Notes under the pieces: generated by a model
What the model was told of the DNA's origin: nothing
The model's database searches: none
The model's input: the letters and a program-made list of their open reading frames with translations, nothing else
Origin: Methanotrichaceae archaeon
GTDB taxonomy: Archaea; Halobacteriota; Methanosarcinia; Methanotrichales; Methanotrichaceae
DNA length: 26,677 nt
Assembly: GCA_963748825.1 (NCBI GenBank)
Contig: CAVVKN010000001.1
Coordinates: 1-26,677 of the forward strand
Reading direction: 5' to 3'
Made by a program: the position numbers and the translations under genes
Part shown: piece after piece, positions 1 through 26,677 of the stretch
Numbering within the stretch: position 1 is the stretch's first letter
Layout of the letters: each line of letters begins with the position of its first letter

Positions 1-2
1 AC

Positions 3-572
3 ATCAGTACTGGCGGGATACCAACTGAAATATTTAATGCAGCAAGAAATATTATTGCTGATACTGAAAATAATTACCTTAAGACATACGCTCTTTCCTT
101 CGACTCGCTGTCCGCCAGTTGTAAAGGTAGCGAGACAACTATAGAGAGCCAAGCTTACCTTTGACAACGGCCCGGTTGCAGGAAAGATCGTCTCCTTCAT
201 CGTTACAGGCAGCAATTCTGCGACAGGCACCGCAACTACTGATGGCAATGGCTATGCAACATTCAAATACACACCAATTGTCGATGGAACGGATACTATC
301 ACTGCTACGGTTCAAGGTATAATTCTTGCTGGAGTAATCTGGGTAAGCCAAGACCATCAATCCCTAGCCAGTGCCAAAAAAAATCCTCTATCAAAATCTT
401 TTGGAGTATCGATCAATCCATCTCCCGTAGTATCAGCAACTAGCGCTGCAGTCTGCGCTGGCAATGCTGCTCATGCAGTTGGCTCAGGTCGACCTCGAAC
501 TGTGCTGCTGGCACCCTTACCTACAAGTGGTACCGAGTAGATGGTTTAGTAGAAACGCCCCTGACAGACGAC
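3..572 (+). pseudogene. 5' part of the giant surface protein gene (Big_1/invasin-like Ig domain plus start of the first repeat), broken by two frameshifts and running off the left edge
   Basis: Manual translation: frame 3 is open from 3 to TGA 162-164. Frame 1 from 145 reads RAKLTFDNGPVAGKIVSFIVTGSNSATGTATTDGNGYATFKYT...DTITATV (Big_1-like), then SPVVSATSAAVCAGNAAH (repeat 1). At 487-490 the sequence is GGTC where sister repeats have GTGAC, and frame 3 resumes at 492, continuing into the 573 ORF. May be sequencing error rather than true decay. Confidence 0.8.
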
Positions 573-3053
573 TTGAAGTACACAGGCACTGACACACTCA
601 CGCTCAATATTCCGGATGCAGTGCCAGCCGATGCAGGGACTTACAGACTGAAAGCAACCTGTTCAGGAACGCAATGTACAGGTGTAGCCGACGCAGTTCT
701 ATCGATCACATCTCCGGTTGTATCTGCAACAGGCACTGCGGTCTGCGCGGGCAATACGGCTCATCTAGTAGGCTCAGTGACGACCTCAAACTGTGCTTCT
801 GGCACCCTGACCTACAGGTGGTACCGAGTAGACGGTTTAGTAGAAATGCCCCTGACAGACGACTTGAAGTACACAGGCACGGGCACACTCACGGTCAATA
901 TCCTGGACGCATTGACCGCCGATGCAGGGACTTACAGACTGAAAGTAACTTGTTCAGAAACGCAATGTACAGGTGTAGCCGACGCAGTTCTGTCGATCGG
1001 ATCACCCGTAGTATCAGCAACCGGCGCTGCAGTCTGCGCAGGCAATACTGCTCATCTAGTTGGTTTAGTAACGACCGAGAACTGTGCTGCTGGCAGCACC
1101 CTGACCTACAAGTGGTACCGAGTAGACGGTTTAGTAGAAACACCCCTGACAGACGACTTGAAGTACACAGGCACTGACACACTCACGCTCAATATTCTGA
1201 ACGCAGTGGCAGCCGATGCAGGGACTTACAGACTGAAAGTAACCTGTTCTGGAACGCAGTGTACAGGTGTAGCCGACGCAATTCTGTCGGTCAACCAGTC
1301 TCCGGTTGTCTCAGCAACCGGCGCTGCAGTCTGCGCAGGCAATGCTGCTCATCTAGTTGGCTCAGTGACGACCTCGAACTGTGCTGCTGGCACCCTGACC
1401 TACAAGTGGTACCGAGTAGATGGTTTAGTAGAAATGCCCCTGACAGATGACTTGAAGTACACAGGCACTGACACACTCACGCTCAATATTCTGAATGCAG
1501 TGGCAGCCGATGCAGGGACTTACAGACTGAAAGCAACCTGTTCTGGAACGCAGTGTACAGGTGTAGCCGACGCAGTTCTGTCGATCACATCTCCGGTTGT
1601 CTCAGCAACCGGTACTGTAGTCTGCGCAGGCAATACTGCTCATCTAGTAGGCTCAGTGACGACCTCAAACTGTGCTGCTGGCACCCTGACCTACAAGTGG
1701 TACCGAGTAGACGGTTTAGTAGAAACGCCCCTGACAGATGACTTGAAGTACACAGGCACGGGCACACTCACGCTCAATATCCTGGACGCATTGGCAGCCG
1801 ATGCAGGGACTTACAGACTGAAAGTAACTTGTTCAGAAACGCAATGTACAGGTGTAGCCGAAGCAGTTCTATCGATAGGATCACCCGTAGTATCAGCAAC
1901 CGATGCTGCAGTCTGCGCAGGCAATACTGCTTATCTAGTGGGTTCAGTAACGACCGAGAACTGTGCTGCTGGCAGCACCCTGACCTACAAGTGGTACCGA
2001 GTAGACGGTTTAGCAGAAACCCTCCTGACAAACGACTTGAAGTACACAGGCACTGACACACTCACGCTCAATATTCTGAACGCAGTGGCAGCCGATGCAG
2101 GGACTTACAGACTGAAAGTAACCTGTTCTGGAACGCAGTGTACAGGTGTAGCCGACGCAGTTCTGTCGGTCGGATCTCTTGTTGTCTCAGCAACCGACGC
2201 TACAGTCTGCGCAGGCAATATTGCTCATCTAGTAGGCTCAGTGATGACCTCGAACTGTGCTGCCGGCAGCACTCTGACCTACAAGTGGTATCGAGTAGAG
2301 GGATCTTCTGAAACCTCCCTGACGGATGGCTCGAAGTACACAGATACTAGCACGATTACGCTTAATATTCTGAATGCAGTGCTCGCTGATGCAGGGACTT
2401 ACAGACTGAAAGCAACCTGTTCCGGAACGCAATGTACAGGTGTAGCCGAAGCAGTTCTGTCGGTCAGCCCGTCTCCTGTAGTCTCAGCTATCGGCTCTGC
2501 AGTCTGCGCAGGCAACACTGCTCATCTAGTAGGTTCAGTAACGACCGGGAACTGTGCTGCTGGCACTCTGACCTACAAGTGGTACCGAGTAGAGGCGGCA
2601 TCTGAAATATCCCTGACAGACGACTTGAAGTACACAGGCACTGACACATTCACACTCAATATACTGGATGCAGTGCCAGCCGATGCAGGGACTTACAGAC
2701 TGAAAGTAACTTGTTCAGAAACGCAATGTACAGGTGTAGCCGAAGCAGTTCTGTCGATCGGATCACCCGTAGTATCAGCAACCGATGCTGCAGTCTGCGA
2801 AGGCAATACTGCTCATCTAGTAGGTTCAGTAACGACCGGGAACTGTGCTGCTGGCACTCTGACCTACAAGTGGTATCGAGTAGAGTTGCCTTCTGAAACA
2901 TCCCTGACAGACAGCTCGAAGTACACGGGTACTGGCACAAACATGCTCAATATTCTGAATGCGGTGCCCGCCGATGCAGGGACATACAGACTGAGAGCAA
3001 CCTGTTCCGGAACGCAATGTACAGGTGTAGCCGAAGCAGTTCTTTCAGTCAAC
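421..3053 (+). repeat. Nine tandem coding repeats of 290-297 bp (Ig-like domains)
   Basis: Units begin near 421, 711, 1002, 1299, 1590, 1881, 2175, 2472 and 2763 (S[P/L]VVSA...) and end in TQCTGVA[D/E]A[V/I]LS. Nucleotide identity between units is visibly high. Confidence 0.95.
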
Positions 3054-5756
3054 AAATGCGGATCAATAACCCTTATCGAAACGCCCATCGGAGGCGATGG
3101 CACCTTCGGATTCACGGGCACCGGCTTCCCGGATGGATCTCCCTTGAATTCTCCAAGTCTCGGGCCGGATGCGTACAGCACTGAGCGCATAGGGCTCCTG
3201 GCAGGCAAGGATTACATAATATGCCAAACGTCGATGCCTCCTTACTGGTCTCTCGTTAACATCGTTGTTGAGGTTATTGAGGGGACGGCGAATGTTCAGT
3301 ACGGGTCCGACGACAACTGGCATGAAACGTTTGATGATATAACCGGCGACAAGTGCGTCAAGGTCCATATTGATCCCGGCGCGAACGTTAAAGTCACCTT
3401 CATCAACCAAAAGCAAAAGAGCGAAGGAGAAAAACCTGCAATAATACTAGAGTTGAACTTAACCAAGACTGCCCTTAACACCTCCGTTCATAGGGGCGAG
3501 GACATCTACTATGAAATCAAAGTCTGCAATAGCGGCTCCGGTGATCTGACCAATGTTACCGTTTGGGACGTACTGCCTCAGGGAGTGGAACTTATCACCA
3601 CCTATCCGGAAACAGGTTCGAGCCTCTCCTGGGACATTGGCACACTTCCTCCCAACAGTTGCTCACTGGTGCGGGTAGTAGTGCGCGTCCCGATAACGGA
3701 CATCAATTACGACATGACCCAGGGAGTCCAGGGAACGGGCTTCGTTAACGTCCATAACGACTACGACACCCACCAGGGCCCGGAGTCTGTAACCAATTGC
3801 GCCTATGCCAAAGCCGATCTGGTAGAGACCGTATCCTCTTGCGCTTCTACCGGCATCGTTGACCCGAGAACGGAGCTGAAGAGGCGTGAGTTTGGCAGCG
3901 GCACATATGAGAGCGAGGAGCTGACCCGCATCCGCACCGAGAACAAGTCCATCAAGACGGTCACCAACCTTTCTGCTGTGCACCAGCCCACCACCTTCTC
4001 CCTGCCCCAGGGCCGGTCCATCAACTATGGCACCAAATGGACTGAGAAGTCCAAGGGCAGCAACACCATAACCGGTGCATCCATGAACGAGGAGTACACC
4101 TCTGCCACCAAGATCAATAAAGAGAGATCCGTAGAGCTTGACAAGAACGGCTCGATCATGACTACCGAGGTGGAATTCGAAGGCCAGGGCCATATCGGCG
4201 TGCTCAAGAAGGAGAGCCCCGATTCCCATCCCAAGGTCAAGACGATCTTCGAATCCCGGGAGGACTACGCGGGCAATTTCAAGATCTATGAGAAGGTGGA
4301 TGAGTACGGCACCAGCGTAGTCTCGAACAAATCAACTTCGGGATTCGGCTACGTAGCCGTGGACAAGAAGATCCGGGACAGCCAGAGGACCTATGAGTCG
4401 GGCACGGGCTCTTACCAGAGCGAAGAGCTGATCGATACCCCGACCAGCTACATGGCAAAGAATATCAGCCTGGTCCATGCACCCGCCAGCTATAGTTACT
4501 CTCCGAGCTTCCGGGCCGATCAAGACATGAAGTGGAGTGAAGGCATGTGGTCCAAGAGCGGCGGCCTCTGTGGCGGGAATCTCATTACAGACATCGGTCC
4601 ATCCCGTCAGCTCGCTGCCTCCAGCTGCCTGGCCAATGGCACATCCCCGGGAACACTGATCAGCGAGAAGTACTCGTATCTCGACAACCTGCAGAAAGAG
4701 ACAGTGTTATCGGGCCTGAACGAGATGAAGACTGAGGCCAGCTTCAGTGGCATGGCTGACTACAGAGTCCTATCGCATGGCACGAATGGCACGGACGTGG
4801 TGGACAATGAGGAGCGCTATGTGGGCAGCTATGACATCAATAGGCATGTCCTCCTGACAGGCACCTCGAAGTACGACATACCCCACCTGACGGTTATCAA
4901 GGAAGGCCGAATCAAGAATGAGTGGTACAACAAGACTAATGCCACGCAGGCCGAGTACACCATAACGATAACCAATGACGGCAATCGTGCCCTTGCCCCT
5001 ATCTACGTAAGGGATCTCTTCCCGGCAGGCACACAATACGTAAAGTCGACCATAAGGCCTGCCAGTCTCACTGCTAGTGAAGTCAACTGGACTCTGATTC
5101 ACCTGGGCATAGGCAACACAATAACAATAGGCCTTACGCTAAACGTAACCGAAGGCGCTCCGGGAAATAACTTAGTCAACCGTGTTGTAGCATGCGGAAT
5201 GTCTGGTGATAAATCCGTGTGTGCCGGAAACTACTCTTCCCTGGAGTTCGGCTGGCTGACCTGCTGTCCACCAGAGGTTCTGGTCTCAAAGAAGGCATGG
5301 CTGGATGAGGCCGATCCTACCGTAGTCCACTATCGCATCATAGTGGATAACAAAGCGCCGGATAGCGTAGCAGTGACTGTGACAGATCAGCTAACCGGTG
5401 GCATGAAGCTGATGGGCGCATCCGTTGTGCCCAATTCATACGATGCCAACCAGATCGTATGGGCTTTGCCGGAGATCAAGCCTGGACGTTATGAGATCAT
5501 AGACTACGCGGCAAGGGTTTTGCGGGATGGAGGCTACACCAGCACCGTTCATATCGATGCCACGGCCATTAACGGCACGGGCTACGATACAATGGATGCG
5601 GCAGCCTACATCGAGGTCACGCGCACCGGTGTCGCGCCCAAGACGTTCAGATACGGCAGCTGGGAGCCGCCCGCCTGGAACCTGAGCGCGCCGGAACCGG
5701 GTTTGAACACGGACCCTGAATTGGAATTGGACGTGGAATCTGGAATTGAGGGCTGA
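573..5756 (+). CDS. Giant cell-surface protein with tandem Ig-like repeats and three DUF11 (conserved repeat domain)-like domains; true start lies upstream of the window
   Basis: 1727-aa ORF. Repeats carry the Ig strand motifs TLTYKWYR and DAGTYRL. DUF11-like motifs: LTKTA...IYYEIKVCNSGSGDLTNVTVWDVLPQGVEL (~3453), EYTITITNDGNRALAPIYVRDLFPAG (~4950), VHYRIIVDN...VTVTDQLTGGM (~5325). Many N-x-S/T sequons. The TTG at 573 lies inside a repeat, so it is not the real start. Confidence 0.9.
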   Translation: MKYTGTDTLTLNIPDAVPADAGTYRLKATCSGTQCTGVADAVLSITSPVVSATGTAVCAGNTAHLVGSVTTSNCASGTLTYRWYRVDGLVEMPLTDDLKYTGTGTLTVNILDALTADAGTYRLKVTCSETQCTGVADAVLSIGSPVVSATGAAVCAGNTAHLVGLVTTENCAAGSTLTYKWYRVDGLVETPLTDDLKYTGTDTLTLNILNAVAADAGTYRLKVTCSGTQCTGVADAILSVNQSPVVSATGAAVCAGNAAHLVGSVTTSNCAAGTLTYKWYRVDGLVEMPLTDDLKYTGTDTLTLNILNAVAADAGTYRLKATCSGTQCTGVADAVLSITSPVVSATGTVVCAGNTAHLVGSVTTSNCAAGTLTYKWYRVDGLVETPLTDDLKYTGTGTLTLNILDALAADAGTYRLKVTCSETQCTGVAEAVLSIGSPVVSATDAAVCAGNTAYLVGSVTTENCAAGSTLTYKWYRVDGLAETLLTNDLKYTGTDTLTLNILNAVAADAGTYRLKVTCSGTQCTGVADAVLSVGSLVVSATDATVCAGNIAHLVGSVMTSNCAAGSTLTYKWYRVEGSSETSLTDGSKYTDTSTITLNILNAVLADAGTYRLKATCSGTQCTGVAEAVLSVSPSPVVSAIGSAVCAGNTAHLVGSVTTGNCAAGTLTYKWYRVEAASEISLTDDLKYTGTDTFTLNILDAVPADAGTYRLKVTCSETQCTGVAEAVLSIGSPVVSATDAAVCEGNTAHLVGSVTTGNCAAGTLTYKWYRVELPSETSLTDSSKYTGTGTNMLNILNAVPADAGTYRLRATCSGTQCTGVAEAVLSVNKCGSITLIETPIGGDGTFGFTGTGFPDGSPLNSPSLGPDAYSTERIGLLAGKDYIICQTSMPPYWSLVNIVVEVIEGTANVQYGSDDNWHETFDDITGDKCVKVHIDPGANVKVTFINQKQKSEGEKPAIILELNLTKTALNTSVHRGEDIYYEIKVCNSGSGDLTNVTVWDVLPQGVELITTYPETGSSLSWDIGTLPPNSCSLVRVVVRVPITDINYDMTQGVQGTGFVNVHNDYDTHQGPESVTNCAYAKADLVETVSSCASTGIVDPRTELKRREFGSGTYESEELTRIRTENKSIKTVTNLSAVHQPTTFSLPQGRSINYGTKWTEKSKGSNTITGASMNEEYTSATKINKERSVELDKNGSIMTTEVEFEGQGHIGVLKKESPDSHPKVKTIFESREDYAGNFKIYEKVDEYGTSVVSNKSTSGFGYVAVDKKIRDSQRTYESGTGSYQSEELIDTPTSYMAKNISLVHAPASYSYSPSFRADQDMKWSEGMWSKSGGLCGGNLITDIGPSRQLAASSCLANGTSPGTLISEKYSYLDNLQKETVLSGLNEMKTEASFSGMADYRVLSHGTNGTDVVDNEERYVGSYDINRHVLLTGTSKYDIPHLTVIKEGRIKNEWYNKTNATQAEYTITITNDGNRALAPIYVRDLFPAGTQYVKSTIRPASLTASEVNWTLIHLGIGNTITIGLTLNVTEGAPGNNLVNRVVACGMSGDKSVCAGNYSSLEFGWLTCCPPEVLVSKKAWLDEADPTVVHYRIIVDNKAPDSVAVTVTDQLTGGMKLMGASVVPNSYDANQIVWALPEIKPGRYEIIDYAARVLRDGGYTSTVHIDATAINGTGYDTMDAAAYIEVTRTGVAPKTFRYGSWEPPAWNLSAPEPGLNTDPELELDVESGIEG

Positions 5757-5770
5757 GTAGTTGGTCTCCC

Positions 5771-5796
5771 TTTTTTCCAGATTTTGCTTTTTCTTT
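5771..5796 (+). terminator. Oligo-T archaeal terminator candidate after the surface protein gene
   Basis: TTTTTT at 5771-5776 followed by further T runs, just after the TGA at 5754-5756. Confidence 0.5.
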
Positions 5797-5850
5797 GCAT
5801 TTATCCTTAATTTTTAATATAACAATGCTTAAATTAAGATTATATTATTC

Positions 5851-5925
5851 CTTATGTTATAGCTAAATCAAAGGACATTTCTTATGTAATCAAGCAACAA
5901 GACTATAAATGGCAGTTACATAAGA
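5851..5925 (+). promoter_or_regulatory. TATA box flanked by a repeated CTTATGT(A/T)A motif; putative operator of the DUF6788-znu operon
   Basis: TATAAA at 5904-5909, purine-rich upstream, ~25 bp before TTG 5933. TCTTATGTAA (5880-5889) and TTACATAAGA (5916-5925) form a perfect 10-bp inverted repeat around it. A third direct copy, CTTATGTTAT, is at 5851-5860. Confidence 0.65.
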
Positions 5926-5932
5926 GGCGTTC

Positions 5933-6259
5933 TTGATACCCAAAACCATCATTCACTCACTGGAGCAGCAGGATCTCTCCGTGCTTTGCGAGATAAAGGA
6001 CCTCGTCGAGCGCCTCATCTTGGAAAGAAGCAAACCTCCCCTGCCAGATGAGCTGCCAGGCGACAGGGAGGTGTTAGATGTGCAGACGACCGGGTCGACT
6101 ACCTATCGTCTGGAGAAGGTCTCTTGCGGCAAGAACTGTAAAGGCTGTCCGCACGGTCCCTACTGGTACGGCTACTGGCGAGAGGGCGGCAAAACGCACT
6201 CCAAATACATCGGCAAGAATCTGAAGTCCTCAGAAACCAAAAAAGGTGTAGTAGTATGA
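5933..6259 (+). CDS. Small Cys/His protein, DUF6788-like; putative zinc-binding DNA-binding protein
   Basis: Motif CGKNCKGCPHGPYWYGYWREGGKTHSKYIGK. Helical N-terminus. Stop overlaps the next start (ATGA 6256-6259). TTG start placed as expected for a leaderless mRNA. Confidence 0.75.
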   Translation: MIPKTIIHSLEQQDLSVLCEIKDLVERLILERSKPPLPDELPGDREVLDVQTTGSTTYRLEKVSCGKNCKGCPHGPYWYGYWREGGKTHSKYIGKNLKSSETKKGVVV

Positions 6260-7143
6260 TCGGAAAAATTAATAAAAATAATATCTCTATATTGGCTTTA
6301 CTGCTGGCGGCGACCATACTCTCCGGCTGCGTCTCGCAAGATGAGTCCTCTCTTGCCGCTCCTTCCGGCAATGCTTCCGACAGGATCAAGGTGGCCACAA
6401 CCATAGCTCCTCTGGGCGACTTTGTTAAGGCGGTGGGCGGCGAGAAGGTCAAGGTCACTGTGGTAGTTCCGCCGGGAGCCGAGCCCCATACATTTGAGCC
6501 CACGCCATCTCTGATGATGAATATGGCCAGAGCCGATCTATATGTTATGAATGGGGCGGGTCTCGAATTCTGGATGGACAAGCTGCTGCAGGCCAATAAA
6601 GAGATGATAGTAGTAGACTCTTCTCAGGGCATTGACTTGCTGCAAGAGAGCGAGGATGAGATAGATCCGCACATCTGGCTTTCTCTGCGAAATGCCGCTG
6701 TGCAAGTCAATAACATCTGCTCCGGCCTGATAGAAGTCGATCCCCAAAATAGTGATTTTTATATCAAAAACCGAGATGATTATTTGGGCAAGCTTAAAGC
6801 TCTGGACGAAGAACTGAACCAGACCTTTGCCGGCAAAAAAAACAAGATCTTCATAGTGCAGCACCCCGCCTGGACCTACTTCGCTAGGGATTATGACCTC
6901 AGCCAGGTGTCGCTCATGGAAGGCGCGAAGGAGCCTGGCCCCAAGTACCTGGGAGTGGTTATCGAACTGGCCCGAAAGAATAATATAACTGCCATCTTTG
7001 TAGAGCCGCAGTTCAATCCCAAGTCTGCGGAGGTCATCGGTCGGGAGATGAATGCCAGCATCATAGCCCTTGATCCGCTGGCGGGAAATTATCTGGAAAA
7101 TATGAAATATGCGAGCCGGGAGATTGCCCAGAGCCAAACATGA
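6256..7143 (+). CDS. znuA: Zn/Mn ABC transporter substrate-binding lipoprotein (cluster A-I)
   Basis: Lipobox ILSGC; motifs PPGAEPHTFEPTP, DPHIWLS and HPAWTYFARDY; followed by ATPase and permease genes. Metal specificity is not proven. Confidence 0.92.
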   Translation: MIGKINKNNISILALLLAATILSGCVSQDESSLAAPSGNASDRIKVATTIAPLGDFVKAVGGEKVKVTVVVPPGAEPHTFEPTPSLMMNMARADLYVMNGAGLEFWMDKLLQANKEMIVVDSSQGIDLLQESEDEIDPHIWLSLRNAAVQVNNICSGLIEVDPQNSDFYIKNRDDYLGKLKALDEELNQTFAGKKNKIFIVQHPAWTYFARDYDLSQVSLMEGAKEPGPKYLGVVIELARKNNITAIFVEPQFNPKSAEVIGREMNASIIALDPLAGNYLENMKYASREIAQSQT

Positions 7144-7901
7144 CGGGGAAGATTGTATCCATCAGCGACCTTTGGGTCAGCCGGGCAGAGCACGTCGTCC
7201 TTGAGAACATAAATCTGGAGCTTTGTGCCGCGGACTTTCTCGGCCTTATTGGCCCCAACGGCGGCGGCAAATCCACTCTGCTGAAAGTAATGCTGGGCTT
7301 GATCAAGCCCAATCGAGGCAGCATTGCCATTTTTGGGCTGCCGCCCGCGGCGGCACGCAGCCGCGTTGGCTACATGCCCCAGAAGACCGTCTTCGACCAG
7401 AGCTTTCCTGTCAAGGTGCTGGATGTGGTGCTCATGGGAAGATACAGTCGCTCCGGGCTCCTGCATCGTTACAGTAGCCAGGACCGCAAGGCTGCCCTTG
7501 GAGCGCTGAAGGCCGTGGGAATGGATGATCGAGCAGAGCGCGAGATCGGTGCTCTCTCGGGAGGAGAGCAGCAGAGGGTCTTTGTAGCCCGCTCATTAGT
7601 CTCCGATCCTGAGCTGCTCCTCCTGGATGAGCCCACTGCAGGAGTTGATTCCGCACAGCAGACGGAGTTTTACGATCTGCTCTGTCACCTGAATCGCGAT
7701 CTTCACATCGCCATTGTGCTGGTCTCGCATGATGTCACCGCCATCTCCAAGTACGTGAACAAGATCGCCTGCTTAAACCAGCGGCTTTATTATCACGACT
7801 CCAAGGAACTCTCCAATGAGGACATCGAAAAGGCCTACGGCTGCCCGGTGGAGATGATAGCGCACGGCACGCCCCATCGGGTCTTGAGGGAACATGATTG
7901 A
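7140..7901 (+). CDS. znuC: Zn/Mn ABC transporter ATP-binding protein
   Basis: Walker A GPNGGGKST, signature LSGGEQQR, Walker B LLLLDEP, switch VSHD; ATGA overlap with znuA. Confidence 0.93.
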   Translation: MTGKIVSISDLWVSRAEHVVLENINLELCAADFLGLIGPNGGGKSTLLKVMLGLIKPNRGSIAIFGLPPAAARSRVGYMPQKTVFDQSFPVKVLDVVLMGRYSRSGLLHRYSSQDRKAALGALKAVGMDDRAEREIGALSGGEQQRVFVARSLVSDPELLLLDEPTAGVDSAQQTEFYDLLCHLNRDLHIAIVLVSHDVTAISKYVNKIACLNQRLYYHDSKELSNEDIEKAYGCPVEMIAHGTPHRVLREHD

Positions 7902-8694
7902 TTTGGATTTTCTCCAGTACGACTTCATGAGAAATGCCCTGGCTGCGGGCCTGGCCGCCTCGGTGCTCTGCGGCGTAATTGGAATATATGTAATTTTAAA
8001 TAAAATCGTATTCATCAGCGACGGTATCGCTCATGCAGCCTTCGGCGGCATTGGTCTTGGTTACTTCCTGGGTTACGATCCGCTGGCCTTCGGAATTGGA
8101 TCGGCCGTTTTAACCGCTCTCGGTATAGGCATGGTCAGCTCCCGGGCGCGTGTCTCGGAGGACACGGCCATTGGCGTCTTCATGGCTACCGGCATGGCTT
8201 TAGGAATAATGCTCCTTACTCTTTCCCAGGGCTATGCCAGAGACCTTTACGGCTACCTGTTCGGAAATATTTTGGCCGTGACGAGAGGCGATGTGCTGCT
8301 TATTTCTGCCCTCACATTGATCATCCTGGCTCTCGTCTTTCTGCTCTACAAAGAGTTTCTTCTCCTGAGCTTCGATCCTGTCTACGCAGAAGCCATAGGC
8401 CTTCCCGTGCAAAGCCTTCGTCTCTTGCTCCTGTCTATGGTGGCCTTTAGCGTGGTCATTCTCATCAAAATCGTGGGGATAATCATGGTCATAGCGCTTC
8501 TGACCATTCCCGGCGCTATAAGCCGGCGGCACCTGAAGGGTCTGCCCGTTATCATGGCCGGCTCCATATTCCTGGGCGCGATCTTTGTAACCATAGGGCT
8601 CTTGATATCTTATGAGCTGGATGTTCCCTCCGGAGCGACCATAATTCTGACGGCTGCCGTTGCCTTTTTCCTGAGCACCATGCTTTCCAGATAG
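7894..8694 (+). CDS. znuB: Zn/Mn ABC transporter permease (ABC-3 family)
   Basis: Hydrophobic multi-TM protein; motifs DGIAHAAFGG, EDTAIG, YLFGNIL and PSGATII. Confidence 0.93.
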   Translation: MIDLDFLQYDFMRNALAAGLAASVLCGVIGIYVILNKIVFISDGIAHAAFGGIGLGYFLGYDPLAFGIGSAVLTALGIGMVSSRARVSEDTAIGVFMATGMALGIMLLTLSQGYARDLYGYLFGNILAVTRGDVLLISALTLIILALVFLLYKEFLLLSFDPVYAEAIGLPVQSLRLLLLSMVAFSVVILIKIVGIIMVIALLTIPGAISRRHLKGLPVIMAGSIFLGAIFVTIGLLISYELDVPSGATIILTAAVAFFLSTMLSR

Positions 8695-8733
8695 ATAGGC
8701 TTAATTAAGGGATGCAAATTAACCTGAAAGAGG

Positions 8734-9726
8734 ATGAAGCTCCTGCATGTCATCAGCATTCTGCTTCTTCTTGCCGGGGCGGGCCAGGCAGAAGATCTCA
8801 TATTTTTCGCAGATGATCACTACAAATCCCTGGGCCGGCCAGAGCTTACAGCCTCTGTGGCCAATCCGGCTTTAGTCCCTGGCGACAGTATCCTGCGAAT
8901 AAACCTGGCTAATTTAGGCGAGCTGGAAGAGCTGATGCCCATCAACGAGAGCGGCTCAAATGAAGATATATTGCTGGAGATGAGCGCGGAAATGCATAGC
9001 ATTGATGCCCTGAACATCAATGCCGCCCTGACGGGAGCTGGACCCATAAAGGTGAAAACAGGGCCGCAGCATATCAAGCAGCACATCAAGAATCTTCCCG
9101 CAGGAGCTGCGGCAGTGCTGCAGTTTAATATCACCGCACAGAAGAATGCAAGCGGCTGGTATGCCCTTCCCTTGAGCGTCGATTATGAGAGGCAGGTGGA
9201 TGTGAGCGTGAAGAGCGGCGAGGTCTTTCCCCTCTATGAAGCGGAAAGGCAAAACCTCACTATTCAAGTATTTGTGGCTGGAAATAATGAGCTTTTGCGC
9301 ATTTCCGGGACTAAGTCCGAGCTCTATGCGGGGGGAAGCGGAAATCTGAGGGCGGCGATCAGCAATGATGGCGCCATTTTGCTTCATAATTGCTCGGCCA
9401 AGCTCCTGGCTGCTCCTCCCTTCTACGTAGAAAGCCCGGCTATTGAGCTGGGAGACTTGGCCCCTGGATCGTTGGCTGTAATCGCATTCACAGTGCGCGT
9501 AGATGGAAATGCCGGCCTGCAGGATTACCAACTGGGCTGTGAGATTGATTGCCAAGAGAAAAGCATAATTGTCCCCCTGCAAATCTCTCTCTCTCGCGTC
9601 GGGGTTTTAGGAAACTTTGCAGGTCCGGTATTGGGGGGCCTGGCTATAGCTGGCCTGGCAGCTTTTCTGATATGGAAAAAAAGGGATCAACTCTTCCGTC
9701 GCAAGAGAAGATGGCGGCAAAAATGA
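8734..9726 (+). CDS. COG1361-like S-layer/Ig-domain protein with signal peptide and C-terminal membrane anchor
   Basis: Signal peptide MKLLHVISILLLLAGAGQA; beta-rich GWYALPLSVDYE and LGDLAPGS segments; C-terminal TM helix followed by the basic tail KKRDQLFRRKRRWRQK. Confidence 0.75.
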   Translation: MKLLHVISILLLLAGAGQAEDLIFFADDHYKSLGRPELTASVANPALVPGDSILRINLANLGELEELMPINESGSNEDILLEMSAEMHSIDALNINAALTGAGPIKVKTGPQHIKQHIKNLPAGAAAVLQFNITAQKNASGWYALPLSVDYERQVDVSVKSGEVFPLYEAERQNLTIQVFVAGNNELLRISGTKSELYAGGSGNLRAAISNDGAILLHNCSAKLLAAPPFYVESPAIELGDLAPGSLAVIAFTVRVDGNAGLQDYQLGCEIDCQEKSIIVPLQISLSRVGVLGNFAGPVLGGLAIAGLAAFLIWKKRDQLFRRKRRWRQK

Positions 9727-10655
9727 CAGAAAAATCGGTCGAAGCTAAGGGAATTTATAAGAGTTATAAGAGCTTCTTGGGGAGCAGCACCACAGTTCTT
9801 CAGAACATATCCCTGGATATCGAGGCGGGAGAGATCTTCGGTCTGCTCGGCCCTAACGGTTCAGGCAAGACCACTCTCATCTCCATATTCTCCACTCTGA
9901 TCTATCCGGAGCAGGGCAGTCTGCTCATCCTGGGAATGGATGCGCGCCGCGACAAAGGAGAAATCCGCAAAGCCATTAATATCAGTACGGCCAAGCCCAA
10001 CTTCCCCTGGAGCTTGACTGTGCAAGAGAACCTGCGTCACTACGGCATGCTCTACGGCCTTTACGGTTCACTCCTCTCCCGGACGGTAGAAGATCAGATC
10101 GAAGCCTTTGAGCTAGGCGAGTTTCGGGATATGAAGTTCGAGAACCTCTCCACGGGCTTAAAGCAGCGTCTCTCTCTGGCCAAGGCCATGCTCAATCGCC
10201 CTCGTCTGCTGTTCCTAGATGAGCCCACCACGGGTCTTGATCCTGATATCTCCATAAAAACCCGCATGCTGATAAAGAGAATTCATGAGGAGGAGAACAT
10301 CTCCGTGGTTTTATCTACCCACTATATGCCTGAGGCGGAGATGCTCTGTGACAGGATTGCATTTCTGCGCAAGGGTCAGATCGTGGCAATGGACACGCCC
10401 CGCAATCTAAAGAAGCATCTGGGGCTGGGGGAGAGGGTGGTGGTCTCTTACGAAGGGCCGGCAGATATCGCGGCCCTGGAGAGCATGGCGGGCGTTTTAG
10501 GCATAAAAGCGGAGAGGGGCCGGGTGGAGATCGTGATCGATAGAAACGAGGATAGTCTAGACAGGATCATCAAGCTCTTTTGCAATGCCAGAATCCTTGA
10601 CTTAACCATAAAAGAACCCGATTTGGAGGATGTATTCCTTGAACTGGCAAGGTGA
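9723..10655 (+). CDS. ABC-2 type exporter ATP-binding protein
   Basis: GPNGSGKTT, LSTGLKQR, LLFLDEPT and C-terminal EPDLEDVFL. Start reassigned to ATG 9723 (ATGA overlap with the upstream stop) from 9549. Confidence 0.9.
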   Translation: MTEKSVEAKGIYKSYKSFLGSSTTVLQNISLDIEAGEIFGLLGPNGSGKTTLISIFSTLIYPEQGSLLILGMDARRDKGEIRKAINISTAKPNFPWSLTVQENLRHYGMLYGLYGSLLSRTVEDQIEAFELGEFRDMKFENLSTGLKQRLSLAKAMLNRPRLLFLDEPTTGLDPDISIKTRMLIKRIHEEENISVVLSTHYMPEAEMLCDRIAFLRKGQIVAMDTPRNLKKHLGLGERVVVSYEGPADIAALESMAGVLGIKAERGRVEIVIDRNEDSLDRIIKLFCNARILDLTIKEPDLEDVFLELAR

Positions 10656-11424
10656 ATTGAACAAGTACCTGGCCAGCGCCTACAAGAACTGGATCATCTC
10701 CCGGAGGAACATCTTCACAGTATTCGAGCTCTTCTTCTGGCCCATGATCAGTCTGCTGTCCATTGGTCTACTCACGCGGTTCTTGAAGGTAGAGGGCTCG
10801 ATGGTCTCCTTTCTATTAGTGGGCGCTATTGCTCTTACCATTCTGCAAGTGGCCCAGATCGATGTCGCCTACGTTCTTCTATTCGACATGTGGTCCAAGA
10901 GCATCAAGAACACTTTCATCGCCCCGGTTCACAGCTACCATCTGGTCTTTGGAGCTTTGCTCTTCGGCATCCTGCGGGGCAGTGTGGTCTTCTTCATCCT
11001 GGCGATAGTCAGCCGCTACCTCTTCGGCTTTGATTTCCGGGAGGGTGGCCTTCTGCCGGTGCTGATATTTCTGGCAGGAGTTTTTGCCATGGCAGCAGTC
11101 ATCGGCATCACGGTCTGCATATCTATTCTCACATTCGGCCAGAAGGCGGATGTTGCCGCCTGGAGCCTGAGCGGTCTGATTCTGCTCGTTAGTGGAATTT
11201 ACTATCCAGTAGAGGTGCTGCCTCCCGTGCTGCAAGCCCTGGCCAGAGCCATTCCCCTGACCTATTTCTTAGAATACTACAGGTCAATATTTATTCCCGG
11301 CCCGCACCATCTGGCCATTGGTGTATTTCTGGCCGCGTTCTATCTGGTCCTGGGGCTGATCCTCTTTGATCGCGCCATTGAGAGGGCAAGAAGGACAGGC
11401 ATCTTGCTGCGGCTGTCGGAGTAA
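10630..11424 (+). CDS. ABC-2 type exporter permease
   Basis: About six TM segments; SGIYYPVEVLPPVLQALARAIPLTY motif typical of ABC-2 permeases; overlaps the ATPase gene. Confidence 0.88.
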   Translation: MYSLNWQGELNKYLASAYKNWIISRRNIFTVFELFFWPMISLLSIGLLTRFLKVEGSMVSFLLVGAIALTILQVAQIDVAYVLLFDMWSKSIKNTFIAPVHSYHLVFGALLFGILRGSVVFFILAIVSRYLFGFDFREGGLLPVLIFLAGVFAMAAVIGITVCISILTFGQKADVAAWSLSGLILLVSGIYYPVEVLPPVLQALARAIPLTYFLEYYRSIFIPGPHHLAIGVFLAAFYLVLGLILFDRAIERARRTGILLRLSE

Positions 11425-11460
11425 CATAGCAGAGAAGGCATCAGATGAGCAGGCATTAGA

Positions 11461-11494
11461 ATTTAAAGGATGATATGTTCTGGTTTGTGAGGTG
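11461..11494 (+). promoter_or_regulatory. Putative TATA box and Shine-Dalgarno of folP
   Basis: TTTAAA at 11462-11467; GAGGTG at 11489-11494, 6 nt before the in-frame TTG at 11501. Confidence 0.5.
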
Positions 11495-11500
11495 TTGGGA

Positions 11501-12721
11501 TTGATAGAAGGCATTTTGGGTCGCGTCCCGGTAGGAGACAGCCACCCTGTGCGGCTGATGGGCATAATCAATCTCAGCCGTGAGTCATTCTACAAGGGCT
11601 CAGTGGCCGGCCCCCATGAGGCACTTTCCCTGGCGGCAGCTATGCAGGAGCAGGGCGCGGATATTATCGACCTGGGAGCCGTCTCCACTGCACCAGGCTC
11701 TCCTCCTATAAGCGAGGCCGTGGAACGAGAGAGGCTCTTTCCCGCCCTCAAGAATATCCTGGACAACCTGGATATCAACATCTCTATAGACACGCAAAGG
11801 GCCAGCATTGCGGGCGATGCACTCTCTCGCGGTGCCGCTTGCATAAACGATGTCTCCGGCCTGTCTGACCCCAATATGGCAGTCAGTGTGGCCGAGTATG
11901 ACGGCTCTTTGATCATTATGGCCTCTCGGCAGAGAGCAGGCGATCTGCTCCAAATAAACGAGATAATTGCCTTGCTGGGAGAGAGAGTGAGGGCCGCGGC
12001 CCAGGCTGGCATATGCCCGGCTAAGATCTCGGTTGATCCGGGCATCGGCAAATGGATACCGGAAAAGACTCCTGCTCACGATCTGGCTATTTTGGACGGC
12101 ATGTTGCGGCTGCGCGTTTTGCAGCGGCCGGTGGTCGCGGCTATTTCCCGCAAGTCCTTTATCGGGGAGCGCCTGCATAAGCCCGATCCCTTCCAGAGGC
12201 TGGCGGGAACGCTGGCGGCCACGGCCATAGCTGTTTATCTGGGGGCGCATATCGTCCGCACGCATGATATTGCAGCCAGCCTGGATACCATAGCCATGGC
12301 AAAGGCCATCCGGGGCCGTCCGGCAGAGGCCGGGGATGAGGAGCTGGAGGTGGAGGTGCTGGGCTATTTGGGCCAGGGCGAGGATATGGCCGAAAACCTT
12401 CGCAGGACGGAAGTGGATGAGCGAGGAGTACGCACACTCTGCAAGAAAAGCTCTTTTCGCATCCTGGCCGTGCGCGGTGTTAGCAGCATGGAGGCCATAA
12501 TAATAAAGCAGGAGATGCTGGCACGGGGCGGAGATGCCGCCATTCCCAAGCTGGCTCTTCGCTGTGACCCCCGGCCGGAAGAGGTTTTAATATTCGGCAC
12601 CTCCCATCAGATAGCGGGCCTGGTAAAGAACTTGAGCGGTCAGCCCTTTCGGCTCCCCTGTCTGGCCGCGAGGATAGATGAGGCCACTACAATGATAGAA
12701 AGCCCAGAGCGTTACAGGTGA
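11501..12721 (+). CDS. folP: Dihydropteroate synthase with an extra C-terminal domain
   Basis: DHPS motifs MGIINLSRESF, IDLGAVSTAPG, SIDT, INDVSG, DPGIG, SRKSFIG and IVRTHD, plus a ~125-aa C-terminal domain (IIIKQEMLARGGDAAI...QPFRL). Start at TTG 11501 favoured by SD spacing; the ORF track gives 11492. Confidence 0.92.
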   Translation: MIEGILGRVPVGDSHPVRLMGIINLSRESFYKGSVAGPHEALSLAAAMQEQGADIIDLGAVSTAPGSPPISEAVERERLFPALKNILDNLDINISIDTQRASIAGDALSRGAACINDVSGLSDPNMAVSVAEYDGSLIIMASRQRAGDLLQINEIIALLGERVRAAAQAGICPAKISVDPGIGKWIPEKTPAHDLAILDGMLRLRVLQRPVVAAISRKSFIGERLHKPDPFQRLAGTLAATAIAVYLGAHIVRTHDIAASLDTIAMAKAIRGRPAEAGDEELEVEVLGYLGQGEDMAENLRRTEVDERGVRTLCKKSSFRILAVRGVSSMEAIIIKQEMLARGGDAAIPKLALRCDPRPEEVLIFGTSHQIAGLVKNLSGQPFRLPCLAARIDEATTMIESPERYR

Positions 12722-13881
12722 GTGTATTGCAGGTTTTAGGCATAAAGACGGATCTCATAAGCCCGGGCGATGACCTGGTGGAGTCTCTTGAGAAGGCCAT
12801 GGCCGGATCGGGCCTGGCCTTGCAGGACGGCGACATTCTGGTTGTCTCGGAGAGCACTGTGGCTACCGCAGAAGGGCGCGTTGTGGCTCTGCATGATGTC
12901 ACACCCGGCCCTCTTGCGCTCTCTATGGCCGCCAAGTACAGCAAAGACCCGCGAGAGATGGAGCTGATCCTCCAAGAATCGGACGAGATAATGGGAGGCA
13001 TACCGGGCGTGGTGCTGACGCTGCGAGAAGGCTTTCTTTATCCCAACGCCGGCATCGATAACTCCAATGCCCCTCCCGGGCACGTGGTTCTATTTCCGGC
13101 CGATGCACAAAAATCGGCATTCGAGATTAAGGAGCGCATGGCGAAAGGCAGGAGGATTGCGGTTATCATCGGCGACAGCCGGACTCATCCCTTGCGACTG
13201 GGCTGCGTAGGCGTGGCCCTGGCCTGCGTGGGCCTGGAACCAGTCGAGGATGCGCGAGGCCAAAAGGACCTCTTCGGCCGGGAGCTCAAGATCACCCGCA
13301 AGGCGGTGGCAGACAATTTAGTCTCTGCCGCTCAGATAGTAATGGGTGAAGGTGACGAGGGAATTCCGGCCGTGATCATAAGAGACGCGCCTGTGCTCAT
13401 CAGCGAGAAAAGCACAGTTATGCCCACCATCCCACCCCAGGAGTGCATGTACATCGGCGCACTGCGCTGCGCCCCCCGTTCTTACACCGGGGGGTATGAT
13501 CATCTCATCGAGCAGGCTAAAGAAGCATTGAAAGATGCCTATGCCCCTTACTCCGGATTTAAGGTGGGCGCGGCGCTTCTCTCCCGGAGCGGTCGGATCT
13601 ACTCGGCCGGCAATATTGAGAGTGCTGCTTCCGGGGCGGGCATCTGTGCGGAGAGAGCGGCCCTGGCAAGAGCCATCGCCTCTGGAGAGCACGAATTTGA
13701 GGCGATTGCGATAGTTGGAAATGCCGTCGCGCCTGTATCGCCCTGCGGTATATGCCGGCAGAGCCTGATAGAGTTCGGAGAGGATATTGTTGTCATCATG
13801 AGCAACGCGAAAGGTGATGCTTTGACGGCTACGGTCTCCGATCTCCTGCCAAAAGCGTTTACGGGCAAATGCCTGAAATAG
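12718..13881 (+). CDS. CofE-family (F420-0:L-glutamate ligase-like) domain fused to a cytidine deaminase domain
   Basis: N-terminal ~250 aa: GDILVVSESTVATAEGR, PNAGIDNSN, IGDSRTHPLRLG, DLFGRELKIT, MGEGDEGIP. C-terminal ~130 aa: AYAPYSGFKVGAAL, CAER, SPCGICRQ. One continuous ORF with a GTGA overlap with folP. Confidence 0.9.
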   Translation: MSVLQVLGIKTDLISPGDDLVESLEKAMAGSGLALQDGDILVVSESTVATAEGRVVALHDVTPGPLALSMAAKYSKDPREMELILQESDEIMGGIPGVVLTLREGFLYPNAGIDNSNAPPGHVVLFPADAQKSAFEIKERMAKGRRIAVIIGDSRTHPLRLGCVGVALACVGLEPVEDARGQKDLFGRELKITRKAVADNLVSAAQIVMGEGDEGIPAVIIRDAPVLISEKSTVMPTIPPQECMYIGALRCAPRSYTGGYDHLIEQAKEALKDAYAPYSGFKVGAALLSRSGRIYSAGNIESAASGAGICAERAALARAIASGEHEFEAIAIVGNAVAPVSPCGICRQSLIEFGEDIVVIMSNAKGDALTATVSDLLPKAFTGKCLK

Positions 13882-13930
13882 CTAAAAGCTTTCCATATTA
13901 AATTAATATTTAAAATTTTTTGAAAAATTA
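13882..13930. terminator. AT-rich convergent termination region
   Basis: T run at 13916-13921 and A run at 13923-13927 between the convergent cofE-cdd and hdrD genes. Confidence 0.45.
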
Positions 13931-13963
13931 TGAAAAAAGAATGTCCGGAATTCCAGGCATTCT

Positions 13964-15334
13964 TCAGTGAGCCTCGCCCACCAGATCCTTGCCGGGCGCC
14001 TTGCGCTCGACGGTCTCTATTTTGCAGGTTGCTGGACCGCAAACCAATACATCCTGCTCCTGATACTTGGTGTACGGGTTCTCGGGGATGGTTGTATCCA
14101 GGCCCATGGATGCAGCCATGAGCTCTACAACGTCCAGGACCTTTATGCCGGATTTGGCGTCGTTTCTGCCGTCCATGATATTCCTTCTGCAGAAGGGGCA
14201 GGTGGATGCAATGACATCAGCGGAAACTTCCTCACCGTCCTTAACCCTGGCTTTGGCGCAATCCATGGCCAGGTCGGGAATGCCGGCTTTAACGCCGCCG
14301 CCTGCACCGCAGCACCTTTGCAGGGCTCTGTTGCGCACCATATCTCTGAACTTCACACCCGGGATGGATGTGATGCAGTCACGAGAGGCTTCAAAGGCCC
14401 AATCCTTTCCCTTGAGGTGCATGAGATGCCTGCCGTTGTGGCATGGGTCATGGTATGTGACCGAATAGTTCAGTGGAATCTTGTACTCTGCTTCTCCATT
14501 TCTGATCTTCTCTCTGAGGAACACCGAGAGGGGCATGGTCTCGTAGGGGATGTAACCTTCATACCACATGGGCCAGTCAACGGCTGCATTTCTAAGACAT
14601 CCGGCACAGGCGAAGAGCACATTCTTCGCCCCTGCGTCTTTGAGAGCATCGACATTATGGACAGCATGCTCAGCCATGACCTCTCTCTGGCCGGTTCTCA
14701 CCATTGCAGAAGCACAGCACCATTCATCCTTGCCCAACATCGCGAAGGGGACACCAAATTTATCCAAAATCCTGACGGTGGCTACTCCCAATGCTTGTTG
14801 CCGGTAGGCAGCAGTGCAGCCTGCGAAGTATACAATATCACCAGATTCCTGTACTTTGATGTCCTTCGGAACCCAGCATAGCCTTTCCTCTTGCTTGGCC
14901 ATATAGGGATTTCTATCTGCTCTGACGAGCTTGGGAAACATGGACTGTTTTCCCACGGGTCCGTCACCCCTAGCAACCAAGTTCGGCCTCATGGCCTCCC
15001 AGAGTTCTACTGTCTTGATTCCTGCCTCACAGACCGTGCCGCAAACGCCGCAGGTGGTGCAGCTGTATGTATCCTCGGTGAAGACCTTCATCTCATCGTC
15101 AGTAAGGGGCTTGGGGCCGAAGATCTTGGCGCGCAGGCTCTGGCTCTTGGCCTGCAGCTCTCTCCACCTTGCGTTCTTATACATGGGAGTAATGCCGGGC
15201 CGATCCGGTCTCACCGCGAAGGTCGGGCACCATTTCATACACTCCTGGCACCTGTTGCAGCCATCTACTTCCATGAGCTGAGTGGACAGCATAAAGCCCG
15301 TCATCAAGGGCTTTGATTCTTTGTTATTAGCCAT
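13964..15334 (-). CDS. hdrD: Heterodisulfide reductase catalytic Fe-S subunit D
   Basis: Two 4Fe-4S motifs (CNRCQECMKWCP, CTTCGVCGTVCE) and two CCG domains (GC...WCC...CAGC; HDPC...CCGAGGG...CPFC); 1 bp downstream of a membrane cytochrome b-like gene. Confidence 0.88.
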   Translation of the reverse strand: MANNKESKPLMTGFMLSTQLMEVDGCNRCQECMKWCPTFAVRPDRPGITPMYKNARWRELQAKSQSLRAKIFGPKPLTDDEMKVFTEDTYSCTTCGVCGTVCEAGIKTVELWEAMRPNLVARGDGPVGKQSMFPKLVRADRNPYMAKQEERLCWVPKDIKVQESGDIVYFAGCTAAYRQQALGVATVRILDKFGVPFAMLGKDEWCCASAMVRTGQREVMAEHAVHNVDALKDAGAKNVLFACAGCLRNAAVDWPMWYEGYIPYETMPLSVFLREKIRNGEAEYKIPLNYSVTYHDPCHNGRHLMHLKGKDWAFEASRDCITSIPGVKFRDMVRNRALQRCCGAGGGVKAGIPDLAMDCAKARVKDGEEVSADVIASTCPFCRRNIMDGRNDAKSGIKVLDVVELMAASMGLDTTIPENPYTKYQEQDVLVCGPATCKIETVERKAPGKDLVGEAH

Positions 15335-15335
15335 T

Positions 15336-16088
15336 TTATTCCCCTCCTCGGTTGGCTATCAGGGTCATGGGTGTAGCTATGACGTGGATGTACTTGCTCC
15401 ATGGCAAAACCAGGGCGAACAGACCAATTGCCAGGACGGTGTGAATCAATGCAAAGTGAGGTGCATAGATGGGATATTCAAAAGCATTCCCGATGAGGAA
15501 GGAATTGCCGCGCATCCACTCCGCATAAAATCCGGTAACAGTAATGAGAAACACGGCACCGATCAAGAAAGCGTCATAGGCGCTGGTGTTATCCCTGACG
15601 AACCTAAGCAGGATTCTCCTGGATACGGCGATGGTGGCTCCGATGAGGAGCAGGTAGCCGAAGATATCGAAAGGCAGCGACAGGAGTTCCTTGGCCATCT
15701 CAGCCTCCGCAAAGAGCCCGAGCAGGTTGAAATGCTCGACGATATCGAGCATAAGTCCAAGGCCGGAAAGTGCCGCCAGCATCAGGAATCCATAAAACAT
15801 GGACATGTGCATAACCCATCGCACCGGGCTTCTGGCCAGCGTCCTCCTCAATAGAAGAACATCAAGCACAACTGTCCTCAAAAATACCCATAATCCATCC
15901 TTAAATGCCTCGTGAATCCAGGTGGCAAGGAAGAGCCAGAAGCTATTGCGCAACTGGTCGTGGTAGCCGGTGGATCCGAGGCCCCATTTCTTAAAGTTGA
16001 AATATATACCATATATCCAAACAGCAAGTACAATAACTGTCAGGAATATCACAAGATTAAAAGTGAGGCCCAACGTGTAGAACGCCAT
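15336..16088 (-). CDS. hdrE: Heterodisulfide reductase membrane cytochrome b subunit E (NarI family)
   Basis: About five TM helices; His motifs RWVMHMSMFYGF, LIHT and PWSKYIHVI; GGAGG SD at 16096-16100 (minus strand); operon with hdrD. Confidence 0.87.
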   Translation of the reverse strand: MAFYTLGLTFNLVIFLTVIVLAVWIYGIYFNFKKWGLGSTGYHDQLRNSFWLFLATWIHEAFKDGLWVFLRTVVLDVLLLRRTLARSPVRWVMHMSMFYGFLMLAALSGLGLMLDIVEHFNLLGLFAEAEMAKELLSLPFDIFGYLLLIGATIAVSRRILLRFVRDNTSAYDAFLIGAVFLITVTGFYAEWMRGNSFLIGNAFEYPIYAPHFALIHTVLAIGLFALVLPWSKYIHVIATPMTLIANRGGE

Positions 16089-16397
16089 CTCATTTCCTCC
16101 TCGTTATATTTATCATTATATCGGGGCGATACGACCATCATTTGCGTCCAACTTACCTGACAACTAATACTTAAATATTCCCTCACCGCCGCCTGAAATT
16201 GCTTCCTATTGGATGGAGTTCATAAGAAATCGGATTAGCAAAAACGCTCTACGTATCATTCCCTGTAGCATCTCGCCATTCGCTTTTGCCGGGTATTTGG
16301 CGCCTGGAAGAAAATCGGAAAATCGCTTAAAAAACCAAATTTCCAAGATTTTTCCCCGATAATGGCTTTCTGGGCGCAGTATTTGGCTATTAGCGCT

Positions 16398-16460
16398 AAA
16401 AAAAGATTAGTCGTTCGGAATCGTCTTTGGGCCTGGGCCGCGAAGGCCACCTACAGGCCC
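16398..16460 (-). terminator. GC-rich hairpin plus T7 tract downstream of the small ORF
   Basis: GGGCCTG (16429-16435) pairs with CAGGCCC (16454-16460), enclosing GGCC-GCGAA-GGCC; A7 at 16398-16404 is T7 on the minus strand. Confidence 0.5.
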
Positions 16461-16469
16461 GATCTTGCT

Positions 16470-16610
16470 TCAAAGGATTTGTGGTCTTTTCTTCTTGGGC
16501 CACTGGGGTCCGGGTTCTGGTCCCTGGGGCATATCCCAATTCGCCGGTCTCATGCCTGTGCGGATGCCTGCGGCATCTTCAAACAAGTAGTCTGCTTCGA
16601 ATCTGAGCAA
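16470..16610 (-). CDS. Putative 46-aa small protein, absent from the ORF track
   Basis: Minus strand reads GGGAGG-AAAC-TTG; translation MLRFEADYLFEDAAGIRTGMRPANWDMPQGPEPGPQWPKKKRPQIL; hairpin and T tract downstream. Confidence 0.5.
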   Translation of the reverse strand: MLRFEADYLFEDAAGIRTGMRPANWDMPQGPEPGPQWPKKKRPQIL

Positions 16611-16762
16611 GTTTCCTCCCAATTAATGGGATCGCTTGGTTTGCATTGCAGTCCAATTTTCTCGATATTAGACGATTCCGCGTTAGACAATAATCGAATA
16701 TAAGGATTTCGGTTCTTCTTGGCAAAGCCTTAAAGATCAGCTCCACCCTATTTCTTACGACC

Positions 16763-18112
16763 ATGTCTCTGATCAAATTCTTCAGCACCAACGGCCATCC
16801 CGAGCGCGTGGACTTTCGAGCGGCGCTCTTGATGGGCCAGGCCCCGGACAAGGGGCTCTATCTGCCGGAAGAGATCCCTCAAATTCCCAGGAGCCGGATA
16901 GGGCAATTTCCCAAGATGAGCTATCCGCAAATCGCCTACGAGGTCATCAAGCCTTATTTGGGCGATCTGGTCTCCGACTCCGACCTGCGGGCAATGCTGG
17001 AAGACGCCTACAATTACGATGTACCAGTAGAGCGAGTCTATGACGAAAAATATGTAATGCGGCTGGATCGCGGCCCCACCTGCTCTTTCAAGGACTTTGC
17101 CGCCCGTCTAATGGGCCGGTTGATCCAGTACTTCCTCAGCCAGGAAGGCAGAAGCATCCTCATCCTCACCGCCACCTCGGGAGACACGGGCTCTGCTGTG
17201 GCTCATGCCTTCTATGGTCTGGATAATGTATTGGTGGTAGTATTATTCCCTGAGAAGGAGGTAACACAGAGGCAGCGGCGCCAGATGACCACACTGGGCA
17301 AAAATGTCTTCCCGCTCGCCGTAAAAGGCAAGTTTGATGACTGTCAGGCTCTGGTCAAGCAGGCATTTGTCGATCCCGATCTCTCTGCCCTCCACCTCTC
17401 CTCAGCCAATTCCATCAATATCGGCAGACTGCTGCCCCAGGCCGTCTATTACTTCTATGCCCACTCGCGCGTGGCACCGCAGGGGGAAAAGATCGTCTTC
17501 TCGGTGCCCAGCGGCAACTTCGGAGACCTCCTGGGCGGCCTTTTAGCCTTGAATATGGGCCTTCCCGTGCAGAAGTTCGTGGTGGCGACCAATGAGAACG
17601 ATGAGTTCCCGCGCTTCATGAATACAGGCATCTACGAGCCCATCCGGCCCAGCAAGAACTGCATCTCCAATGCCATGAACGTAGGCCACCCCAGTAATCT
17701 CGCCCGCCTCTTTTGCCTTTACAGAGGTCAAATGGATGAAACCGGCCACGTAAGCTTGCAGCCGGACCTGGCGGCCATGCAAAAGGATCTTTATGCCGTC
17801 TTTATCACGGATGAGGAAACCCGCCAGACCATCAAGGAGGCATACCGCCGGCACAAGCTCCTTCTGGAGCCGCACGGTGCCGTGGCCTGGGCCGGGCTAA
17901 TGAAATATCTGGAAAAATGCGGAGACTTTTCTCCTTGCGTCTCCCTGGAGACGGCCGACCCGGCCAAGTTCCCGGAGGAGATCGTTCGAGCCACCGGCAT
18001 AAATCCGCCTCTGCCTGCAGCCATGGCCCGGCTGGATGAGCTAGCGGAAAATTTTGAGATGATAGATGGACAGTACTCCTCTTTGAAGGATTACCTGAGG
18101 CGTTTTCTTTAG
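16763..18112 (+). CDS. thrC: Threonine synthase (long, E. coli-like type)
   Basis: GQAPDKGLYLP, PLP-lysine motif GPTCSFKDF, ATSGDTG, SANSINIGRL, VPSGNFG, EPHGAVA and ETADPAKF. TATA-like CTTAAAG at 16729-16735. Confidence 0.96.
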   Translation: MSLIKFFSTNGHPERVDFRAALLMGQAPDKGLYLPEEIPQIPRSRIGQFPKMSYPQIAYEVIKPYLGDLVSDSDLRAMLEDAYNYDVPVERVYDEKYVMRLDRGPTCSFKDFAARLMGRLIQYFLSQEGRSILILTATSGDTGSAVAHAFYGLDNVLVVVLFPEKEVTQRQRRQMTTLGKNVFPLAVKGKFDDCQALVKQAFVDPDLSALHLSSANSINIGRLLPQAVYYFYAHSRVAPQGEKIVFSVPSGNFGDLLGGLLALNMGLPVQKFVVATNENDEFPRFMNTGIYEPIRPSKNCISNAMNVGHPSNLARLFCLYRGQMDETGHVSLQPDLAAMQKDLYAVFITDEETRQTIKEAYRRHKLLLEPHGAVAWAGLMKYLEKCGDFSPCVSLETADPAKFPEEIVRATGINPPLPAAMARLDELAENFEMIDGQYSSLKDYLRRFL

Positions 18113-18125
18113 AGGTGACAACAAG

Positions 18126-19103
18126 ATGTCAAGGCAAATTGAGGGCATATTCTTCGATGATATCGGCAGCTTTCCCCTGCCCAAAGGGGTCAGGCTGAAA
18201 AGCCTCTCTCGCGATCAGTATCTAGATCTGGTGCGCGATGTTCTGGCTCAAAAGAGCCGTGCCGGCGTAGAGGTTCCTACTTATCCTCAGTTCCGGGATA
18301 TGATCCGCATGTTCATGGACGGCATCGAGAATCCGGCTTTAACGGAGAGCCCCTACCTGATCAAGAAAGAGAATGCCAAGATAATGGAGCTAGAGGCGGT
18401 GCCGGCGGGCCAGGATGTGCGCGTCTGCGTCACCGGACCTGTGGAGCTTTATATCTCTGCCTTCGGGGCCACGCATTATCCGGATATTCTCAATAACCTG
18501 GCGGAGAGCGTGGCCAGGTTCTTTTGCGTGGCTTTGGAAGGGGGAAGTATGTCTGTTGCGTCTTTGGACGAGCCGAGTCTCGGTTTGAACTCCAACATAG
18601 TCTTTTCTGAGGATGAGATCCTCCAGGCCCTGCAGATCGCGAGCGCGCCCTGCCAGGGCATGGACTGCGAAGTACATCTGCATTCGCCCCTTTATGCCGA
18701 GGCCTGTGCTCGCGTTCCTGGCATCAGCATCGTGGGTATTGAGTCTGCGGCACATCCTGACTATCTGCAATTGATCGATAAGAAAGTTCTGGAAGAGACG
18801 GACAGTTATCTTCGCGCGGGGATCGCGCGCACCGATATTTTGTCCATGTCCGCCCGCTTGAACGAACAGTTAGGCATCAATCTCTGGCAGGACATGCCAA
18901 GGCTGGAAAGGGAGATCTTGGGGCTGGAATCGCCCCTGGTCATGAGGAAGAGGCTGGATAAAGCCTATGCTCAATTCGGAGACCGGCTGAGGGCGACAGG
19001 TCCCGATTGTGGCCTTGGGTCCTGGCCCAGTCAAGATCTGGCGGCCAGGATGCTGGCCAATTGCGCCGCAGCAGTGAGATCTTTCCGCCTGGACGGCGTA
19101 TAG
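18126..19103 (+). CDS. mesC: Core (single-barrel, folate-independent) methionine synthase, MesC-like
   Basis: MetE catalytic-barrel motifs IGSFPLP, YPQFRDM, VTGP, LDEPSL and GPDCGL; Zn site has HLH instead of HxC; GAGGTGA SD at 18112-18118; follows thrC. The subfamily call is less certain than the family call. Confidence 0.82.
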   Translation: MSRQIEGIFFDDIGSFPLPKGVRLKSLSRDQYLDLVRDVLAQKSRAGVEVPTYPQFRDMIRMFMDGIENPALTESPYLIKKENAKIMELEAVPAGQDVRVCVTGPVELYISAFGATHYPDILNNLAESVARFFCVALEGGSMSVASLDEPSLGLNSNIVFSEDEILQALQIASAPCQGMDCEVHLHSPLYAEACARVPGISIVGIESAAHPDYLQLIDKKVLEETDSYLRAGIARTDILSMSARLNEQLGINLWQDMPRLEREILGLESPLVMRKRLDKAYAQFGDRLRATGPDCGLGSWPSQDLAARMLANCAAAVRSFRLDGV

Positions 19104-19347
19104 ACAGGCGATACCGGACTAATTGGGGACTAATTCCAGACAAATTGCGGTCTGATTCCAGACCCTGGTAAACCTGAAAAGACTGGCCGGAAAACCTGAA
19201 ATAAATAAAATAGCGGGGCCTGACTTGTGATATTACCGCTAACTGGTTAAGAGCTAGCTTTTCAAATATAAATATCACTGTATCGAATAAACATATTCAA
19301 ATCATTGACATAAATCGGCAAATATCTCCGGCCCCTAGCGCTGATGC

Positions 19348-19430
19348 ATAAATATTTTACCTATCCAGTTACTGATATCAGTATATCTAATTAAGGATTA
19401 CTATGATTACCATTATCTATAAATATTTTA
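19348..19430 (+). promoter_or_regulatory. 14-bp palindrome between two identical 12-bp TATA-like repeats upstream of DUF1699
   Basis: TACTGATATCAGTA at 19370-19383 is a perfect palindrome; ATAAATATTTTA occurs at 19348-19359 and 19419-19430. Confidence 0.5.
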
Positions 19431-19448
19431 AGAGCATTGGTAAGTGGC

Positions 19449-19856
19449 ATGAAGCTGAGGGTAGTTAGTTCAAAAAAGGAGATTACCGACCTAAACAGGA
19501 ACGAGCAGTTGGTTCATCTGGCTTTCCGAGCCTCTAATATGGATGTGATGAACCTGGTCCAGTCCTGTCCGCGTCTGCGAGCCGTGCAGATTCCGCCATC
19601 CTACCATGAGACCATGTCCAAGGCCGCCCAGCAATTCCTGGAGATTCAGGGTGTGCAGCTCTTGCGAGGAGATGTCTGGGGCCATAGGAAGGATATTGAT
19701 GAGTATTATGCCATAGGCGAGAAGATTGTGGGCCGAATATCAAACCTCATGACGGAAGGCAACAGCATCGAGGAGACTGTAAAGAAGCTGCAAAGGGAGA
19801 CCAAGCTCTCGGAAGACTTGATCCGCTATATTCTCAAGGAGCAGGTGATGGCATAA
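19449..19856 (+). CDS. DUF1699 family protein
   Basis: MKLRVVSSKKEI...VHLAFRASN...CPRLRAVQIPPSY...GDVWGHRKDIDEYY matches this methanogen family as recalled. Start set at ATG 19449 rather than TTG 19437. Confidence 0.88.
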   Translation: MKLRVVSSKKEITDLNRNEQLVHLAFRASNMDVMNLVQSCPRLRAVQIPPSYHETMSKAAQQFLEIQGVQLLRGDVWGHRKDIDEYYAIGEKIVGRISNLMTEGNSIEETVKKLQRETKLSEDLIRYILKEQVMA

Positions 19857-19900
19857 AGTGGACGCGGACTTTAAGGAGCCGGCTGTACGCCAGCCCTCAG

Positions 19901-19908
19901 TTTTTTTT
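19901..19908 (+). terminator. T8 terminator after DUF1699
   Basis: TTTTTTTT about 45 bp after the stop codon. Confidence 0.5.
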
Positions 19909-19912
19909 GCAA

Positions 19913-20851
19913 TCAATTGAGTTGATCTACTGTGCATTCTTGCGGCTCTTTGTCATCTCTGGTGCGTAGGAACACCGGTGCGCGAAGGTGGCCGTCCTTA
20001 GTGACCTCCAGGGCAGAGACCTGCACCACCTGTTGGGGCTCGACCCATCTTGCCGGTGGCGTTGCCGGTGCATTAACGAAGGGAGAGAGGTCCTGGATCG
20101 AAAACGCTCCAGCAATCTCCGCCAGCTCTTTGTCTGTAAATCCTGATCCGACCCGTCCTACATATTGCAGCAGGCCTTGGCTGTATGCGCCCAGGAGAAG
20201 GCCGCCAAAGTTAGGAGCGCGCCCACCTTTTCCCGGAATATAGCCCCCAATCACGAGGTCCAGCTTGAGGCTTTTTTTGATCTTTATCCAGTTTTGACTT
20301 CTTGTGCCCGGCTCGTAGACGGAGTCCAGCCTCTTGGCCACGATTCCTTCAATTCCCATCACCAGTGCCGCCTGAAAATAGTCCTCGCCCTTTTCTGGAA
20401 ATGAGTCGGCAATGGTCACAAACTCGCTCTCCTGAAGCTCTTCCCGTAAAATCTGCTTTCGTTCGCGAAGAGGCAGGTTCATGACGCTCTTCTCTTTCGC
20501 GTAGATGATATCAAAGACAACGTAGCTGGCTGGCATGGAGCGGGAGAGGAAATCTATGCGTAGCCTATCGTTCTGGTGGTCACGCTCCGCAAGCTTGGCG
20601 AAGCTTGGCCGGCCGTCGGCGAAGACGGCGATCTCTCCGTCCAAGACGCAGCCGGATGCCCCCTGAGCCAGTGCAAGAGCCAGCTCAGGATAGCGATAGG
20701 TGATCTCGAAAAGCCTGCGGTTGTGGAGGCGCGCGCCGCTTGAGGATACTTCCGCTATGCAGCGGGTGCCGTCGATCTTGGGCTCGAAGATCCAGCCTTC
20801 TGAGTTGAAGGGCTGACCGGATACTGCCAGCATGGGCTTGACGGGATTCAT
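19913..20851 (-). CDS. ligD: ATP-dependent DNA ligase, stand-alone LigD-type NHEJ ligase domain
   Basis: KPMLA, adenylation motif EPKIDG, VLDGEI, YVVFDI, EGIVAKRLDSVYEPG, WIKIK, OB-fold motifs GRVGSGF and LRAPVF.R.RDDK; GAGGAG SD; downstream of Ku on the same strand. No polymerase or phosphoesterase domain. Confidence 0.92.
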   Translation of the reverse strand: MNPVKPMLAVSGQPFNSEGWIFEPKIDGTRCIAEVSSSGARLHNRRLFEITYRYPELALALAQGASGCVLDGEIAVFADGRPSFAKLAERDHQNDRLRIDFLSRSMPASYVVFDIIYAKEKSVMNLPLRERKQILREELQESEFVTIADSFPEKGEDYFQAALVMGIEGIVAKRLDSVYEPGTRSQNWIKIKKSLKLDLVIGGYIPGKGGRAPNFGGLLLGAYSQGLLQYVGRVGSGFTDKELAEIAGAFSIQDLSPFVNAPATPPARWVEPQQVVQVSALEVTKDGHLRAPVFLRTRDDKEPQECTVDQLN

Positions 20852-20890
20852 TTTCTGGCTCCTCGTTGTATCGAGTGGTTAATTGAATGC

Positions 20891-21151
20891 CTGATAACTA
20901 AATCCTTGTGGTTTGCGGAGCAAAACCACAGAGTCACAGAGCGCACGGAGGACGAACGGACGGAGACGACTATTTGCTTGGAATTAAGATGCTTTCCTCT
21001 TCAAGTGTTGGTAATAAGGAAGTTTGCACGTCTCTGCGAACTCTGCGTCTCTGCGGTTAATATTCGTAGCTGAATAATTTAACTCTGGGGTTTACGGAAA
21101 TTATACCGCAGAGTCGCAGAGCGCACAGAGGACGAGCGGACGGAAATACTA
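20891..21151. repeat. REP/MITE-like intergenic repeats: two ~80-bp direct copies (period 180) and one inverted core
   Basis: ACCACAGAGTCACAGAGCGCACGGAGGACGAACGGACGGA at 20925; ACCGCAGAGTCGCAGAGCGCACAGAGGACGAGCGGACGGA at 21105; inverted CTCTGCGAACTCTGCGTCTCTGCGGTT at 21032-21058. Confidence 0.85.
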
Positions 21152-21218
21152 ATCCGAAGCAATTGGCTGGGCTTTTTTAAGTCGGCGGAATGGAAATCAA
21201 ATACATCGCGAAAGTCGA

Positions 21219-22052
21219 TCATTTCAACGACTCAGCAGTAAGGCGCAGGGCCTCCATGAGGCTCTTGGCAGATGTCCGGGCTTTCTTCTTCTCCGGGACG
21301 GCTACGGCTCCTTCCATCTTGGACCTGACGAGGGTCTCAATCCTTTCTTTGTACTGGTCGTGGTAGGCAGACAGGTCCAGTTCTCCGCTCAGGCTCTTTA
21401 TGATCTCCATGGCCAGTTCCAGCTCCTTTTCCTGGGGCTCTGGAAGATCTTTGATCGCCTGATAGCCCTGCGGGTCTAAGACCTCTTCCGGGTACCTCAT
21501 GGTGGTAGCCACCACGGCCTGCCGGTAGTAGTGGACCAGGACCGGTCTCTCTCGCGAGTGAAAGGTAATTCTACCGATGGCCGCCTTTGCCGTCTTCTCC
21601 ATGACGGTTCTTAGAAGTGAGTAGGCCTCCTCGGATTTATCCGGCAAAAGCAGATAGGTCTTTTCGAAGTAGTGAGGATCGATCTCAAAGAAGTTCACAA
21701 AACGATCCAGGGCAATTGTGTTCTTCGATTCGGGTCTGGCAGCTTCGATCTCCTTTTTTTCCAGTACTGCGTACCGATCTTTTCCCAGAGAATAGCCGTA
21801 GACGATATCGGCCAGTGTGACCTCATCGCCCTCCTGGCAAAAGCGCTTAAAAGAGATGGGCGTCTTGCAACTCCGATGCAGCATGCGAAAGCTGATGCGC
21901 ACATCTTTTGTCATGAGCAGGGCCTTGACGGGGATGTTTACGAGACCTATCCGGAGGTTGCCGGACCAGGTGGTTCTGGGCGGAGCAGAGGCGGAAGAGC
22001 CATCTGGCGTCTTTTCCGGCTTTTCCTCAGCGAGCTGCACAACATCTGGCAT
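21219..22052 (-). CDS. ku: Ku protein (prokaryotic NHEJ end-binding protein)
   Basis: RTTWSGNLRIGLVNIPVK, IDPHYFEKTYLLLP, AYSLLR, TMRYPEEV, YHDQYKE and LMEALRLT motifs. Confidence 0.96.
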   Translation of the reverse strand: MPDVVQLAEEKPEKTPDGSSASAPPRTTWSGNLRIGLVNIPVKALLMTKDVRISFRMLHRSCKTPISFKRFCQEGDEVTLADIVYGYSLGKDRYAVLEKKEIEAARPESKNTIALDRFVNFFEIDPHYFEKTYLLLPDKSEEAYSLLRTVMEKTAKAAIGRITFHSRERPVLVHYYRQAVVATTMRYPEEVLDPQGYQAIKDLPEPQEKELELAMEIIKSLSGELDLSAYHDQYKERIETLVRSKMEGAVAVPEKKKARTSAKSLMEALRLTAESLK

Positions 22053-22120
22053 GGATTATATTCTGCTGGGAATCTAGAAGAATTTTTGGCTTACCCTTTC
22101 CAATGGATCATGAGCTATTA

Positions 22121-22140
22121 GATCATGGGAGATCATGGGA
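22121..22140. repeat. Tandem 10-bp duplication GATCATGGGA x2
   Basis: Exact copies at 22121-22130 and 22131-22140; a related GATCATGA at 22106-22113. Confidence 0.7.
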
Positions 22141-22155
22141 TAATCCCTCCGCAAG

Positions 22156-22536
22156 ATGCATAAATCAAGCCCTGCTAATCAGCATGCGATGTTGCCACTA
22201 GCCGGATGGGACGGGCCCGATTGCATCACAGAGGGAGTTTTTCGCTACTCGAAGTGCATCTCCTGGATAAGGCTGTACATCGATGTGGTGGATGGTGTTT
22301 TTTACGGCGGAACTTGCGGGGCTTGCATCAACTTTGAGGTGGAACGGGAAAGCGACCGGTGGATGCGCTTTGAGACCGATCTGGCGACAACGCCTGCCGG
22401 CGAGCTGGTTATGCGGCTGCGGGGATACAGCACCTGGGACGTTGTTTACAGGCGCATCTCGGAAGGCACGCCCATCGATGAGAAGGTGGAGAGCATCGAG
22501 GATCTGGCGGCGTTCCTGGAGCGCTGCTTTGTGTAA
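22156..22536 (+). CDS. Hypothetical protein, start uncertain
   Basis: 126-aa ORF filling the gap between Ku and the DUF1828/9-like gene; G/C-ending codon bias in the 3' half; no recognised motif. Alternative ATG at 22363. Confidence 0.5.
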   Translation: MHKSSPANQHAMLPLAGWDGPDCITEGVFRYSKCISWIRLYIDVVDGVFYGGTCGACINFEVERESDRWMRFETDLATTPAGELVMRLRGYSTWDVVYRRISEGTPIDEKVESIEDLAAFLERCFV

Positions 22537-22596
22537 ACATTTTGTGCGCACAAAAAAACGCCGTAATTTATAATTCTCAGACAGTGCCCGAAGATC

Positions 22597-23358
22597 TTAC
22601 GCCGTCAACTCCTCCACCACCGCGTCCCTTTTGCTCCAAGGTATTGGTCTCACTTCGTAGCTTAGAAGAGCATCCATAACCGTTAGTGGGACATCTCGCT
22701 CAGAATCGTTCAGTATGGTGTAGGCCCTAGACTCAGGTGATCGAACCTCTTTGGTATCAAACCACGCGAAAGCCGTCGCCTGGGCTTCATCTCGGCTCGG
22801 GCGGTTGATCGCCTGGATAATCCTTTCTGGCTGCTTCTTTGATTTAGGTATCACAAAGTCGAATAGGTGATCATATCCGCTCTTCCCAGTGAACTTTACA
22901 TTGGGTGTATAACGAATTTCATTCTCATCAAGCCAAGCGACAACATCTTCCAGGAAAAGACTGGACACCATGGGCGTGGCTAGATAAAACAAGTCGTTCA
23001 CCGCCAACATCGCTTGAACAAGATTATGCTTTCGCAGCGGGAAATCCTCTTTTGAGGCTCTTACCTCAAGAGCGCCTTCCACCAGCTTCACGCCGAAACC
23101 GTTTAAGGTCATTTGAAGAAGAGCCAATCTCTTAGGGCTCTCCAGTTTGCAGCCAGACAGTTCTAGCTCTCCAAGGATATAACCGTCATCCGTAAGGATA
23201 TAGTTTCCGTTCTGTCTCCGGGCATATATCTGGAGATAGTCGTTGTTTCGGTCGAGATACGGTGTGGTTACTTCAATCCAGTCATCTAACTGTCGGAGAG
23301 TGGTTTTACTTCTCAGCCACGCGACATACTGGTCCATTAACCTTTGTATCTCTTCCAT
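22597..23358 (-). CDS. DUF1828 + DUF1829-like protein (putative C-terminal PD-(D/E)xK-like domain)
   Basis: [18 protein letters not shown]...LTDDGY (DUF1828-like), [22 protein letters not shown] and [14 protein letters not shown]...ILND (DUF1829-like). Confidence 0.85.
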
Positions 23359-23804
23359 CCTTCGATCCCCTTTTGGATATTTGGCGGTTTAGTTATATTA
23401 CAGTAGCCCATAAAATCCTGAAGCATTTCCCATAAATCCTCAACGTTCGAGAATTTATCCACGGGAATGGATTTGGCCCATTTTGCACCGTAACCTTCTT
23501 GATAGACATGGAGATGAGGGCAGGCGATTTCTTCTCCATCGGGATTTCGATGTGGTGCTCCTCCAAGATCGAGTCTTACCAGCACGACTGTCTGACGTGC
23601 TCGGTTTTGATATGTAGCTTTAAGCAGATCTATCCTGCCGCACCTAATGTCCAGGAGAAAATTTTCTCTTTTATCATCAGAGGTCAAGGGAATTGTCACT
23701 GATTTGCCTCTGGCTGGATAGAACACGATATCATCGTTGGCCCTGTTCTTGGGCATGGCCATCAAGGCATCGGCCTCCTCTTGGGTAAGATCGATATCCG
23801 CCAT
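23337..23804 (-). CDS. DUF6978-like protein with a His-rich motif
   Basis: [56 protein letters not shown] and DFMGYCNI; overlaps the next gene by 22 bp. Confidence 0.8.
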
Positions 23805-24059
23805 TTTGTTGTTTTCTCCAATTAATTTGATTTACACTCAATAGAAATAAAGTTTCGTCTCATGCGAGCGCGCATGCAGGCGGCCCGCCAGCTTAAAGGA
23901 CAGCTCTGGCTGGCTAGCCAAGCCTCGAAAGAGCGATCAAGCACTAGTTAGCGGAAATTGAACCCAGCAAATGAGCTCTAATATCATTATTATTAAATAA
24001 ATAATTTCAAAGAAAACAGAAAAAGTTAACATCATTGCCTTCCGTCTCTCTTCCCGAAC

Positions 24060-25233
24060 ATGGACATCTTCGATGTGGCCGTCATCGGTGCCGGGCCGGC
24101 GGGCTCTATGGCCGCCAAGTATGCCGCCAAAGCCGGTGCAAGCACAATTTTGCTGGAGGAGCACGCCGGGGCGGGATGGCCGGTGCAGTGCGCCGGACTG
24201 CTGGGCCAGGCGGCTATGGCTGAGTCAGAGCTGCCGGAAGGCTCCTTTATCCTGGGCGGCATGTTGGGCGCGACGGTCTTTTCGCCCGGAGGCCAGCGCC
24301 TGGACTTCAAAGCCAAATCCTGCAAGGCCTGGGTTGTGGACAGGAGGCTCTTTGACAAGGCAATGCTGCGCCGGGCTTTGCAGGAGGGCGCAGATCTTCG
24401 TCTCTGCTCGTCAGTGCGAAAGATAAGACGGGAAAAAGACGCAAGCATCCTCTCCCTGGCCGGGGGCGAGGAGATCTCCGCAAAGATTGTGATATCTGCA
24501 GAGGGCGTCTCTGCCCTTCTGGCCCGCCGGGCTGGCATTGCTCCGCCTCAGATGATCCTCTCCGGGGCACAGGTGCAGGTACCCTTTGCAGTGGAAGACC
24601 CTGAGAAGGTGGAGGTTCACCTGGGGTCGGCGCCGGGGCTTTTCGCCTGGGTGATTCCCCTGGACGAAAGCTCGGCTCGCATCGGTCTGTGCGCCCGCGA
24701 TCAGGGGTGCGAGCACTTGCGCTCTTTCTTGAAAACGGATGTTATTGCAAGAAGGCTGCAGGGCTCCCCAGTGGCCCTGAATGTGGGCGGTCTGCCTCTG
24801 GGTCCGCCCGCGGCGACAGCAGTCGCGGGCTTGCTGGCCGTGGGCGATGCGGCAGGCCAGGTCAAGCCCACCTCAGGCGGCGGAATCTATCCGGGGCTGG
24901 TGGCAGCGAAAATTGCGGGCGGCGTGGCGGCTGCTGCGGCAATGGAAGGCGACGGCTCCGCACAAGCGACTCATGGAATACGACCGGCTCTGGAGGGCGG
25001 CATTGGGCCGTGAGCTGGAGATAGGCATGAGAGTCAACCGCATGCTGAGCAAAATGAGCGCTGCGGAATTGGATGAGCTGGTGGGCTACCTGGCCGGCAA
25101 GCCCCGTCTCATAAAAGCCATAGAGGAGCACGGGGATATCGACCGGCCCAGCCGCCTCATGGCCCGCATGCTGCGCCACCTGGACTGGGATGCCATCCGG
25201 CTGGCCCGGCTGCTGGGATACGCCTTAGGATAA
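24060..25233 (+). pseudogene. Geranylgeranyl reductase (digeranylgeranylglycerophospholipid reductase family) with a +1 frameshift near 24961-24963
   Basis: FDVAVIGAGPAGS, PVQCAG, DRRLFDK, FAWVIP and VGDAAGQVKPTSGGGI in the 24060 frame. The expected C-terminus KRLMEYDRLWRAALGRELEIG... continues in the next frame from 24964 to TAA 25233. May be an intact gene with a sequencing error. Confidence 0.88.
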
Positions 25234-25272
25234 CGGTGATTTTGCTTTTTACTGCTTGGGGTTAGCGTCCTG

Positions 25273-26643
25273 CTATTGCAGCGGGGGACCACCGCGGTTG
25301 TATGTCGCTTTATCCAGGACAGCCAGCCAGTCGAAATCGGTGAAGCTTTGAGGAGTTAGTGCGAAGTAGGTCGGGTTCTTCATACTGCCCGAGCGAGTCG
25401 GAAGAGCTGCGATTTTCGAATTTGGAAGCCCTTGGCCTTTGTGAGTCGGAATGAACCGCGCCGGTCCCGGCACGGCAGTCAGAAGCGCCTCAAGAGTGCC
25501 GGCTTCGGGCTGGCCGATGCCATTGGCATCAGAAACTCCCACGGCCGAACCGAAGACAGCATAGCGGTGACCGAACATCTCATTGAGGTGCGCTCCAGCC
25601 GGCCACCACGTGAGCAGGTCAGTGCCCAGTTGCCACTCTGTCTTTCCGCGCTTCAGATGGCTATTGTGAGCAAAGGCCAGCACCTTCCCCCTGCCACGCT
25701 CACGGGATACCATGTACACCAGATTATCCGCCATTATAAGGTCACGAATGCCGAGACCTTCGACAATCCGTTCGCCTGGTTTGCCCGACGTTCGTGCGAG
25801 TGTCGCATGATAGTTCAGCAACTGCCGTGCGACCGTTGCATAGTGCATGGCTTCCAAATAGCTGCTTATGTCGCTTTTGGCCACCAGCTCGGGACGGCGT
25901 ACTTGCAGCTCTGCAATGAGATCCTCTGTCTCAATCCTCAGTGCAGTTGCGGCTGGTGACAGGCCTATCGACTTCGTCGGGTCCATCATTGCAGCGGGAT
26001 TCTCCCAGTCGGAGTCCTGGCCGAGAAGCGGGTCGATGCGTTGGCGATGCTCCTCGCCGCTGGCACTATCAATCGAGGCGAGGTAATCGAGAACAAAATG
26101 CAGGACCTGGGCAGGACTATCGCTGAACATCATTTCGGTCGGACTATCGAAGCCGTAGAACTGGAGTTTGACGCGATGCGTTGGATCGGCATTGTACGCC
26201 CTCATCCACTCCACGAGTTCTCGATTCGCGTCGAGCCGACCGAAGCCGTGGCTAAATCCGGTATCCTGCACAGCCTCATACGATGCCGGGCCGCGACCGG
26301 CTACGTACTCATTCACTGCACGCGCCCGAGGGAAACTGCTCTCGACGGCAATGGCGCTGTAGCCATGCGTCTCCACCAAGCGCTGGAAGAGCCGGTTGCG
26401 CAGTATAAGAATGTCCTCGCCGCCGTGGAGTGCTTCTCCAAAGCCAAGCAACTCCACCGAGTCGTCAAGTGAGGCGATGACCTTGTCGATGGAGGCGTTG
26501 AAGGTTTCGGACGAATCGACGGAGAATGGAATCGCTTCGTGTAGAATCCAATCGTCGAGGGTGGCATATACCGGGGCGGAACTTCTCTGAAGAAATAGAC
26601 TTTTTTTCATTTTCTCAAGGTCTCCTGGTATTAGGCCATCCAT
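25273..26643 (-). CDS. Erythromycin esterase (EreA/EreB/ChaN-fold) family protein
   Basis: LLGFGEALHG, RLFQRLVE, AIAVES, LVEWMRAYN, FYGFD, RDLIMADN and AHNSH motifs. Start may be ATG 26610. Confidence 0.9.
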   Translation of the reverse strand: MDGLIPGDLEKMKKSLFLQRSSAPVYATLDDWILHEAIPFSVDSSETFNASIDKVIASLDDSVELLGFGEALHGGEDILILRNRLFQRLVETHGYSAIAVESSFPRARAVNEYVAGRGPASYEAVQDTGFSHGFGRLDANRELVEWMRAYNADPTHRVKLQFYGFDSPTEMMFSDSPAQVLHFVLDYLASIDSASGEEHRQRIDPLLGQDSDWENPAAMMDPTKSIGLSPAATALRIETEDLIAELQVRRPELVAKSDISSYLEAMHYATVARQLLNYHATLARTSGKPGERIVEGLGIRDLIMADNLVYMVSRERGRGKVLAFAHNSHLKRGKTEWQLGTDLLTWWPAGAHLNEMFGHRYAVFGSAVGVSDANGIGQPEAGTLEALLTAVPGPARFIPTHKGQGLPNSKIAALPTRSGSMKNPTYFALTPQSFTDFDWLAVLDKATYNRGGPPLQ

Positions 26644-26677
26644 GCATAATCCTAAAGAGCCTCCACTCTGCTATTTC

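Follow-up and report, generated by a model that had tools for sequence, protein, structure and literature searches.

The locus raises the question of what controls a zinc-type ABC importer operon in an archaeon of the Methanotrichaceae, and whether the 108-aa protein encoded at the head of that operon, which carries a small cluster of Cys and His residues, is its regulator. The transporter genes (Table 1) constitute a ZnuABC-type (cluster A-I) metal ABC importer, with binding protein, permease and ATPase together. The nearest solved chains to ZnuA are those of Synechocystis ZnuA (2ov1/1pq4, E 3.8e-54); Mn and Fe binders score no better than E 1e-36. Three His-containing motifs, which we take to be the metal ligands, align with those of the zinc-specific Synechocystis protein. 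The NCBIfam equivalogs all score under their cut-offs (AztC 154.5 vs 350, ZnuA 100.8 vs 268, MntC 144.8 vs 400). High-affinity zinc importers are normally repressed by zinc. The window, by which we mean the whole stretch of DNA analysed (26,677 nt, C1:1-26677), contains neither a Zur/Fur nor a DtxR gene, as the sequence-only reading had stated; for these two families the statement holds, the sole PF01475 (FUR) match of the genome lying on contig C23 and the sole PF02742 match on contig C2. The neighbours of the FUR-family gene (ThiC, TPR) give no pointer to its metal.

Table 1 Features of the importer operon and its promoter region, in coordinates of the window
Feature	Position	Strand	Basis or remark
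Extra half-site-like copy CCTTATGTTA, 2 mismatches, not kept in relatives	5850..5859	.	sequence
Left arm of putative operator, TCTTATGTAAT, just 5′ of BRE/TATA region	5880..5890	.	sequence and conservation
24-nt spacer: purine-rich BRE-like stretch and TATA-like box CTATAAAT (5903-5910)	5891..5914	+	putative TATA/BRE
Right arm of putative operator, GTTACATAAGA, between TATA-like box and start codon	5915..5925	.	sequence and conservation
108-aa DUF6788-type gene, proposed autoregulator	5933..6259	+	TTG start
Acidic two-helix N-terminal part, residues 4-32	5942..6028	+	AF2 helices 4-11 and 15-32
Basic four-stranded beta-sheet domain, residues 46-94, proposed DNA-reading part	6068..6214	+	AF2 strands 46-53, 56-63, 74-84, 87-94
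Cys3His knuckle C65, C69, C72, H74, loop between strands 2 and 3	6125..6154	+	putative metal site
GGTG, Shine-Dalgarno-like, 7 nt 5′ of znuA ATG, within 3′ end of small gene	6245..6248	+	putative element, from sequence
znuA-type substrate-binding protein	6256..7143	+	PF01297 260.2 bits
znuC-type ABC ATPase	7140..7901	+	PF00005 99.3 bits
znuB-type ABC-3 permease	7894..8694	+	PF00950 254.8 bits
330-aa CARDB-like protein and DrrA-like ABC ATPase	8734..10655	+	domain matches

Judged by comparison of its sequence among relatives, the 108-aa ORF is a genuine gene, because its start position is identical in 50/50 orthologous loci (35 TTG, 8 GTG, 7 ATG) and the C-terminal half of its product is almost invariant among orthologues. 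An in-frame stop lies 9 nt 5′ of the start codon in most of these loci. The gene had been described as first in the operon and coupled to znuA by an ATGA overlap, and the ORF coordinates bear out both: its stop codon TGA (6257-6259) shares the tetranucleotide with the znuA ATG at 6256. Among 50 loci, znuA could start within such a 4-nt overlap in 29 and 1-4 nt past the stop in a further 13. Conservation of the linkage across Methanotrichaceae, on which the earlier proposal depended, is likewise found, with an intact znuA directly 3′ of the gene in 50 of 55 full-length loci; the others comprise one znuA remnant, two second copies without znu and two loci cut by contig ends. The gene family is present in 14 of the 16 genera, and the related genomes in such counts are not independent samples. 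The CARDB-like and DrrA-like pair also follows znuB in other genera, in most loci compared, and may be part of the znu transcription unit. An RNA-library contig of ~90% identity, from the gene pair of a relative, covers 5964-6881, across the junction of the small gene and znuA. It is a weak hint of co-transcription; the RNA evidence consists of assembled contigs with small shares, from which start, level and strand are not readable.

Two inverted arms bracket the TATA-like box of the promoter in front of the small gene. The right arm ends 7 nt before the TTG start, and the centre of the TATA-like box lies ~26 nt 5′ of the start codon. Of 50 orthologous loci, 47 have both arms, which are kept while the rest of the upstream DNA has diverged. 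The left arm shows 0 or 1 mismatch to TCTTATGTAAC in 47/50 loci, and the right arm among the 47 has none in 38, one in 8 and three in 1. Spacing is held as well, the arms being 22-27 nt apart in 45/47 loci (44 nt in 2/47) and the gap from right arm to start 5-8 nt in 46/47. The DNA around the extra half-site-like copy farther upstream differs in close relatives. In 2,883,905 bp the exact 10-mer has two occurrences (~5 expected), and these are the two at this promoter; no second inverted pair with ≤2 mismatches was found in the 2.88-Mb genome. The TATA-like element is better conserved before the 108-aa gene than before znuA. An internal znuA promoter had been named as a result that would speak against the proposal, and no conserved TATA-like box is seen 5′ of znuA among the loci. 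By sequence conservation, the repeat-bracketed promoter is the only recognisable promoter of the operon. A scan with a bacterial-type promoter/terminator model, which is unsuited to an archaeon, gave nothing above shuffles. From the spacing of TATA and start codon, the mRNA of the 108-aa gene probably has no leader or a very short one. Without a leader, translation from TTG would be inefficient, which counts against the proposed arrangement.

The repeat belongs with the small gene and not with znu, because paralogues without znu carry it and znu operons without the gene do not. Within the family, the repeat pattern is found in 67 of 101 genomes, with 0 hits for a reversed-pattern control in every row listed, and it lies directly 5′ of second copies or paralogues that have no znu (L054, L055, L057). 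In genus g6, all 7/7 genomes have znuACB and lack both the small gene and any half-site with ≤1 mismatch. One genome (G066) retains a deletion remnant, and there the left arm is decayed. Some relatives also have operator-like sites with no family gene nearby (L074-L093), and 3 genomes have the motif with no gene detected, by comparison of the lists by hand. The neighbouring genes of 20 solitary sites of this kind mostly belong to no Pfam family, and no zinc-related regulon is seen among them.

The association extends beyond the family. In other archaeal families, 9 of 22 members are preceded by an exact inverted repeat (≥9 nt) that ends ≤10 nt before the start, compared with 6 of 2851 ORF starts in the present genome. 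In the bacterial loci an inverted pair of the form CTT[AG][TG]G[TG] lies ≤130 nt upstream in 29 of 78. Distant archaeal and bacterial relatives show CTTAnGTAAC-like repeats about TATA or −10 boxes; in Anaerolineae, the arms flank GGTATAAT, a −10 box. Both arms vary together, subfamily by subfamily, and a Ser/Trp column in the last strand of the protein tracks G vs C of the half-site. By the set criteria no such repeat is found at 13/22 archaeal and 49/78 bacterial out-group loci, part of which may be explained by wrong start calls or diverged sites. On this comparative evidence, the inverted repeat is a conserved putative operator that occurs as a single site in the genome and tracks the protein family in Archaea and Bacteria. 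A conserved symmetric site in the gene's own promoter, co-occurring with the gene, points to a transcriptional autoregulator, and the earlier idea of autoregulation gains accordingly specific content: a putative operator that brackets the TATA-like box.

The same arms could in principle form an RNA hairpin in the 5′ leader, acting as an attenuator or as a stability or translation element and not as a DNA operator. The segment 5874-5935 folds at −14.2 kcal/mol (z −3.37), with 0 of 200 shuffles as good, and the compensatory arm changes between subfamilies would fit a stem as well. Such a stem would straddle the promoter, however, because its loop contains the TATA-like box ~26 nt from the start in Archaea, or the −10 box in Anaerolineae. 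A search of Rfam at E ≤ 1 gives no match, and 5′ of the left arm neither a promoter-like element is conserved nor the sequence kept. We regard the hairpin as very improbable and treat the repeat as a DNA site.

Membership of the 108-aa protein in DUF6788, suggested from its sequence at the outset, is below threshold in Pfam itself (PF20586.3, 14.1 vs 27.2 bits, E 0.053) but is supported through its relatives. The precomputed label PF20586.4, of unstated threshold, is carried by 120/120 homologues among the matches listed, which are up to 93% identical; relatives score above the Pfam cut-off (P0247 56.1, P0136 45.7, P0182 45.4, P0224 40.3 and L057 32.9 bits); and all 30/30 ESM-Atlas feature matches are DUF6788 clusters. 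The protein contains the DUF6788 core (Cys cluster, HGPYWY, GK...YIGK). Pfam DUF6788 (PF20586) and phrog_22659 share with it the pattern C..C..C.HGPYWY..W.E.GK...YIGK and, in many members, the helix-linker-sheet layout. They differ in that both are annotated as of unknown function and in that, among the loci compared, linkage to znu is seen in Methanotrichaceae alone. A full-text literature search on 'DUF6788' returned no paper naming the domain, and titles and abstract openings in the literature on archaeal zinc-uptake regulators of such a kind offered nothing relevant.

The C65-x3-C69-x2-C72-x-H74 cluster and the YWYGYWREGGKTHSKYIGK stretch that follows it are both seen in the translation, and the helical N-terminus proposed with them is recovered as a prediction of the AF2 model (pLDDT 85.7). 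The model divides the protein into two parts of opposite charge. Residues 1-45 have a pI of 4.8, and their helices may serve in dimerisation or signalling; the sheet domain has a pI of 9.3 (median 9.56 in 50 orthologues). Among 64 diverse sequences C65, C69 and Y92 are invariant, and C72, H74, G75, P76, Y77, W78, Y79, Y81, G86, G94 and K95 are conserved in at least 90%. The protein has no match to the FUR domain (PF01475) at E ≤ 0.1, and none to the DtxR-type HTH or Fe_dep_repr_C domains. Its model finds no match in the PDB with Foldseek at E ≤ 0.001 and none in a BFVD structure search, and VIA-align against ~48,000 chains yields nothing above background (best Z 5.1, a propeller blade). WRKY, AP2 and integrase arm-type domains and the NrdR zinc ribbon are small antiparallel DNA-reading sheets of the kind proposed here, some with zinc. 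However, the structural rows for WRKY (VIA-align Z 3.8, rmsd 3.4 over 49 residues, rank 44), AP2 (Foldseek E 0.68, probability 0.25) and NrdR (a weak row, E about 1.2) are no higher than the background of unrelated rows. The zinc-ligand arrangement of WRKY also differs from the one here, where a single loop, that joining strands 2 and 3, carries all four ligands.

The missing fold match to a DNA-binding domain leaves room for another factor on the repeat, of the DtxR or Fur family or of some other kind, with the small protein as a zinc chaperone, buffer or importer accessory. The genome does encode one Fur-family and one DtxR-family protein, and an archaeal precedent exists: MDR1 of Archaeoglobus fulgidus is described as a DtxR homologue that, depending on metal, represses the operon encoding it, with the consensus site GTT-N8,9-AAC (PMC3074139), which the present repeat does not fit. 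MDR1 stands first in an operon for a metal ABC transporter and prevents recruitment of the polymerase. Whereas MDR1 is a helix-turn-helix DtxR homologue, the 108-aa protein is without a DtxR domain and the arms at its promoter lie 24 nt apart around the TATA. In Archaea and Bacteria alike, moreover, the repeat tracks DUF6788 genes regardless of the genes 3′ of them, it is absent from znu operons that lack the gene, and a single genomic site is unlike the box of a global regulator. The sheet domain is basic, and the DUF6788 domain is fused to REC-LuxR, with its HTH, and to HNH domains in some relatives. Another factor on the repeat is, in our judgement, unlikely.

An origin in mobile elements, raised in the sequence-only reading, is plausible. 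The protein matches phrog_22659 (E 7.8e-10), and out-group copies adjoin integrase, transposase (DDE), ParA-like and primase-like genes; viral contigs gave a single 10-residue match, which is uninformative. The same observations, with the solitary repeat copies scattered in some genomes, would also fit a relic in which the repeat is a recombination or terminal-repeat site, the protein a recombination-directionality or partition-type factor, and the proximity to znu a matter of chance. Set against this are the synteny maintained in 14 genera, the strong purifying selection on the C-terminal domain, the position of the repeat, which is fixed relative to TATA and start codon, and the absence of a recombinase adjoining the gene in the window. 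A relic of that sort is extremely improbable.

The preferred reading is that the 108-aa protein, a member of the uncharacterised DUF6788 family, binds DNA sequence-specifically and regulates its own gene, most likely by repression. Its Cys3His zinc knuckle would hold the basic four-stranded sheet together, and the sheet domain would read the half-site CTTATGTAAC. With one inverted half-site just 5′ of BRE/TATA and the other between TATA and start, occupied arms would block TBP/TFB or RNA polymerase and so turn off the regulator gene together with the co-transcribed znuACB. We infer that this protein is the factor on the repeat, that it binds as a dimer and that it represses. We consider it probable that the protein controls its own operon by binding the inverted repeat, as a member of a new family of promoter-bracketing autoregulators.

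Zinc may enter the proposed mechanism through folding. If the DNA-binding domain needs zinc to fold, the metallated share of newly made regulator would report the zinc supply: zinc-replete cells would repress, and in zinc-starved cells the apo-protein would not bind and the operon would be derepressed. This role is proposed because the sole conserved cis-element of the importer promoter belongs to a protein that would need zinc to fold. The full claim, in which the protein binds the repeat, autoregulates the operon and responds to zinc, we hold tentatively, as quite possible. Zinc as the signal is rated lower because the Cys3His cluster is family-wide and other members head non-metal genes; for the same reason, the cluster looks like a structural site.

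These observations lend themselves to another account, in which the autoregulator binds the repeat with a purely structural zinc site and serves homeostatic buffering or uses the N-terminal helices to respond to a different signal, while any zinc control of uptake would act elsewhere. The promoter architecture, like the cluster, is common to the whole family. Out-group members head genes for phosphoglucomutase (5), a PD40-propeller protein (6), a roughly 550-aa unknown protein (7), GtrA (2) and others, and ZnuA lies 3′ of none of them among 80 bacterial loci and 25 archaeal loci outside the family (L102-L126, from a phylum-wide archaeal scan outside Methanotrichaceae). By eye, the orthologue alignment shows no further residue for metal ligation that sets the znu-linked clade apart, and the Fur-family and DtxR-family proteins encoded elsewhere in the genome also count against zinc sensing by the small protein. 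On the other side, the repeat is the sole conserved element found in a zinc-importer promoter across 14 genera, such importers are normally zinc-repressed, and the linkage has persisted family-wide with translational coupling. A zinc-independent autoregulator is a serious if somewhat doubtful possibility.

Were the zinc-responsive autoregulator to be correct, its job would resemble that of Zur (Fur family, Bacteria), a zinc-loaded repressor of a znuACB-type importer with its operator over the core promoter. It would differ from Zur in lacking a Fur domain, in size, in predicted fold (two helices and a four-stranded sheet with a Cys3His loop) and in operator; and whereas Zur has a regulon, the proposed regulator is the first gene of its operon, with one genomic site. 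In Loz1 of Schizosaccharomyces pombe a zinc-dependent DNA-binding domain doubles as the sensor, as proposed here, but Loz1 is a eukaryotic C2H2 finger protein with no relation in sequence or fold and no autoregulatory operon.

Taken together, and as a more speculative whole, DUF6788 could be a pan-prokaryotic, unrecognised class of transcription factors with a new zinc-knuckle beta-sheet fold, whose CTTAnGTAAC half-site and core-promoter bracketing (TATA in Archaea, −10 in Bacteria) are kept across domains. The cassette, probably derived from a mobile element, would have been captured in front of znuACB in Methanotrichaceae, where its zinc site would have become the cell's zinc sensor and replaced Zur at the operon. 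The analysis offers, for a domain of unknown function, a role that can be tested and an exactly defined DNA target; clustering at 50% identity leaves >1400 representatives of this domain in public data. Bacteria and Archaea have different basal transcription machineries. If binding is confirmed, DUF6788 would be a new family of DNA-binding proteins, with a site and a way of bracketing the promoter that both domains share. Operator and protein are small enough for a compact regulatory part. Methanothrix is a major acetoclastic methanogen. If the proposal is true, the control point of its high-affinity zinc uptake would be identified, and the operon would present a natural case in which a zinc site of structural origin has been exapted for metal sensing.

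The 108-aa ORF is the first gene of the znuACB operon, and its stop codon shares an ATGA with the ATG of znuA, while overlaps of 4 and 8 nt join the binding-protein, ATPase and permease genes. The ORF and its overlap thus bear out the leading position and the coupling to znuA that the sequence-only reading had described, and the cluster that it had pointed to can be read in the protein as C65-x3-C69-x2-C72-x-H74, with a stretch of aromatic and basic residues behind it. Downstream of znuB, in this window as in the majority of other genera, come genes for a CARDB-like, membrane-anchored protein of 330 aa and a DrrA-like ABC ATPase, and co-directional ORFs go on past the latter to about 13881 (~13.9 kb), so that the transcription unit may extend beyond znuACB. 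Immediately 5′ of the small-gene region, a 1727-aa ORF encodes ~10 near-identical Cys-rich Ig-like repeats, after which come DUF11 and other domains; its product is probably a surface protein.

Features of the operon and its promoter region in the window
Feature	Position	Strand	Detail
1727-aa ORF	573-5756	+
Extra half-site	5850-5859
Left arm of inverted repeat	5880-5890
TATA-like box	5903-5910		CTATAAAT
Right arm of inverted repeat	5915-5925
Start codon	5933		TTG
Small gene, 108-aa ORF	5933-6259	+	TTG start
ZnuA-fold binding protein, next gene		+	PF01297, 260.2 bits
ABC ATPase, after znuA		+	PF00005, 99.3 bits
ABC-3 permease, after ABC ATPase		+	PF00950, 254.8 bits
CARDB-like protein and DrrA-like ABC ATPase	8734-10655	+

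The 108-aa protein had been called DUF6788-like, a label that its own Pfam score does not reach (E 0.053; 14.1 bits, with the cut-off at 27.2) and for which its relatives vouch instead. NCBIfam gives it no match. Because all 120 homologues listed carry the precomputed label PF20586.4, distant relatives retrieved with the protein pass the cut-off, and 30 of 30 ESM-Atlas matches are DUF6788 clusters, its homology to DUF6788 is secure despite the weak match. Some members occur in fused form, for example in a receiver-LuxR protein or joined to an HNH nuclease, and phrog_22659, a viral family of unknown function, matches the 108-aa protein at E 7.8e-10. Some members, P0156, P0136 and P0182, are long proteins in which the domain is repeated (805, 628 and 409 aa, with 12, 3 and 2 matched stretches). 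Weak paralogues in the window's own genome (E 0.001 to 0.3) keep the aromatic ...YW..SWRE.GK... stretch and lack the Cys cluster; one of them, at locus L002 (G000:C6:99603-99731; ORF 1309-1689 of the locus), is a coiled-coil-like protein of 126 aa beside two small ORFs.

The AlphaFold2 model, based on a 64-sequence alignment, is confident (pLDDT 85.7, pTM 0.63) and upholds the helical N-terminus, with helices at 4-11 and 15-32 preceding strands at 46-53, 56-63, 74-84 and 87-94; the tail is disordered. The four Cys/His residues lie in the loop joining strands 2 and 3. The N-terminal part is acidic (pI 4.8) and the sheet domain basic (pI 9.3; median 9.56 over 50 orthologues), and no solved or viral structure matches the model above background.

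A match to the small protein is present in 74 of 101 Methanotrichaceae genomes; these represent 14 of the 16 genera, and of the 64 high-quality genomes 48 have a match. Loci were retrieved and their neighbours placed by tblastn. Synteny with znuACB, on which the sequence-only reading depended, holds in 50 of the 55 loci that contain the gene at full length, where an intact znuA lies directly downstream; one locus has only a znuA remnant (L048), two are second copies without znu (L054, L055) and two are truncated by a contig end (L030, L070), all of these being related, non-independent samples from one family. Where the flank permits, znuA is followed by znuC, znuB, the CARDB-like gene and the second ABC ATPase. 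The start codon falls at one aligned position in all 50 loci (35 TTG, 8 GTG, 7 ATG), with a stop 9 nt upstream of it in most, and a possible znuA start overlaps the small gene by 4 nt in 29 loci and lies 1-4 nt past its stop in 13 more. The C-terminal half of the protein is near-invariant over these loci and the linker variable.

The aligned upstream DNA has a common layout, in which the left arm TCTTATGTAA(C/T), a spacer of 22-27 nt containing a purine-rich stretch and a TATA-like box, and the right arm GTTACATAAGA are followed after 5-8 nt by the start codon, and this layout persists even where all other upstream sequence has diverged. Both arms are detected in 47 of the 50 loci (mismatches in the right arm: 0 in 38, 1 in 8, 3 in 1; in the left arm: 0 in 23, 1 in 24); L020 and L029 have no left arm, and L024 ends at a contig edge. 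Because the TATA-like box is centred ~26 nt 5′ of the start codon, and the usual archaeal TATA spacing puts the transcription start at or beside that codon, the mRNA is predicted to be leaderless or nearly so, with the right arm between TATA and start. Before znuA, the closest fit to the TATA consensus still carries 3-5 mismatches at 48 of 49 loci, and at the operon promoter it carries 1-3 at 45 of 49; no TATA-like box conserved across these loci was seen that could serve an internal promoter of znuA. The genome (2,883,905 bp) contains two exact copies of the 10-mer half-site, both at this promoter (~5 copies expected from base composition), and the whole genome holds no further inverted or everted pair with at most 2 total mismatches, except for the non-conserved extra half-site. 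An RNA hairpin formed by the repeat is thermodynamically possible (fold energy -14.2 kcal/mol, z -3.37) but an improbable reading: the promoter would then make up its loop, and no Rfam family matches.

The pattern CTTATGTAA-N18-48-TTACATAAG is found in 67 of the 101 family genomes, and the reversed-pattern control gives 0 in every row listed. Compared by hand, 64 of the 74 genomes in which the protein was matched contain the pattern, as do 3 of the other 27 (G062, G074, G077). Such co-occurrence alone is trivial, the site adjoining the gene; it becomes informative because of copies lacking znu, the genus g6 and a deletion in genome G066. Copies without znu downstream bear the same arms directly upstream: one genus has a second promoter and gene copy (L054, G048:C17; L055, G054:C109), followed at L054 by an O-methyltransferase-like and a PEMT-like gene in place of znu. 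These second copies, whose C-terminal end is diverged and probably frameshifted, look like a re-used promoter cassette. The same holds for the arms at L057, a paralogue of 177 to 194 aa according to which start codon is taken: they lie on either side of TATATA and 7 nt upstream of its ATG. A 628-aa ORF beside it has no Pfam match and resembles a primase by eye only. In g6, znuACB is present in 7 of 7 genomes and the small gene in 0 of 7, and the 500 nt upstream of znuA contain no half-site with at most 1 mismatch. In G066 (L096, G066:C2), a natural deletion of the small gene has left the right arm and about the first 12 codons of that gene fused in front of znuA, and the left arm is decayed, which makes this a ready comparison strain for expression studies. 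The inverted repeat thus goes with the DUF6788 gene rather than with znu.

Four of the seven g6 znuA upstream regions (L097, L098, L214, L216) share a near-perfect palindrome, GGATTCCTGGAATCC, and a conserved AAAATCTGA block, presumably the site of a different regulator. Extra copies of the inverted repeat lie away from znu in G017 (7), G018 (5), G027 (3), G080 (3) and G032 (3), at loci L074-L093 and L208-L211 (for example G017:C2:87143-87188 and G017:C2:88055-88101). Their arms reach 13 nt (TTTCTTATGTAAC...), their flanks are unrelated, and several spacers contain a third, direct half-site. The neighbours are mostly genes without Pfam families, together with a D5_N/DUF5906 primase-like gene, an Eco57I-type methylase, DUF3800 and DUF4258, and one copy lies ~50 nt 5′ of an 85-aa ORF that is winged-helix-like by eye; these copies may represent a regulon or mobile-element promoters.

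Among the phylum's other families, a 64-sequence profile finds the DUF6788 family patchily, in 22 of 292 sampled genomes. An exact inverted repeat (arms of at least 9 nt, spacer 15-50 nt) ends at most 10 nt before the start, as picked by a simple rule, in 9 of 22 loci with a callable start, and in the genome of the window the same test picks out only 6 among 2851 ORF starts; many out-group loci have no detectable repeat. Both arms vary jointly, subfamily by subfamily: CCTTATGTAnC with GTTACATAAGG, TCTTACCTAACC with GGTTAGGTAAGA, TCTTACCAAAC with GTTTGGTAAGA, and CCTTATCAAAC with GTTTGATAAGG. Neighbours include a phage-type integrase, a DDE transposase, ParA-like and Orc-like ATPases, TBP and TrkH, and never ZnuA.

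In Bacteria, the HGPYWY[AS]Y core is encoded at >600 loci in one-per-species genomes, the best 80 of which belong to Actinomycetota, Chloroflexota, Cyanobacteria, Acidobacteria and Bipolaricaulota. The inverted pair CTT[AG][TG]G[TG]...[AC]C[AC][CT]AAG lies at most 130 nt upstream at 29 of 78 bacterial loci and occurs 54 times over all 375,629 nt of loci, and is therefore strongly concentrated in front of the gene; a cruder exact 9-mer test gives 23 of 78 loci against 41 of 468 control ORFs. The arms stand on either side of GGTATAAT in Anaerolineae and 0-10 nt before the start in Actinomycetota. What lies downstream depends on the lineage (phosphoglucomutase 5, PD40 propeller 6, ~550-aa proteins without Pfam match 7, GtrA 2, small zinc ribbons 3), with no ZnuA among the best 80 of the >600 loci. 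One column in the last strand varies with the half-site, Ser accompanying G (..TGT, ..GGT) and Trp accompanying C (..CCT, ..CCA, ..TCA), a correlation that is suggestive only, since the sequences are related. A DtxR homologue is unlikely to bind the repeat, because the site is unique in the genome, accompanies DUF6788 genes in Archaea and Bacteria, and misfits GTT-N8,9-AAC, the consensus quoted for the Archaeoglobus autoregulator MDR1 (PMC3074139).

The most economical reading of these comparisons is that DUF6788 proteins are, quite probably, DNA-binding autoregulators that recognize CTTAnGTAAC-type half-sites on both sides of a core promoter element. In the window, a protein on the arms would keep transcription of the operon, with its predicted leaderless mRNA, from starting. 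The full proposal of a zinc sensor is more tentative, a possibility somewhat short of probable. In its favour, no conserved cis-element other than the repeat was found in this promoter, which serves a zinc-type importer; among solved structures, Synechocystis ZnuA is nearest to the importer's binding protein (E 3.8e-54); and the factor expected on the repeat putatively depends on zinc for its folding. In fission yeast, Loz1 is reported as a case in which a zinc-dependent DNA-binding domain can act as sensor. Against it, the Cys3His site is family-wide and other members stand at the head of genes unrelated to metals, the clade shows no ligand residues of its own, and the genome encodes Fur- and DtxR-family proteins at other places. 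An autoregulator blind to zinc is only slightly less likely than the zinc sensor.

A full-text search of openly accessible papers yielded none on 'DUF6788', and titles and abstract openings yielded nothing relevant on a zinc-uptake regulator of archaeal znuA or a Methanothrix zinc regulator. An operon-leading, possibly metal-responsive autoregulator is a known kind of system; what is new here is the protein family, its fold and its putative cross-domain operator.
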